NCBI GenBank assembly: GCA_031459915.1
Contig: JAVKHO010000014.1
Coordinates: 16,934 to 80,933 of the forward strand
Source: Candidatus Tepidifontimicrobium thermophilum
Lineage (GTDB): Bacteria; Sysuimicrobiota; Sysuimicrobiia; Sysuimicrobiales; Sysuimicrobiaceae
DNA: 64,000 bases
Direction of reading: 5' to 3'
The notes under the pieces were generated by a model. It saw only the letters and a program-made list of their open reading frames with translations. It was not told where the DNA came from and made no database searches. How positions within the stretch are numbered: the first letter of the stretch is position 1; each line of letters opens with the position of its first letter. The position numbers were made by a program, and so were the translations under genes. Shown piece by piece: positions 1-64,000 of this stretch.

Positions 1-1
1 G

Positions 2-70
2 GTGGCAGCCCGGTACGCCTCCCTGTTTGAGCAGGCTGTGGAGCGGGCGGCCGCGGAGGCCGCGGTATAG
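2..70 (+). CDS. 3' end of a probable GT4 glycosyltransferase (partial, runs off left edge)
   Basis: Frame reads VAARYASLFEQAVERAAAEAAV*, typical of a GT-B C-terminal helix; neighbours are GT-related. Confidence 0.45.
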   Translation: MAARYASLFEQAVERAAAEAAV

Positions 71-116
71 CTAGCCTTCCTGTCTGGCGAGCCCCTGTTC
101 GCCTGAGGCGGACCTT

Positions 117-1181
117 ATGGGTAGCCTGGATCGCGTAGCCGCCAGCGGCCCCCCTGAACGCCGGGTCGGCGCCTTCCCGGGTCCGGTGGAGCGCCACCTG
201 CGGGGATGGGTGCGGGTGGCGCACCTGCGGCGCATGACCGACTCTTTCGGGATGATCCAGTTCTCCCGCGGTCCGGTACCCGAACCGAAGACCGGGTACA
301 CGGCCGACGACAACGCACGGGCTCTGGTGGTGGCCGCCCGCCTCGGCTTGGAAGACCTCGCGGAGGTGTACCTGTCCTTTCTGGATCGCAGCCTCCGGCC
401 GGACGGCTGGTTCCACAACCTGTGGCGCCAGGACCGAACTCCGGCTCCGGATGGGCAGTCTGAGGACTGCCAGGGCCGCTGCCTGTGGGCTCTGGCAGAG
501 GCAGCCGGCTCCGCCTTGCCCGCACATCTGCGCAGACGGGCGGAGTCCCTGCTGGAGCGGGCGCTACCTACCGTGGGCCAGCTGCGCACTCCCAGGGGAC
601 GGGCCAATGCATTGATGGGCTTAGCGCGGCTGGCAGACCCCGTACCGCTGGCCGCGGTGGCGGAAGCGCTGTGTGATCAGCTGGCCGCGACGGACCCCGC
701 GTGGCCCTGGCCGGAGCCCGTCCTCACGTACGAGCTGGGCCGCGTGCCTTGCGGTCTGCTGCGTGCCTCACGGGTAGGCCTCGAACGCTGGCGCCAGGTG
801 GCGCTACGGACGCTGGACTTCCTTTTGGACGTGATGGTGGAGGACGGTACGGTGGTACCCGTCGGGAACCGGGGTTGGTACTCCCGAGGCGGCCAGAAAG
901 CCCGGTGGGACCAGCAGCCCGTGGACCCCGGGGCCCTCGTGGAGGCTTGCGTGGAGGCGTATGCCCTCACGGGCCAGGCTCGGTACCGGGAGGCGGCGCG
1001 CGCCGCCTGGGAGTGGTTCTGGGGTCGGAACCTCAAAGGGGCGGTCCTGGTGGACCCGTCTGGGGCGTGCCGGGACGGTCTGGGGGAAGACGGGGCGAGC
1101 GACAACCGAGGCGCCGAAGCGTGTCTTGCTTACCTTCTGGCCGCCCTGGCGTGGTCCGAGCTGGAGGTAGAAGGGCCGTGA
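117..1181 (+). CDS. Glycosyltransferase-associated (alpha/alpha)6 glycosidase-like protein
   Basis: Motifs HLRRMTDSFGMIQF, GYTADDNARAL, SEDCQGRCLWAL, WDQQP, CRDGL..NRGAE match the domain often fused to GT4 enzymes. Start uncertain. Confidence 0.75.
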   Translation: MGSLDRVAASGPPERRVGAFPGPVERHLRGWVRVAHLRRMTDSFGMIQFSRGPVPEPKTGYTADDNARALVVAARLGLEDLAEVYLSFLDRSLRPDGWFHNLWRQDRTPAPDGQSEDCQGRCLWALAEAAGSALPAHLRRRAESLLERALPTVGQLRTPRGRANALMGLARLADPVPLAAVAEALCDQLAATDPAWPWPEPVLTYELGRVPCGLLRASRVGLERWRQVALRTLDFLLDVMVEDGTVVPVGNRGWYSRGGQKARWDQQPVDPGALVEACVEAYALTGQARYREAARAAWEWFWGRNLKGAVLVDPSGACRDGLGEDGASDNRGAEACLAYLLAALAWSELEVEGP

Positions 1182-2221
1182 GGGTGGCGGTGCTGGCGCC
1201 GGTGGCCTGGCGGGTACCTCCCCGGCACTACGGGGGCTGGGAGCAGGCAGTAGCTACGCTCACGGAGTCCCTGGTGCGCCTAGGGGTGGACGTGACCCTG
1301 TTCGCCAGCGGCGACTCCGTCACCTCCGCCAGGTTGGAGAGCGTGATCCCTAGGCCCGTCCAGGAGGACCCGGAGCTACGGGCCCGCAGCCGCGCGTACG
1401 AGATCCTGCACGCGGTCGCCTGCCTGCAGCGTGCGGAGGAGTTCGACCTGGTGCACAGCCACGCGGGATCCTTCGTGGTGGGCTATGCGCCCTTCGTGCG
1501 GACCCCTCTTGTGGTGACGCTGCACGGCTCGGGCGCGGAGCCCGACAGCCAGGTGCTGTACCGTCACTTCCGCCACCTCCCGTACGTGGCCATCAGTGAG
1601 GCCGAGCGCCGCCTGCTGCCGGACCTGAACTACGTGGCCACCATCCACCACGGGGTGGAGGTAGAACGCTTCCCCTTCGAGGGACGCCACGGGGACTACC
1701 TGCTGTTCGTGGGCCGGATCGCCCGGGTCAAGGGCGTCCACCACGCCATCGCGGTGGCCCGCCGCACCGGCATTCCCTTGGTCCTGGGCGGGATCGTGCC
1801 TCCCGAGGAAGAGGAGTACTTCCGCCGGGAAGTGGAACCGCACCTGGACGGGGAGCGGGTCCGGTTCGTGGGACCGGTGGACGCGGAGCAGCGGAACCGG
1901 CTTTGCTGCGGTGCCCTGGCGTTCCTGCACCTGGTAGAGTACGAGGAGTCCTTCGGCCTCACCATGATCGAGGCGATGGCGTGCGGTCTCCCTGTAGTGG
2001 GCACCCGCCGGGGTTCGGTCCCGGAGGTGGTGGCGCAGGGCCGCACCGGCTTCGTAGTGGACCACCCGGAGCAGGCGGTGGAGGCCGTACGGAGAATCCG
2101 CCAGGTCTCCCGGGAGGCGTGCAGGGCCTGGGTGGCCGAGCGCTTCCACGCCCGGAGGGAAGCGGAACTGCACGTGCGGGTCTACGAACAGGTCCTCCAG
2201 CAGGCTCGGGCCGGGGTTTAG
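1178..2221 (+). CDS. Glycosyltransferase family 4
   Basis: VPPRHYGGWE N-terminal motif, GRIARVKG, EESFGLTMIEAMACGLPVV; GTG at 1178 overlaps the upstream stop. Confidence 0.93.
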   Translation: MRVAVLAPVAWRVPPRHYGGWEQAVATLTESLVRLGVDVTLFASGDSVTSARLESVIPRPVQEDPELRARSRAYEILHAVACLQRAEEFDLVHSHAGSFVVGYAPFVRTPLVVTLHGSGAEPDSQVLYRHFRHLPYVAISEAERRLLPDLNYVATIHHGVEVERFPFEGRHGDYLLFVGRIARVKGVHHAIAVARRTGIPLVLGGIVPPEEEEYFRREVEPHLDGERVRFVGPVDAEQRNRLCCGALAFLHLVEYEESFGLTMIEAMACGLPVVGTRRGSVPEVVAQGRTGFVVDHPEQAVEAVRRIRQVSREACRAWVAERFHARREAELHVRVYEQVLQQARAGV

Positions 2222-2238
2222 ACACGCTTGGCAGGCGT

Positions 2239-3261
2239 CTACGGCGCCTGCCCGTCCTGACGACTCCGCAAGGCGACCTCCCTGGCCCACGCCCACATGC
2301 GGTCCCGGGGCACCGTGGCCAGACACACCACGCTGTCCGCAGCCCCGTAGTACACGAGGATCTGCCCCCGGTAGTCCACGGCCCCGCACGAGAACACCAC
2401 GTTGGGGACCAAGCCTTCCTGCTCGTACGGCTCCTCCGGTTCCAGGATCGGGCCGTCGCACCGGCCCAGCACCCTCCGAGGGTCGTCGAGGTCCAGCAGG
2501 GCCACCCCCAGACGGTAGGTTCGGGCTTCGTCCACGCCGTGGTAGATGAGGAGCCAGCCGTAGGGGGTGGCCAGGGGAGGGCCTGCGATCCCGATCCGGT
2601 TCCCGTCCCACATGCCTGGGCGCACCCGCAGGATGGGGCCGTAGTTGTGCCAGTGATGCAGGTCCCGGGACACTCCCAGGTGGATGTCAGGGAAGATGCG
2701 GTGCAGCAGCAGGTAGCGGCCCTCGAACTTTCGCGGGAACAGGGCAGCGTTCTTGTTGTCCCAGTTGCGGAAGGCGATGGCCCGGCGCCGGAAGTTCCGG
2801 AAGTCCCGGGTGGTGGCGATGGCGATGCGCGTCCTCCACGGCACTCCCGCGTCACCGAAGGGGGTGGGCCGCTTGGACGTCCGCGGCTTGAGGGCAGGGT
2901 ACAGGGACGCGGCGGTGTAGCACAGGTAGTAGACGTCCCCCATCCGGGTCAGGCGTGGGTCCTCGACGCCCAGGCGTTCCCAGGGGTTGTCCACCGCGGG
3001 CTCGAACACCGGGCGGGGGCTCCGGTACTCCACCGTGACGCCGTCCTCCGCCAGGATCGCCAGCCCGAACCGGGAGATCCAGTCCAGACCCTGGGCGCGG
3101 TACAGGAGGTGGACCCGGCCCCGGTACACCGCCGCGGCGGCGTTGTACACCCAGCGGTTCTCCCACCAGTTGTCGGTGGGTCGCAGGATGGGGTTGGCGG
3201 GGTGCCGCTGCAGCCGCGGCGCGGAGACGACCACGGGAGAGTGCTCGAGGGTCGACCGCAT
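2239..3261 (-). CDS. GH130 glycoside phosphorylase/glycosidase
   Basis: NPIL, VYNAAA, GVEDPRL, NKNAALFP, LLIYHGV, YEQEGLVPNVVFSCG, YYGAAD; ATG at 3261 with GAAGGAG RBS. Confidence 0.92.
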   Translation of the reverse strand: MRSTLEHSPVVVSAPRLQRHPANPILRPTDNWWENRWVYNAAAAVYRGRVHLLYRAQGLDWISRFGLAILAEDGVTVEYRSPRPVFEPAVDNPWERLGVEDPRLTRMGDVYYLCYTAASLYPALKPRTSKRPTPFGDAGVPWRTRIAIATTRDFRNFRRRAIAFRNWDNKNAALFPRKFEGRYLLLHRIFPDIHLGVSRDLHHWHNYGPILRVRPGMWDGNRIGIAGPPLATPYGWLLIYHGVDEARTYRLGVALLDLDDPRRVLGRCDGPILEPEEPYEQEGLVPNVVFSCGAVDYRGQILVYYGAADSVVCLATVPRDRMWAWAREVALRSRQDGQAP

Positions 3262-3388
3262 GTCGTCCAGTTCTCCTTCCTCGCTTACCTCGCTTACGCG
3301 CTCCAGTTCAAGCGTGTTCCGGCCACCAAGACACCAGCATACTGCATGCCGCAAGGCCCACCCGGCCGCCCAGGGGCCGGGCGACTCA

Positions 3389-3416
3389 ACTTCGCATAAT
3401 GTACGTTATGTCAAGT
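3389..3416. other. dif: dif site (XerC/XerD chromosome dimer resolution)
   Basis: ACTTCGCATAA-TGTACG-TTATGTCAAGT: 11-6-11 layout close to E. coli dif (GGTGCGCATAA TGTATA TTATGTTAAAT); AT-rich island in high-GC DNA. Confidence 0.88.
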
Positions 3417-3744
3417 AACCCCCCTCACCGGCCCCGCCTAGGACTTCCTCCACCCAGCCGAGGCCGGCGATGGCGGCCGGAAAGCCCCGGGTCGTGAGGG
3501 CCAGAAGGGCCACGTGCCGCACCTCCTCCGCGGTGGCCCCGGCCTCCAGGGCGCGCCGTACGTTCGACCGAACGGCCCCCTCGGCCAGGGCCCCGATGGC
3601 GATCCCCAGCTTCACCAGCCGCTGGGTCTTGGCATCCAGGGGCCCCGCGGCCTCGGTGGCCGCTCCCAGGCGGTCCAGGGCTTCCGCGACCTGGGGGTAC
3701 CTCCGGCGGAACCCGGTGTACACCTGCGGCAGGTACTCCGACAC
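3406..3744 (-). CDS. Carboxymuconolactone decarboxylase (CMD) family protein, no CxxC
   Basis: GPLDAKTQRLVKLGIAIG..GAVRSNVRRALEAGATAEEV..TRGFPAA; GTG start with GGAGG RBS. Confidence 0.85.
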   Translation of the reverse strand: MSEYLPQVYTGFRRRYPQVAEALDRLGAATEAAGPLDAKTQRLVKLGIAIGALAEGAVRSNVRRALEAGATAEEVRHVALLALTTRGFPAAIAGLGWVEEVLGGAGEGGYLT

Positions 3745-3825
3745 GGTTCTCACCTCCAACAGTGTGTTCGACACCCCCCTGCGGGATCCTGGCGAGCACC
3801 TCAAGTTAGCTCGGGGGACCTGCAC

Positions 3826-5514
3826 TCAGACCGCGGGCGCGCGCCTGGCCTCCTGTTCTTGCGTCTGCCCCGATTTCCCCCGCCAGCTGTCCTGTCTGGC
3901 GCGGAGCTCGCGGTAGTGACGCAGCTGGCGGTCCACTTCCTGCGGGGTCCAGCTGAGCTCCCGCGCCATGAGCTCCGCGATATGTGGCGCGGCCAGGTCT
4001 GCCGCGGCGGAGTCCAGCACCGCAAGCCGCGTGTGCAGGTACAGGCAGTCAGCCAGGGTAACCGCGTACTGCCGGCGGCACGCGTACGCCACCTCGGCGG
4101 CCAAGTGCGGCAGGCCGGGGGCCAGGCGGGCCGCCAGCTCGGGGGACTCCTCCATAATGGCCACCACTTCCGTCGCGGCCCCACCGTAAGCGGCCAGCAG
4201 GTGCGCCCTCTGGTCCGGCTCGAAGGGGCTGCGCTCCAGCTGGGTCCGCGCCTCCTCTAGCCCCGAAGCGCCCGCCAGGGGCAGCCCGTGCGTCCTGCAG
4301 CTCCTCGGCCTGCCCTCCATCCGGGCGATGGCGTTCACGGTGTCCTCCGCCATCCTCCGGTACGTGGTGAGCTTGCCTCCCGTCACGGTGACGAGGCCGC
4401 CTTCGGAGGCCACGACCACGTGGTCTCGGCTCAAGGCGGCGGTGGATCCCGCGGGCCGGCTCACCAGCGGCCGGATACCCGCGTAGACCGCGGTCACGTC
4501 CTCCGCCCGTAGCGGGACCCCCAGGTACCGGTTGGCGTGGTCCAGGAGGTAGTCGGCGTCCGCACGGGTCACCGGCGGCTCGTCCAGGTCCCCTCCGTAG
4601 GGTTCGTCGGTGGTCCCCAGCACGAGCCTCCCCTCCCACGGGACCAGGAACGCCAGGCGGCCGTCGTCGGTCTCGGGGATCACCAGGGCCGCCGACGCCC
4701 GCACCACATGCGGGCGCAGGACCAAGTGGACGCCCTTGCTGTGCCGGATCCGCACGGGAGGCTCTCCGGCCAGGGCGGCCACCCGCTCCGCCCAGATACC
4801 TGTGGCGTTGACCACCCACCGCACGGGCACCTCGGCTGTCCGTCCGGTCAGGCGGTCCACCACCCCCACAGCGCGGATGCGGCCACCCACGCGCTCGAAC
4901 CCTACCACCTCGACGTAGTTCACCGTACAGGCGCCCAGCGCGCGGGCCGTACTCAGGACCGCCCGGGTGAGCCGCACGTCGTCCGTCTGTCCGTCCCAGT
5001 ACAAGAAGGCCGCCCGCAGCCCTTCGGTCCGCAGGTCGGGGACCAGGTCGTGCACTTCCTTTACGGACAGGCGCCGGTGCCGCAACCGGGGGTCCCGGCT
5101 GAACAGGTCGTAGGCCCACAGCCCCACCCCGACGCCCACGGGCGCCAGCGGCGCCAGCCAGCGCGGAAGCCTCATCCCCAAGGGCCTGCGCGTCCCGCGG
5201 TACAGGGGAATCAAAAACCCCAGGGGCCGGACTACGTGCGGGGCCAGCCGGAGCAGCAGCTGGCGCTCCCGAAGGGCCTCCCGCACCAGCCCCAGGTGTC
5301 CCTGCGGCAGGTAACGGACGCCGCCGTGCACCAGTCGGGTGGACCGGCTGCTGGTTCCGGAGGCGAAGTCCCGGCGCTCCACCAGGCCGACGCGGTAGCC
5401 GCGGCTGGCAGCGTCCAGCGCCACTCCGGCGCCCGTGATCCCCCCTCCCACGACCAGCACGTCCACGCCCCGGGTGAGGATCTCCAGGGCCTCCTGCCGA
5501 GAAGGGGACCGCAC
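3826..5514 (-). CDS. glpD: FAD-dependent glycerol-3-phosphate dehydrogenase
   Basis: GGGITGAGVALDAASRG, DFASGTSSRSTRLVHGGVRYL, KGVHLV, GGKLTTYRRMAE; directly follows glpK. Confidence 0.95.
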   Translation of the reverse strand: MRSPSRQEALEILTRGVDVLVVGGGITGAGVALDAASRGYRVGLVERRDFASGTSSRSTRLVHGGVRYLPQGHLGLVREALRERQLLLRLAPHVVRPLGFLIPLYRGTRRPLGMRLPRWLAPLAPVGVGVGLWAYDLFSRDPRLRHRRLSVKEVHDLVPDLRTEGLRAAFLYWDGQTDDVRLTRAVLSTARALGACTVNYVEVVGFERVGGRIRAVGVVDRLTGRTAEVPVRWVVNATGIWAERVAALAGEPPVRIRHSKGVHLVLRPHVVRASAALVIPETDDGRLAFLVPWEGRLVLGTTDEPYGGDLDEPPVTRADADYLLDHANRYLGVPLRAEDVTAVYAGIRPLVSRPAGSTAALSRDHVVVASEGGLVTVTGGKLTTYRRMAEDTVNAIARMEGRPRSCRTHGLPLAGASGLEEARTQLERSPFEPDQRAHLLAAYGGAATEVVAIMEESPELAARLAPGLPHLAAEVAYACRRQYAVTLADCLYLHTRLAVLDSAAADLAAPHIAELMARELSWTPQEVDRQLRHYRELRARQDSWRGKSGQTQEQEARRAPAV

Positions 5515-5516
5515 AG

Positions 5517-7016
5517 TTAACCCTCCAACCAGCCGAAGGTGCGCTCCACGGCCCGTAGCCAGCGCCGGTACAGGGCCTCCCGAGCTTCCGCGGGCATAGC
5601 GGGCTGCCAGCTGCGGTCCGCGGCCCAAAGGGACCGTAGCTCGTCCAGGTCCTTCCACACGCCCACCGCCAGGCCGGCGGCGTACGCGGCGCCGAGCGCC
5701 GTGGTCTCCTGCACGGCGGCCCGCACCACCGGGATCCCCAGGACGTCCGCCTGGAACTGCATCAGCAGCTGGTTGCGCACCATGCCGCCGTCCACCCGCA
5801 GGGCCGGCGGCCGGACCCCGGAATCCCGCACCATGGCCTCCAGCACCTCCCGGGTCTGGTACGCGGTAGCCTCCAAAGTGGCGCGGGCGATGTGTCCCCG
5901 GTGGGTGTGGCGGGTCAGTCCCACGATGACCCCGCGGGCGTCGCTCCTCCAGTGCGGTGCGAACAGGCCGGAGAAAGCCGGCACGAAGTACACCCCGCCG
6001 TTGTCCTCCACCGACCGGGCCAGCTCCTCCACCTCCGGGGACGTGCGGATCAGGCCCAGGTTGTCCCGGAGCCACTGCACCGCAGCCCCCGCGATGGCCA
6101 CGGACCCTTCCAGGGCGTAGGCGGGCGGGCTGCCACACAGCTGGTACGCCACCGTGGTGAGGAGGCCGTGGCGGGAGGCGACCGGTTGGGGGCCGGTGTT
6201 GAGGAGCAAAAAGCAGCCGGTGCCGTAGGTGTTCTTCGCCTCGCCCGGGGAAAAACAGGTCTGTCCGAACAGGGCGGCCTGCTGATCCCCCAGGTCCGCA
6301 GCCACCAGGACCCCAGACAGTTCTTCCACCACCGCCTCGCCGTACACCTCACAGCTGGAGCGGATCTCAGGCAGCATGGCGCGCGGGATCCCGAGTTCCC
6401 GCAGGATCCCGTCGTCCCAGTCCAGGGTGTGCAGGTTCATGAGCAGCGTACGGCTGGCGTTCGTGACGTCCGTCACGTGCACTCCACCCGCAGGCCCGCC
6501 CGTGAGCCACCACAGGAGCCACGTGTCCACGGTCCCGAACAGCAGCTCCCCCCGCTCCGCGGCCTGCTGGGCGCCGGGCGTGTGGTCCAGGATCCACCGC
6601 AGCTTCGGGCCGGAGAAGTACGTGGCCACCGGAAGCCCGGTCCTTTCCCGGAACCGATCCACCCCACCCGTGCGGCTCAGCTCCCGGCAAAGGGTGTCGG
6701 TCCGGGTGTCCTGCCACACCACCGCGTTGGCCACCGGGCGGCCCGTGGCGCGCTCCCACACCACCGTGGTCTCCCGCTGGTTGGTCACCCCCACCGCGGC
6801 GAGGTCCCGGGGCGTGATGCCCGCCTGGCTGCACGCCCGGCGGACCACCTGCCGGGTCCGTTCCCAGATCTCCACGGGGTCGTGCTCCACCCAGCCCGGC
6901 TGCGGGGTGATCTGGCGGTGCTCCTCCTGCGCGGAGGCCACCACGCGGCCCCGCTCGTCAAACACCAGGAAGCGGGTGCTGGAAGTCCCCTGGTCGACGG
7001 CGCCGACGTACCGCAC
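5517..7016 (-). CDS. glpK: Glycerol kinase
   Basis: [55 protein letters not shown]. Confidence 0.98.
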
Positions 7017-7943
7017 CTACTTCTCCGTCTCCGTGAGCCCCTGCACGAACCACCGCTGCATGGCCACGATCACCACCGTGGGGGGCAGGAGGGCCAGCAG
7101 GGCGCTGGCCATGATCACCGGCCAGTCCACCAGGGCCTCTCCGGTGCCGATCATCTTCGTGATGGCCACCACCACCACTTCCTTTTCCAGCGAGGTGGTC
7201 ACCAGCAGGGGCCACAGGTACTGGTTCCAGCCGTAGATGAACAGGACCACGAACAGCGCGGCCACGGTGGTGCGGGAGACCGGGAGGAGCACGCTCCACA
7301 GGAAGCGCAGCGGCCCCGCCCCGTCGATCTTGGCCGCGTCCACCAGCTCGTCGGGGACCGTGAGGAAGAACTGCCGGAACAGCAACGTCCCGGTGGCGGA
7401 CACGGTGAGGGGCACGATCAGGCCGGTGTACGTGTTCACCAGCCCCAGGTCGGAGGCTACCTTGTACGTGGGGATGATCCGAACTTCCACCGGCAGCATC
7501 AGGGTCAGGAAGATGAGCCAGAAGGCCGGGGCCCGCCAGCGAAAGTCGAAGAACACGATGCCGTACGCGGACAGCAGGGACAGCGCGATCTTCCCCAGGG
7601 CGATCCCCAGGGCCACCACCAGGCTGTTCAGCATGGCCCGCGCCATGGGGATCCCGCGGATCCGCTCCCCGGTACCGGCGACGAACGCCTTCCAGTAGTT
7701 CTCCGCCGCGTGGGGTCCGGGCAGCAACCGGAGGGTCCCCGAGGTGACCTCCGGCAGGTCCGCGGTGGAGGCCACGAAGGCCACGTAGACCGGGAACACG
7801 AACAGCGCCACCCCCGCCAGCAGCACCACGTGGGCGGGGAGAAAACGCAGCCCCCGGCGGACCCGCCACCGCAGGCTTCCGGCCAGCGGTGCGGGGACCG
7901 CCACGGCACCGGTCGGGTTGGGAGCGCGTCCGAAGCCCCTCAT
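7017..7943 (-). CDS. ugpE: sn-glycerol-3-phosphate ABC permease (UgpE-like)
   Basis: TLMLPVEVRIIPTY, FRQFFLTVPDELVDAAKIDGAG, FIYGWNQYLWP, C-terminal GLTETEK. Confidence 0.9.
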   Translation of the reverse strand: MRGFGRAPNPTGAVAVPAPLAGSLRWRVRRGLRFLPAHVVLLAGVALFVFPVYVAFVASTADLPEVTSGTLRLLPGPHAAENYWKAFVAGTGERIRGIPMARAMLNSLVVALGIALGKIALSLLSAYGIVFFDFRWRAPAFWLIFLTLMLPVEVRIIPTYKVASDLGLVNTYTGLIVPLTVSATGTLLFRQFFLTVPDELVDAAKIDGAGPLRFLWSVLLPVSRTTVAALFVVLFIYGWNQYLWPLLVTTSLEKEVVVVAITKMIGTGEALVDWPVIMASALLALLPPTVVIVAMQRWFVQGLTETEK

Positions 7944-8821
7944 GCGTAGTGCACCCGGCGCTCCAGGAACCGGAACTGGAAGCTGGTGAGGACAACCGCG
8001 AGGACCAGCAGGATCACCGACTGGGCGCTGGACGAACCCAGGTTCAGATTGACCACGCCGTCCACGTACACCTTGTAGATGAGGGTCTCCGTGGCCTTGC
8101 CGGGCCCTCCCTTGGTCAGGGCGTGGATCACCGCGAAGGTGTCGAACAGGGCGTACAGGGCGTTCACCACCAGGAGGAAGAAGGTGGTGGGGGCCAAAAG
8201 CGGCAGGGTCACCTGGCGGAAACTCTGGAACCACGTGGCTCCGTCCACCTGCGCGGCCTCGTGCAAGGAGCTGGGGATGGACTGCAGGCCCGCCAGGAAG
8301 AACACGAAGTTGTAGGCCACCCGGGACCACACGGACGCCACCACGACCAGCAGCAGGGCGTGGCTGCCGTTCAGGGTGTAATCCCAGCCCACGCCTGACC
8401 GCACCAGGGCGCGGCCGACGATCCCCACGCTGGGGTGGGCCAGGAAAAGCCAGAGGGCGGCGGCCACCGCGGGGGCCACCGCGTACGGCCAGACCAGCAG
8501 CGTCCGGTACACCTGCACGCCCCGCAGAGGCTGTGCCGCCGCAGCAGCCAGGACCAGGCCCAGCAGCATCGCGCCGGCCACCACCGCGCCGGAGAACAGC
8601 ACCGTCACCCGCACCGCGTTCCCGTACAGGGGATCCCCGAGCACCGAGGCGAAGTTCGCCAGCCCGGCAAACGACGTCCGCAGCCCGAAGGGGTCCTGGA
8701 TCAGGAAGGACTGGTAGATGCCCTGCAGGGCCGGCCAGTAGAAGAACACCAGGGTGAGCAGCAGCTGCGGCGCCACCAGCAGGTACGGCAGGAACGGCGC
8801 CCGGAAGAGCGACCTCCGCAC
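7940..8821 (-). CDS. ugpA: sn-glycerol-3-phosphate ABC permease (UgpA-like)
   Basis: [30 protein letters not shown] loop, FDTF, SSAQSVIL, C-terminal ERRVHY. Confidence 0.92.
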   Translation of the reverse strand: MRRSLFRAPFLPYLLVAPQLLLTLVFFYWPALQGIYQSFLIQDPFGLRTSFAGLANFASVLGDPLYGNAVRVTVLFSGAVVAGAMLLGLVLAAAAAQPLRGVQVYRTLLVWPYAVAPAVAAALWLFLAHPSVGIVGRALVRSGVGWDYTLNGSHALLLVVVASVWSRVAYNFVFFLAGLQSIPSSLHEAAQVDGATWFQSFRQVTLPLLAPTTFFLLVVNALYALFDTFAVIHALTKGGPGKATETLIYKVYVDGVVNLNLGSSSAQSVILLVLAVVLTSFQFRFLERRVHYA

Positions 8822-8822
8822 C

Positions 8823-9608
8823 TCACGCCCTCCCCTTCGCCGCTCCCGGACTGCGAAAGGCCTGCAGGATCCGGTCTGGGAAGTCGGTGGCCACGCAGTC
8901 CTCCGGGTGAGCGCCCAGCCCCGCCTGCCACAGCCACAGGGCCCGGCCCGGGTCGTTCACCGTCCACGCGTACACGCCGACCCCGTGGCCGTGGAGAGCC
9001 TCCAAACGCTGGGAGGTGACCGCCGGGTGGTGCGCGCCCCACACCTGAGCCTGCCGGAGCCGGACGAACTCCAAGGGGTCGGTGGGGTCCAGGGCGTCCT
9101 GCAGGGCCACGAGCGCCACCTCCGGCCGCACCTCCCGGGCCCCCAGCAGAGGTTCGGCCCAAAACGAGGCCAGGCGGACGCGCTCCACCAGGCCCCAGCG
9201 GTCCACGAGGTCCACGACCTCCTGTGCCAGCCGCTTCCCCTCCTCCCCCTGCTCCTTAACCTCCACGTACGCGCCGGCGTCTGGGTGCTGGGCCAGCAAC
9301 CCCAGCAGCTGTTCGAGAGACGGAACCCGTTCGCCGCGGTAGGCGCTGGAAAACCAGCTGCCCGCGTCCAGCTCACGGAGCTGGACGAAGCTGAACTGGC
9401 GCACGGCTCCGTGTCCGTCCGTGGTCCGGTCCACGGTGTCGTCGTGCACCAGCACCGGGACTCGGTCCGCGGTGTATCGGACATCCACCTCCACCCACCG
9501 GATCCCCAGCTGCAGGGCCTGGCGGCAGGCCGCCAGGGTGTTCTCGGGGGCCAGCCCCGCGCCCCCACGGTGCGCGCAGACGCGGGGCTGGGCCCGTGGC
9601 TGCGTCAT
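8823..9608 (-). CDS. Glycerophosphodiester phosphodiesterase (UgpQ/GlpQ family)
   Basis: AHRGGAGLAPENT, EVDVR, HDDTVDRTT, YVEVK, WTVND, TDFP. Confidence 0.93.
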   Translation of the reverse strand: MTQPRAQPRVCAHRGGAGLAPENTLAACRQALQLGIRWVEVDVRYTADRVPVLVHDDTVDRTTDGHGAVRQFSFVQLRELDAGSWFSSAYRGERVPSLEQLLGLLAQHPDAGAYVEVKEQGEEGKRLAQEVVDLVDRWGLVERVRLASFWAEPLLGAREVRPEVALVALQDALDPTDPLEFVRLRQAQVWGAHHPAVTSQRLEALHGHGVGVYAWTVNDPGRALWLWQAGLGAHPEDCVATDFPDRILQAFRSPGAAKGRA

Positions 9609-10951
9609 CGGCCTGCGGTTCTCTGGAACTGCCGGAGCACTTCGTTGCCCCGCCGCACCGCGGCGTCCAGGGCCGCCTTGGGAGACTGCTGTCCCTGCAG
9701 GGCCCGTTCGACCTCTTCGTACAGGATGGTCCGGATCTCCGGCATGTTGCCCAGCCGGATCCCCTTGGAGTTCGCCGTGGGCCGGGTCCGGGTCAGCTGC
9801 TGGATGGGGATCTCCGCCCAAGGGTTCCGCTGGTAGTACCCGAGGGCCCTGGCCCGCTGGATGGCGGTGAAGGTGATGGGGATGTAGCCGGTCTCCATGT
9901 GCCACTTAGCAGAGACCTCCGGGCTGCTGAGGTACCGGAAGAACTCCGCCACCGCCTTGTACTCCTCCGGGGTGCGGCGCGGGGAGGTCATCACCCACAG
10001 GGACGCCCCACCGATGATGGAGTTCTTAGGTGCCCCCTTCACGTCGTCGTAGTAGGGCAAGAAGCCCACGCCCCACTCGAAGCGCGCTTCCCGCTGGTAC
10101 CGGGCGAACAGTGCGGAGGACGCCGTCAGCATGGCGCACTCCCCTGAGGGGCCCAGGGCATCGCCTGCGGCGTCCCGGCCACCGTACTTGAACAGGCCTT
10201 CCCGCTGCATCTGCACGATGTTCTCCAGGTGCCTCACGTACAGGGGGGCGTTGACCAAGAGCTGCGCGTCCGTCCCATCGAAGCCGTTGGCCCGGGTGGC
10301 GAACGGGACGTCGTGGATGGCCCCGAAGTTCTCAAAGTGGATCCAGGTGGGCCACGCAGTGGACCAGCCGCACGGCGCCGCGTTGCTGGCCCGGATGCGC
10401 TGCGCCGCCTCCCGGAGCTCTGCCCAGGTTCGTGGCGGGCGCTCCGGGTTCAGCCCGGCTCGGCGGAAGGCGTCCTTGTTGTACCACAGGACCGGGGTGG
10501 AGCTGTTGAAGGGCATGGACACCATGCGCCCGTCCGGCGTGCTGTAGTACCCGCGCACCGCGGGCAGGTAGACGCTGGGGTCGAACGGGGTCCTGGTCTC
10601 CTGCATCAGCTCGTACACCGGCTTGATGGCGCCTCGGGCCGCCATCATGGTGGCGGTGCCCACCTCGAACATCTGGACGATGTGGGGCGCGTTGCCCGCC
10701 CGGAAGGCCGCGATGGCCGCCACCATGGTCTCCGGGTAGGACCCCTTGAAGGTGGCGTTCACCCGGTAGTTGGCCTGGCTGGCGTTGAACCCGCTCACGA
10801 TGCTCTCCAACGCCTCGCCCAGCGGACCCCGCAGGGCGTGCCAGAACTCCACCTGGACCCGTGGGGCCTGCGCACGCCCGGCAGCGGCCCCCAGGACCAG
10901 CAACAGGGCGACTGCCGCCGCGCAGACGGCGCCCCGGTTCAACCGGCTCAT
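9605..10951 (-). CDS. ugpB: sn-glycerol-3-phosphate ABC substrate-binding protein
   Basis: Signal peptide; EFWHA, QMFEVGTATMM, SMPFNSSTPVL, IIGGASLW, KWHMETGY, KGIRLGN. Confidence 0.93.
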   Translation of the reverse strand: MSRLNRGAVCAAAVALLLVLGAAAGRAQAPRVQVEFWHALRGPLGEALESIVSGFNASQANYRVNATFKGSYPETMVAAIAAFRAGNAPHIVQMFEVGTATMMAARGAIKPVYELMQETRTPFDPSVYLPAVRGYYSTPDGRMVSMPFNSSTPVLWYNKDAFRRAGLNPERPPRTWAELREAAQRIRASNAAPCGWSTAWPTWIHFENFGAIHDVPFATRANGFDGTDAQLLVNAPLYVRHLENIVQMQREGLFKYGGRDAAGDALGPSGECAMLTASSALFARYQREARFEWGVGFLPYYDDVKGAPKNSIIGGASLWVMTSPRRTPEEYKAVAEFFRYLSSPEVSAKWHMETGYIPITFTAIQRARALGYYQRNPWAEIPIQQLTRTRPTANSKGIRLGNMPEIRTILYEEVERALQGQQSPKAALDAAVRRGNEVLRQFQRTAGR

Positions 10952-11799
10952 GACCTCACCTCCTGTTGTGTTTGCTCCCGTCCGGTACCGAGTCGTTCGA
11001 ACCCCTCCGGGAGGACGTCCGCGAGGCTGTCGAGGACGAACTCGGGCGGTTCCGGACACCGCGCCACCATCTCCCGCGTCGTGGCCCCGGTCAGTACCAC
11101 GGCGGTGGCGCTGCCCATGGCCCGGCCCAAGGCCACGTCCGTCTCCAGCCGGTCACCCACCACCAGGGTGTCTTCCGGCCGTGTCCCCAGGTGCTCCAAC
11201 AGAACCCGCGCCATGATGGACGAGGGCTTCCCCACCACCTCCTCGAGGGCCCGTCCCGTGGCGGCCTCCAGGGCCGCCACCACGGCGCCCGCGTCCGGGA
11301 GGCCGCCGTCCGGCGTGGGGCAGTACGGGTCGCGGTTGGTAGCGATGAACCGCGCGCCCCGCCGCAGGGCGTCGAACCCGATCTTCAGCTTGCGGTAGTC
11401 AAAGGTACGGTCGAAGCACGCCACCACGTAGTCCACCTGGTCGGGGTCCTCCACCAAGGAGAATCCCGCCGCCCGGAGCTCCCGCTTCACGGAGTCCTCG
11501 CCGATGACGAACAGCCGCGAACCGGGCGCGGTGGCCGCCAGGTGCTGGACCAACACCATGGAGGAGTTGATCACGTCCTCCGGCTGCGTGGGGATCCCCA
11601 GGCGAGTGAGCTTGGCCGCGTAGTCGTCCCGCGTGTACAGGGGGTTGTTGGAGAGGAACACCACCCGGGCCCCGACCCCCCGCAACGCCGCGATGGCGCG
11701 GTCCGCGCCGGGCAACAGGCGGTCCCCCAGGTACACCGTCCCGTCGAGATCCACGGCGTAGCCACGGTAGACGCGGTCGGGCCGGGACCGGGGCCTCAT
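10948..11799 (-). CDS. HAD subfamily IIA hydrolase (NagD-like phosphatase)
   Basis: DLDGTVY, FLSNN, ATNRD, GKPS, VGDRLETDV, VLTG. Confidence 0.93.
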   Translation of the reverse strand: MRPRSRPDRVYRGYAVDLDGTVYLGDRLLPGADRAIAALRGVGARVVFLSNNPLYTRDDYAAKLTRLGIPTQPEDVINSSMVLVQHLAATAPGSRLFVIGEDSVKRELRAAGFSLVEDPDQVDYVVACFDRTFDYRKLKIGFDALRRGARFIATNRDPYCPTPDGGLPDAGAVVAALEAATGRALEEVVGKPSSIMARVLLEHLGTRPEDTLVVGDRLETDVALGRAMGSATAVVLTGATTREMVARCPEPPEFVLDSLADVLPEGFERLGTGREQTQQEVRS

Positions 11800-13514
11800 C
11801 CGCCGCCGCTCCCGAACAGCCCTCCGAGCCGCGCTCCCGTGAGGCGGTAGATGGCGTACAGGATAACCGCCGACAGCGTGACCAGCACCACGCCCAGGGC
11901 GGCAGCCTGCCCGAAGGTCCCGGAGGTGTAGAAGGTGAAGATGCCCACGGTGATCGTCTCCCACCCCGGCAGCACCAGGAGGATGGTGGCCGCGGCCTCC
12001 TGCAGCGCAAACAGCAGGGAGAACAGCGCGCCCGCCACCACGCCGCGCCAGATCAGGGGCAAGGACACGTCGAAGAACGTGCGGAGGCTGGAAGCGCCCA
12101 CGCTGGCCGCAGCCTCCTCCATGGCCCGGTGCACCGTGAGCAGGGACGCGAAGGTGGCGCGCACCGTGTACGGCATCCGGCGGACCGCCAGCACCAGCGG
12201 CATCACGAACCACGACCGGGTGAGGGTGATCCCCGCCAGGGGTGCGTGGAAAGCCCGCAGGTAGGCGATTCCCACCGCCGTCCCCGGCAGCGCCAGCACC
12301 AGGGTCACCACCGAGTCCACCAGCTCCCGGCCTGGAAGGGAGGTCCGGGCCAGCATCCAGCCGATGGACACGCCCAGCACCAGGATCAGGGCCACCGCCA
12401 CGGCGCCCCACCGGAGGCTGTTCACCACGTAGGTGGGCGTGAGGTGCAGGACCTGGTCGAAGTGCTCCAGGGTGAACCGCGTGGGGAACGGGGTCAGGGA
12501 CCACGCCTTCCCGAAGGCCGCCAGCAGCAGTCCCAGGTGGGGAAGGAACGCCAGCCCGAGCACGGCGGCGAACAGGGCGGGTGCGATCAGCCGCCACGCG
12601 CCCCGGAGGGGCCGGCGCTCCACCGCGCGGTACGAAACCACCGCGTACTCCCGCATGGCCACTGCCCGCCGGGCAACCACCAGAAAGCCCACGGCCATGA
12701 GGGACATGAGGGCCCCCACCACCAGTCCCATGCGGAAAAGCCGGCGGTCCACGAACTGAACGATGTTCAGGTAGGCCTGGGCCGCCAGCAGGTCCTGCAT
12801 CCCCACCACCAGGGGCGTGGCAAAGTCCGCGAAGGACAGGATAAACACCAGGGTCGCGCCCGAGACCAAGCCGGGTGTCAGCAGCGGTAACGTGATGTCC
12901 CGCACCCTGCGCAAACCCCGGGACCCCATGGCCTCCGCAGCCTCCTCGAGGGAGGCGTCCACCTTCGTGAGGGCGTCCACCACGTTCAGGGTCACCAGGG
13001 GGAAGTAGTGCAGGACCATGGCCAGGAGGACCCCGTGCCAGCCGTACAGGAAGTTCACCGGCCGGGGCAGCCCGAGGTAGTCCATCAGGAGCACGTTGAC
13101 AGTGCCCGCGCGGCCGAGGACGAATACCAGGCCCATGATGCCCACCAGGGGAGGCATGACGATGGGCAGCACCGTGAGGTAGGACCACAGCTCGCGGCCC
13201 GGGAAGTCGTACCGTACCAGCAGGAACGCGGCCGGCAGTCCCAGGGCGAGGCAGCCCACCACGGTCCCGCCCGCGACCCACAAGGAGTTCACCAGAGCTT
13301 TCCGGTAGAAGGGGTCCCCCGCGAACTGCGCCAGGTAGTTCACGGTGAAGCGGCCTCCCTCGTCCGTGACCGCCTCCGCCAGGAGGCGGACCAAGGGATA
13401 GACCACGAACAGCAGGAGGAACGTGTACACCGGCGCAGCCCAGAGCCAGCCCGGCAACCGCCAGCGGGGCCGTGCGCGCGGCCAGGCAGCCTCCCGGGCC
13501 ACTTCCACGCTCAC
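11796..13514 (-). CDS. ABC permease, fused two-domain FbpB/AfuB type
   Basis: Two EAA loops (SLEEAAEAMGS, AMEEAAASVGA), YDFPGR, ADFATP. Confidence 0.9.
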   Translation of the reverse strand: MSVEVAREAAWPRARPRWRLPGWLWAAPVYTFLLLFVVYPLVRLLAEAVTDEGGRFTVNYLAQFAGDPFYRKALVNSLWVAGGTVVGCLALGLPAAFLLVRYDFPGRELWSYLTVLPIVMPPLVGIMGLVFVLGRAGTVNVLLMDYLGLPRPVNFLYGWHGVLLAMVLHYFPLVTLNVVDALTKVDASLEEAAEAMGSRGLRRVRDITLPLLTPGLVSGATLVFILSFADFATPLVVGMQDLLAAQAYLNIVQFVDRRLFRMGLVVGALMSLMAVGFLVVARRAVAMREYAVVSYRAVERRPLRGAWRLIAPALFAAVLGLAFLPHLGLLLAAFGKAWSLTPFPTRFTLEHFDQVLHLTPTYVVNSLRWGAVAVALILVLGVSIGWMLARTSLPGRELVDSVVTLVLALPGTAVGIAYLRAFHAPLAGITLTRSWFVMPLVLAVRRMPYTVRATFASLLTVHRAMEEAAASVGASSLRTFFDVSLPLIWRGVVAGALFSLLFALQEAAATILLVLPGWETITVGIFTFYTSGTFGQAAALGVVLVTLSAVILYAIYRLTGARLGGLFGSGGG

Positions 13515-14584
13515 GGGGCCTCCTCCGGAAACACCAGCGCCGACTCGGGATGGAAGCTGACCACGGTCCGCTGGCCCGGACTCAGGACGGGGTGGCCCTT
13601 GGGGTTGTGGACGTCCACCAGCAGGACCCGTCCCCCTTCCACCTCCACTTCGTAGCGGAGGAGAGAGCCCAAGTACTGCGACAGGGCCACTCTTCCGGGT
13701 ACCCCCACGTCCCCGGGCGTCCCGTCGGAGATGCGGAGGGCTTCCGGCCGCACCGCCAGCACCGCCCGCGCCCCGGGGTGCAGGGGAGCCGCGGCGCGCC
13801 CGCGCAGCACACCCGCGGGAGTAGCGAGTTCCACCCACCCGTCCCGCAGGCCCGCAACGGTCCCCGGCAGGAGGTTGTTGGTCCCCACGAAGTCCGCCAC
13901 GAACAGGTCCGCGGGTCGCTCGTACAGCTCCACGGGTGTGCCCACCTGCGCCACCCGTCCGTCCCGCATCACCGCGATACGGTCGGAGATCACCATGGCC
14001 TCTTCCTGGTCGTGGGTCACGTAGACGGTGGTGATCCGGAGCTCCTGCTGCAGCCGGCGGATCTCGCTGCGCAGCCGGGCACGGACCTTGGCGTCCAGGT
14101 TCGAGAGCGGCTCGTCCAGCAGCAACAGGCGCGGGTTGAGGACCAAGGCCCGGGCCACGGCCACCCGCTGCTGCTGTCCCCCGGACAGCTGCCCGGGTGT
14201 ACGGTCCTCCAACCCCAGAAGGCCTACCTGCTGCAGGACCTCCTCCACCCGGCGGCGGACCTCCGCAGCCGGCAGCCGTCTGAGCCGTAGGCCGTAGGCG
14301 ACGTTGTCGAACACCGTCATGTGCGGCCAGAGGGCGTAGTTCTGGAATACGATACCCACCCCGCGCTCCGCGGGCGGAACGCCGCGGACGGATACGTCGT
14401 CGAAGTACACCTCGCCCTCGTCGGGGTCCACGAAGCCCGCGAGGATGCGCAGGGTGGTGGTCTTCCCACACCCCGACGGTCCCAGGAGGGTGAACAGCTC
14501 GCCCTCCCGGATCTCGAGACTGACCCCGGCCAGGGCTACGGTGGCCCCGAACCGCTTGACTACGCCCTCCAGCCGGACCCGCAT
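13511..14584 (-). CDS. ABC ATPase (FbpC/PotA/MalK family, TOBE domain)
   Basis: GPSGCGKTT, VFQNYALWPHM, LSGGQQQR, LLLDEPLSNLD, YVTHDQEEA. Confidence 0.95.
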   Translation of the reverse strand: MRVRLEGVVKRFGATVALAGVSLEIREGELFTLLGPSGCGKTTTLRILAGFVDPDEGEVYFDDVSVRGVPPAERGVGIVFQNYALWPHMTVFDNVAYGLRLRRLPAAEVRRRVEEVLQQVGLLGLEDRTPGQLSGGQQQRVAVARALVLNPRLLLLDEPLSNLDAKVRARLRSEIRRLQQELRITTVYVTHDQEEAMVISDRIAVMRDGRVAQVGTPVELYERPADLFVADFVGTNNLLPGTVAGLRDGWVELATPAGVLRGRAAAPLHPGARAVLAVRPEALRISDGTPGDVGVPGRVALSQYLGSLLRYEVEVEGGRVLLVDVHNPKGHPVLSPGQRTVVSFHPESALVFPEEAP

Positions 14585-14587
14585 CCC

Positions 14588-15733
14588 CTACGGGCAGAAG
14601 CGGCGCTTGAGCTCCGCGTGTCGCTCCAGGACCAGCTTGCGGAACACCTCGTTGACCTCGCTGTACCGCTTCTGGGCCACGTTGTCGTCGTACACGTTGT
14701 GCACGGGTTTCTCGAAGAACGACTTGATCCCCGTGAACTCCGCCATGCGGGCCAGCGGCGAGCCGGGAGGGCCCTCCATCTTGTACTTGGGAGAGATCCC
14801 GTACTGACCCCGGGCCATCATGGTCTTCTGCCCCTCCTCGCTGAGGGCGAACTGGATGAACTCCCGCGCCGCCCGCGGGTTCCGGGCTCCGGCCAGCACT
14901 GCCAGCGGCTCCGGGGTGACGAAGGCGGCGGTCGGGTGCACGTACCGGAGCTCGTACCCGCTGAGCAGGTCCTCGAACGCCATGTAGGCGGGAACCGCGA
15001 AGCCCACCGCGAACTCGCCCTTGGCCACCACCGTGGGCACGTCGCGGCTGCGGGCTACGAAGATCCCGGTATTGGCCCCCAATCGCTGTGCCCACTCCCA
15101 GCCCTTCTGCCAGCCGTACAGCTGCAGGATCACCTCGTAGGTGGCGTGGTTGGAGCTGGACCGGTCCGGAGTCGCCTGCGCGATCTGGCCCTTGAGCCGG
15201 CAGTCAAGAAGGTCGTCCCACTCCCGCAGGGTCTGGAGCCCGACGCGCCGCAGCAGGCGCGGGTGGTACACCAAGCCGTAGGGGGTCAGGCAGCACCCTA
15301 CCCAGAACCCACGGGGGTCCTTGAGGAGCACAGGCTTCGGCGTTCCGATGGACGCGGGGATCTCCCGGAGCACGCTTTCCGGTAGCTCCAGGGGGGCCAG
15401 GAGCTTACGCTCCGCCAGGTCGTCAAACAGGGCGGGCTCGCCGCCCCAGAAGATGTCCGCCTCGGGCCGCCCGCCCCACTCCCGGATGCGGCCGTAGGCC
15501 ACGGGGGTGCCCGCGGACACCACGGTGACCTGCACGTCCACGTTGTGCCGCCGCCGCGCGAACTCGCGGAAGGCCGCCACCGTGGGCTCCGTCACCGTAC
15601 GGGCCACCGGCGTGATGATCACCAGCCGGTTCTCGATGGCCTGCTGGGCCCGCGACGGCCACGCTGGCAGCAGCGTGGTCATCATCGCTACGCTCAGCAG
15701 CGTGACAACCCACCAGGACCGAGCTTCCCTCAT
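14588..15733 (-). CDS. ABC substrate-binding protein (AfuA/FbpA-like)
   Basis: Signal peptide ending RAQ, PEADIFWGG, PDRSSS; leads the permease and ATPase genes; ATG with GGAGG RBS. Confidence 0.85.
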   Translation of the reverse strand: MREARSWWVVTLLSVAMMTTLLPAWPSRAQQAIENRLVIITPVARTVTEPTVAAFREFARRRHNVDVQVTVVSAGTPVAYGRIREWGGRPEADIFWGGEPALFDDLAERKLLAPLELPESVLREIPASIGTPKPVLLKDPRGFWVGCCLTPYGLVYHPRLLRRVGLQTLREWDDLLDCRLKGQIAQATPDRSSSNHATYEVILQLYGWQKGWEWAQRLGANTGIFVARSRDVPTVVAKGEFAVGFAVPAYMAFEDLLSGYELRYVHPTAAFVTPEPLAVLAGARNPRAAREFIQFALSEEGQKTMMARGQYGISPKYKMEGPPGSPLARMAEFTGIKSFFEKPVHNVYDDNVAQKRYSEVNEVFRKLVLERHAELKRRFCP

Positions 15734-15815
15734 CCCTCCACCTCCCTCTGTGACTGGTCCCCGCATCGCCTCGACACGGACTCCACCTCTTCCCTTAAGC
15801 CCCTTCCAAACAAGG

Positions 15816-15854
15816 CAAAAACCCACTCGACCCCGCACCCAGGGTCGAGCGGGT
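15816..15854 (-). terminator. Intrinsic terminator in the operon leader (GlpP antitermination target)
   Basis: Minus strand ACCCGCTCGACCC-loop-GGGTCGAGTGGGT followed by TTTT, lying between glpP and the first operon gene. Confidence 0.8.
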
Positions 15855-15922
15855 CCTCTCAGGTCTCTCCCGCCCGTATTCGGTTCTACCAAACTGACTA
15901 TGGCCCAGCCGCGGGCCATCGG

Positions 15923-16543
15923 TCAAGCTTCCCGGGCGACCGTGGGCTGGACACGTAGACCCCACAGCCGCCTGGCGCTGGCTGACACCCCCACCGCCCC
16001 CGACCGGAGGATGACTGCCACCTGTTCGGGCTGGGTCACCAGCCCCGCCCCGATCACCGGGTGGGGTACCGAAGCCCGCAGCTCCCGGATCACGTACGGC
16101 ACCGCCAGTCCGGGCAGGACCTCCACCAGGTCCGGGTCCGAGGCCCGCACCGCTGCGGTGCCCGTCCGCAAGGCCTCCGAGTCCACCATGAAAACCCGGT
16201 GGATGGCCAGGAGCCCCGCCGCCCTGGCCTCCCGCAGCAGGGCCCCCCGGGTACTCACCACGCCCGCCGCCCCCAGCTCCCTCAGCAGTCGGATCCCCGC
16301 GGCATCCTTGCCTACCCCCTCCACCAGGTCCAGGTGGACGTAGACCGGGATGCCGGCGTCCCCGCACCTCGGCAAGGCCTCCCGCAGCCCGAACACGTCG
16401 CCCTTGAAGAAGAAGATGGCCGCGGCCCCACGGCGGCAGGCCTCCTCCACGTCCTCCAAGCTGCGGACCGCGGGCACCACAGGGAGCTCCCGCAGCCGCG
16501 CCAGGAGCGCTTCCACCGCCGCGCTGGTGTGGCCGTCCGCCAC
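15923..16543 (-). CDS. glpP: Glycerol-3-phosphate-responsive antiterminator
   Basis: VHLDLVEG, GVVSTR, IHRVFMVDSEAL, PDLVEVLPG, IGAGLV, GAVGVSAS. Confidence 0.92.
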   Translation of the reverse strand: MADGHTSAAVEALLARLRELPVVPAVRSLEDVEEACRRGAAAIFFFKGDVFGLREALPRCGDAGIPVYVHLDLVEGVGKDAAGIRLLRELGAAGVVSTRGALLREARAAGLLAIHRVFMVDSEALRTGTAAVRASDPDLVEVLPGLAVPYVIRELRASVPHPVIGAGLVTQPEQVAVILRSGAVGVSASARRLWGLRVQPTVAREA

Positions 16544-16714
16544 TGTTGCAGCTCCCTCCCGCGACCTGCCCCAGTTGGGGCGCGCCCGCGTGTGGACCAT
16601 TCCACTCCTCTGGCTCCGTCTCCTCCGGAGCTGCAAGACTCCCTTTCCACGGCCTTCCGGGTGCCGCACAATGGAGCCGAGACCGAGTCCCACAACCGAC
16701 CCGGAGGTCACGCC

Positions 16715-19000
16715 ATGGCGCTCCGAGAGGAAGCCCTCGACTACCACGCCCGCGGCAGGCCCGGCAAGTTGGCGATCCACATCACCAAGCCCTTCGCCAC
16801 GCAGCGAGACCTGTCCCTAGCGTACACGCCCGGGGTAGCGGAACCCGTGCGGGAGATCGCCCACGCCCCCCTGGAGGCGTACCGGTATACCGCCAAGGGC
16901 AACCTGGTGGGGGTGGTGTCCAACGGGACCGCGGTGCTGGGGCTGGGGAACGTGGGAGCCCTGGCCAGCAAGCCCGTCATGGAGGGCAAGGCGGTCCTGT
17001 TCAAGCGGTTCGCGGACGTGGACGTGTTCGACGTCGAGGTGGACACCACGGACCCGGAAGAGTTCGTCCGGGTGGTCCGGGCCATCGCGCCCACCTTCGG
17101 GGGGATCAACCTGGAGGACATCCGGGCGCCGGATTGTTTCTGGATCGAGCAGCGGCTGCGGGAGGAGCTGGACATCCCCGTGTTCCACGACGACCAGCAC
17201 GGGACTGCCATCATCGCGGGCGCGGCCCTGCTGAACGCCCTGGAACTGGTGGACAAGCGCATCGACGCCGTCCGGCTCGTCATCAGTGGCGCGGGGGCTT
17301 CCGCCATCGCCTGCGCGGAGTTCTTCCTGCTGCTGGGCATGCGGCGGGACCAGATCGTGTTGGTGGACACCAAGGGGGTCGTCTACCGGGGTCGCACGGA
17401 CGGGATGAATCCCTACAAGGAGCGGTTCGCTGCAGACACCCCGGCCCGGACCCTCGCGGAGGCCCTGGCGGGTGCGGACGTGTTCGTGGGCCTGTCGGCG
17501 CCCAACATCGTGACCGGCGAGATGCTGAAGACGATGGCCGACCACCCCATCGTCTTCGCCCTGGCCAACCCGGACCCGGAGATCCCGTACGAGGAAGCCC
17601 GTGCTGCGCGGCCGGACGCCATCGTAGCCACCGGACGGTCCGACTACCCGAACCAGGTGAACAACGTCCTGGGCTTCCCCTTCATCTTCCGGGGCGCCCT
17701 GGACGTGCGCGCCCGCGCCATCAACGAGGAGATGAAGCTGGCCGCGTGCCGGGCCCTGGCCGCCCTGGCCAAGCAGGAGGTGCCCGACTCCGTCCTGCGT
17801 GCCTACGGCCTGGAGAAGCTGGCCTTCGGGCCGGACTACCTGATCCCCAAGCCCCTGGACCCGCGGGTCGCACTGTGGGTCGCGCCCGCGGTAGCGGAGG
17901 CCGCCATGCGTAGCGGGGTCGCCCGGCGGCACGTGGACCTGGAGGTCTACCGGGAGGAGCTGGCTCGGCGCCTGGTGCGCGGTCGCGAGGTGATGGGGGT
18001 GGTGTTCCAGAAGGCCCGGCGGGACCCCAAGCGCATCGTCTTCAGCGAGGGCGAAGAGCCCAAAATCCTGCGCGCCGCGGCCATCGTGGCGCAGGAGGGG
18101 ATCGCCACGCCCCTGCTCCTCGGCCGGGAGGCGGTGGTGCGGGCGCGCATGGAGGAGCTGCGGATCAACGGCGCCATCCAGGTGGTGGACCCCGACCGGT
18201 TCGACGGGCTCGAGGCGTACGCGCAGGAGCTGTACCGGCTGCGCCAGCGAAAAGGGGTCACCCTCCGCGAGGCCCGCACCCTGATCCGCCAGCCCAACTA
18301 CTTCGGGGCCATGATGGTGCGCAGGGGGGATGCGGACGGGTTCGTGGCGGGGCTCACCTACCACTACCCGGACGTGATCCGGCCCGCTCTCCAGGTCATC
18401 GGCCCGGGGCCGGGGGTCAGCCGCGTGGCGGGCCTGTACCTCATGATCCTGGACGGCCGGGCGTACCTCTTCACGGACCCCACGGTGAACATCGACCCCA
18501 CCGAGGAGGAACTGGCGGAGATCGCCATCATGGCTGCGGACAAGGCCCGGGAGTTCGACCTGGAGCCCCGGGTGGCCATGATCTCCTTCTCCAACTTCGG
18601 GTCCACCCGCCACCCCCGGTCCGACAAGGTGGCCCGGGCCACGGAACTGGTGAAGGAGGCCCGCCCGGACCTCATGGTGGACGGCGAGATGATGGCGGAC
18701 GTGGCCCTTTCCCCGGAGCTTCGGGCGGAGGACTACCCGTTCTCCGCCCTGGTGGGCGAGGCCAACGTGCTGGTGTTCCCGAGCCTGGAGGCCGCCAACG
18801 TGGCCTACAAGCTGGTCCAGCGCCTAGGAGGAGCTGTCGCGGTGGGGCCCATCCTCATGGGGATGGCGAAGCCGGTGCACGTGCTCAGCCGCGGTGCGGA
18901 AGTGAGCGACGTGGTGAACATCACGGCCATTGCCGTGGTGGACGCCCAGACCCCGAGGAAACCGGTGGGCGTCCGCTCGCTGTCCGGGGTCCGGCTGTGA
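16715..19000 (+). CDS. maeB: NADP-dependent malic enzyme with PTA-like domain
   Basis: [56 protein letters not shown]-terminal PTA-like domain (FSNFGS, VDGEM). Confidence 0.96.
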
Positions 19001-19003
19001 GGG

Positions 19004-19579
19004 CTACTCCTTCTTGCGCTTGGCCCGCTCCACGTAGGTGCTGGTGGCCACCTCCACCCGCACCCACTCCCCGGGCGCGATGAAGGGGGGCACGAGGATC
19101 ACCAGGCCGTTCTCCAGCCGCGCCTCCTTCCACACGTTCTCGTTCCCCACGGAGCGCGTGGGCGGCGCGGTCTCCACCACCTGCAGCTCCACCACGTCCG
19201 GAAAGACCACGCCCACCGCTTGACCCTCCGAGAACTCTACGGGAACCGTGCTCCCCTCCGTGAGGTAGGCGGCGGCCGGGCCCAGCCGCTCGTTGTCAAT
19301 GGACACCTGCTCGAAGGTCTCGCTGTCCATGAAGTGGGTGGCCTCCGCGTCGCGGTACAGCACCTGCATGGGGCGCCGCTCCAGCTGGACGTCCTCCACG
19401 GTCTCGTCGGCGCGGAAGCGCACCTCGCGGACCGCGCCGGTGTGCAGGTTGCGGAGCTTCGCGTGGGTCACCCCACCCATCTGCCCGCCTCCTGCGTGGT
19501 AGGACGCCGTCACCACCTTGTACAGCTCCCCTCCGACCCGGATGGCCATCCCGCTGCGGAGTTCGGACGCCACCACCAT
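19004..19579 (-). CDS. Elongation factor P family protein, atypical loop
   Basis: ASELRSGMAI, KLRNLHTG, FMDSETFEQ, LENGLVILVPPFI..GE..YVER; KPGKG is replaced by AGGGQMG. Confidence 0.9.
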   Translation of the reverse strand: MVVASELRSGMAIRVGGELYKVVTASYHAGGGQMGGVTHAKLRNLHTGAVREVRFRADETVEDVQLERRPMQVLYRDAEATHFMDSETFEQVSIDNERLGPAAAYLTEGSTVPVEFSEGQAVGVVFPDVVELQVVETAPPTRSVGNENVWKEARLENGLVILVPPFIAPGEWVRVEVATSTYVERAKRKKE

Positions 19580-19632
19580 GTCCGCTCCTCCCGCCCGCGC
19601 CTCCACGCTCTAGTATAGGCAGGCGGGCCCCT

Positions 19633-21000
19633 TCACGGGGACTCAGACCCGCGGAGCTGGATCCAGAGGCTCGCGACTTCCTGCGTCCTGTCCAGCTCCA
19701 CGTCTGCCAGCCGCACCACGGAGCCCCGGGCCACCGGGGATCGTACCCGTACCCGGTGCGCCAGCCCCACGGGCAGGGCGTCGAGCCCGTCTGCCTCCTG
19801 CGCGGGCAGGAGCTTACCGAACACCGTGTAGCCTCCCTCCCCGTCCAGGACGTCCCCTGGCCTCAGGTCCCTCTTGGCTACCGCTACCACCTCCGCCAGC
19901 CGCTCCGCGGGCTGGCCCGTGGCTTCCCCCCGCAGCACCGCCCGGGCTACGCTCACGCCGACCTCCAGGCCCACCCAGTGCGTCGGGCGGTACAGGGCCG
20001 CGTACGTTCCTGAGGAGTCGGTCCGGATCCCGTACTCGGAGAAGCAACGTGCCACGTAGTCGGAACCCGCCCGCACCACGACGAACACACCCCACCGCAG
20101 GTCGCCGGGGACCGGGCTGCCGTCCGGGTTGAGGCTGGACACCACCTCCAACGTGCCCGCCCGCTCCAGGATCCCGCCCGCGTCCCGCGGCTTGCAGACC
20201 TCCGCCAGGCCGTCCACCCCGCAGGCCGGAAACTGCAGGCCCCCGCTCTGCGGTACGAGTCCCGTAGCGTTGGCCACCGCCGCCATCTCGATGGCGGACT
20301 TGGTGCCGTCCAGAAAGGAGGTGAACATGCGGGCGTTGTAGTCGCCGGCCGCCACCATCTCCGGAGTGAACCCGTAGTGCTCCCACACCTGGTCAGGGGT
20401 GACGAAGGAGTAGCCGGGCAGGTAGCGCGTACCCTTTCCCGCGCAGACGACCTCGAACCCGCAGATCCGGGCCCAGTCCACCAGCTCGCAGATCAGCGCC
20501 GGCTGATCCCCGTACGCCAGGGTGTAGACCACTCCCTGCTCCCGAGCCCGCTGCGCCAGCAGCGGCCCCACCAGCACGTCCGCCTCCACGGTGGCCATGA
20601 CCACGTGCCGGCCCGCGCGGATGCCCTCCAGGGCGTGCCGGACGGCGGCCGCGGGAGAGCCCGTGGCTTCCACCAGCACGTCCAGGGCGGGCGCCGAGAT
20701 CAGCGCCTGAGCGTCGTCGGTCACCCACGTCGTCCCCTGCCGCAGCGCCGTGGCCGGGTCCGGTGCGGAGAACCGTTCCTCTGGCCAGCCTGCGCGCCTC
20801 AGGCTCTCTCTGGCCCTGTCCGGCCACAGGTCGCAGACGCCCAGCACCTGCAGCCCCGGGGTGTGCAGGGCCTGGGCGAGGAACATGGTCCCGAACTTTC
20901 CGCTGCCCACGAGTCCGACCCGTACCGGCCTGCCCTGCTCCGCCCGGCGGGCTAACTCGGCGGCGAGCCCGCCAAACCCTGGGTCCCGTTCTCTCACCAT
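19633..21000 (-). CDS. NAD(P)-dependent oxidoreductase, homoserine-dehydrogenase-like, with C-terminal SAF domain
   Basis: GSGKFG, EATG, EADVLVGP, GDQP, AGKG, SFLDGTKSAIEM, YRPTHWVGLE, AKRDL..LDGEGG. Confidence 0.88.
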   Translation of the reverse strand: MVRERDPGFGGLAAELARRAEQGRPVRVGLVGSGKFGTMFLAQALHTPGLQVLGVCDLWPDRARESLRRAGWPEERFSAPDPATALRQGTTWVTDDAQALISAPALDVLVEATGSPAAAVRHALEGIRAGRHVVMATVEADVLVGPLLAQRAREQGVVYTLAYGDQPALICELVDWARICGFEVVCAGKGTRYLPGYSFVTPDQVWEHYGFTPEMVAAGDYNARMFTSFLDGTKSAIEMAAVANATGLVPQSGGLQFPACGVDGLAEVCKPRDAGGILERAGTLEVVSSLNPDGSPVPGDLRWGVFVVVRAGSDYVARCFSEYGIRTDSSGTYAALYRPTHWVGLEVGVSVARAVLRGEATGQPAERLAEVVAVAKRDLRPGDVLDGEGGYTVFGKLLPAQEADGLDALPVGLAHRVRVRSPVARGSVVRLADVELDRTQEVASLWIQLRGSESP

Positions 21001-21050
21001 GGCGTCCTCCGTCCTTCACCTGGCCTCGGCAGGGAAGTTGTGACCCCGCG

Positions 21051-21059
21051 TGGTACCAT
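21051..21059 (+). promoter_or_regulatory. Extended -10 promoter element (TGnTACCAT)
   Basis: TGGTACCAT about 50 nt upstream of the SBP ATG in a divergent intergenic region. Confidence 0.45.
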
Positions 21060-21108
21060 CTTGACCGTCACGGACAGGGAAGAAAAACGGGGAAGAGGGA
21101 GGGCTGGC

Positions 21109-22707
21109 ATGAGGCGTTACGGGTTGCCCGGACTGGTGGTGGCCGCGCTGCTCGCGGCCCTGGTGGCGGGGGCCGACGGCCCGGTGGGAGCCCAGTCGGT
21201 CCCGCGGCAACTGCGCGTCGCCATCGGCATCGACGCGGACCGCCTGGACCCGGCTGAACAGACCACCACGACCATCGCCAACATCGTGGACTACATGTTC
21301 GAGACCCTGGTGGACCTGCACCCCACCAAGCAGCAGATCGTGCCCCGGCTGGCGACCCGGTGGCAGGTCTCCCGGGACGGCCTCACCTACACCTTCACCC
21401 TGCGCCGCGGGGTACGTTTCCACGACGGCACGCCGCTCAACGCGGAGGCGGTCAAGTTCAGCCTGGAACGGCTGAAGGACCCCAGGGTGGCCATGGCCCT
21501 CCGGTTCCTCGTCCAGCCCGTACAGTCTGTGGAGGCCGTGGGCGAGGACACCGTCCGGATCCGCCTGAACAAGGTCACCCCTACCTTCCTTTCGGACCTG
21601 TCCACCACACAGTTTGCCATCGTCTCTCCCACCGCAGTGCAGCGGGCGGGAGACCGCTGGCGGTCGGCACCGGTGGGGGGTGGCACGGGCCCGTACATGT
21701 TCAAGGAGTGGCGTCGCGGGGACTCCATCCTTCTGGAGCGCAACCCCAACTACTGGGGCAAGAAGCCCCTGTTTGATGAGATCCTGTTCCGGGTCGTCCC
21801 GGACGCCGGCACGCGCCTCACCCAGGTCCTGGCCGGGGACGTGCACCAAGCCATGCTGCCCCCGGCGCCGGACGTCAAGGGTCTGCGGCGCAACCCCCAG
21901 GTGAAGGTGGTGGAAGCGCCCAGCGACCGGGTGATCTTCGTGGCCATGAACACCCAGTGGGGCCCCTTCAAGGACGTCCGGGTCCGGCAGGCCATGAACT
22001 ACGCGGTCAACAAGAAGGCGATTCTGGCCAGCGTGCTGTTCGACCTGGGTACGGTGTCCGACTCGCCCTGCCCGCCCATGATGTTCGGCTACCACAAGGT
22101 GCGGGACGGCGGCTGGCCCTTCAGCCCCACCCGGGCCAAGGAGCTCCTGGCGCAGGCGGGCTACCGGGACGGGTTCGAGGTGAACTTCTTCACGCCCACG
22201 GGGCGGTACATCCAGGACTTCCAGTTCGCGCAGGCCATCGCGGGCCAGCTCCGCAACGTGGGCGTCCGGGCCAACGTCACCACCATGGACTGGCCGAGCT
22301 ACGTGGCCATGATCCAGACGCCCCTGGAAAGGACGCGGATCCAGATGCTCGTGCTGGGCTGGGCGTGGCCGGTGCTGGACTGCGACGGGGTCCTGTACGG
22401 TCAGTTCCACTCCTCCAGTCACCCGCCGCGCGGCCTGGGTCCCGCCTTTTACAGCAACCCGCGGGTGGACCAGCTCCTGGACCAGCAGCGGCAGGAGGCC
22501 AACGTGGAACGCCGGAAGGCCCTCCTCAAGGAAGCACAGGAGGTCATCTGGAACGACGCCCCGTGGATCTGGTTGTGGAGCCAGAAGTGGTACGTGGTGA
22601 CCACCCGGAACCTGGACGGTGTGCTCATCCACCCCATCGAGAAGTGGACGGCCCTGTGCGAGCCCCAGGAGCCGGCGGTAGGCCACCACTGCGTGAACTG
22701 GAGGTGA
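21109..22707 (+). CDS. Family 5 ABC substrate-binding protein (peptide/glutathione type)
   Basis: Signal peptide, LDP, YTFTLRRGVRFHDGTPLNAEAVKFS, GTGPY, VRQAMNYAVNK. Confidence 0.93.
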   Translation: MRRYGLPGLVVAALLAALVAGADGPVGAQSVPRQLRVAIGIDADRLDPAEQTTTTIANIVDYMFETLVDLHPTKQQIVPRLATRWQVSRDGLTYTFTLRRGVRFHDGTPLNAEAVKFSLERLKDPRVAMALRFLVQPVQSVEAVGEDTVRIRLNKVTPTFLSDLSTTQFAIVSPTAVQRAGDRWRSAPVGGGTGPYMFKEWRRGDSILLERNPNYWGKKPLFDEILFRVVPDAGTRLTQVLAGDVHQAMLPPAPDVKGLRRNPQVKVVEAPSDRVIFVAMNTQWGPFKDVRVRQAMNYAVNKKAILASVLFDLGTVSDSPCPPMMFGYHKVRDGGWPFSPTRAKELLAQAGYRDGFEVNFFTPTGRYIQDFQFAQAIAGQLRNVGVRANVTTMDWPSYVAMIQTPLERTRIQMLVLGWAWPVLDCDGVLYGQFHSSSHPPRGLGPAFYSNPRVDQLLDQQRQEANVERRKALLKEAQEVIWNDAPWIWLWSQKWYVVTTRNLDGVLIHPIEKWTALCEPQEPAVGHHCVNWR

Positions 22708-22721
22708 CGGCGTAGCCTGCT

Positions 22722-23642
22722 TTGGGGGCGTACGTCCTCCGCCGGTTGGCCCTGGCGGTCCCGACCCTGGTCGGGGTCACGGTGGTGGTGTTCGCCCTCA
22801 TCCGGCTGGTACCGGGCGACCCCGCGCGGCTCGTGCTGGGCCTGCAGGCCTCGGAGGAGGAAGTCCAGCGCCTGAGGGTCGAGCTGGGGCTGGACCAACC
22901 GTTGCCGGTGCAGTACGCGCGGTTCCTCGGGCGGCTCGTCCAGGGTGACCTGGGCAGGTCGGTGGTCACCGGCGAGCCGGTCACCCGGGAGATCGCTGCG
23001 CGGCTGCCGGCCACGGTCCAGCTGGCGGTGGCCAGCACCCTGCTGGCCACCGCCGCCGGGATGGTCGCGGGCGTGATCTCCGCCACCCGACAGTACTCGT
23101 GGGTGGACTACCTCGTGATGACCGTGGCCCTGTTCGGCATCTCCCTGCCGGTTTTCTGGCTGGGGCTCATGCTGATGCTGCTGTTCAGCGTGCACCTCCG
23201 CTGGCTGCCCGCGGGAGGGTACGGGACGCCCGCGCACTTGGTCCTGCCCACGATAACCCTGGCGGCGTTCTCCGTGGCCATCATCGCCCGCATGACCCGC
23301 AGCAGTCTCCTGGAGGTGCTGCACCAGGACTACGTCCGCACCGCGTGGGCCAAGGGCCTGGGCGCGCGGGCGGTGGTCCTGCGCCACGCCCTGAAGAACG
23401 CCCTGATCCCGGTGGTGACCGTCATCGGGCTGCAGTTCGGAGGCCTGCTGGGAGGGGCCATCCTCACGGAGACGGTGTTCGCCTGGCCGGGGATGGGCCG
23501 GCTCCTGGTGGGGGCCATCGTGGCCCGCGACTACCCCGTGGTCCAGGGCGCGGTCCTGGTGTTCGCCGCCCTGTTCACCCTGGTCAACTTGGCGGTGGAC
23601 GTGCTGTACGCGTATGTGGACCCGCGCATCCACTACGGTTAG
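22722..23642 (+). CDS. Peptide-type ABC permease (DppB/GsiC family)
   Basis: PGDPA, LGLDQPL, GDLGRS, DYVRTAWAKGL, HALKNA, ETVFAWPGMG, DPRI. Confidence 0.93.
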   Translation: MGAYVLRRLALAVPTLVGVTVVVFALIRLVPGDPARLVLGLQASEEEVQRLRVELGLDQPLPVQYARFLGRLVQGDLGRSVVTGEPVTREIAARLPATVQLAVASTLLATAAGMVAGVISATRQYSWVDYLVMTVALFGISLPVFWLGLMLMLLFSVHLRWLPAGGYGTPAHLVLPTITLAAFSVAIIARMTRSSLLEVLHQDYVRTAWAKGLGARAVVLRHALKNALIPVVTVIGLQFGGLLGGAILTETVFAWPGMGRLLVGAIVARDYPVVQGAVLVFAALFTLVNLAVDVLYAYVDPRIHYG

Positions 23643-24507
23643 CTGGGCCGGCCCCCGCGAGGCAGCCCGTACCCCGCCCACGGTGTGGCGGCGGCTGCGC
23701 CGGCACCGCACCGCGGTGGCCGGCTTGGCCGTCCTGGCCACGCTCCTGTTCGTGGCCGCGGCGGCGCCTTTGCTGTTCCCCGAGGACCCCACGGAGCCGC
23801 GGTTCGAGCGGGTCCTGCGGCCGCCCTCGCCGGAACACCCCCTGGGTACGGACAACCTCGGCCGTGACCTGCTGGCCCGGATCGCCTACGGGGGCCGCGT
23901 TTCCTTTGTCATCGGCGTGCTGGCGGTGAGCTTCAGCGCGCTGGTGGGAGTGCCGGTGGGACTGCTGTCGGGCTACTACGGCGGGAAGTTCGACCTGGTG
24001 GTCCAGCGCCTCGTGGACCTGCTTCTGGCCTTCCCGGGATTCCTTCTCGCCCTGACGTTGGTCGCCGTGTTGGGGGTCGGGGTGACCAACGTGGTGGTGG
24101 CCGTGGGCCTTGCTTCCGCCCCCGTGTACGTCCGGCTGGTCCGCGGGGTGGCCCTGTCGGTACGCAACCAGACTTTCGTGGAAGCCGCGAGGGCCCTGGG
24201 CGCTTCGGACCGCCGGATCCTGTTCCGCCACGTGCTGCCGAACTGTACCGCACCCGTGATCGTGCAGTCCACCCTCCAGCTGGGCACCGCGATCCTCACC
24301 GCTGCCGGGCTGGGCTTCCTGGGGCTGGGCGTAAAACCGCCCACACCCGAGTGGGGGACGATGTTGGGAGAGGGCCAGACGTACCTTTTCTCCTCCTGGT
24401 ACATGGCCACGTTTCCGGGCCTGGCGATCTTCCTGACCGTGTTGGCCTTCAACCTCCTGGGGGACGGCTTGCGGGACGCCCTGGATCCCCGGATGAAACT
24501 GGCGTAG
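23614..24507 (+). CDS. Peptide-type ABC permease (DppC/GsiD family)
   Basis: HPLGTDNLGRD, FVEAARALGA, RHVLPN, LGFLGLG..PEWG, GDGLRDALDP. Start uncertain (23614, 23635 or 23683). Confidence 0.9.
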   Translation: MWTRASTTVSWAGPREAARTPPTVWRRLRRHRTAVAGLAVLATLLFVAAAAPLLFPEDPTEPRFERVLRPPSPEHPLGTDNLGRDLLARIAYGGRVSFVIGVLAVSFSALVGVPVGLLSGYYGGKFDLVVQRLVDLLLAFPGFLLALTLVAVLGVGVTNVVVAVGLASAPVYVRLVRGVALSVRNQTFVEAARALGASDRRILFRHVLPNCTAPVIVQSTLQLGTAILTAAGLGFLGLGVKPPTPEWGTMLGEGQTYLFSSWYMATFPGLAIFLTVLAFNLLGDGLRDALDPRMKLA

Positions 24508-24518
24508 GAGAGTCGCCG

Positions 24519-25283
24519 ATGAGCGGGAGCGTACGGCTCGAGGACATGACCTGGCCCGAGGTTCAGGCAGCTCTACAGGCTGGCGTACGGACCGTGGTGG
24601 TGGTCGCTGCCTCCACCGAGCAGCACGGGCCCCACCTGCCCCTGAGCACCGACGCCCTGATCGCGGAAGCCGTGGGCGAGCGGGTGGCCCGTCGGCTGGG
24701 AGCCTTGGTGGCGCCGGTGATCCGTCCGGGGTGCTCCGACCACCACCTGGCCTTCCCCGGCAGTCTTTCGGTCTCGCCTGGGCTCCTGGTCGAACTGCTG
24801 GCCAGCTACGTGCGGTGTCTGGTGCCCTACGGCTTCGACACCTTCGTGCTGCTCTCTTCCCACGGTGGCAACTTCCGGCCCTTGGAGGACGCCGCCCGGA
24901 GGCTCCGGGACGAGTACGGGCCGAGGGGCGTCCGGGTGGTGGCGGTGGCGGGAGACGCGGCGCTGGTGGACATGATGCGGGAGATGGTGGACGTAGCCGC
25001 GGGCCTGGGAGCGCCCCAGGACGTGGACGCCATCCACGCGGACGCCTGCGAGACATCCATCGTGATGCACCTGCGGCCCGACCTCGTGCGCGCCGACCGG
25101 ATCGAGCCGGGTTTCACCGGAAGGCTCGACCTGGACACCCTCTTCCACGAGGGGCTGCGGGCCGTCACGGCCAACGGAGTCCTGGGCGACCCCCGGCGTT
25201 CGAGCGCCGAGATCGGCGCTGCAGTCCTGGACCGTCTGGTGGACCACCTGGTGGACCGGGTCCGCGCGCAGCTGGGTACCTGA
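24519..25283 (+). CDS. Creatininase-family amidohydrolase (MftE-like)
   Basis: TEQHGPHLPLSTD, GCSDHHLAFPGS, SHGGN, HADACETS, NGVLGDP. Confidence 0.9.
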   Translation: MSGSVRLEDMTWPEVQAALQAGVRTVVVVAASTEQHGPHLPLSTDALIAEAVGERVARRLGALVAPVIRPGCSDHHLAFPGSLSVSPGLLVELLASYVRCLVPYGFDTFVLLSSHGGNFRPLEDAARRLRDEYGPRGVRVVAVAGDAALVDMMREMVDVAAGLGAPQDVDAIHADACETSIVMHLRPDLVRADRIEPGFTGRLDLDTLFHEGLRAVTANGVLGDPRRSSAEIGAAVLDRLVDHLVDRVRAQLGT

Positions 25284-25339
25284 CTTCTCCACAGCGAGAA
25301 GGCGTGGCGATGCCACGCTTCTTGCCGCAGGGCGGATCT

Positions 25340-25768
25340 TCAGCCAACCGCCCGTGGGAACTCCGTGTCCACCCTCCGGGCGGCGTTCACCAGCTCCCTG
25401 GCGGCGGTCAGGTAACCCGAGAGGGCTCCCACGTTGCCCTTGACGATCTTCAGTTTGCCGCGCATCACGGCCGCCAGCGGGTCCAGCTCGCCTTCCAGGA
25501 CCTGCTTCCACGTCTCAGCCTCGGCGCTGATCACGTAGGGAGCACGTTGGAAGTCGTCCTCCGTCGCCACTCTCGCGTCGCGGCACTCGCCGCGGTAGAG
25601 GTCAAGAAGGATCGCCCGATTCTCCTCGATGCCCAGGGACGGGTCGGCCTCCAGGACCAGGACGAGCGGCCACTCCCAGCTGCGGGCAGCCTCCCGGTAG
25701 TTGGGGGTGGCGTTGATTCGCTCCTGGTAGGCCTTGGCCCACTCCGCCGAGAAAGCCTCGTATGCCAT
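25340..25768 (-). CDS. SCP2 sterol/lipid-binding domain protein
   Basis: FSAEW..IN..YREAARSWE, LDLYRGEC, LDPLAAVMRGKLKI..G. Confidence 0.85.
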   Translation of the reverse strand: MAYEAFSAEWAKAYQERINATPNYREAARSWEWPLVLVLEADPSLGIEENRAILLDLYRGECRDARVATEDDFQRAPYVISAEAETWKQVLEGELDPLAAVMRGKLKIVKGNVGALSGYLTAARELVNAARRVDTEFPRAVG

Positions 25769-25852
25769 GGGGCCCTCCCTCCTGTCCGCCTGACGCGATG
25801 CTAGGACCTTCAGCGGTCAAGGACGGAGCCATCTGTTCTTGAAGAGCGCGGA

Positions 25853-27535
25853 TCAAACCGCGATCGCCCCGGCCCGGAAATCCGAGGTCCCCATCCGGAC
25901 GTTCACCAGGGCCGGCTTGCCCGAGGCCAGCGCCCGCTCGAGGGCAGGCCGCACCTGCTCCGGCCGTTCCACCCACTCGCCGTGCCCCCCCAGGGCGGCG
26001 ACCACCAGATCGTACCGGGCATGGCTGAGGGCCGTAGCCACCGCCCGCTCGGGGCCGAACAACTGCACCTGCAGCCGGCGAATCTGAGTCCACGCGGCGT
26101 CGTTCCCCACCACGGCCACGAAGGGGAGCTCCTGCCGCACCGCCGCCTCGTACTCCAGCAGGTCCAGCCCGGCCGCACCGTCGCCGAGCAGGACCACTAC
26201 GGGCGCCTCCGGCCGCAGGACGCAGGCCGCCAAGGCAAAGCCCAACCCCACCCCCAACGTCCCCAGCGGACCCGGGTCAAGCCAGCCGGCAGGGTACCGA
26301 CGCGGCCGCACGACTTTCGCCGCGGTGCCGATGAAGTCTCCACCGTCCCCGATCACCGTCGTGCCCGGGGGCAGGGCAGCGTCGATCTCCGCACAGAGTC
26401 GGAGGGGATCTACAGGAACCGCCTCGCTCGTCACACCCGCCCGGATCCGGTCGGCCTCCTGGTGCTCTGCCTCCCCCAGATGGTCCAGCCATTGCTGGCG
26501 GGCCCGCGGGTCGTCCGGCTCGAGGCCCGCTCCCACCAACTGGTCGAGCACGGCCCCCGTGTCCCCGGGCAGCCCGACCTCCACGTCGCGGTTGCGACCC
26601 AGTTCTGCGCCGTCGAGGTCGATCTGGATCAGCCGGGCGTCCCGGTTGATGGCCTTGCCGTAGTCCAGGCGGAAGTCGAGGGGCGTCCCTGCCACCAAGA
26701 CCACGTCCGCCTCCGCGAGGGCCTGCTTGCGGCTGAGCTGGAAAAAGCAAGGATCCTCGGGCCCCACCACCCCACGGGCCATCCCGCTGGTGAACACCGG
26801 GACCTGGCCCGCCCGTGCGAAGCGCGCCACGGCTTGCGGATCATGAGACCATTGGACCTGGCTGCCCACCAAAGCCACGGGACGACGAGCCTGACGGAGC
26901 ACAGCCGCGGCTCGCTCCACGTCCGAGGGGCTGGCCGGGCAGGGCGGTCGGTCCGGCACCGGAGCCGGAAAGCGGACCGCTTCGAGGTTCACCTGGGCGA
27001 AGATCACGTCCAGCGGGATCTCCACGTACACGGGACCTGGAACGCCGTACAGGCTCCTGCGGAAGGCCAGGTTCAGGATCTCCGGCAGGCGCTCGGGGTC
27101 CTGGACCTGCACCGCCCACTTCGTGATGGGGCGCACCACGCTCAGGTGGTCCATCTCCTGCAAGCTGCCACGGCCCGCGTGCTCGAGGGGCCCCTGGCCC
27201 CCGAGGACGACCACGGGCGACTGGGCGCGGTGGGCATTGGCGATGGCGGTGACGGCGTTCATCACCCCGGGGCCAGCCGTGACGGCGGCGACCCCGGGCC
27301 GCCGGGTGATGCGGGCGTACGCGTCTGCCGCGTACACCGCCGCCTGCTCGTGACGGACGTCAACCACACGGATGTCCTCATCCAGGCAGCCGTCGTAGAT
27401 GGGCATGATGTGACCACCGCAAAGCGTGAAAAGGGCCCGGACTCCCTCCCGGGCCAGCGCACGAGCGACGACGCGCCCAGCATGGACGAGCGCCACGGCG
27501 GTACCCCTCAGCGGATCAGTGGTCTCCGCATCCAA
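25853..27535 (-). CDS. TPP-dependent enzyme (IlvB-like / 2-hydroxyacyl-CoA lyase family)
   Basis: [59 protein letters not shown]. Confidence 0.9.
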
Positions 27536-27606
27536 CCGGTTTCAAGTCATGATGATACCGGAGACGTGGGCCCTGAGGGTCCGGGTTCGGGACAAGGAGG
27601 TGACGG

Positions 27607-29229
27607 ATGTTCCCGCAGGGACGGAGCGTGGTCATGGCCAGGCGCGGGATGGTGGCTTCCGGCCATCCCCTCGCCTCCGCCGCTGGGCTTCGGGTGCTCA
27701 TGTCCGGGGGAAACGCCATAGATGGGGCGGTGGCCACAGCCGCGGTCCTGGGTGTGGTACAGCCCATGATGAGCGGCGTGGGCGGCGACACGTTCCTCCT
27801 CTACTACCCCGCCCGGGAGGGGCGGGTCTGGGCTCTCAACGGGAGCGGCATCGCACCATATGCGGCCAGCCGACAGTTTTTCCTCGACCGGGGCTACACG
27901 CGGATGCCCTTCCGGGGTATGCTTTCCGTTTCTGTGCCCGGGGCCGTGGACGCCATGGTCACCGCGCTGGAGCGGTGGGGAACCGGGAGGTTCTCCCTCG
28001 CGCAGCTGCTGGAACCCGCGATCTTCTACGCGGAAGAGGGGTTCCCGGTGACCGAGAAGGTGAGTGTTTGGATCGCAGAGGCGGAGGAGGTCCTGAAAGC
28101 TCATCCGTCCACCGCCCGGATCTACCTTCCCCAGGGCAGGCCACCCCGGCCGGGGGAGGTCCTGGTGCAGAAGGACCTAGCGCAAACCCTGCGCCGGATC
28201 GCCCAGGGCGGGCGCGAGGTCTTCTACCGGGGCGAGCTGGCCCGATCCATCGTCCGGTACTGCCGCGAGCACGGAGGGCTGCTCACGGAGCGGGAGTTCG
28301 CGGAGCACCAGAGCGAGATCTACGCGCCGCTGGAGACGACCTACCGCGGCTACCGCGTCCTGACCACCGCCCCTCCCTCCCAGGGCCTGATCCTGCTAGA
28401 GATGCTCAACATCCTGGAGGAGTTCGAGCTTTCCCGGCTGGGCTGGGGATCTCCCGATACCGTCCACCTCATGGTGGAGGCCAAGAAGGTGGCTTTCGCG
28501 GATCGGCTGGGGTACGTGGGCGACCCCCGGTTCGTGGACAACCCCGTCGGGACGCTGCTGTCGAAGGAATACGCCCGCCGCCGGGCCCGGGAGATCCATC
28601 CCTTCCGGGCCAGCGCCGAGCCCCGGCCCGGCTCCCTCCGGGAGGAACTGGGCGCCACCACCTACTTCGCGGTGGCGGACGCGGAGGGGAATCTGGTCTC
28701 CTACATCACCAGCCTCTCCGCGAGCTTCGGGTGTGCGCAGGTGGTGGAGGGAACGGGGATCCTGCTCAACAACCGGGCGGGAAGGGGGTTCACCCTGGAG
28801 GCGGGGCATCCGAACGTGATCGCACCCGGCAAGCGCACCATGCACACCCTGATGAGCTTCATGGCCCTTTATCCCGACGGGCGTCCCTTCCTGGTGTGGG
28901 GCACCCCGGGCGGGGACGGACAGCCTCAGTGGTGCGCCCAGGTGTTCACCAACCTGGTGGACTTCGGCATGAACGTCCAGCAGGCCGTGGAAGCGCCCCG
29001 CTGGCTGAGCTTCCCCGGTACGGACCCCGCAGACCTCCCGGCACCCTTCGAGCTCCGCGTGGAACCCGGCTTCGCCGAGGAGGCGGTCGAGGAGCTACAA
29101 CGCCGCGGACATCGGGTGGTCCCGATGTCCGGATTCGCCGGTGGAGCTCAGGTGATTCAGGTGGACCCTGCTGGCGTGTACCACGGAGGCTCCGATCCCC
29201 GGGTGGACGGGGCCGCCATGGGGTGGTGA
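27607..29229 (+). CDS. ggt: Gamma-glutamyltransferase family protein
   Basis: GGNAIDGA, GVGGD, VPGAV, PPSQG, autoproteolytic TTY, LNNRAG, PGKRTMHT, GTPGG, GSDPRVDG. Confidence 0.93.
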   Translation: MFPQGRSVVMARRGMVASGHPLASAAGLRVLMSGGNAIDGAVATAAVLGVVQPMMSGVGGDTFLLYYPAREGRVWALNGSGIAPYAASRQFFLDRGYTRMPFRGMLSVSVPGAVDAMVTALERWGTGRFSLAQLLEPAIFYAEEGFPVTEKVSVWIAEAEEVLKAHPSTARIYLPQGRPPRPGEVLVQKDLAQTLRRIAQGGREVFYRGELARSIVRYCREHGGLLTEREFAEHQSEIYAPLETTYRGYRVLTTAPPSQGLILLEMLNILEEFELSRLGWGSPDTVHLMVEAKKVAFADRLGYVGDPRFVDNPVGTLLSKEYARRRAREIHPFRASAEPRPGSLREELGATTYFAVADAEGNLVSYITSLSASFGCAQVVEGTGILLNNRAGRGFTLEAGHPNVIAPGKRTMHTLMSFMALYPDGRPFLVWGTPGGDGQPQWCAQVFTNLVDFGMNVQQAVEAPRWLSFPGTDPADLPAPFELRVEPGFAEEAVEELQRRGHRVVPMSGFAGGAQVIQVDPAGVYHGGSDPRVDGAAMGW

Positions 29230-29394
29230 CGGAGATCCCGCCGGACAGGCGCCCGACACTCGGCCGTTGGACGACCCGGCCAGAAAATCCCCGCGGCTGC
29301 CGACCAGGGTGCGAACGGGTTTTCGCACTGACCGATGGCCCACGCTGCAGGAGTTCGGCGGGGTGCCGCAAAGAAAAGGGCGGGAGGTGGGAGT

Positions 29395-30144
29395 GTGCGC
29401 TGGCTGGCGGGACTGGTGGTGCTGGCGGTGGGCTTGCTGGTGGCCGGGCAGGGACTCTCCGTCTCCGCTGCGGTCCGGATTCGCTACCACGGCCACGCCT
29501 TTTTCGTGGTCACAGCTCCCGACGGGGTCCGATTCGCCATCGACCCCTACGGCCAGATCGGTTACCCCCTCCCAGAGGTGTCCGCGGACGTGGTCCTGGT
29601 CACCCACGAGCACCGGGACCACAACAACGTGGGACTGGTCCGCGGGGCGCGGGCCGTACTGCGGGGCCTGACCGCAGATGGCCGGGATTGGAACCGGATC
29701 CGCGAGCGCGTGGGCGTCACCACGGTGACCTCCATCCCCTCCTTCCACGACGACCAGGGGGGCACCAGCCCGCGCGGCCTCAACACCTTCTTCCTGATGG
29801 AGATGGGTGACCTCCGGCTCGCCCACCTGGGAGACGTGGGTCAGCCTGCCCTCACGGACGCCCAGCTCCGGGCGCTGGGCAGGCTCGACGTGCTGATGAT
29901 CCCTGTGGGCGACGGTCCCTTTACCATCGGTGCGGCCGAGGCCACCCGGATCACCGAGCAGCTCCAGCCCGCGGTGGTCATCCCCATGCACTACAAGACC
30001 GCCGCCCGACCCGACTGGCCCGGCACGGACGAGGGGCCGTTTCTGGAAGGCAAGCGGGACGTCCTGCGGACCGGGACCACCTACGAGGTCCGCAAGGACC
30101 GTCTCCCCAGACCGACCCGGGTGGTGGTGATGGCCTGGAGATAG
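29395..30144 (+). CDS. Exported MBL-fold metallohydrolase
   Basis: Signal peptide, YHGHAFF, IDPY, THEHRDH, HLGD, IPMHY. Confidence 0.88.
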   Translation: MRWLAGLVVLAVGLLVAGQGLSVSAAVRIRYHGHAFFVVTAPDGVRFAIDPYGQIGYPLPEVSADVVLVTHEHRDHNNVGLVRGARAVLRGLTADGRDWNRIRERVGVTTVTSIPSFHDDQGGTSPRGLNTFFLMEMGDLRLAHLGDVGQPALTDAQLRALGRLDVLMIPVGDGPFTIGAAEATRITEQLQPAVVIPMHYKTAARPDWPGTDEGPFLEGKRDVLRTGTTYEVRKDRLPRPTRVVVMAWR

Positions 30145-30226
30145 CCTTTCCCGGCGCGTAGGACCCGCCACGGTGAGGGGACAGCTCACGCCCCACGCTG
30201 TCGCCGCCCGTAGCGCCGTGCACCTT

Positions 30227-30991
30227 CTACTGGACCAGCCGGCGGCGCAGCAGCACCGCCGGGACGGGCAGGAGTACCACGGCCACCGCCGCCAGCCAGA
30301 CTACCTCCGGGACCGCGGCCACCGGGGTCCCGAAGGCCAGGGCCCGGGTCGCGCGCACCACGTGGTACAGCGGCGTGAACCACGCCGCGGTCTGCACCCA
30401 CCCCGGTAGGGCGTCCAGGGGAAAGAAGATCCCGCTGAACATGAACATGGGCGTGATCCACAGAGAGAAGTAATACGGGAACAGGTCGATGGAGGGTGTC
30501 ACCGCGGTGAACGCCAGGGCCACCGTAGAGAACACGACCCCGCCGAGGAAAAACACCCCGGGGAGGGCCAGCGCCCACAAAGACCGTGCCACGCCGAACA
30601 AAGCTACGACCAGGAGGAAAGCGGTCCCGTAGATCACGCTGCGGGTGGCGCCCCACAGGACTTCCCCCACCGCCACGTCCTCCGCGGAAAGGGGCGTGGT
30701 GACGATGGCGTCGTAGGACCGGTCGTAGTAGAACTGGACGTAGGCGTTGTACGTACACTCGAAGGTGGCGCCGAACATCGCCGCGGAGGCCGCCAGACCC
30801 GTGGCCACGAATGCCACGTACGGGAGGCCCTGGATCTCCCTCAGGTAGGCCCCGAGCCCGAGCCCGAGGGCCAACAGGTACACGACGGGTTCCAGGAAGT
30901 TCTCCGGGACCGTGAAAGGGAACGTCTTCCGGAAGATCAGCAGGTTCCGCTGCCAGAACCGGAAAGCCCCCACCGGCGAGAAGTCCATCAC
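30227..30991 (-). CDS. ABC-2 permease (NodJ-like)
   Basis: FLEPVVYL..GLGLG, ATFECTY, TPMFMFSGIFFP, PLYH. Confidence 0.88.
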   Translation of the reverse strand: MMDFSPVGAFRFWQRNLLIFRKTFPFTVPENFLEPVVYLLALGLGLGAYLREIQGLPYVAFVATGLAASAAMFGATFECTYNAYVQFYYDRSYDAIVTTPLSAEDVAVGEVLWGATRSVIYGTAFLLVVALFGVARSLWALALPGVFFLGGVVFSTVALAFTAVTPSIDLFPYYFSLWITPMFMFSGIFFPLDALPGWVQTAAWFTPLYHVVRATRALAFGTPVAAVPEVVWLAAVAVVLLPVPAVLLRRRLVQ

Positions 30992-31914
30992 TCCCGCAAC
31001 CTCCTGCCGGTGAGCCGCAGGAACACGTCCTCCAGGGTCGCCCGCCGAAGGACCACCGCCTCCACGGGAAGCCGGAGCGCCCGCACCCGGTGCACCAGCT
31101 CTTCACCGTCGCGGGTGTGGAGGAACACCCGGTCGCCCGCCACTTCAAAACCCTCCGCGAGGCCTGCGGCCTGCTCTGCCACAGCCCACGCCGGGGCTCC
31201 GTCCGCCGCCACCTGCAGCTCCACCACCTCCCGCCCCACGTAGCGCTCCACCAGCTCCCGGGGCGGTCCTTCGGCCACGATGCGCCCGTGGTCCACGATG
31301 GCGACCCGGTCGCACAGGTGCTCGGCCTCCTCCATGTAGTGGGTGGTCAAGATCTGAGTCACTCCCCCACGCTTGAGCTGTCGCAGCCGGTCCCACACCG
31401 CGTGGCGTGCCTGGGGATCCAGCCCGGTGGTGGGCTCGTCCAGGACCAGCAGCCGGGGGTTGGCCATCAGGGCCCGGGCGATCATCAGCCGGCGCTGCAT
31501 CCCCCCCGACAGTTTCGACACCCGTTCGTCCGCGCGTGCCTCCAGCTCCGCGAAGGCCAGCAGCTCGTCCGCCCGCCGCCGCGCTTCCGCCCAGCTCAGG
31601 TCGAAGTACCGTCCGTACACCACCAGGTTCTCCCGGACGGTGAGGGCGTCGTCCAGGGTCACGGACTGGTGTACCACGCCCAGCTGGCGTTTGATGGCCC
31701 TCCCGTGACGTCGGACGTCCAGTCCGAACACGCGCAACGAACCGGCCGTCGGCCGGGCGGTGCAGCAGACCATGCGCATGGTGGTGGTCTTGCCGGCTCC
31801 GTTGGGGCCCAGGAAGCCGTAGCACTCCCCCTCCCGGACCTGGAAGGAGATCCGATCCACGGCCACCAAACTCCCGAACCGCTTGAGCAACTCCTCCGCT
31901 TCCACCAGGGCCAC
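30988..31914 (-). CDS. ABC-2 ATPase (NodI-like)
   Basis: GPNGAGKTT, LSGGMQRR, DEPTTGLDPQAR, TTHYMEEA, LEDVFLRLTGR. Confidence 0.93.
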   Translation of the reverse strand: MALVEAEELLKRFGSLVAVDRISFQVREGECYGFLGPNGAGKTTTMRMVCCTARPTAGSLRVFGLDVRRHGRAIKRQLGVVHQSVTLDDALTVRENLVVYGRYFDLSWAEARRRADELLAFAELEARADERVSKLSGGMQRRLMIARALMANPRLLVLDEPTTGLDPQARHAVWDRLRQLKRGGVTQILTTHYMEEAEHLCDRVAIVDHGRIVAEGPPRELVERYVGREVVELQVAADGAPAWAVAEQAAGLAEGFEVAGDRVFLHTRDGEELVHRVRALRLPVEAVVLRRATLEDVFLRLTGRRLRE

Positions 31915-32030
31915 GTAGGCTGGATTCGGAGGATCCCCGCGGACTTCCTGGCCTCGCAGTTGCGCTCAATCCCAGGGCCGGGTAGGGTCGGGCTTGAAGC
32001 CATAGGACGGCCACGAGGGAGGTGAAGCGT

Positions 32031-32366
32031 ATGGTGCACGAGGTATACCCGCACCCCACGCGGGAGCTGGCAGCCAGGCGTCGGGAGCTGCAGCCGGAGA
32101 CCCTGGACGCCTTCCGGCGTTTCTCCCAGCAGGTGTTCGCCGAGGGAGCCCTCCCGGCCAAGACCAAACAGCTCATCGCAGTGGCGGTGGCCCACGTGAC
32201 GCAGTGTCCGTACTGCATCCGCAGCCACACCAAAGCCGCCCGACAGCACGGTGCCAGTCCTGAGGAGATCATGGAGGCCATCTGGGTGGCCGCGGAGATG
32301 CGGGCCGGAGCCGCCTACGCCCACGCCCTGTTGGCCCTGGACGCGCTGGAGGAGGACAGCGGCTAG
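32031..32366 (+). CDS. AhpD-like CMD family protein (CPYC)
   Basis: GALPAKTKQLIAVAVAHVTQCPYCIRSH, EAIWVAAEMRAG. Confidence 0.9.
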   Translation: MVHEVYPHPTRELAARRRELQPETLDAFRRFSQQVFAEGALPAKTKQLIAVAVAHVTQCPYCIRSHTKAARQHGASPEEIMEAIWVAAEMRAGAAYAHALLALDALEEDSG

Positions 32367-32396
32367 ATCCCTGCGGTACGGGCCCTCCGACTGCCG

Positions 32397-32771
32397 TCAG
32401 AACCCCGAGGAGCTGACGGTAGAGGTGCCGTCGCCGGAGAGCGTCACGGTGACCGTAGCCCCCTCCACCCGGGTCCCCGAGCGGCCCGTGGCCACCATCT
32501 GGCAGGCAGTACCGCCACACGAGACGTAGGAGAAGTCCCAGTTCTCGGTGGAGGCTGGCGAGGCAGTGAAACCGTCGAAGGTCTGCTTCTCGGCGTAGAA
32601 GCTCCAGGCGAACTCCCGCATCTCCTGGAGGCGCTCCGCGGCCTCGGCGAAGTACGCGTTGCGCCGTGCCGAGAGGTACGAAGGGAACGCCAGGGCCAGC
32701 AGGATGCCGAGGATGACCAGGACCATGATCAGCTCGACCAGGGTGAAGCCGGCCTCGAATCTGCCGCGCAC
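32397..32771 (-). CDS. Type IV pilin-like protein
   Basis: Class III signal G|FTLVELIMVLVILGILLALAFP; GGAAGGAGG RBS; one Cys pair. Confidence 0.9.
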   Translation of the reverse strand: MRGRFEAGFTLVELIMVLVILGILLALAFPSYLSARRNAYFAEAAERLQEMREFAWSFYAEKQTFDGFTASPASTENWDFSYVSCGGTACQMVATGRSGTRVEGATVTVTLSGDGTSTVSSSGF

Positions 32772-32853
32772 GGCGACCCTCCTTCCCCCCCCGTACGTGG
32801 GTATCTACCCAAGAGGAGGAGGACTTAGACCTCCGGAAGGACGAGCCGCCTTT

Positions 32854-33264
32854 TTATCCGTCCGGATGTACAGGCTGCCGGACGGAGCCTTGCCGCCCGG
32901 CTGCCAGTTCCCGAAGGGGGCAGTACGCGTCGAGCCAGCTCGTGACCTGTTCCCGCGCCCAGTGCGCCCACGGGCGGTCGCCGTACTCGGCCCGCCGGGC
33001 GGCGGAAAAAACCCTCAGGTCATCTCCTCCACCCCGGGCGGCAAAGGAAAGCAGGAGCCCGCACGGGTAGTGCACGCACAGGCCGCAGTGCTCCACCCGC
33101 CGGCGCTTAGCGCACAGCCGGATGGGACACGCCGCCTGGCCCAGGATTTCTTCCTGGGACGCGCACGAGAACGGGAGTGCCTCATACCAGGCACTGCCCT
33201 CCCAGTAGGCCCCGCAGACCCCCGCGTACCGCTCGGCCTGCCTCCCTCTCCAGTCACCTGCCAT
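32854..33264 (-). CDS. DUF3795-like Cys-rich protein with degenerate N-terminal Cys
   Basis: CPIRLCAKRRRVEHCGLCVHYPC pattern; N-terminus GVCGAYWEGS where CG..C..C is expected. Confidence 0.65.
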   Translation of the reverse strand: MAGDWRGRQAERYAGVCGAYWEGSAWYEALPFSCASQEEILGQAACPIRLCAKRRRVEHCGLCVHYPCGLLLSFAARGGGDDLRVFSAARRAEYGDRPWAHWAREQVTSWLDAYCPLRELAAGRQGSVRQPVHPDG

Positions 33265-33341
33265 GGCTCACCGCCTCCTGCTACCAGTTAGCGGAGCGGC
33301 GACTGACCCGGCCATCGGCTCGACGCCCGATTCCGGACCGG

Positions 33342-33350
33342 TGGTATTCT
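33342..33350 (+). promoter_or_regulatory. Extended -10 (TGnTATTCT) for the copper operon leader ORF
   Basis: TGGTATTCT ends 10 nt before the ATG at 33361, implying a very short leader. Confidence 0.5.
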
Positions 33351-33360
33351 GGGGACCGGA

Positions 33361-33735
33361 ATGGTCGGCGTCCGGCTCGCTGCGGTGCTGTGGGCCGTGC
33401 TCCTGCTGGGCCCCCTGGTCGATCCCCACGCCCACGACCTGTACCACACGCACTGGGTGCTTTCCGAGGCCATCCCGAGCCCGGGATGGGACGTACCGGC
33501 CGGCCAGTCCCCGCCAAGGCCCGACCGGTCTCCCCATGCTCCTGGCGTGGTCTGGCTCCGCGGCGCGGACCCGTCTGTGCCGGCGGTGGTGCACCTGGGG
33601 GCCCTGGTGCCGGGGGCTGCGGTGCCGGTGCTGCTCGTCCCGCCCATGCTGGGGCCCCAGCTAGACGCAGGCCCCTGCGGCTCGTGGACTTCCGCGGACC
33701 TAGACCCCCAGGATCCCCCTCCCCGCCGCGCCTGA
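33361..33735 (+). CDS. His-rich membrane-anchored leader protein with C-terminal PxxPPPR (CutF/CruR/DUF2946-like)
   Basis: Hydrophobic N-terminus, HAHDLYHTH, ends DPQDPPPRRA*; first gene of the copper cluster. Confidence 0.6.
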   Translation: MVGVRLAAVLWAVLLLGPLVDPHAHDLYHTHWVLSEAIPSPGWDVPAGQSPPRPDRSPHAPGVVWLRGADPSVPAVVHLGALVPGAAVPVLLVPPMLGPQLDAGPCGSWTSADLDPQDPPPRRA

Positions 33736-33799
33736 CCACGCATCAGGGTTCGTGACCGAAGGGGTCCCCGACGCCCCCGTCGGGCACAGGAGGTATGCC

Positions 33800-34402
33800 A
33801 TGATCTGGAGGGCAACTGCGGTCTTGGCGGTCCTGAGCGCGTCAGCGGTGGCCACGGTGGCCTGCTCCCGCACGGAGGCTCTCCGGGGCCAGCAGCTGGA
33901 TCCCCCTCGCCCGGTCCCGGACCTAGTGGCCCGGGACCAGCGGGGCCAGGTGTTCCGGTTGGCCGACCAGCGGGGCAAGGTGGTGGTCCTGTTCTTCGGC
34001 TACACCACGTGTCCGGACGTGTGCCCGGCCACCCTGGCGCGGTGGAAGCGGGTCCGGCAGCAGCTGGGCGACGATGCGGCCCGGGTGCGGTTCGTGTTCG
34101 TCACCGTGGATCCCGAACGGGACACCGCCCAGAAGGTGAGGGAGTACCTGGAGCTGTTCAGCCAGGACTTCATCGGGCTAGTGGGCTCGGAGTCGGAACT
34201 GCGGCCCTTCTACCAGGCCTTCGGCGCCGCGTTTGAGAAGGTACCGCAGCCGGGTAGCGCCGCCGGCTACCTGGTGGCGCACACCGCCGCGGTCCCCGTG
34301 GTAGACACCCAGGGGCGCTGGCGGCTTCGGTTCACCCAGGAGACCTCCGTGGACGACTACGTCCACGACCTCCGGGTGCTGCTCCGGGAGAGGAAATCTT
34401 GA
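33800..34402 (+). CDS. SCO1/SenC copper chaperone (lipoprotein)
   Basis: Lipobox TVAC, FFGYTTCPDVCP, TVDPERD, YLVAH; AGGAGG RBS. Confidence 0.95.
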   Translation: MIWRATAVLAVLSASAVATVACSRTEALRGQQLDPPRPVPDLVARDQRGQVFRLADQRGKVVVLFFGYTTCPDVCPATLARWKRVRQQLGDDAARVRFVFVTVDPERDTAQKVREYLELFSQDFIGLVGSESELRPFYQAFGAAFEKVPQPGSAAGYLVAHTAAVPVVDTQGRWRLRFTQETSVDDYVHDLRVLLRERKS

Positions 34403-34422
34403 GAACGGAGGGAGGGTTGAAG

Positions 34423-34866
34423 ATGAGGACGGCAGCAATTCTCGCAGCCCTGCTACTGGCTGTGGGCCTTGCCCAGGCAGGGCAGGCGCCGGTGGAGGTG
34501 AAAAACCCGTGGGCCCGTCCCGGGAACCGCGGGGGCAATAGCGCGGTGTACATGGAGATCCACAACGCGCAGGCGTACGCTGACCGCCTGGTGGCCGCGG
34601 GCACCGACGTGGCGGAGGCGGTGGAGCTACACGAGACCCGCGTGGAGGGCGGGATGCACCGCATGAACAAGGTGGAGGCCATCGACGTACCGCCCAACGG
34701 CAGGGTAGAGCTGCGGCCCGGTGGCCTCCACGTCATGCTGATCAAGTTGAACACCGCCCTGCGGGTGGGCGACCGGTTCCCCCTGATCCTGCGGTTCGAG
34801 CGGGCCGGTCGTCTCACCGTAGAAGTGGTGGTGCGCGAGCAGGCGGCAGGAGGGGAACACCGGTGA
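34423..34866 (+). CDS. PCu(A)C periplasmic copper chaperone
   Basis: PWAR, SAVYM, ELHE..MHRM, LRPGGLHVML. Confidence 0.95.
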   Translation: MRTAAILAALLLAVGLAQAGQAPVEVKNPWARPGNRGGNSAVYMEIHNAQAYADRLVAAGTDVAEAVELHETRVEGGMHRMNKVEAIDVPPNGRVELRPGGLHVMLIKLNTALRVGDRFPLILRFERAGRLTVEVVVREQAAGGEHR

Positions 34867-35651
34867 AAGCCCGCCGAGCTCCGCTGGGCTGGCCGCTGGC
34901 GGCTCTGGCGGGTGCAGGCTTCCTCCTGAGCGGGTACCTTTGGTTCGGCACCGGCGGGGCAGAGCTGCGGCTCTGCCCCGCCGGCAGCGGCTGCCAGGTC
35001 GTACAGTCCAGCCGGTACGCGTTCCTCCTGGGAGTCCCGCTTCCCGTGTACGGGCTCGTGTACTACGGAGTTCTGCTGGTGGTGTCGGGATGGGGTACGG
35101 ACCCCGCACGGCGCTGGCAGCTGGCGCTGCCGGTAGCGGCCGCCGGTTCGGGGGCGTCCCTGGTGTTCCTGGGCGTGCAGCGCTTCGTCCTGCAGACCTT
35201 CTGCACCCTCTGCGTCCTGTCTGCCGTGCTGTCGTTCGCTCTGCTCGCCCTGAGCTGGACGTACACCCGCCCCAAGGTAGGGTGGCCCGTGATGGTGCTG
35301 CCGGCGCTGGCCGCCCTCGTGGCGGTTGTGGGCGGCTACACCCTGACAGAACGCCAGACGGCGGCCACCGCCTACGCGGAGGGGCTGGCCAAGCACCTCG
35401 CGGCGTCAGGCGCCAGGTTCTACGGAGCCTACTGGTGTCCACACTGTACGGAGCAGAAGCGGATGTTCGGCGACGCAGCACGGTACCTCCCGTACGTGGA
35501 GTGCGACGCCCGCGCTCCGGACGGAAGGCCCGAGGAGTGCAGGAAGGCCGGGGTCCGGGCCTACCCCACGTGGGTGATCGGAGGACGGAAGTACGAGGGG
35601 ACGATCCCCCTGGAGGAACTGGCCAGGCTGTCCGGCTACCCGCCGCCATGA
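34863..35651 (+). CDS. VKOR-thioredoxin fusion
   Basis: VKOR loop C..C..VQSSRYA, active-site CTLC, Trx domain YGAYWCPHC, YVEC..C, YPTW. Confidence 0.92.
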   Translation: MKARRAPLGWPLAALAGAGFLLSGYLWFGTGGAELRLCPAGSGCQVVQSSRYAFLLGVPLPVYGLVYYGVLLVVSGWGTDPARRWQLALPVAAAGSGASLVFLGVQRFVLQTFCTLCVLSAVLSFALLALSWTYTRPKVGWPVMVLPALAALVAVVGGYTLTERQTAATAYAEGLAKHLAASGARFYGAYWCPHCTEQKRMFGDAARYLPYVECDARAPDGRPEECRKAGVRAYPTWVIGGRKYEGTIPLEELARLSGYPPP

Positions 35652-36655
35652 GACGCTTGCTGCTCGCCTGGCTGGTCTTCGCGGCCCTCGCCGTGGCCAC
35701 ACCCGCTGAGGCCCAGGTGCGGTGCCTGTCGTCGTTTCCTGCGCCGGGGACGCGGCTGGAGGCACCTCCCGGCAGCGTCATCTTGTGGATGAACGAGCCG
35801 GTGGACCTCCAGCTGAGTCAGTTCCGGGTCCTGGACCCCCGCGGCCGGCGGTTCGACCTGCCCGCCCGGATCTCCGCGGACGGTCTGCGGGTGGAGGTTC
35901 CGCTGTACCCCCTTCCCGACGGCGTGTACGTGGTGCACTACCGGGCGGCGTCGGTCCTGAACGGGCACGTGAGCGTGGGGCTGTACAGCTTCGGGGTCCG
36001 CACGGCCGTCGAGGTGGAGGAGAGATCCTTTGCCGGGGTGGCGGCGCTGCGCGCGGTGGGCGCCGCGGCCACCCTGGCCGCACTCGCGTCGGGCTCAGTC
36101 CTCGGCGCAGTTCTGGCCACGCTGACCGCGTTTCTGGAGTGGGCGCAGGCCTCGCTCTTCACGGTCCCGGCTCCCTGGCCGATCCTGCTGCACGGTGGGT
36201 GGGTCGGTCTGCTGCTGGCCGGGACCCAGCCGGGGTGGGCCCTGCTCCTGGCCACCGCCACTACAGCCGCGTGGGCGGTACCCGTCCGGCCTCCCCGGAC
36301 GCTGCTACGTCTGGTGGCCGCGGCCTGGATCCTGCTGGTCACGCCCGTAGTGGCCGCCGCAGGCGGGCCCCTGAGCTTGCTGGCCAGCAGCCACGGCCCC
36401 GCCCTGGTCCTCATGGTGGCGGCCTACGGGACCGCGGGCGTGCTCGCTGCTCTCGCGCTGCCCGTCCTGGGCGTGCGGGTACAGGAGCCTTCCTGGACGC
36501 GGCTGCTGCTGGCCCTGCTGCTCGCCGCGGCGTGGGCGCTGCGACCTGCGAGGGACGTGGGTGAGTTCTTCGCGCTGTGGACGGCTCTGGGCGCCCTGTG
36601 CGCTGGGGCGTACCTGCTGGGCCAGGGTCGCCTGCGGTGGGGGATTCGGCGGTGA
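35648..36655 (+). CDS. CopC-like domain plus multi-TM membrane domain
   Basis: Signal ending AEA, SSFPAPG..L..PP, NEPV, GVYVVHYR..SVLNGH..YSFGV; hydrophobic C-terminal half. Confidence 0.8.
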   Translation: MRRLLLAWLVFAALAVATPAEAQVRCLSSFPAPGTRLEAPPGSVILWMNEPVDLQLSQFRVLDPRGRRFDLPARISADGLRVEVPLYPLPDGVYVVHYRAASVLNGHVSVGLYSFGVRTAVEVEERSFAGVAALRAVGAAATLAALASGSVLGAVLATLTAFLEWAQASLFTVPAPWPILLHGGWVGLLLAGTQPGWALLLATATTAAWAVPVRPPRTLLRLVAAAWILLVTPVVAAAGGPLSLLASSHGPALVLMVAAYGTAGVLAALALPVLGVRVQEPSWTRLLLALLLAAAWALRPARDVGEFFALWTALGALCAGAYLLGQGRLRWGIRR

Positions 36656-37125
36656 CGCGGCCGACCTGGGACCTGGTCGTGCTGGGGGCTGTGGTGGCCC
36701 TGCTGGGCTTCGGCACCGTGGCCTGGGGGCTGCGTTCGCGCCGCGGCTCCTCGGTGTGGGTGGGGGTTTTCGTCCTGGCGACCGCGGGCCTGTTCTTCCA
36801 CCAGGCGGTGCGGATCTCGAGGCTCCCACCCCGCAACCCCATTCCCGCCACCGAACAGTCGGTGCAGCTCGGCCACCAACTGTACCGCGCTCACTGCGCC
36901 GTTTGCCACGGATCCGAAGGACGTGGGGACGGGCCTGCGGCCGCGAGCCTAGTGCCCAGGCCCGCGGACCTACGGCGCACCGCGCGCATGGCAGACCCGT
37001 TGCTGTTCACCCGCATCACCGAAGGCCTGCCGGGAACCGCCATGCCTGCGTTCCGAGACGTCCTGACCGAGGAGGAACGCTGGCACGTGGTGAACTTCCT
37101 CCGAGCTCTGGCGGACCGGCCGTGA
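36652..37125 (+). CDS. Membrane-anchored monoheme cytochrome c
   Basis: Two TM helices, NPIP, CAVCH, GDGP, AMPAF, WHVVNF. Confidence 0.9.
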   Translation: MTRPTWDLVVLGAVVALLGFGTVAWGLRSRRGSSVWVGVFVLATAGLFFHQAVRISRLPPRNPIPATEQSVQLGHQLYRAHCAVCHGSEGRGDGPAAASLVPRPADLRRTARMADPLLFTRITEGLPGTAMPAFRDVLTEEERWHVVNFLRALADRP

Positions 37126-37652
37126 GGGAAGCCCTACTTCCACCGTTCCTGCACGGTGCGCTGACCGGAGGTGGGCCCGGGTTTCTGGGCTGGACCCTCC
37201 TCATAGCCGGTCTGCTGCTGGCCTTCTACGGCGTGAAGGCAAGCCTGCGGACCGCGGAGGGGCGGGCTTTCTTCCTGGCGGGTCTTGCCGCTGCAGCCGT
37301 GAGCGGGGCCGGGCTGCTGCGACCAGCCCCGCCTCCTGCGGTCGTACCCTCCCGCAACCCGGTCCCCCTCACCGCGGAGTCCGTGGAGGCCGGGCGGCGG
37401 GTGTACGAGGTGCACTGCGCCGCGTGCCACGGCCAACAGGGGGCTGGCGACGGTCCCGCAGCCGCAGGCTTAGCCAGGGGGCCGGCGGACCTGCGCCTGC
37501 ACGTTCCCATGCACTCGGACGGGCAGCTGTACCTGTGGATCACAGTGGGCGTCCCGGGAAACGCCATGCCGCCCTTCGGGGATCGTTTGAGCGACGAGGA
37601 CCGCTGGCATGTAGTTAACTACCTGAGGGTCCTGGCCCTGAGCGCCCGTTGA
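37122..37652 (+). CDS. Membrane-anchored monoheme cytochrome c (paralogue)
   Basis: Two TM helices, NPVP, CAACH, GDGP, HSDGQL, AMPPF, WHVVNY. Confidence 0.9.
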   Translation: MREALLPPFLHGALTGGGPGFLGWTLLIAGLLLAFYGVKASLRTAEGRAFFLAGLAAAAVSGAGLLRPAPPPAVVPSRNPVPLTAESVEAGRRVYEVHCAACHGQQGAGDGPAAAGLARGPADLRLHVPMHSDGQLYLWITVGVPGNAMPPFGDRLSDEDRWHVVNYLRVLALSAR

Positions 37653-37698
37653 TACACGGGTGTGACGGAGGACAGACAGGTTGCGGTGGAGGTGAGCG

Positions 37699-38070
37699 GT
37701 GAGGGCATACAGAACCCTTGTGGCCGTGCTGGCCTGCGCTGGCCTTGTGGGAGTTGCGGCCGCGCACGCGAAGCTGGTACGCGCGGAGCCGGCTCCCGGA
37801 GCGGTGCTGCGCACTGCCCCCCGCGTGGTGCGCGCGGTTTTCAACGAGGAGCTCGCAGCACGCGGCAGCTTCCTCGTGGTCGTGGACGCGCGGGGCCGGC
37901 GGGTAGACGACGGCAAGAGCGGGCTGGACCTGGACGACCTGGACCGCAGGACCCTCCTGGCCAGGCTGCGGCCATTGGGGCCCGGCCGGTACACGGTCCG
38001 CTGGCAGGCCACCTCCGCGGACGACGGCTACGTGGCGCGGGGTAGCTACGTCTTCACCGTGCGGCCGTGA
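37699..38070 (+). CDS. copC: CopC copper-binding protein
   Basis: Signal AAA|HAKL with His1, FNEE, YTVRW, but SADDGY where DGH is usual. Confidence 0.88.
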   Translation: MRAYRTLVAVLACAGLVGVAAAHAKLVRAEPAPGAVLRTAPRVVRAVFNEELAARGSFLVVVDARGRRVDDGKSGLDLDDLDRRTLLARLRPLGPGRYTVRWQATSADDGYVARGSYVFTVRP

Positions 38071-40160
38071 AGCGGGTACGAAGACTCCTCCTCGCCTGCC
38101 TGCTGGTGGCCACGACCGCGGGTCCGGCCCTGGCCCACGCGGTGCTGCAGACCTCCACGCCGGCCCACGGTGCCAGCCTGGATACCCCACCCGCGGAGGT
38201 GGTGCTGACCTTCACGGAGCCCGTGCACCCGCAGGCCAGCTCCGCACAGGTGGTAGACGCCGCGGGCCGTGTGGTCTCGGAGGGCTTCGAGGTGGTCCCA
38301 GACGGACGGACCGTGCGGGTGAAGGTGGGGCGCCTGGATCGCGGCACGTACACCGTGCGGTGGAAAGTCCTCAGCCGCCTGGACGGACACGTGACTGAGG
38401 GCCGCGTGAGCTTCGGGGTCGGCGTGGCTCCCGCTCCAGCCCCCCTGGCCTCGCAGGGTCCGCCGTGGTGGCAGGTGTTCCTGCGCTGGCTGGGCTACCT
38501 GGCAGCCCTTTCGCTAGCGGGTGCTCTCGCTTTCCAGCACTTGGTCCTGAGCGGAGCAGCTCCGGACCGGGCGGCCGAGGTCCGTCGTGTGGTGCGGGTG
38601 TCCGCGTCAGCCCTGGCCGCCGCCGCGTTGGCGGACACCCTCGCCCGCAGCGTGTGGCTGCAGTCGCCCGGACAGGGAACGTGGGCGACCCTGTGGACGC
38701 TGGTCCGGACCTCTCAAGAGGGTCCTTCCCTGCTCCTCCGCGTGGGCGCTGCGGTCCTGGCCCTAGACGCAGCACGCACCGGTTCACCATGGACGGCCGG
38801 GCTTGCGGGTGGGGCGGCGCTGCTGGGGATCACCGTCACGTCCCACGCGTGGGCCGTCGGGCCGCTGGCGGCGGCAGTAGACTGGCTGCACCTAGCCGCG
38901 GCCTCCGTGTGGGTCGGAGGGCTAGCCTGTGTGGCGGTGCTGCTTTCAGCCGCGCGGCCCCGGGACAGCACGGTACCGATTCTGCGGGCCTTCTCCCGGT
39001 GGGCGGGGTACAGCCTGGCGGTGGTGGCGGCCACCGGCGCTTACGCCGTGGTGCTGCACGTCCCCAGCTGGGACGCCCTGGCCGCGACCGGCTACGGGCG
39101 GTGGCTGGTGGCAAAGATCCTCCTGGTAGCGGTCCTGGTGGGGTTGGGTGCTTTGAACCGCTACCGGCTCCTCCCCCGGCTTGAGGTGGCTCGGGGGACC
39201 CTCCGCCGTCTGCGGCTGTCCGTGCGGGCGGAGGTCGCTGTGGCCTCGCTCGTCCTGCTGGCTGCGGGGGCCATCGCCGTGACCCCGCCCGCGCGCACCG
39301 TGCAGGCCGCGGGGAAGCAGCCCCTGGTTCTGGCCGCCCTCGCGGACTCCACCCGTGTCCTGTTGACCGTGGACCCCGGGGAGCCCGGGTGGAACCGCTT
39401 TTTGCTGGCCGTGCGGGACGCGCGGGGGAACCCTGTGCCCGTGGACCGCGTGGTGCTGCGTCTTCGGAAGCTGGACGAGGAGGGCAGCGTGCCCGCGGTG
39501 GTTCTGGAACCCAGACCGGACGGAAGCTACATTGCGGAAGGGACGCAGCTGGGTCTCGCGGGTTTCTGGGAGCTGGAGGTGGTGCTGCGGGTCCGGGGCC
39601 GGCCGGACCGGACGGTGTGGTTCCCGTTGCGGTCGGGGTCGTTCCAGCTGCGGTCGGACCTCGAGGCGTTCCGCTTCCTGCGGCGCGCCCAGGAAGCTCT
39701 GGAACGGCTCCGGACCTGGCGCGAGACGGAGCAGATCACCGACGGCGCGGGAAACGTGGTGGTCACCCGCTACACCTACCAGCGCCCGGACCGGCTGGCG
39801 TTCGAGGTGGTGGGCGGGATGCGGGGCGTGCTGATCGGGAAGGATCGGTTCGTCCGCACGGATCGAGGCTGGCAACGGGACACACTTCCGGAGGCGTTCA
39901 CCGCCCGCGGCCCGGCCCTGTACATGCAGAACCCGCTGCGGGCGGCCCTGGGAAGACAGGAGCCGTGCCCGGACGACCCCACGGAGCCCTGTCAGGCGGT
40001 GCTGTGGGACTCGCCCGACGGGCTGGCCTCCTTCGGCGCGTGGGTGGGCACGCGGACCCACCGGGTCCACCGGCTGCTCATGTGGGCGCCCGCCCACGCC
40101 ATGACCAGCGTCCTGGAGGACTTCGACGCCCCCGCAAGGGTGGAGGCCCCGGGCCCCTAG
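38067..40160 (+). CDS. CopC-CopD fusion with YtkA-like and extra C-terminal domains
   Basis: ALA|HAVL, SRLDGH, CopD motifs TSHA, DWLHLAAASVWVGGL, TGYGRWL.AK; then PGEPGWN..GFWELEV. Confidence 0.9.
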   Translation: MKRVRRLLLACLLVATTAGPALAHAVLQTSTPAHGASLDTPPAEVVLTFTEPVHPQASSAQVVDAAGRVVSEGFEVVPDGRTVRVKVGRLDRGTYTVRWKVLSRLDGHVTEGRVSFGVGVAPAPAPLASQGPPWWQVFLRWLGYLAALSLAGALAFQHLVLSGAAPDRAAEVRRVVRVSASALAAAALADTLARSVWLQSPGQGTWATLWTLVRTSQEGPSLLLRVGAAVLALDAARTGSPWTAGLAGGAALLGITVTSHAWAVGPLAAAVDWLHLAAASVWVGGLACVAVLLSAARPRDSTVPILRAFSRWAGYSLAVVAATGAYAVVLHVPSWDALAATGYGRWLVAKILLVAVLVGLGALNRYRLLPRLEVARGTLRRLRLSVRAEVAVASLVLLAAGAIAVTPPARTVQAAGKQPLVLAALADSTRVLLTVDPGEPGWNRFLLAVRDARGNPVPVDRVVLRLRKLDEEGSVPAVVLEPRPDGSYIAEGTQLGLAGFWELEVVLRVRGRPDRTVWFPLRSGSFQLRSDLEAFRFLRRAQEALERLRTWRETEQITDGAGNVVVTRYTYQRPDRLAFEVVGGMRGVLIGKDRFVRTDRGWQRDTLPEAFTARGPALYMQNPLRAALGRQEPCPDDPTEPCQAVLWDSPDGLASFGAWVGTRTHRVHRLLMWAPAHAMTSVLEDFDAPARVEAPGP

Positions 40161-40177
40161 ACCGGGCCGCGGTGGCG

Positions 40178-40216
40178 ACGTCCCTGAGGGTCAGCCTGGC
40201 TTGACCCCGGGGATGT
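40178..40216 (+). terminator. Strong hairpin after copCD (terminator or stability element)
   Basis: ACGTCCCTGAGGGTCA pairs with TGACCCCGGGGATGT (about 15 bp with G-U pairs and one bulge); no U-tract. Confidence 0.45.
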
Positions 40217-40271
40217 ACTGCGATCGGTGGCGTGAGCGTCGGTAGCGGCACCTCCCCGTGCGGGCTGCAGG

Positions 40272-40559
40272 TTGGGGGTGAGGGTGAAGGCGGCCGCCCT
40301 GCTCGGCCTGCTCCTCAGCCTGGTTCCTGCCTGTGACCGTCTGTCCAGCGCGCGGCCGGACGCCTCAGCGCTGGAGGTGCGCCGGGGCGAGCGCCGGTAC
40401 AACCAGTACTGCCTGAGTTGCCACGCTGGGCCTACGGGTGGGTCGATGATGGACTACCCGCCCCGACACAACGCGAGGGGCCACACCTGGCACCATTCCG
40501 ACTGCCAGCTCAAGGAGACCATCAAGAATGGGGGCGACGAGATGACCGCCACCAGGTGA
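40272..40559 (+). pseudogene. Truncated lipoprotein cytochrome c
   Basis: Lipobox-like VPAC, CLSCH, GHTWHHSD, but stops at GGDEMTATR* with no MP motif or final helix. Confidence 0.55.
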
Positions 40560-40588
40560 CCCAGTCCCGCTGCTAGAGGTCCGAACGC

Positions 40589-41401
40589 TTAGAACAGCTG
40601 ACACGCCAGGTAGGAGACCCGCTCCCGGGTCTCCGGGTCGAACCAAGGAGGGTCTCCCGCCTGCGCGTTCTCCACGGCCCGCTCCGGCCGCGCGGTGGCG
40701 GGGATGACCACGGAGACCCTGGGGTCGCTGGCCACCCACTTCAAGAGGGCCTGCGCCCAGCTACGCACCCCGAAGGGCTCCAGGCGCCGGAGCTCGTGCG
40801 CGGGTGGGCTTTGCCGGACCAGCTCTCCCTCCGCCAGGGGTCGCATGACGATGACTCCGATCCCGAGCTCGTGGGCGCGGGGCAGGATGTCCTGTTCGAC
40901 TTCTCGATCGACGGCGTTGTAGGGGACCTGCACGCACTGAACGCGACCGGCCTCCATCCAACGCAGGATTTCGGGGAACGCCCGGTGGCTGTAGTGGGTG
41001 ACCCCCAACGCGCGCACGCGGCCCTCCGCCCGCAGCGCTTCCAGGTACGGCAGGTGTACTTCGGCGGCCAGGAGGTTGTGCACCTGGTAGACGTCCACCC
41101 AACCCCCGTACCAGGCCAGCGCCCGCTGCACCTGCCGGCGGCCTTCCGCCGCGGAGGACGTCCACACCTTCGTAGCGATCAGGACGGACGACCGGACCGG
41201 CCGCACCGCGTCAGCCAGCACGCGCTCCGCCTGGCCGTACATGGGGGAGGTGTCGAAAAAGTCGGAACCGGCCCGGATGGCGGTCCGGACCACCTCGTGC
41301 CGGAGGGCTTCCTCGGGACCCCGCACGTCCAGGGTCCGCCAGGTGCCCATGCCGATCACGGGGACGGAAAGGCCGCTGCGGCCGAGGGGGCGGCGTTCCA
41401 C
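40589..41401 (-). CDS. Aldo/keto reductase
   Basis: IGMGTW, FDTSPMYG, IATKV, DVYQVHN, GVT, QVPYN, MRPL, VIPAT. Confidence 0.92.
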   Translation of the reverse strand: MERRPLGRSGLSVPVIGMGTWRTLDVRGPEEALRHEVVRTAIRAGSDFFDTSPMYGQAERVLADAVRPVRSSVLIATKVWTSSAAEGRRQVQRALAWYGGWVDVYQVHNLLAAEVHLPYLEALRAEGRVRALGVTHYSHRAFPEILRWMEAGRVQCVQVPYNAVDREVEQDILPRAHELGIGVIVMRPLAEGELVRQSPPAHELRRLEPFGVRSWAQALLKWVASDPRVSVVIPATARPERAVENAQAGDPPWFDPETRERVSYLACQLF

Positions 41402-41416
41402 TGCGGGCCGACCGGG

Positions 41417-41812
41417 TCAGCGCTTCGAGTACTGGAAGCCCCGCCGGGCCCGCTTGCGCCCGTACTTCTTTCGCTCCTTGGCCCGCGGGTCGCGGGTCAG
41501 CAGGCCGTGCTGCCGCAGCAGCGGCCGGAGGTTGGGGTCCACGTTTAGCAGGGCGCGGGCGATGCCGTGCCGCACCGCGTCCGCCTGGCCGGAGACCCCG
41601 CCCCCCTGCACGTTGGCGAAGACGTCGAACCGGCCCTCGAGGTCGGCCACCCGCAGCGGCTCCAGGATCCGGTACCGCCGGGCCACACCGGGGAAGTACT
41701 CCTCCAGCGGTCGGCCGTTCACCACCACCCGCCCCGACCCGGGCCGCAAAATCACCCGGGCACTGGCTTCCTTCCGCCGTCCGGTGGCCTGGGGCAGGGT
41801 CAGGGTGCTCAT
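41417..41812 (-). CDS. rpsI: 30S ribosomal protein S9
   Basis: TGRRK, GGGVSGQA, LLTRDPR.KERKKYG..ARR..QYSKR. Confidence 0.99.
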   Translation of the reverse strand: MSTLTLPQATGRRKEASARVILRPGSGRVVVNGRPLEEYFPGVARRYRILEPLRVADLEGRFDVFANVQGGGVSGQADAVRHGIARALLNVDPNLRPLLRQHGLLTRDPRAKERKKYGRKRARRGFQYSKR

Positions 41813-41830
41813 GGGGCCTCCCTCACGTTC

Positions 41831-42259
41831 CTACAGATCCAGCGGTTTCGGCTGCTGGGCCGCATGTGGGTGGTCGGGGCCGCGGTAGACCTTCAGCTTC
41901 TTCAGCATCCTGCGGCCGAGCGGGTTCTTGGGCAGCATCCGCTGCACCGCCTTCTGAAGCACCCACTCCGGCTTGCGCTCCAGCATCTGCCCGGCGGTGG
42001 CGGACTTGATCCCGCCGGGGTACCCCGAGTGCCAGTAGTACACCTTCTCCTCGCGCTTACGGCCCGTAAGCCGCACCTTCTCCGCGTTCACCACCACCAC
42101 GAAGTCGCCCCCGTCCACGTGGGGCGTGAAGGTAGGCTTGTGCTTTCCCCGAAGAATGGCGGCGATGCGGCTCGCCAGGCGCCCGAGGATTTTCCCCCGG
42201 GCGTCCACCAGGAACCACTCCCGCTGGACCTCCGACGGCTTCTGTTGGTACGTCTTCAC
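41831..42259 (-). CDS. rplM: 50S ribosomal protein L13
   Basis: [41 protein letters not shown]. Confidence 0.99.
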
Positions 42260-42286
42260 CGTCCGCCTCCGAACAAACCAACGGCA

Positions 42287-42315
42287 AGCCTACCATGCGC
42301 TCCCGGAGGTGTCAA
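42287..42315 (-). promoter_or_regulatory. Sigma70-type promoter of rplM-rpsI
   Basis: Minus strand TTGACA-N17-TAGGCT with an extended TG. Confidence 0.75.
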
Positions 42316-44264
42316 ACCCGGTCGGGCTCCGCCCGTTCGTCTCCTGGCCCGCACACCCGCTCCAGAGCCTCCAGCTGGGACGGTGTCCCCATGGCCACCA
42401 CCCGGTCCCCCGGCCGCAGCACCTCGTGCGGACCCGGGTTCACCACCTGCCGTCCGTCCGCGCGGCGCAGCGCCGCCAACACGCTGCCGGTACGCTCTGT
42501 GAGCCGCGCCTCCCGCAGGGACCGGCCCACCAGTCGCGGGCTCCTCACCACCACCTCCCGCGCCTCCAGTCCCTCCGGGACCCCCTCTGACCGCAGCGCC
42601 TCGGGCCAGTGGGCCCGGGCGCGCTTGAGGTACGCCCGCCCCGCCTCGTGCGGGACGCCCAGCCAGTCCAGGCTGTGGCGCACCATGGTCAGCGCCGCCT
42701 CTACCTCCGGCTGAACCACCTCGCTGGCGCCAGCTTCCAGCAGGAGTCCCCGCACGGTGGCGTGGTGCGCCCTCGCGACCACCGGGACCTGGGGGTTTGA
42801 CTGCCGTACCGCCCGGACGCAGCGCGCTGCGGCGCCTGCGTCCGGCACCGCGACCACGACGATTCGGGCGTGCCGCACGCCCGCCCGCTCCAGCGCCCGG
42901 GAGCCACCCACGTCTCCGAACACTCCCACTGCCCCGCGTGCCCGCGCTGCCTGCAACGCCTCTGGGTCCAGGTCCACCACCGCGTATCGGATCCCGAAAG
43001 CGTCCAGGGCGTCCGCCAGCTCGCGGCCCACCCTCCCGAAACCGCAGATCACCGCGTGCCCCGACAGCTCCGGCGGGGCCGGGCTCGCCCTCTCCCCTTC
43101 CCCGGTGTCCCGCTCCCGCCGCAGCCAGGAGTCCAGCCAGCGGGGCCGTCCGCGGAACACGACTGCGTTGACCAGGATGGTCAGGAGGGAGGCAGCGAGG
43201 ACCGACTGGTACGCCGCGTCGTCCACGATGCCGAGCCCGCGGGCGGTGCCCGCGATCAGGTACGAGAACTCGCCCATCTGCCCCAGGCCCAGGCCGAACA
43301 GTGCCGCCACCCGCCACGGGTACCCGAACGCGCGCGCCACCGAGGTCCACACGACGGTGCTGCCCACCACGACCACAGCGGCCACACCGAGCACCTCCGG
43401 GAGCTGCGTTGCCAGTACGTCCGGGCGCAGCAGCATCCCCACGGACACGAAGAACAGGGCCACGAACACGTCCCGGAGGGGCAGGACCCGCGCCAGGGCC
43501 TCGTGGGCGAACTCCGACTCGCTGACCACTAGACCCGCCAGGAAGGCGCCGAGGGCGGGCGACAGGCCGAGGCCAGACGCCAGGGCCCCGGTCCCGATCG
43601 CCAGGGCGACCGCGGTCACGAGGAACAGCTCCATGCTGCGGGTACGCGCCACCCGCGCCAGCAACCCGGGCACGAGCCGCCGGGCCAGCCACAGAAGGGG
43701 AGCCAGCACGGCGGCCGCCTGCAAAAGCCCCCGCACCGCGGCTGCGGAAAAGGCCTGGCCCGGCCGAAGGGCGGGCAGTAGAGCGATGAGCAAGACCGCG
43801 AGCAGGTCCTGCGCGAGGCTGACGCCCACCAGGAGCCGCCCGTGGGCGGAACCCAGTTCGTGCCGGTCCTCCAGGGACTTGAACAGCACCGCGGTGCTGG
43901 CCACGCTGATGGCGGCCCCCACCGCCACCGCCTCTGGGAGGGTCCAGCCCGTCACCGTGCCAAAGCCTACTGCCAACACTGTCACCCCGGCCATCCCGAG
44001 CGGGGTCCCGTACAGGGCCAGTCTCCGCACCCGCTGCAGGTCCGACAGCGAGAACTCCACCCCGGCGGTGAAGAGGAGCAGCACCACGCCGACCTGCGCG
44101 AACAGCTCCGACCCACGGAGCCCTCCGGTGGCCGCGCCCACCGCCAGGCCGGCCAGCACGTAGCCCACCAGGGGCGGCTGGCGCAGGGTGTGGGCGGCCA
44201 TGCCACCGGCCACCGCCGCCAGGAGCAACACGCCGAGTTCTGCCAGAAAAGACGGAGTGCTCAC
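42312..44264 (-). CDS. CPA2 cation:proton antiporter with TrkA-N/TrkA-C domains
   Basis: VLLLFTAGVEFS, SVAST, QDLLAV, LGAFLAG, PLRDVF..FFVSVG, QMGEFS, ICGFGRVG. Confidence 0.92.
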   Translation of the reverse strand: MSTPSFLAELGVLLLAAVAGGMAAHTLRQPPLVGYVLAGLAVGAATGGLRGSELFAQVGVVLLLFTAGVEFSLSDLQRVRRLALYGTPLGMAGVTVLAVGFGTVTGWTLPEAVAVGAAISVASTAVLFKSLEDRHELGSAHGRLLVGVSLAQDLLAVLLIALLPALRPGQAFSAAAVRGLLQAAAVLAPLLWLARRLVPGLLARVARTRSMELFLVTAVALAIGTGALASGLGLSPALGAFLAGLVVSESEFAHEALARVLPLRDVFVALFFVSVGMLLRPDVLATQLPEVLGVAAVVVVGSTVVWTSVARAFGYPWRVAALFGLGLGQMGEFSYLIAGTARGLGIVDDAAYQSVLAASLLTILVNAVVFRGRPRWLDSWLRRERDTGEGERASPAPPELSGHAVICGFGRVGRELADALDAFGIRYAVVDLDPEALQAARARGAVGVFGDVGGSRALERAGVRHARIVVVAVPDAGAAARCVRAVRQSNPQVPVVARAHHATVRGLLLEAGASEVVQPEVEAALTMVRHSLDWLGVPHEAGRAYLKRARAHWPEALRSEGVPEGLEAREVVVRSPRLVGRSLREARLTERTGSVLAALRRADGRQVVNPGPHEVLRPGDRVVAMGTPSQLEALERVCGPGDERAEPDRV

Positions 44265-44324
44265 GATATGGCCCCGGACCGCTCCAGCTCCCCTGGGAAC
44301 CTCACGGCCTGTGCGAACGAGATG

Positions 44325-45056
44325 CTACCGTTCCAGGCGTGCCCACCGGTACGTGAGGGCGCCCGTGTACGCGGGCAGCCGCAGGTCTTCCCGGCGCCGG
44401 ACCCGCACGTCCACCCCCACTGCCCGGAGCCCTTCCACGAAGCCACCCCGCGCCCGCAGGCTGGCCTCCATGGCGTCTGCGGGTCCGATGGCCGCCACCA
44501 CGTAAGGTGGACGTACCACTGCCCCGTCCACCACGATCCGCCGGCCCGACTGCCTGTAGGCGGACCGGCTCAGCACCCGCCGGCCGTTTACCGCCACCGC
44601 CTCGGCCCCGGCTCCCCACAGCTCGTTCACCAAGCCGGCCAAGTCCAGAGCCTGCACCTCCGCGGGTACGGGCAGCTGCGGGGCGGCGCCGGGGACGAGC
44701 ACCACCTCGATCCCGGGACCCCGCACGGGCTCCAGCCCCAGAACCATCCGGTACAGGCGGATTTCCTCCAGCAGAGCCTGCGTGAGGGTCCTCCCCTGCT
44801 CGGTCAGCCGTTCGTACTCCGCCAGACGGGACCGCAGGCGGGCCAGCTCCGCCTCCAGGACGGCCCGGTTCGCTTCCGCGCGGGCCACCAGGGCCGCCAG
44901 CTCCTCGGCCCGCTGGACCGGGGGTGCAGGCGGCCGTACCTGCACGGCGCTGCGGGCGTGGACCACCACCGCGAAGCCCACCAGCGCCGCCACCGCCGCC
45001 AGGAGGCCGGGCACGGGGTCCAGGGGGTTCCGATGGCCGCCCGCAGAGTCCCTCAC
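44325..45056 (-). CDS. DUF881 family protein
   Basis: TM helix plus coiled coil, G..PVRGPG, VNELWGAGAEAVAVNG.R, PYVVAAIG. Confidence 0.88.
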   Translation of the reverse strand: MRDSAGGHRNPLDPVPGLLAAVAALVGFAVVVHARSAVQVRPPAPPVQRAEELAALVARAEANRAVLEAELARLRSRLAEYERLTEQGRTLTQALLEEIRLYRMVLGLEPVRGPGIEVVLVPGAAPQLPVPAEVQALDLAGLVNELWGAGAEAVAVNGRRVLSRSAYRQSGRRIVVDGAVVRPPYVVAAIGPADAMEASLRARGGFVEGLRAVGVDVRVRRREDLRLPAYTGALTYRWARLER

Positions 45057-45081
45057 GGCCCCAGGCTACCACGGGCCGGGG

Positions 45082-45108
45082 TTAGCACTCTGCACCTGCG
45101 AGTGCTAA
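45082..45108. promoter_or_regulatory. CIRCE element (HrcA operator)
   Basis: Perfect TTAGCACTC-N9-GAGTGCTAA, overlapping a TGnTAAAAT -10 upstream of groEL. Confidence 0.97.
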
Positions 45109-45141
45109 AATTGGGGGCGATCCAGTCCAAAACCCATGTAA

Positions 45142-46782
<1,641 letters not shown>

Positions 46783-46801
46783 CCCGCACCCCGGGGATCG
46801 T

Positions 46802-46840
46802 CCGCGGGGTCGGAGCGGTGCTCCGGCCCCGCGGTTTTTT
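46802..46840 (+). terminator. Rho-independent terminator of groEL
   Basis: CCGCGGGGTCGGAGC-GGT-GCTCCGGCCCCGCGG followed by TTTTTT. Confidence 0.9.
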
Positions 46841-48282
46841 CACAAGAGCTTCCCCGGGTTCAGGATCCCCTTCGGGTCCAGCGCCTGCTTGATCCCCCGC
46901 AGCACGTCCAGCCCCGTCCCCAGGGCCTCGGGCACCAGGTGGCGGAGCTTGACCCCTGCGCCGTGGCAGTACTCGAGCCCGCCCCCCGCGCGTAACGCGC
47001 GGCGCAGGAGCCAGTCGCTCACCTCCGCGAGGCGGCGCCGATCAGCTTCCGCCGCGGGGTCGCCGTCCGGGTCTGCGTACGCCACACTCACCAGCTCGGG
47101 GCAACCCCACAGGCCGAACTCCGCCAGCCGGTACCCCTCCCGGGAAAGGCGTTCGAACGCCAGTCGCCGGAACTCCAGGACCCCGCTCGCGGGCAGGGAC
47201 ACGCACAGGTAGTCGAACAGCCGGCCCCACCGCGCCCGCACCCGGGCGTCCGGCTGGGCCCGCACGCGCCGCGCGAACTCCCGTCCAGGCTGGTGGCGCG
47301 TCCGCCAGAACCCCGCCGCGTCCTCGTCCGGCAGTCTCTGCGCGGCCTGCTTCTCCGCGATCCGCAGGCAGCGATCCACAGCCGCTTCCACTACCTCCCG
47401 GGGGCCGTCGAAGCCCACGTACGCGGTGGTCTCCGTGCGAAACCCACCGGGTGCCGCTTCTCCGGTCCCGGGTTCCTCCCCCACGTCCAGGACCGCGGGC
47501 TGTAGCCTTGCTTCTACCAGGGCGACCACCCAGGCCCACGCGTCCTCGAAGCGGCGGAAGCGCAGGGCTACCAGCCGCTCCGCCTCCGGTTTCGGCCACG
47601 CCCGCAGCACCGCCGCGGTCACCACGCCCAGGGTGCCCTCCGACCCGCAGAACAGCCGGTGCAGCTCCGGCCCGGGGCCCGGTGCCGGCACCGAGGGCGT
47701 CCGCACCAGTCGGCCGCCTGCCAGCACCACTTCCAGTCCCAGCACCTGGTCCGCCATGCGGCCGTAACCGCCCACCCGGTAGCCGGCGCCGTTGGTGGAG
47801 ATCGCGCCTCCTACGGTGGCCACGTGCACGCTCCACGGGTCGTGGGCGAAGAACAGCCCGTGGGGATCCAGGGCTTCGCCCAGATCCGACAGCAGCACGC
47901 CCGCCTCGGCCTCCACCGTGCGGTCTTCCCGGCTCACCCTGCGGATCCGGTTCAGCCCCCTGAGGTCCAGGGTCACCGCGCCGGCCACCGCCACCGCGCC
48001 GCCCATTACCCCGCTTCCACCGCCGAAGGGGACCACGGGGACGCCCTCCTCGTGCGCCCACTCCAGCAGCCTGCACACGTCGTCCACGGTCGTGGCGCGG
48101 ACTACCGCCGCGGGGAGGGCTTCCGCCTGGAAGCCGGACCGGTACGCCCTAGCGGCCGCCAGGGCGTCCGCGGCGTAGCGGGCTAGCTCCTCGGGATCCG
48201 TGAGGACTCGGCCGGGAAGGCGCCGGGCGAGGGCCTGCTGCAGGTCCGTACATGACGAGGGGTCGTTGTGGGGTCTGGACAC
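46840..48282 (-). CDS. FAD-binding oxidoreductase (GlcD / alkyl-DHAP synthase-like)
   Basis: PFGGGSG, HDPWS..ATVGG, GSEGTLG, YCHGAG, ALDPKGILNPGK. Confidence 0.88.
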   Translation of the reverse strand: MSRPHNDPSSCTDLQQALARRLPGRVLTDPEELARYAADALAAARAYRSGFQAEALPAAVVRATTVDDVCRLLEWAHEEGVPVVPFGGGSGVMGGAVAVAGAVTLDLRGLNRIRRVSREDRTVEAEAGVLLSDLGEALDPHGLFFAHDPWSVHVATVGGAISTNGAGYRVGGYGRMADQVLGLEVVLAGGRLVRTPSVPAPGPGPELHRLFCGSEGTLGVVTAAVLRAWPKPEAERLVALRFRRFEDAWAWVVALVEARLQPAVLDVGEEPGTGEAAPGGFRTETTAYVGFDGPREVVEAAVDRCLRIAEKQAAQRLPDEDAAGFWRTRHQPGREFARRVRAQPDARVRARWGRLFDYLCVSLPASGVLEFRRLAFERLSREGYRLAEFGLWGCPELVSVAYADPDGDPAAEADRRRLAEVSDWLLRRALRAGGGLEYCHGAGVKLRHLVPEALGTGLDVLRGIKQALDPKGILNPGKLL

Positions 48283-48394
48283 GGTCTCACCTCCCCCAGC
48301 AATGTTACTCCCAAGCCTGCTTGCGGGACGCGCCTGTGGAGGCGCTCGCGCGAGGTCGCGGTGCCCCCGGCGCTCAGCGGACCGCTGGGCTGTC

Positions 48395-51300
48395 TCACCG
48401 GAAGTCCCGACTGCGGACGCGCGCGGGCCGTGTCCGGGAAGGTGACCAGAACCGCTCCGCCACCAGGTGCACCACGCCGTCCTCCACCTGCAGGCGGCCG
48501 GTGACGCCCAGGAACGAGGCGGTGGTGGCCAGCAGCCGGTACCGCTCGAACACGTCGCGCCAGGCGACCACGTTCACGAACCCCGTCTCGTCCTCCAGGG
48601 TCAAGAACCGCACTCCTCCCGCGCGCTCCGGTGCCTGCCGGCAGATCACCAGCCCCGCGTACCGCACCCGTACGCCGTCCCGCATCGTGGCTACCGTCTG
48701 CGCGTCCGGGAGGCCCTGTTCTGTGAGCCACGGACGCAGGGGCTGCAGGGGGTGGCCGCGGGCGCTGTGGTCGGTGGCCTCGTAGTCCCACCGGATGGCC
48801 TCCAGCAGCGACAGGGGCTCGAAGGCCACGGGGTCCTCCGGTACGTCGGCGGGAAGCGCGTCGCCCTTCCTCCGCAGCAGCGCCCGCACCTCCCACAGCG
48901 CTTCCCGTCGGCTGAGCCCGAAGCCCGAAAACGCGTCCGCCTCCGCGAGGCTCAGCAGCGGCCGGCGGCCCAACCCCGTACGCCGCACGAACTCCCCCAG
49001 CGACCGCCACCCGCCCTCTGCGCGCGAGTTCAGGATGCGCCGCCCGTCCTGCTCCCCGAGCCCCTTCACGTACCGCAGCCCCACCCGCACCGCGAGCCCG
49101 TCCCGGCTGTGGGCACACGGCTCGAGGGTGCAGTCCCAGTCGCTGCGCAGCACGTCCACGGGACGGACCACCACCCCGTGCCGGCGCGCGTCGTCCACGA
49201 GGGTGTGCACCGCGTAGAAGCCCATGGGCTGTGCGTTCAGCAGGGCGCAGACGAACTCCGGGAGGAAGTGGCAGCGCAGGTACGCGGTCGCGTACGCGAT
49301 GAGGGCGAAGCTGGCCGCGTGGGACTCCGGGAAGCCGTACGAACCGAACCCCTGGATCTGCCGGAACACCCGCTCCGCGAACTCCGGCGGGATCCCCCGC
49401 TCCACCATCCCCGCGATCAACCGCTGCCGGTGCCGTTCCAGCCGTCCGCTGCGCTGCCAGGCACCGAGATCTCGCCGGAGCTGGTCTGCTTCTCCGGGAG
49501 TGTAGCCCGCGGCCACCACCGCCAGCCGGATCACCTGCTCCTGGAACAGGGGCACGCCCAACGTCTTCTCCAGCACGGGGACCAGACACGGGTGGGGGTA
49601 CGTGACGGGTTCCAGCCCCTGGCGGCGGCGCAGGTACGCCTCCAGCATCCCGCCCTCGATGGGTCCGGGCCGGATGATGGCCACCTGGACCACCAGGTCG
49701 TAGTAGTTCCGGGGCTGCAGCCGCGGGGCGATGGCCATCTGCGCGCGGCTCTCGATCTGAAACACGCCCACGGTGTCCTGCCGGCGGATCATCTCGAAGG
49801 TGTCGGGGTCGTCGGGGGGGATCCGGTCCAACCCCACCTCCACTCCCCGGTGCTCCCGCACCAGCTTCGTGCACCGGTCCAGCAGGGTGAGCCCGCCCAG
49901 CCCCAGCAGGTCCACCTTGAACAGGCCCAGGGCTTCCAGGTCGGACTTGTCCCACTGCACCACGGTGCGGCCCGGCATGGCCGCGTTCTCCACGGGCACC
50001 AGGTCGCACACGGGCTCGCTGCCCAGCAGGAAGCCGCCGGGATGGATGGAGAGGTGGCGGGGAAACCCCACCAGCTCCGCGGTCAGGGAAGAGAGGTGAC
50101 GGTACACGGGCGCTTCCGGGTCCAACCCGGCCTCCCGCAGCACCCCGGGGGACAGCTCCCCGTGCAGGTCCACCAGCTTGCTGAGCCGGTCCACCGTCAC
50201 CAGCGGCACTCCCAGCACCTTGCCCACGTCGCGCAGCGCGGAGCGGATCCGGTAGCGGATCTTGTTGGCCACCATGGCCGCCCGTTCCCGCCCGTACTTG
50301 CGGTACATCCACTGGATCACTTCCTCGCGGCGGTCGTGCTGGATGTCCAGGTCGATGTCGGGAGGCTCCGCGCGCTCCCGCGACAGGAACCGCTCGAACA
50401 GCAGCTCCATGCGGACCGGGTCCACCGCGGTGATCCCCAGACAGTAGCACACCGCGGAGTTGGCGGCAGACCCCCTCCCCTGGCACAGGATCCCCTGGCT
50501 GTGGCAGAAGGCCACCAGGTCGTGCACGGTGAGGAAGTAGCCCACGTAGTCCAGCTCCTCGATGAGTGCCAGCTCCCGTTCCAGCTGCGCGACCACCTCG
50601 GGGGGGACGGACCCGCCGTAGCGCCTGCGTGCGCCTTCGAAGGTGAGCTGCCGGAGCCACTGCCCGGAGGTGTAGCCTTCCGGCAGCCACTCGGACGGGT
50701 ACCGGTAACGCAGCTCCCGCAGGGAGAACGAGCACCGCTCCACGACCTCCAGGGTCCGCCGCACGGAGACGGGGTCGTCCAAAAACAGCGCGGCAAACTC
50801 CTCCCCCGACTTCAGGGCGTGCTCCGCGTTGGGCCGGATGCGCCGCCCGGCCTCCGCCAGCGTGACGCCCCACCGCACGCAGGTCAGCACGTCCTGCAGG
50901 GGCTGGCGCGCGGGGGTGTGGTACAGGACCTCGGAGCCGGCCACCGTGGGGGCCCCGTAGCGGGAAGCGAGCTGGCGGGTGCGGGCCTCCACCACCGCGT
51001 CGGAGAACCGACGGTGGCGGGCCACCAGCAGGTACAGGCGGTCTGAAAACGCGTCGCGGAGCACGCCGGCCACGGCGTGCGGGTCTTCCCCGGAAGCTAG
51101 CAGGCTCCCCTCCCCGCCCCACAGGGCTACCAGCCCTGCGGCGCGCTCGCACACCTCCTCCCAGGTGACCTCGCTGCTTCCTTTTTGGGACCGCAGGCGT
51201 CCGCGCGTCAGCAACCGGCACAGGTTCCGGTACCCTTCCCGGTCCTGGGCCAGGAGGATCACGTGGGTGCCGTCGCACACCGACACCTGGGCGCCCACCA

Positions 51301-51481
51301 CCAGGTGCAGGCCCACCTCCTCCGCGGCCAGCAGCGCCTCCACCGCGCCGTACACCCCGTCGCGGTCCGTGAGGGCGAGGGCAGGGAGGCCGAGCTCGTG
51401 CGCGGTCCGTACCAGCTCCTCCGGGTGGCTGGCGCCCTCCAGGAAGGAGTGGTTGCTCTTGCACCAGAGGGGTGCGTACAC
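48395..51481 (-). CDS. dnaE2: Error-prone DNA polymerase DnaE2 (ImuC)
   Basis: SFLEGASHPEEL, GRGSAANS, PPDIDLD, HLSIHPGG, QIESRAQ, FPESHA, C-terminal SRDFR signature. Confidence 0.97.
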   Translation of the reverse strand: MYAPLWCKSNHSFLEGASHPEELVRTAHELGLPALALTDRDGVYGAVEALLAAEEVGLHLVVGAQVSVCDGTHVILLAQDREGYRNLCRLLTRGRLRSQKGSSEVTWEEVCERAAGLVALWGGEGSLLASGEDPHAVAGVLRDAFSDRLYLLVARHRRFSDAVVEARTRQLASRYGAPTVAGSEVLYHTPARQPLQDVLTCVRWGVTLAEAGRRIRPNAEHALKSGEEFAALFLDDPVSVRRTLEVVERCSFSLRELRYRYPSEWLPEGYTSGQWLRQLTFEGARRRYGGSVPPEVVAQLERELALIEELDYVGYFLTVHDLVAFCHSQGILCQGRGSAANSAVCYCLGITAVDPVRMELLFERFLSRERAEPPDIDLDIQHDRREEVIQWMYRKYGRERAAMVANKIRYRIRSALRDVGKVLGVPLVTVDRLSKLVDLHGELSPGVLREAGLDPEAPVYRHLSSLTAELVGFPRHLSIHPGGFLLGSEPVCDLVPVENAAMPGRTVVQWDKSDLEALGLFKVDLLGLGGLTLLDRCTKLVREHRGVEVGLDRIPPDDPDTFEMIRRQDTVGVFQIESRAQMAIAPRLQPRNYYDLVVQVAIIRPGPIEGGMLEAYLRRRQGLEPVTYPHPCLVPVLEKTLGVPLFQEQVIRLAVVAAGYTPGEADQLRRDLGAWQRSGRLERHRQRLIAGMVERGIPPEFAERVFRQIQGFGSYGFPESHAASFALIAYATAYLRCHFLPEFVCALLNAQPMGFYAVHTLVDDARRHGVVVRPVDVLRSDWDCTLEPCAHSRDGLAVRVGLRYVKGLGEQDGRRILNSRAEGGWRSLGEFVRRTGLGRRPLLSLAEADAFSGFGLSRREALWEVRALLRRKGDALPADVPEDPVAFEPLSLLEAIRWDYEATDHSARGHPLQPLRPWLTEQGLPDAQTVATMRDGVRVRYAGLVICRQAPERAGGVRFLTLEDETGFVNVVAWRDVFERYRLLATTASFLGVTGRLQVEDGVVHLVAERFWSPSRTRPARVRSRDFR

Positions 51482-51482
51482 T

Positions 51483-52919
51483 TCACTCTACCCGTCCCTG
51501 CAGGAACCACCGGCGCCTGCGGTGGTCGTAGTACACCCACAGGAGCTCGCCCGCCTCGGTCTCCAGGAAGTAGTAGGACCGGTGCACGCGCCGCACCCAC
51601 CACCCTCCCGCGACCTCCTCCGGGCCGAAGGCCGCCCGGTGGGCGGGCAGCGCGTCCAGGGGAACCGGTTTGCGGTACACCCGGCGGACCAGGATGGGCT
51701 CTGAAGCCACCAGGCGCCTGGGCGGCCGGACACGGTCTGTGGGAACCCATCCGTAGCGGGCTTCCGGGAGGTGCCCGTCGCGCAGCACCGCCCGGACCAC
51801 AGAGCCGTCTCCGAACTCCGCCCGCAGGCGGGCCAGGGCGCGTGCGGCTTCCTCGGGGTCCCGCCGGGCCACGGGCACGGCCCGTAGTTGCTCGGGTCCG
51901 GCCCTTGTCCCCCGAACCCGCACCCGCGCTTCCACCACCCCTGCTTCCCAGGGCAGGGAGCTCAGCCGCAGCCGTACGAGGTCGGCGAGTTGCGAGGAGT
52001 CCAGGGTGGGGGTTGCAGGACGGACCTCGGTGACCATCAGCCGACCGTTCTGTTGCTGCAGGGACAGCTCTACAGCGGAGGCTGCCTCCCCGCGCCGCGC
52101 CAGGGTCTGCAGCAGGGGGTCCAGGGTGTTTTTGATCGCGAATACCAGGCGCACGAGGTCGGACTCCGGCGCGTCCAGCACCACCTGACGCACCAGCTCT
52201 TCCCGCTGGACCTTCGGCCGCAGGGGGTCAAAGACGCTCGCCGTGGCCAGCCGGCGCACCTCTGCTACCGGGTGGCCGAACCGCTCCCGCAGCCCCACCT
52301 CCGGGAGGGCCCGCAGGTCCTGCACCGTACGCACCCCGAGTTTTTCCAGGGCCTCCACCCCCTCGGGGTCAAGCTCCAGCTCCCACAACCGCACCCGGCC
52401 CGCGGCCGTGTATTCCTCCTCTGGGGAAGAGAACACCTTCACCCCCCGGCACGCCCTCGCCACCGCGTACGTCCCGAACCGGGAAAACCCCACCACCACT
52501 GTGGCTTCCCACCCGGCCCGCGCCAGCTCCCCCCGCAGGCTGGCGGCCCACCCCTCCAGCGACGGGTGCAGCAGCTCCAGGCCTGAAGCGTCCAGCCAGA
52601 AGGTGCCGGGGGGATCGGCACGCTCCACCCGCGGGCTGTGCCGGTACAACCCCTCGGCCACGGCCTCCACCTCCCTACCCACCTCCTGGAGGGTCACCAC
52701 CCCGACCCGCAGGGTGGGCAACAGCGCCAGGGCGGTGGCGTACGCCAGCCCGGGGAACACCCCGGCGCGGCGGGCCTCGTCGTTCACCCACACCAGGCGC
52801 GCGCGGGGCCTGTCCTCCTCCGCCACCGCTGCGGGGTACCCTTTCCACTCCGGGTGGTGACGGAGGAGCACCTGGAGGGGGAAAGCCGGGAGGCTAACGC
52901 ACGCCAGCCGGGCCGACAT
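51483..52919 (-). CDS. imuB: ImuB (inactive Y-family polymerase-like)
   Basis: FPLQ, TFWLDASG without catalytic acidic pair, HLPE, GPE..GGWW..RSYY..W.Y; between imuA and dnaE2. Confidence 0.9.
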   Translation of the reverse strand: MSARLACVSLPAFPLQVLLRHHPEWKGYPAAVAEEDRPRARLVWVNDEARRAGVFPGLAYATALALLPTLRVGVVTLQEVGREVEAVAEGLYRHSPRVERADPPGTFWLDASGLELLHPSLEGWAASLRGELARAGWEATVVVGFSRFGTYAVARACRGVKVFSSPEEEYTAAGRVRLWELELDPEGVEALEKLGVRTVQDLRALPEVGLRERFGHPVAEVRRLATASVFDPLRPKVQREELVRQVVLDAPESDLVRLVFAIKNTLDPLLQTLARRGEAASAVELSLQQQNGRLMVTEVRPATPTLDSSQLADLVRLRLSSLPWEAGVVEARVRVRGTRAGPEQLRAVPVARRDPEEAARALARLRAEFGDGSVVRAVLRDGHLPEARYGWVPTDRVRPPRRLVASEPILVRRVYRKPVPLDALPAHRAAFGPEEVAGGWWVRRVHRSYYFLETEAGELLWVYYDHRRRRWFLQGRVE

Positions 52920-53493
52920 AGTGCTTCCGGAACGTCCAGCCCGTCCCGCGGCGCTTGTCCCGCAGGGGGTGGAGCGTACACGCGAACCCCCCGGGTGTGG
53001 TCCTCTCCCTGTCGGTATGCGCCCGAAGCGACACCAGCGGACTCAGGGAGGGAGCCCCCACGGGTGTCCGGGTAAGGCACACCACCGCGACCTCGTGACG
53101 CTGCGCGAGTGCGACCAGCCGGCTTTGGACGGCCAGAGGGACTTCGGCGTCCGCGGTGAGGTCCAGCACCACCAGCCCGAACCCACCGGAGCGTACCAGG
53201 CGATCCGCGGCGCGCGCGGCTGCTTGGGCGTCCTGCACCCGTACCACCACCAGGGAATCCAGGTCCACCCCGGACGCGGCAGCGTCGGGCGGGTAGAAGT
53301 CGCTGTCCACCGAAACCCAGGCCACCGGCTCGCCAGCCCTCTGGGCGTCCGCCACCAGCTCCGTGGCCAGGGTCAGGACAGCACTCCCTGAGAGCTGGAC
53401 CAGGCGGCCACACACCTCCTCGAAGCTCCAGGTGCCGCCCCCCTCCGGCAGGGGCCGCGGAGAGGACAGAACCCCTAGGGTCGCGTCGCGCAC
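52894..53493 (-). CDS. imuA: ImuA (RecA-like, degenerate Walker A)
   Basis: GRLVQLSG, FYPPDAAASGVDL, LVRSGGFGLVVLD, SLSPLVSLR. Start uncertain; GTG 53493 chosen because ATG 53571 lies inside the promoter. Confidence 0.85.
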   Translation of the reverse strand: MRDATLGVLSSPRPLPEGGGTWSFEEVCGRLVQLSGSAVLTLATELVADAQRAGEPVAWVSVDSDFYPPDAAASGVDLDSLVVVRVQDAQAAARAADRLVRSGGFGLVVLDLTADAEVPLAVQSRLVALAQRHEVAVVCLTRTPVGAPSLSPLVSLRAHTDRERTTPGGFACTLHPLRDKRRGTGWTFRKHYVGPAGVR

Positions 53494-53561
53494 GAAGGTC
53501 TCACCGTCCAGGGCGCCGGTGCGTTTGGGGTGGCGTGGTGGGCAGCGCCCCGAGTCAGTTA

Positions 53562-53591
53562 TAGCGTACATGTGTTCGACTTAGGAGTCAA
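53562..53591 (-). promoter_or_regulatory. SOS promoter with LexA (Cheo-type) box
   Basis: Minus strand TTGACT-N17-TACGCT with CGAAC-ACAT-GTACG (53565-53578) overlapping the spacer and -10. Confidence 0.8.
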
Positions 53592-53638
53592 GCTCTTCCC
53601 CTGGGTAGGGGCGCACTCGGAGCCAGGGGTTCCGCGTT

Positions 53639-54781
53639 CTAACGGGACCGCGTGCAGCCCGTCAGCAGCTCGTAAAAGACCCGCGTCGCGGCCTCCACCT
53701 GGTCCAGAGGCACCGACTCCGAGGCGGTGTGCGCCTCGGCGGCGGAACCCGGTCCGAACACCACGCAAGGAACCCCTGCCTGTGCCACGTGGCCGGCGTC
53801 GGTGGCGTACGGCGCCCCAACGTGTACCGCCTCTCCCACGACGGCGCGCACCGCTTGCGCCAGCGCCCGGACGACCCAGGCCTCCTCCGGGGTCTCCATC
53901 CCCGGTGCCAGAAGGTAAGGAGGCTCGAACTCCACCGCACCCGGGAAACTCGCCGCCTCCTGGCTCGACAGCACGAGCTCCCGCAGAGACCTCCACACGG
54001 CTTGCCCGTCCTCCTGAGGGAGGAGCCTGCGGTCCACGTGCACCTGACATCGGTCGGGAACGGTGTTGCGCCCTGTGCCGCCGTGGATCTCGGTCACGCA
54101 CACCGTGGGAGCGCCCAGCACGGGGTGGTGAGGCCGGGGTTCAGGCACCTGCGAGAGCAGCGGGAGGATCCGGGCCATCCCCTCGATGGCGTTCACGCCC
54201 AGTTCGGGAGTGGCGCTGTGGGCCGCGCGGCCGGTGGTCCGCACGTAGAAGCGCACCACCCCCTTGTGCGCGGTCACCAGCCGCAGGTCCGTGGGCTCCC
54301 CGAACACCGCGCCGTCCAGGTGCACCCCTGACGCGGCCAGAGCCCTGGAGCCCGCGAACCCCACCTCCTCGTCCACCAGGGCCGCAAACAGCACCCGGCA
54401 ACAAAGCTGTCCGGACCGCACGGCTTCCTGCAGCGCTCCCAGCATGGCGGCGATCGACGCCTTCGTGTCGCAGGCTCCCCGGCCGAAAAGCCTCCCGTCC
54501 CGCACCTCGCCGGCGAACGGGGCCACCGTCATCCCCGTGGCCTGCACGGTGTCCAGGTGGGCGGAAAGCAGCAGCCGGGGGCCCTCACCGCCGAGCTCCG
54601 CCAGCACGTTCGGACGGCCCGGCAGCACCTCCACCAGCCGCACGTCCGCGCCCACGTCCCGCAGGTAGTCCGCCACCCGGCGGGCGAGCTCCCCTTCCCC
54701 GGTGCCGTCCGGGTACACCGGGTTCACGCTCGGCACCGAGACAAGCTCGCGCAAGAGGTCCACGGTCTCGCGGAAGTCCAC
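53639..54781 (-). CDS. M20 family deacylase (ArgE/DapE-like)
   Basis: SAHLDTV, GRGACDTK, DEE, GEPT, AHKG, GRAAHS, ATDA, FGPG..AHT. Confidence 0.92.
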   Translation of the reverse strand: MDFRETVDLLRELVSVPSVNPVYPDGTGEGELARRVADYLRDVGADVRLVEVLPGRPNVLAELGGEGPRLLLSAHLDTVQATGMTVAPFAGEVRDGRLFGRGACDTKASIAAMLGALQEAVRSGQLCCRVLFAALVDEEVGFAGSRALAASGVHLDGAVFGEPTDLRLVTAHKGVVRFYVRTTGRAAHSATPELGVNAIEGMARILPLLSQVPEPRPHHPVLGAPTVCVTEIHGGTGRNTVPDRCQVHVDRRLLPQEDGQAVWRSLRELVLSSQEAASFPGAVEFEPPYLLAPGMETPEEAWVVRALAQAVRAVVGEAVHVGAPYATDAGHVAQAGVPCVVFGPGSAAEAHTASESVPLDQVEAATRVFYELLTGCTRSR

Positions 54782-54850
54782 GGTCCCTCCTTAGTTCGGG
54801 GTTCGGCGGTCTCGGATTCGGGCAACAACGTCAGGCCGCCCGCACCGGGC

Positions 54851-55498
54851 CTACAGGCCCACGAAACGGACGCCGACCGCCTTCCGCCGGTACCTCCGGT
54901 TCAGCGCCACCACCAGGGCCGCCAGCCGCTCCAGGGTGCCGGCCTGGTCCAGCCCTCCCGCGTCCACCGCCCGCAGCCCCAGAGCCTTTGCCAGCTCCAC
55001 CACCCTCTCCTTGGCGTGCGGATCGTCCCCGCAGACCAGGGTGTCCTCCTCCAGCTCCCGGCCCAGCTGCCCGAGCTTGTAGGCCGAAACCGTGTGGAAC
55101 GCGGCCACCACCTTCGCCTCCGGCAACAGCGCCTGCACCCGCTGCGCCGTAGAACCCTCTTCGGGTACCGCCAACTCCGTTGGATCCAGGCTCCGGAGCG
55201 CCACGGTGGTGTCCACCACGACCTTGCCGCGGACCGCAGGGCGGATCTGAGGGAGGATGTCGGCGTGGCCGTGGAACGGCACCGCCAGCACCACCACCTC
55301 GCCCTGCTCCGCCGCCTGCTGGTTCGTGCCCCCGAACACCGTTCCCAGCAGGCCAAGCGACCGCGCCCGATGGGCGGCCTCGAGGCCTCGCTCTTTCACG
55401 CGGGAGCCCAGGACCACGCTGAGCCCCGCGGCCGCCCACCGCGTCCCCAGGGCGAAGCCCTCCTGCCCGGTGCCGCCTACAATCCCCACGTCCGCCAA
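54851..55498 (-). CDS. NADPH-dependent F420 reductase (FNO/NpdG family)
   Basis: GGTGQEG.AL..RW, GSR, AVPF, VPEEGS, AAFHTVSA, CGDD, LNRRY; TTG start with GAGG RBS. Confidence 0.88.
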   Translation of the reverse strand: MADVGIVGGTGQEGFALGTRWAAAGLSVVLGSRVKERGLEAAHRARSLGLLGTVFGGTNQQAAEQGEVVVLAVPFHGHADILPQIRPAVRGKVVVDTTVALRSLDPTELAVPEEGSTAQRVQALLPEAKVVAAFHTVSAYKLGQLGRELEEDTLVCGDDPHAKERVVELAKALGLRAVDAGGLDQAGTLERLAALVVALNRRYRRKAVGVRFVGL

Positions 55499-55572
55499 AG
55501 GGACCTCCCTCGGTGGGGGCTGCGGCCGCAACCCGGCGGCAGGGCAGGCAGGACGGGCGGAAAGTCAATCGG

Positions 55573-55648
55573 TGGGGTGGCCGACGGGACTTGAACCCGC
55601 AACCCCCAGAGCCACAGTCTGGTGCTCTGCCCTTGAGCTACGGCCACC
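55573..55648 (-). tRNA. tRNA-His (GTG)
   Basis: Cloverleaf G-1 GTGGCCG..CGGCCAC C CCA, anticodon loop CTGTGGC, T-loop GTTCAAG; encoded CCA. Confidence 0.97.
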
Positions 55649-55829
55649 GCGACCGCAAGCATTATAGGACAGCCCGGCGCCGACTGTCTTGGGGTCGGTG
55701 TTTCGCGCCCGTCGAGCCCGCTCCCAGAAGGCCTCGCGACGTGCCTGGCGCCGCGGCCCGGGCCTTAGTTAGGTCGACCACCGTAGCGGGCCGTTTCCGG
55801 CCGCGCACCTGGTACCGGCTCGGCGACCG

Positions 55830-56228
55830 TCAGGGGACCTCCAGCTGGGCGCTGGCGGAACCGTCGCTGCGGATAGAAAGGCGCCACCGCCGGCCCTGGT
55901 TCTGGGTGCGGCCGTGGGCGTACACCGCGATCTCCAGCGCGCTCACCCGACGGAGGGTGTAGGTCCAGTTCCGGGTCGGCCGCAGGTCCAGGTCGGAGGC
56001 GGTGACCCACGTGAAGAGGTTGCCGTGGCTTTCCAGGTACTGCTTGGCCCGCCGCTGGATTTCGCCAAACCGCGCAAGGGCTTCCCCGTCGAAGGCGCTG
56101 CGCACCTCCGGCGGCGGCGTGTTGGTCTCCGGGCGCTGCAGCCTGCCTGAAAGGACGAGGAAGGCCACGAGGGCCAGGATCGCCAGCGACAGCAGGAGTT
56201 CCGTGGTGGACAGTCCCCGGTCCCTCAC
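55830..56228 (-). CDS. Pilin-like protein (class III-like signal peptide)
   Basis: MRDRG|LSTTELLLSLAILALVAFLVL; GGAGGAGG RBS; resembles the pilin at 32397-32771. Confidence 0.75.
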   Translation of the reverse strand: MRDRGLSTTELLLSLAILALVAFLVLSGRLQRPETNTPPPEVRSAFDGEALARFGEIQRRAKQYLESHGNLFTWVTASDLDLRPTRNWTYTLRRVSALEIAVYAHGRTQNQGRRWRLSIRSDGSASAQLEVP

Positions 56229-56251
56229 CCTCCTCCTCCGCCTGTCTGGCC

Positions 56252-57511
56252 TCACCAGCCCAGGGGCGACCGGCTTGCCTCCTGCCGCGACTCTAGCCCC
56301 AGGGCCTCTGTCGCCAGCTGCGCCACGTGGTCCCCGATGGCCAGCGACGCGGTGGCCGCGGGCGACGGCGCGTTCAGGACGTGCACGGCTCCCGGCTGCA
56401 GCACCACGTGGAAGTCGTCCACCAGCGTCCCGTCCGGCGCCACCGCCTGGGCGCGCACGCCGGCACCGTTCCGCACCAGGTCCCGGTCGGCGATCTCCGG
56501 CACGAGCTTCCGGACCGAACGGGCGAATTCCCTCCGGCACCACGACCGGTACTGCTCGTACACGCCCGCCCTCCAGTAGCGCCGGACCAGCCACCAGAAC
56601 CCGGAGTACCCCAGCGTCTCCCGCGCGTCCCGAAGGCGGAAGGCGCGCGGGCGGTAGCCTTCGCGCGCCCACGCCAAGACAGCGTTGGGCCCTGCTTCCA
56701 CCTCGCCGTGGACGGTGCGCGTCAGGTGCACTCCGAGGAACGGAAAGCGAGGGTCGGGCACCGGGTAGATGAGCCCCTTGACGAGGGGCCGGGACTCCGG
56801 TCGGAGCACGTAGTACTCGCCTCGGAAGGGCACGATCCGGACTCCAGGCCGGGCCCCCAGGAGCCGGGCCACGCGGTCGCTGTGGAGTCCCGCGCAGTTC
56901 AGCACGGTGCGGGCCAACAGCGTCCCCCGCGGGGTGCGCAGCTCGAAACCCTCCGGCCGCCGCCGCGCACCCAGGAACTCGCAGCCCGTGACCACCCGCG
57001 AGCCCGTGGACTCCACCAGGCCTGCCAGGCACACCGCCACCGCCCGGAAGTCCGTGATGGCGGTGGCCGGGGAGTGTACCGCCGCGACGCCCGTCGCGTG
57101 GGGCTCCACCTCCCGCAACTCCTCCGCCCGCAGCCACCGCAGCCCCGGCACCCCGTTGGCCTGACCCCTGTGGAACAGCTCCCGGAGCCGTGGCACCTCG
57201 GTCTCGTCCGTGGCCACGATCACCTTCCCCACGGCCACAAAGGGCAGGCCGTGCTCCTCGCAGAAGTCCCGCAGCCGCCGCGCGCCCTCCACACACAGCC
57301 GGGCCCGCAGCGACCCCGGCCGGTAGTAGATGCCCGCGTGCACGACCCCGCTGTTGTGGGACGTCTGGTGCAGGCCGACCTCCGCTTCCTTCTCCAGGAC
57401 CGCGACCCGCAGGTCCGGCAGCCGACGCAGGAGCGCGTGCGCGCATGCCAGCCCCACGATGCCGCCGCCCACTACCGCCACGTCGCACCGCTCGGGAAGT
57501 TCTGCCGCCAC
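56252..57511 (-). CDS. lhgO: L-2-hydroxyglutarate oxidase/dehydrogenase
   Basis: GGGIVG, HQTSHNSGVVHAGIYY, CAGLHSD, PFRGEY, IYPVPDP.FPFLGVH, GVRAQA, NAPSPAATAS. Confidence 0.93.
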   Translation of the reverse strand: MAAELPERCDVAVVGGGIVGLACAHALLRRLPDLRVAVLEKEAEVGLHQTSHNSGVVHAGIYYRPGSLRARLCVEGARRLRDFCEEHGLPFVAVGKVIVATDETEVPRLRELFHRGQANGVPGLRWLRAEELREVEPHATGVAAVHSPATAITDFRAVAVCLAGLVESTGSRVVTGCEFLGARRRPEGFELRTPRGTLLARTVLNCAGLHSDRVARLLGARPGVRIVPFRGEYYVLRPESRPLVKGLIYPVPDPRFPFLGVHLTRTVHGEVEAGPNAVLAWAREGYRPRAFRLRDARETLGYSGFWWLVRRYWRAGVYEQYRSWCRREFARSVRKLVPEIADRDLVRNGAGVRAQAVAPDGTLVDDFHVVLQPGAVHVLNAPSPAATASLAIGDHVAQLATEALGLESRQEASRSPLGW

Positions 57512-57512
57512 C

Positions 57513-58496
57513 TCAGCCGCCCAGCTCGATCTCGGAGTCGTCTCCCAGGTTCACCCGGGTGGCACGCCCCTCCAGGTACGCCCCCTCACCGATGAGGGAG
57601 CCCTGCAGCACCGCGTTGCGCACCGTGGCGTTCCGGTTCACGATGCTGTCCCGCACCACCGACCGCACCACCCGGGCCCCTTCCGCCACGGACACGTAGG
57701 GCCCCACCACGGATTCCTCGATGACCGCGTTGGGTGCGATGGCCACGGGCGGGTGGACCAGGGCGCCCTCCAGCCGGGGAGCCGGCGGGTTCAGGATGTC
57801 CAGCAGCGCCCGGTTGGCGGCCAGCAGCGCCTCCGGCGTCCCGCAGTCGTACCACTCCTCCACCGGGTAGGTGCGCACCACCGCGCCCGCTTCCACGTAC
57901 AGCTGGAGGGCGTCCGCCAGCCAGTACTCGCCCCGCACCCGGCGGTCCTCGTCGATCAGCCGTTCCAGACACCTCCGGAACAGCGGCGTCTCGTGGATGA
58001 AGTACACGCCCGTGATGGCCAGGTTGCTGCGCGGCTCGTCGGGCTTCTCCACGATCCGGCGGACCCGGCCGTCCGCGTCCAGCTCCACGACCCCGAACCG
58101 CCGCGGGTCTGCCACCTCCCGCACGCCGATGAGGGACACAGGGCTGCGCAGCATGGGCCGGAAGTCCCCGCGGAAGATGGTGTCCCCGAGCATGATGAGC
58201 ACGGGTTCGTCCCGCAGGAACTCCCGCGCCACGTAAATGGCATGCCCGTTCCCCAGCGGCCGCTCCTGACGGACGAAGTGGGCGGGGATCCGGTAGTTCT
58301 CCCGCACGTACGCCTCGATCTTCTCCCCCAGGTGGCCCACCACCAACACCACTTCGTCCACCCCGACCAGCAGCAGCTCGTCCAGGATGTGGCCGAGGAT
58401 GGGCTTGCCTGCCACGGGCATCAGCGCTTTGGGCAGGGTGTACGTGTGGGGGCGGAGCCGGGTCCCGAACCCCGCCACAGGCACGATGGCGCGCAA
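57513..58496 (-). CDS. Sugar-1-phosphate nucleotidyltransferase with C-terminal beta-helix
   Basis: PVAGFGTRLRPHT..PK, LGD, RFGV, VEKP, WYDCG, hexapeptide repeats. Confidence 0.92.
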   Translation of the reverse strand: MRAIVPVAGFGTRLRPHTYTLPKALMPVAGKPILGHILDELLLVGVDEVVLVVGHLGEKIEAYVRENYRIPAHFVRQERPLGNGHAIYVAREFLRDEPVLIMLGDTIFRGDFRPMLRSPVSLIGVREVADPRRFGVVELDADGRVRRIVEKPDEPRSNLAITGVYFIHETPLFRRCLERLIDEDRRVRGEYWLADALQLYVEAGAVVRTYPVEEWYDCGTPEALLAANRALLDILNPPAPRLEGALVHPPVAIAPNAVIEESVVGPYVSVAEGARVVRSVVRDSIVNRNATVRNAVLQGSLIGEGAYLEGRATRVNLGDDSEIELGG

Positions 58497-58654
58497 ACGC
58501 CAGACCTCCTTCCCGCCGCGCGGACCCGCGCGGTCCCTCGCTCAAGGTGTTCTACGGGCAGGGCCTGAAACCTGCGGCGGGCCGCTGCGCGCGGGTGCGG
58601 GCCGTCCGCCGAACCCCGGCAGCCGCAGACACTGGGTTCCGGTACACTGTTGCC

Positions 58655-59944
58655 GTGCAAGGCGAGCTGCGGGGCGTAAGCCCGGACCTGCTGCCCGTAG
58701 AAGGCCCTCCGCCCCACCGCTGGCGCGTCCTGGCCGTGGCCACGGTCCAGCAGGCGGGCCTGACCTTCGTGCGCTTCGGGCTTCCGGCCCTGATGCCCTT
58801 CGTGCGGGCCGACCTGAAGCTTTCCCTGGCCGAAGCGGGGGTCGTGCTGGGCGCCTTCGACCTGGGTGCCCTGCTGGCCTTCTACGCCACCGGAGTGGCC
58901 ACGGAGCGGGCCGGCGAGCGGCGAGTGATGGCACTGGGAGCCCTCGTGACCGGCCTGGTGGCCGCCGTGGGCGCCTTGGCCCCCTCCGCAGGCGTGCTGG
59001 CCGCGCTTCTGGCCCTCGCGGGTGCAGGGTTCCCTTCCAGTCAGGTGGCCGGAAGCCACGCGGTGATGCTCGCCTTCCCTGCCCGGGAGCGGGGGGTGGC
59101 CATGGGCGTTCGGCAGGCGGGCCTGCCGGTTGGAGGGCTGGCGGCTGCTGTGTTGCTGCCGTGGCTCGCTTCCGCGTGGAGCTGGCGGGTGGCCCTGGTG
59201 GCCGCCGGCGGCGGGTGCGCCCTGGCGGGAGCCTTCACCTACGTGGGGCTCGGACAGCTCGAGCGCCCTGCCAGGATCCCCCGCAACCGGTCCGAAGCCC
59301 GGGTGGATCCGTGGCGTGCACCCCTGCAGTTCTTCCGCAGCCCGGCCCTGGTGCTGACCACCCTCACCGCCTGCCTCCTGGCCGCGGGGCAGTTCGGGCT
59401 CACGGGCTACCTGCCCCTGTACTTCGTGGACACCTTCCGCTGGAGGCCGCAGGAGGCCGCCCGGCTGCTGTTGTTCGTGCACCTGGGAGGGATCGCCGGC
59501 CGGATGGCGTGGGGCTGGGTTTCCGACCGGTGGTTCGGGGCCGACCGCGCGCGGCCCATCGCGCTGGCCGCCTGCTGCGCCGCGGGTACGGTGGTGGCGC
59601 TTTCCCTGCTGGCCGGCTGGGATGCGGTACCTGCCCCTGTGGCGGCGTTCCTGGCCCTGCTTTCGGGTTTCACCCTGCTCGGCTGGAACGGGCTGTACGT
59701 GACCCTGCTGTCCGAACTGGCGTGGGGCGCGTCGGCGGTCATGGTGGGGCTCAGCATGACCGTGCTGTACGTGTTCACCATGCTGGCGCCTCCCCTGTTC
59801 GGGTGGACCGTGGAGCGCATGGGAGGCCAGTACACCGGAGCCTGGCTGGGCGTGGTGGCGCTGCAGCTGGCCGCGGCGGCCACCGTTCTGTCCGTCCGGC
59901 GCACCAGGAGCCCGGGAGCCCACGCCCTTGCGCCGGGCGAGTAG
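58655..59944 (+). CDS. MFS transporter
   Basis: About 12 TM helices, ERAGERR, FPARERGVAMG, GWVSDRW. Start uncertain. Confidence 0.88.
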   Translation: MQGELRGVSPDLLPVEGPPPHRWRVLAVATVQQAGLTFVRFGLPALMPFVRADLKLSLAEAGVVLGAFDLGALLAFYATGVATERAGERRVMALGALVTGLVAAVGALAPSAGVLAALLALAGAGFPSSQVAGSHAVMLAFPARERGVAMGVRQAGLPVGGLAAAVLLPWLASAWSWRVALVAAGGGCALAGAFTYVGLGQLERPARIPRNRSEARVDPWRAPLQFFRSPALVLTTLTACLLAAGQFGLTGYLPLYFVDTFRWRPQEAARLLLFVHLGGIAGRMAWGWVSDRWFGADRARPIALAACCAAGTVVALSLLAGWDAVPAPVAAFLALLSGFTLLGWNGLYVTLLSELAWGASAVMVGLSMTVLYVFTMLAPPLFGWTVERMGGQYTGAWLGVVALQLAAAATVLSVRRTRSPGAHALAPGE

Positions 59945-60024
59945 CGGGGGACAGCAGACTCAGCCTGAACCCCGGCTCCGCTGGACCCTCCCGGTGTTAC
60001 AGTGGTCTCGAACGGGAGGTGGCC

Positions 60025-60573
60025 ATGAGCACGGTGGCACGCAAGCCGTGGGTCGGGGAAGAGCTGGTGCGCCTGCCCGAGGGGTGGCGCTACGAGATCG
60101 ACGAGGGGGAGCTGGTCATCATGGCCCCGGCGGGGTTCGAGCACGGTAGGATCCTGTCGCTCGTCGACGCCCTCCTCCGTGCTTTCGTCCAGGCCCACCG
60201 CCTGGGGGAGGTGGTCAGCGGAGACGTGGGGATCTTCCTGGGCCGGGGTCCCGACACCCTGAGGGCTCCGGACGTCGCCTTCTACTCCCGCGAACGGCTC
60301 CAGCAGATCCGTGACCGCACCGGCTTCCCCCAAGTGGCCCCGGACCTGGCAGTGGAGGTCCACGACCCCACAGAGCCGGACCTCACCCGAAAGGTCCACC
60401 AGTACCTGCAGGCGGGGGTCCGTGCCGTCTGGGTGGTGGACCCACAGGTCCGGTCCCTCACCCGCTACGCGCCGGGCGAACAGGCGACGGTTTGGTCGGA
60501 CCCCGCGGACGTTGTGGAAGAACCCGTGCTTCCCGGCTTCCGCTTCCACCTGCGGGAGGTGTTCGGCAACTGA
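60025..60573 (+). CDS. Uma2 family endonuclease-fold protein
   Basis: YEIDEGEL..MAP..H, RAPDVAF, APDLAVEV, YLQAGVRAVWVVDP, VLPGF; GGAGG RBS. Confidence 0.92.
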   Translation: MSTVARKPWVGEELVRLPEGWRYEIDEGELVIMAPAGFEHGRILSLVDALLRAFVQAHRLGEVVSGDVGIFLGRGPDTLRAPDVAFYSRERLQQIRDRTGFPQVAPDLAVEVHDPTEPDLTRKVHQYLQAGVRAVWVVDPQVRSLTRYAPGEQATVWSDPADVVEEPVLPGFRFHLREVFGN

Positions 60574-60605
60574 GGGAGCCGGGCCGCGACGGACAGGCGA
60601 CGGCC

Positions 60606-62231
60606 TTGACCAGGGGCCACTCGGACGCAGGAAAGGACGCCGCGGCGTCCAGCGGGCCCAGCTCCGGGGGTGCGATCCCCCCTGACGGGATCGAGCTGAA
60701 CCCGGAGTTCACAAGGGCGCTGGACCTGTTGGAGCGCACCCGACGGCACGTCCTCGTCACCGGCCGTGCGGGCACGGGGAAGTCCACCCTCCTGCGGTAC
60801 TTCCTCGACCACACTCGCAAGAAGGCGGTGGTGCTGGCGCCCACGGGAGTCGCCGCAGTGAACGTGGGAGGCCAGACCATCCACTCCTTCTTCGGCTTCC
60901 GCCCGAACACCACTCCGGACCAGGTCTCCCGACTCGTTCTCCCGGGCGACCGCGAAAGCGTCTACCGGCAGGTGGAGCTCATCATCATCGACGAGGTCTC
61001 CATGGTGCGGGCCGACCTTCTGGACTGCGTAGACCGGTTCCTCCGGCTCAACGGGCCGCGCCGGAACCGACCCTTCGGAGGAGTCCAGATGGCCTTCTTT
61101 GGGGACCTGTACCAGCTACCGCCCGTGGCGACCGGCCCCGAGCGCAGGGCCCTGGCGCAGCTGTACGAGACCCCGTACTTCTACAGCGCCCGCGCGTTGC
61201 AGGACGTAGAGCTGGAGCTGGTCGAGCTGGAGAAGGTGTACCGCCAGACGGACCCGCTGTTTCTGGAAGTGTTGGGGGCGATCCGCAACGGAACCGTCAC
61301 CCAGGGGCACCTAGAGGTCCTGAACCGCCGCTGCCGTCCGGACTTCGAGCCCGGGCCGCACGAGCTGTACGTCCAGCTCACCACCACCAACCAGCTGGCC
61401 CAGGCGGTGAACCGGGCCCAGCTTTCCAGGCTCCCGGGGCGTCTGTACACCTTCGAGGGGCTCCTGCAGGGCGAGTTCGGAGGGGACCACGCCCCGGCGC
61501 CCCTCCGCCTGCAGCTCAAGGTCGGCGCCCAGGTGATGATGGTGAACAACGACCCCGAGGGCCGGTGGGTCAACGGGACCGTGGGGCGCGTGGTGGAAGT
61601 CCTGGACGACCCCGCGGAACCTGTTGTGGTAGCAGAGTTGGAGGGCGGGACCCAGGTTGAAGTCGCGCCGTACACGTGGGAGCTCTTCACGTTTTACGTG
61701 GAGGGTGGGCAGCTGCGCTCGCGCGTGGTCGGCCGCTACACCCAGCTGCCCATGATGCTCGCGTGGGCTGTGACCATCCACAAAAGCCAGGGCAAGACCT
61801 TCGATCGGGTCGTCATCGACGTGGGGCGCGGAGCGTTCGCGCCCGGGCAGGTCTACGTGGCCCTGAGCCGCTGCCGCACCCTCGAGGGGATCGTCCTGAA
61901 ACGCCCGATCACGGCGAAGCACGTGTGGGTGGACTACCGCATCGTGAAGTTCCTCACGCGGTTCCAGTACTCGAAAGCCGAGCAGTCCCTCCCCCTGGAC
62001 CGGCGCCGGGAGCTCATCCAGCAGGCGGTGGAGCAGGGCCGGGCGCTTCGGATCGTCTACCTCAAGCCGAACGGCGACAAATCCCGCCGGGTGGTCCGGC
62101 CCCTGCAGCTCGGCGAGGTAGAGTACCGTGGCCGGGAGTTCCTGGGCCTGCGCGCCCTCTGCGGGATGCGGGGGGAAGAGCGCACGTTCCGCGTGGACCG
62201 GATCCTCGACATGGAGCTCCTGGAGGAGTGA
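60606..62231 (+). CDS. Pif1-family SF1B helicase with C-terminal WYL domain
   Basis: TGRAGTGKS, APTGVAA..GQTIHSFF, IDEVSM, GDLYQLPPV, YRQ, WAVTIHKSQG, YVALSR; C-terminal IVY..SRR.V.P..ERTFRVDRI. Start uncertain. Confidence 0.92.
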   Translation: MTRGHSDAGKDAAASSGPSSGGAIPPDGIELNPEFTRALDLLERTRRHVLVTGRAGTGKSTLLRYFLDHTRKKAVVLAPTGVAAVNVGGQTIHSFFGFRPNTTPDQVSRLVLPGDRESVYRQVELIIIDEVSMVRADLLDCVDRFLRLNGPRRNRPFGGVQMAFFGDLYQLPPVATGPERRALAQLYETPYFYSARALQDVELELVELEKVYRQTDPLFLEVLGAIRNGTVTQGHLEVLNRRCRPDFEPGPHELYVQLTTTNQLAQAVNRAQLSRLPGRLYTFEGLLQGEFGGDHAPAPLRLQLKVGAQVMMVNNDPEGRWVNGTVGRVVEVLDDPAEPVVVAELEGGTQVEVAPYTWELFTFYVEGGQLRSRVVGRYTQLPMMLAWAVTIHKSQGKTFDRVVIDVGRGAFAPGQVYVALSRCRTLEGIVLKRPITAKHVWVDYRIVKFLTRFQYSKAEQSLPLDRRRELIQQAVEQGRALRIVYLKPNGDKSRRVVRPLQLGEVEYRGREFLGLRALCGMRGEERTFRVDRILDMELLEE

Positions 62232-62304
62232 GCTTCGTCCCGCCGCCGAGCAACGCCCGCGGTGGCGGATCTAACGCGTCAGCTCCTGGTGAGCCAAGGT
62301 CCCG

Positions 62305-62539
62305 TGGGTCCTGTCCCCTGGTTGGCGCCCGGGTCATCTGTCCCTGGGGCTTGTCCCCTGAGGTCCTGTCCACGGGCTCCTTCCCCTGGTTCCCGTCCTC
62401 CGCCTCCCGGGCCCCCTGCGGTCCCAGCGCCGGCACTCAGCCTTGGGCTACCTGTCCCCTGAAGGAGTTCGAGAGGAGGTGGTGGAGCCGGACACGAATC
62501 TCTCAGCGCTACGCTGTTTACGAAAGCGGGACAAGTCCC
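62305..62539. repeat. Cluster of short imperfect (C/T)TGTCCCCTG repeats
   Basis: Copies at 62311, 62338, 62351, 62366, 62380 and 62452, plus the palindrome GGGAC-AA-GTCCC at 62528-62539. Confidence 0.6.
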
Positions 62540-62609
62540 ATTCCTCTCGCTCCCCCGGGCCCGAGCCGCAGGCCCGCTACCCAGGAGATCTGGCCTGGGT
62601 GTCGGCGGT

Positions 62610-63683
62610 TCAGAAGCGGTGGGGGCCCACAGGGGCGAAGACGAGGACGCCTTTTTGAGCTGCCAGCTGGGCCGCGGACGGGTGGATGACGAAACCGAAC
62701 AGCACGGGCAGGGGATGGGCAGGGAGCAGAGGGGAAAGTAGCTGGACTTTTCGCAGCAGAGCTTCTACGTCTCGACCGTAAATGCGGCTGCGGGCTTCTC
62801 CTACGACGACCACCGTCTCCCCGTCGCGTGTCCCTTCCCCGTAGAAGTCCACCTCGACCTCCTCTGCGTCAACGGTGAAGAAACGCTGCTGGAACGAGGG
62901 CACGTGGATGCCGTGGTGCTTTTCGAGGTACACGGGTGCCAGCTCCCGGGCGAGCTCTTCTAGGGTGAAGCCCACGGCGTCGGACAACCTGCCCACCTGG
63001 GTGGCGAGTTCCCCCATGCGCTCGGCCAGCCGGGCCTGGGCCTCAGTGAGGCGTGCGACGGCCTCTTCGAGGCTAGCGACGCGCTGGTCGGTGCGGGCCT
63101 GGGCCTCGGCCAGAGCCTGCAGCTGCTGCTCGGTGCGGGCCTGGGCTTCGGTCAGAGCCTGCACCTGCCGGGCCAGGTCCTGGACGGTCTGGTCGGTACG
63201 GGCCTGGGCCTCAGTGAGGCGTGCGACGGCCTCTTCGAGGCTAGCGACGCGTTGGTCAGTGCCGGCCTGGGCTTCGACTAGGGCGCGCACCACCTGCTCG
63301 GTGCGGGCCTGGGCCTCGGTGAGAGCCTGCAGCTGCTGGTCGGTGCGGGCCTGGGCCCCGGTCAGAGCCTGCAGCTGCTGGTCGGTGCGAGCTTGGGCCT
63401 CGGTCAGCGCCTGCACCTGCCGGGCCAGGTCCTGGACAGTCTGGTCGGTGCGGGCCTGGGCCTCGGCCAGGGCCTGCAGTTCCTGCTGGGTCTGGCGGTG
63501 AGCTTCGGCAAGGGCGCGGAGCTCCCGCTGGGTGGCCCGCTGGGCCTGCACGAGACTGCGGACCAGGCTAGGGAGCTCGAGGAACTCCTCGCCCAGCAGG
63601 CTGGCCCGCAGGGCGTCCTTCCACTGGGGCTGCCGCTCCAGCAGGCGGAGCAAGCCCTGGAAGTCTTTCACGGTGAAGGGCAT
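62610..63683 (-). CDS. Heptad-repeat coiled-coil protein with C-terminal PD-(D/E)XK-like domain
   Basis: N-terminal PQWKDALR..LLGEE.LELP, repeats (Q)ALTEAQARTDQ, G..LE, EVD..G..VGEAR. Confidence 0.8.
   Translation of the reverse strand: MPFTVKDFQGLLRLLERQPQWKDALRASLLGEEFLELPSLVRSLVQAQRATQRELRALAEAHRQTQQELQALAEAQARTDQTVQDLARQVQALTEAQARTDQQLQALTGAQARTDQQLQALTEAQARTEQVVRALVEAQAGTDQRVASLEEAVARLTEAQARTDQTVQDLARQVQALTEAQARTEQQLQALAEAQARTDQRVASLEEAVARLTEAQARLAERMGELATQVGRLSDAVGFTLEELARELAPVYLEKHHGIHVPSFQQRFFTVDAEEVEVDFYGEGTRDGETVVVVGEARSRIYGRDVEALLRKVQLLSPLLPAHPLPVLFGFVIHPSAAQLAAQKGVLVFAPVGPHRF
63031..63480. repeat. Intragenic tandem repeats (21/42-bp units)
   Basis: Near-identical blocks at 63031 and 63199 (168 bp apart) and at 63157 and 63409 (252 bp apart); both spacings are multiples of 21. 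Confidence 0.9.
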
Positions 63684-63877
63684 CTCACGGGCATTGTAGC
63701 GTGTCACCGCCCAGCACGGGAGGACGTCCGGGCCGGCGGGGCGTGCGCAGGGGGAGGGTGCGGCGGCCTGTTCTCGGTCAAGACCCGAGGCCAAGGGCCG
63801 GTGGGGTTCTCTGCGGCTGGCCCGACCCTTGGCCTCGGCGTGCTCCTGGACGACGGCCTAGCTAGCGAGACCCGGAG

Positions 63878-64000
63878 TCAGGCCGTTCCGCGGTGCTCCG
63901 CCGGAGCTTGTTCCAGCGCCACGGCTACTCGTCCGGCCAACCGCGCGTTGGACCGCAGCAGCGCCACGTTGGCCTCCAGGGACCGGCCCGCGGTCAGGTC
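63878..64000 (-). CDS. psuG: 3' end of pseudouridine-5'-phosphate glycosidase (partial)
   Basis: DLTAGRSLEANVALLRSNARLAGRVAVAL matches the PsuG C-terminal motif T.G.SL.AN..L...NA.LA.. Confidence 0.75.
   Translation of the reverse strand, partial: DLTAGRSLEANVALLRSNARLAGRVAVALEQAPAEHRGTA

Follow-up and report, generated by a model that had tools for sequence, protein, structure and literature searches.

An apparently unnamed subfamily of EF-P paralogues with a longer, proline-poor tip loop and without the GDT motif

A second EF-P gene of Candidatus Tepidifontimicrobium thermophilum, found in the 64,000-nucleotide stretch of DNA analysed here (the window), encodes a member of a distinct, apparently unnamed EF-P paralogue subfamily outside both canonical EF-P and EfpL. 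The hallmark of this clade is a longer, proline-poor domain I loop together with loss of the GDT motif of domain III, and not the glutamine at the loop tip. By analogy with characterized EF-Ps, we propose with moderate confidence that the protein would act as an accessory EF-P-type elongation factor without tip modification and with weaker and shifted stall specificity.

The paralogue gene and its locus

The gene (19004..19579, minus strand) is an open 191-aa frame with three EF-P Pfam domains above cut-off: EFP_N (PF08207, residues 4–61), EFP (PF01132, residues 69–122) and Elong-fact-P_C (PF09285, residues 130–185). The KOW domain and two OB domains that mark the EF-P superfamily are all present according to Pfam, the structural model and the fold match. 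An AlphaFold model built from a 41-sequence alignment (pLDDT 92.2) had T. thermophilus EF-P as its best structural match (1UEB, E 3.4e-19); strands 18–28 and 37–44 flank exactly the tip loop, and model confidence was lower at the two rebuilt loops (blocks at 80 and 73). The protein passed the cut-off of the broad EF-P model PRK00529 in NCBIfam (184.7 versus 161 bits), narrowly missed that of the efp equivalog TIGR00038 (177.9 versus 185.8 bits) and stayed far below those of the EfpL models NF003392 (107.8 versus 216) and TIGR02178 (106.9 versus 264). The initial annotation, which had called this gene an EF-P paralogue, proposed a search for a canonical efp; one is present on contig C24 of the same genome, with the loop KLGRGSA, an RGDT motif and 41% identity to the paralogue.

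A GGAGG ribosome-binding site (19587..19591, minus strand) is read from the sequence 7 bases 5′ of the ATG, and TATACT, a likely −10 promoter element (19612..19617, minus strand), lies inside the 53-base gap to the upstream gene, which encodes a DRL/homoserine-dehydrogenase-like oxidoreductase with a SAF domain (19633..21000, minus strand). On the other side, a convergent malic enzyme–phosphotransacetylase fusion (16718..19000, plus strand) ends 3 bases from the paralogue stop codon, and no clear minus-strand terminator lies between the two genes. Adjacency of these flanking genes to the paralogue is not conserved outside the genus. The initial annotation also mentioned a PPP-type leader 14 kb away; the window holds no better candidates than short, unconvincing frames close to 3.4, 33.6 and 35.6 kb, with no link to the gene.

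At 95 loci from genomes and 45 clade loci from metagenomes, the flanks of the paralogue vary freely and no conserved shared neighbour was found. The largest sets of shared neighbours are lineage-bound: 19 Terriglobia-type loci have a gene of the adenosine-specific-kinase family, 12 loci a radical SAM gene and 8 DUF3467. In one Terriglobia-type subclade (L068, L085, L094 and 16 further loci), the adenosine-specific-kinase gene (19) or the radical SAM gene (12) adjoins the paralogue. Five loci (L044, L052, L060, L203 and L208) have a nicotinamidase-like gene of the isochorismatase family directly upstream, and L044 additionally has a nicotinate phosphoribosyltransferase gene nearby.

The TATACT hexamer recurs 26–87 bases upstream of the paralogue in the loci of 13 of 14 relatives, with TATATT in the fourteenth, and is rare in this 2.6-Mb genome (48 sites). 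Judged by this conservation it is most likely a housekeeping −10 element, for which it is our candidate; no good −35 element was found beside it and a consensus promoter scan made no call there. RNA traces are few: one read pair falls within the gene in run X21 and none in X22, and a 1,330-base contig of RNA-library X13, which may hold DNA, covers it. The paralogue is probably expressed.

Two rebuilt loops and the contacts that are kept

Residues 26–39 (SYHAGGGQMGGVTH) contain an 8-residue Gly-rich β3–β4 loop without proline, A29–G36 (19472..19495, minus strand; alignment and AlphaFold model). This loop, AGGGQMGG, compares with 7 residues in E. coli EF-P and 9 in EfpL (alignment; E. coli proteins from the annotated genome). 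It had correctly been described as proline-free and one residue longer than the canonical loop; its likening to that of EfpL fails because EfpL has two additional residues and the query one. Gln33 (CAG, 19481..19483, minus strand) falls on the position of E. coli Lys34 in the alignment to E. coli EF-P, as first read. The query therefore has, by its 8 residues and Gln33, no canonical 7-residue loop with a Lys/Arg tip, and it likewise lacks both the PGKGP loop and the 9-residue loop with an Arg tip and Pro at −3 that characterizes EfpL. None of the known Lys/Arg modifications can be made on a Gln tip. Tips other than Lys and Arg are already in print for EF-P (Asn, Gln, Met, Ser and Gly; PMC11611912 and PMC6544042, in the parts available). 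In domain III, loop I (R142–W150; 19130..19156, minus strand) stands in place of GDT, the motif facing the E-site codon: E. coli K143-G144-D145-T146 aligns with R142-S143-V144-G145, which bears out the reported loss of KGDT and leaves RSVG instead of a canonical GDT-type loop.

Other contacts are retained. Tyr182 and Arg185 (19025..19036, minus strand) are the equivalents of E. coli Tyr183 and Arg186, which in EF-P touch the P-site tRNA at A42 and the 16S rRNA at G1338 (PMC11611912, in the part available); this pair, expected of the EF-P superfamily, is kept across the clade, with the Tyr183 equivalent in 95% and the Arg186 equivalent in 97% of rows (n = 95). Domain II is acidic (mean net charge −6.7 in the clade, −8 in the query and −8.0 in canonical rows), and in EF-P this acidic domain docks on uL1, which is essential for binding according to the accessible text of PMC11514478. 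The column of Asp69 holds Arg/Lys in 95% of clade rows; it is mixed in canonical rows, and an argument from it is weak because of that variability. With two known ribosome contacts altered and four surface residues newly conserved in the clade (His28, His39, Trp150 and Glu115), the paralogue might have left the ribosome to bind another RNA or protein. We regard this as extremely unlikely, given that the Tyr/Arg pair, the acidic domain II, the size and the three-domain shape are all retained and that no partner gene travels with the paralogue.

The glutamine codon and selection on the gene

A misread AAG, raised at the outset as a possible sequencing error, is rejected: the Gln33 codon is unchanged in the independent contigs of two other runs (X12 and X13), which differ inside the gene at only two sites, both third codon positions, and Gln occupies the tip in all 17 same-phylum relatives whose loop was read. 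Relaxed selection, the other early concern, is rejected within the genus. Pairwise dN/dS against three congeners was 0.008, 0.038 and 0.10 for the paralogue, and the canonical gene gave 0.062, 0.066 and 0.052; at larger distances the ratio is inflated for both genes because dS is compressed by a GC3 near 0.9. Between families, the paralogue is better conserved than the canonical copy (67–71% versus 58–68% identity). The paralogue is maintained under purifying selection and is as strongly conserved as the canonical copy.

A separate clade in which the tip residue varies

For phylogeny, closest homologues, 50%-level representatives and genome loci, restricted to 175–200 aa, were pooled and thinned at 80% identity (402 to 262 sequences); random subsampling of two dense groups gave 217 rows, in which canonical row L150 comes from the unpublished genome G089. 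Both diagnostic loops were removed before tree building, leaving 160 columns, and trees were unrooted and made without a mixture model, with the canonical EF-Ps nearest the query as outgroup. A clade of 95 rows lay on one side of a branch with SH support of 96 (FastTree, 217 rows), and an IQ-TREE analysis (LG+G4, 64 rows, diagnostic loops left out) supported the clade at 99/97. The phylogeny against EF-P and EfpL that had been proposed as a check thus placed it outside both. Two 8-residue look-alikes, P0169 and P0215, and also P0204, fell outside the clade.

Constrained topologies were informative about origin. Recent duplication of the host efp was rejected (p-AU 4e-45), and so was membership in EfpL (query with five EfpL rows, p-AU 1.2e-6; EfpL model scores far under cut-off). 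A sister relationship of the whole clade to EfpL was borderline rejected (p-AU 0.044), and EfpL was itself not recovered as one clade.

Within the clade, the loop has 8 residues in 85 of 95 rows and 7 in the remaining 10, and Pro occurs among its first four positions in 10 of 95. GDT is found in none of the 95 clade rows; among 107 canonical rows, the strict motif occurs in 33 and Thr146 is retained in 89%. The tip is Lys in 73 rows, Gln in 19 and Arg in 3, and the Gly residues flanking it are conserved. When the query is taken together with the 120 best of 299 homologues, Lys stands at the tip in 88, Gln in 32 and Thr in 1; Gly32 is invariant (121/121), and a conserved NVWK closes the domain III loop. 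A subfamily defined by Gln was rejected, since Gln members do not form one clade (p-AU 3e-52) and most members have Lys; on the tree, the tip switches between Lys and Gln 7 times among 39 clade rows. Of the initial idea of a distinct unmodified EF-P subfamily, the separate clade and the impossibility of the known Lys/Arg modifications on Gln hold, and Gln as its hallmark does not (Lys in 88 of the 121 closest sequences).

Distribution and coexistence with canonical EF-P

In the phylum of the query and its near relatives, which we take to be Sysuimicrobiota, the paralogue was present in 15 of 60 genomes that are at least 90% complete, and all 15 carriers also have a canonical copy. A first survey of the phylum had found the paralogue in 15 of 41 genomes, with no second EF-P seen in three carriers that are 72–83% complete. 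Outside the phylum, every carrier in two sets (5/5 and 40/40) had at least two EF-P homologues, and 7 of the 40 had three; the partner loop was read for the five (all of TPGN type). The paralogue is, like EfpL, always accompanied by another EF-P (15/15, 5/5 and 40/40). In an even sample of 90 Acidobacteriota taken besides the centre, at least 2 carry the paralogue, a count based on the 50 loci fetched, with lower-scoring matches outside it. The genome counts include the unpublished G023, G186, G067 and G089 as non-carriers, and the conclusions are independent of them. That the paralogue is dispensable is shown by its patchy presence (15/60 in the phylum and at least 2/90 in Acidobacteriota).

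Among the best 80 of 254 matches, named relatives at 69–96% identity come from HR32, Ca. Sysuimicrobium, Ca. Calidihabitans and Armatimonadota, and more distant ones from Acidobacteriota (Terriglobia, Bryobacterales, Vicinamibacteria and Thermoanaerobaculia), Eisenbacteria and Xenobia. Hydrogenedentota and Betaproteobacteria contribute single named relatives. No close relative was found among the best 10 of 16 matches in a phage collection, and ESM Atlas matches were to generic EF-P clusters only. One Gln-tip clade member lies on a conjugative megaplasmid (NZ_CP024940.1; L195:2423-3031) of Paraburkholderia hospita, a cultured soil bacterium, directly upstream of a Drg-like GTPase gene; the record shows this member with an out-of-frame 5′ end. 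Independently of the paralogue, the f2 family of the phylum has an EF-P at the canonical position with the loop KRAQRQA or RHAQRQA, in which Gln falls on Lys34 and GDT is kept (L016, L017, L019, L020, L127, L128 and L131); in some genomes this is the sole copy.

The distribution bears on whether the paralogue simply duplicates the polyproline function of EF-P as a back-up copy that spread horizontally and is kept for dosage or particular conditions, its loop changes being tolerated variation. EF-P tips do vary, a strict GDT is a minority feature even of canonical rows, and patchy spread with changing neighbours fits transfer, which has been documented for efp (PMC11388002, in the part available). 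A true equivalent should, however, sometimes replace the canonical gene, which was never the case in 60 near-complete or surveyed carriers, and the clade-specific residues are fixed across phyla. We therefore consider a simple back-up unlikely.

Searches for a modifier and for partner genes

No EpmA exceeded the TIGR00462 cut-off in a profile search of five carriers (0/5), and the query, with its Gln, is not of the EpmA-modified type that combines a Lys tip with epmA. EarP (PF10093) gave no match in five carriers (0/5), its control being likewise silent, and the query tip is not Arg. A dedicated neighbouring modifier was not found at any of the 95 genome and 45 metagenome loci.

One further enzyme family was considered. 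If Lys-tip members were modified by an enzyme yet to be recognized, such as a bacterial deoxyhypusine-synthase (DS) homologue, Gln forms could be derived, modification-free offshoots in hosts lacking it. A DS-family gene is present in all 33 Lys-tip carriers, in none of 17 genomes of the query phylum (8 of which are Gln-tip carriers; no homologue was found in the query genome itself) and not in the Gln-tip carrier G109. Yet it also occurs in 4 of 4 Gln-tip Terriglobia carriers and in 21 of 25 Acidobacteriota that lack the paralogue, never adjoins the paralogue, and at 4 of 6 fetched loci sits beside arginase-family, arginine-decarboxylase or deiminase genes. Such a setting is that of homospermidine synthesis by SpeY (PMC13625781, in the part available). 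The link to DS is weakened by its frequency in non-carriers and this SpeY-like setting, and modification of the Lys-tip members by such an enzyme is, in our judgement, very unlikely.

A Drg-like GTPase gene adjoins the paralogue in two unrelated loci (L083 and L195) and in none of 80 metagenome loci. All 60 genomes examined from the phylum have it, carriers or not, and elsewhere it occurs in 23 of 40 carriers versus 12 of 40 non-carriers, kin in these latter samples not being independent. An obligate tie is rejected, adjacency being rare and the GTPase being present regardless of the paralogue. The GTPase (G000:C1:169033-170025; L083:2611-3627; L195:3090-4205) has yeast Rbg1/Rbg2 as its best solved relatives and is distinct from ObgE; Obg is treated as the bacterial counterpart of Drg in the accessible part of one preprint. 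It is patchy in Acidobacteriota, and the family may deserve its own study.

A possible role at the E site

As an accessory elongation factor, the paralogue would, judging from structure–function work on EF-P, enter an empty E site, its acidic domain II docking on uL1 and the pair Tyr182/Arg185 contacting both the P-site tRNA and 16S rRNA. Its longer, flexible Gly-rich hairpin would be laid against the tRNA's CCA end, and there the backbone of the loop, together with a polar side chain (Lys or Gln), could stand in for the modified Lys/Arg of EF-P; the seven exchanges between Lys and Gln fit a tip that needs no modification, and neither an EpmA above the cut-off nor a deoxyhypusine-synthase homologue was found in the query genome. 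With GDT lost, the E-site codon would not be read as EF-P reads it, and the fixed basic residue at the Asp69 position may give a backbone rather than a base-specific grip on the tRNA D-loop. The outcome might be weaker rescue with shifted or broader stall motifs, an addition to canonical EF-P of the kind that EfpL provides in E. coli. EfpL offers a precedent, working unmodified with an extended loop (PMC11611912, in the part available), and EF-P itself needs uL1 for binding but depends little on the E-site codon (PMC11514478, likewise in part).

Several observations speak against this reading. Gln, a short side chain carried by a floppy loop, may fail to extend to the CCA end, and the known unmodified EF-Ps use Pro-stiffened loops or an Arg tip (PMC12856214, PMC11611912 and 10.1101/2023.09.18.558224, as far as available), both of which are missing in the query. 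The patchy distribution and the few RNA traces also count against it. The accessible parts of PMC11514478 report that mutation of GDT to Ala inhibits binding (introduction) and that E. coli EF-P without its modification is about 100-fold less proficient. These two losses are why the back-up explanation was retained and why a further one has to be weighed, in which the protein binds the E site as a modulator and not as a rescuer, competing with EF-P and prolonging pauses or parking ribosomes under some condition. Both specificity loops have been rebuilt and a charged tip is not required, yet the residues used for docking persist; pauses can also be induced by EF-P and EfpL (PMC11611912 and PMC12856214, available parts), and foreign EF-Ps can harm E. 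coli (PMC12931083, likewise in part). Against this, all 95 rows still have one of Lys, Gln and Arg at the tip, flanked by conserved Gly, as expected of a precise contact, and a housekeeping-type −10 element suits a constitutive factor better than an inhibitor. Such a modulator seems improbable to us, and an accessory elongation factor remains the reading that we put forward.

A broader proposition, possible but on balance doubtful, is that the clade represents a third general type of bacterial EF-P-family protein, which needs no modification, does not sense the E-site codon and is independent of tRNA-Pro, resembling the broad-acting eIF5A or a tunable E-site pause factor, and that it is ancient and spread among uncultured phyla. 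If this were true, neither a charged tip nor GDT would be needed at the peptidyl-transferase centre.

Comparison with known EF-P types

EfpL is the only characterized EF-P paralogue, and the clade is a second paralogue type. Two 2026 reviews, in the portions available, name EfpL as EF-P paralogue and no other (PMC12856214 and PMC13602936), and EF-Ps of unknown type occur in roughly half of bacterial genomes (PMC11388002 and PMC13602936, also in part). No published description of the clade was found in the literature searched, the scope of which excluded subscription journals and bioRxiv supplements, and the loop motif of the clade was not found in the supplements of PMC6544042; figure data of PMC11388002 may bear on novelty. 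A motif search of the 5,448-protein table of PMC11611912, as available, retrieved one unrecognized member, WP_260794004.1 of Occallatibacter riparius, which has the loop AGAAKMSG, is filed there as a 7-residue EF-P and is the third homologue of an organism that also has a TPGNLRA EF-P and an EfpL. Its assignment to the clade is suggested by the loop, which matches those of Terriglobia members. The two surfaces credited with the activity and specificity of EF-P are both rebuilt in the clade, and natural Lys/Gln tip pairs occur in it, so that the contributions of the tip side chain and of the GDT loop can be tested directly; O. riparius is a cultured organism with all three homologues, and the thermophile-derived members are presumably unmodified candidates for in vitro translation.

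Among described groups, "Family 5: 18 Acidobacteria glycine-type EF-Ps" of Brewer and Wagner (PMC11388002) resembles the clade in being of unknown type and paired with another EF-P. It is more likely of EfpL type, because the second copy of cultured Acidobacteria in the accessible part of the Sieber table is of the 9-residue EfpL type; identity with our clade is, from a comparison of the descriptions, the less likely of the two. The PGKGP EF-Ps share presumed activity without modification and differ in that two prolines stiffen a 7-residue loop that keeps its Lys, whereas the clade loop is longer and Gly-rich (PMC12856214 and 10.1101/2023.09.18.558224, in part). Canonical EF-Ps (T. thermophilus 1UEB/4V6A, E. 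coli 6ENU and the host copy) have the same fold and domain order at 33–41% identity; the query differs in scoring under the equivalog cut-off, in its 8-residue loop with a Gln tip, in lacking GDT and in not being a recent duplicate. EfpL (YeiP, E. coli, PDB 8S8U; TM 0.76) is similar as a three-domain paralogue that occurs beside another EF-P, has an extended domain I loop and keeps Tyr183/Arg186 (PMC11611912, in the part available), and it coexists with the clade in some genomes, such as that of O. riparius. Unlike EfpL, the clade has one and not two additional loop residues, a Lys/Gln instead of an Arg tip and no Pro at −3, and it has lost the GDT-type loop.
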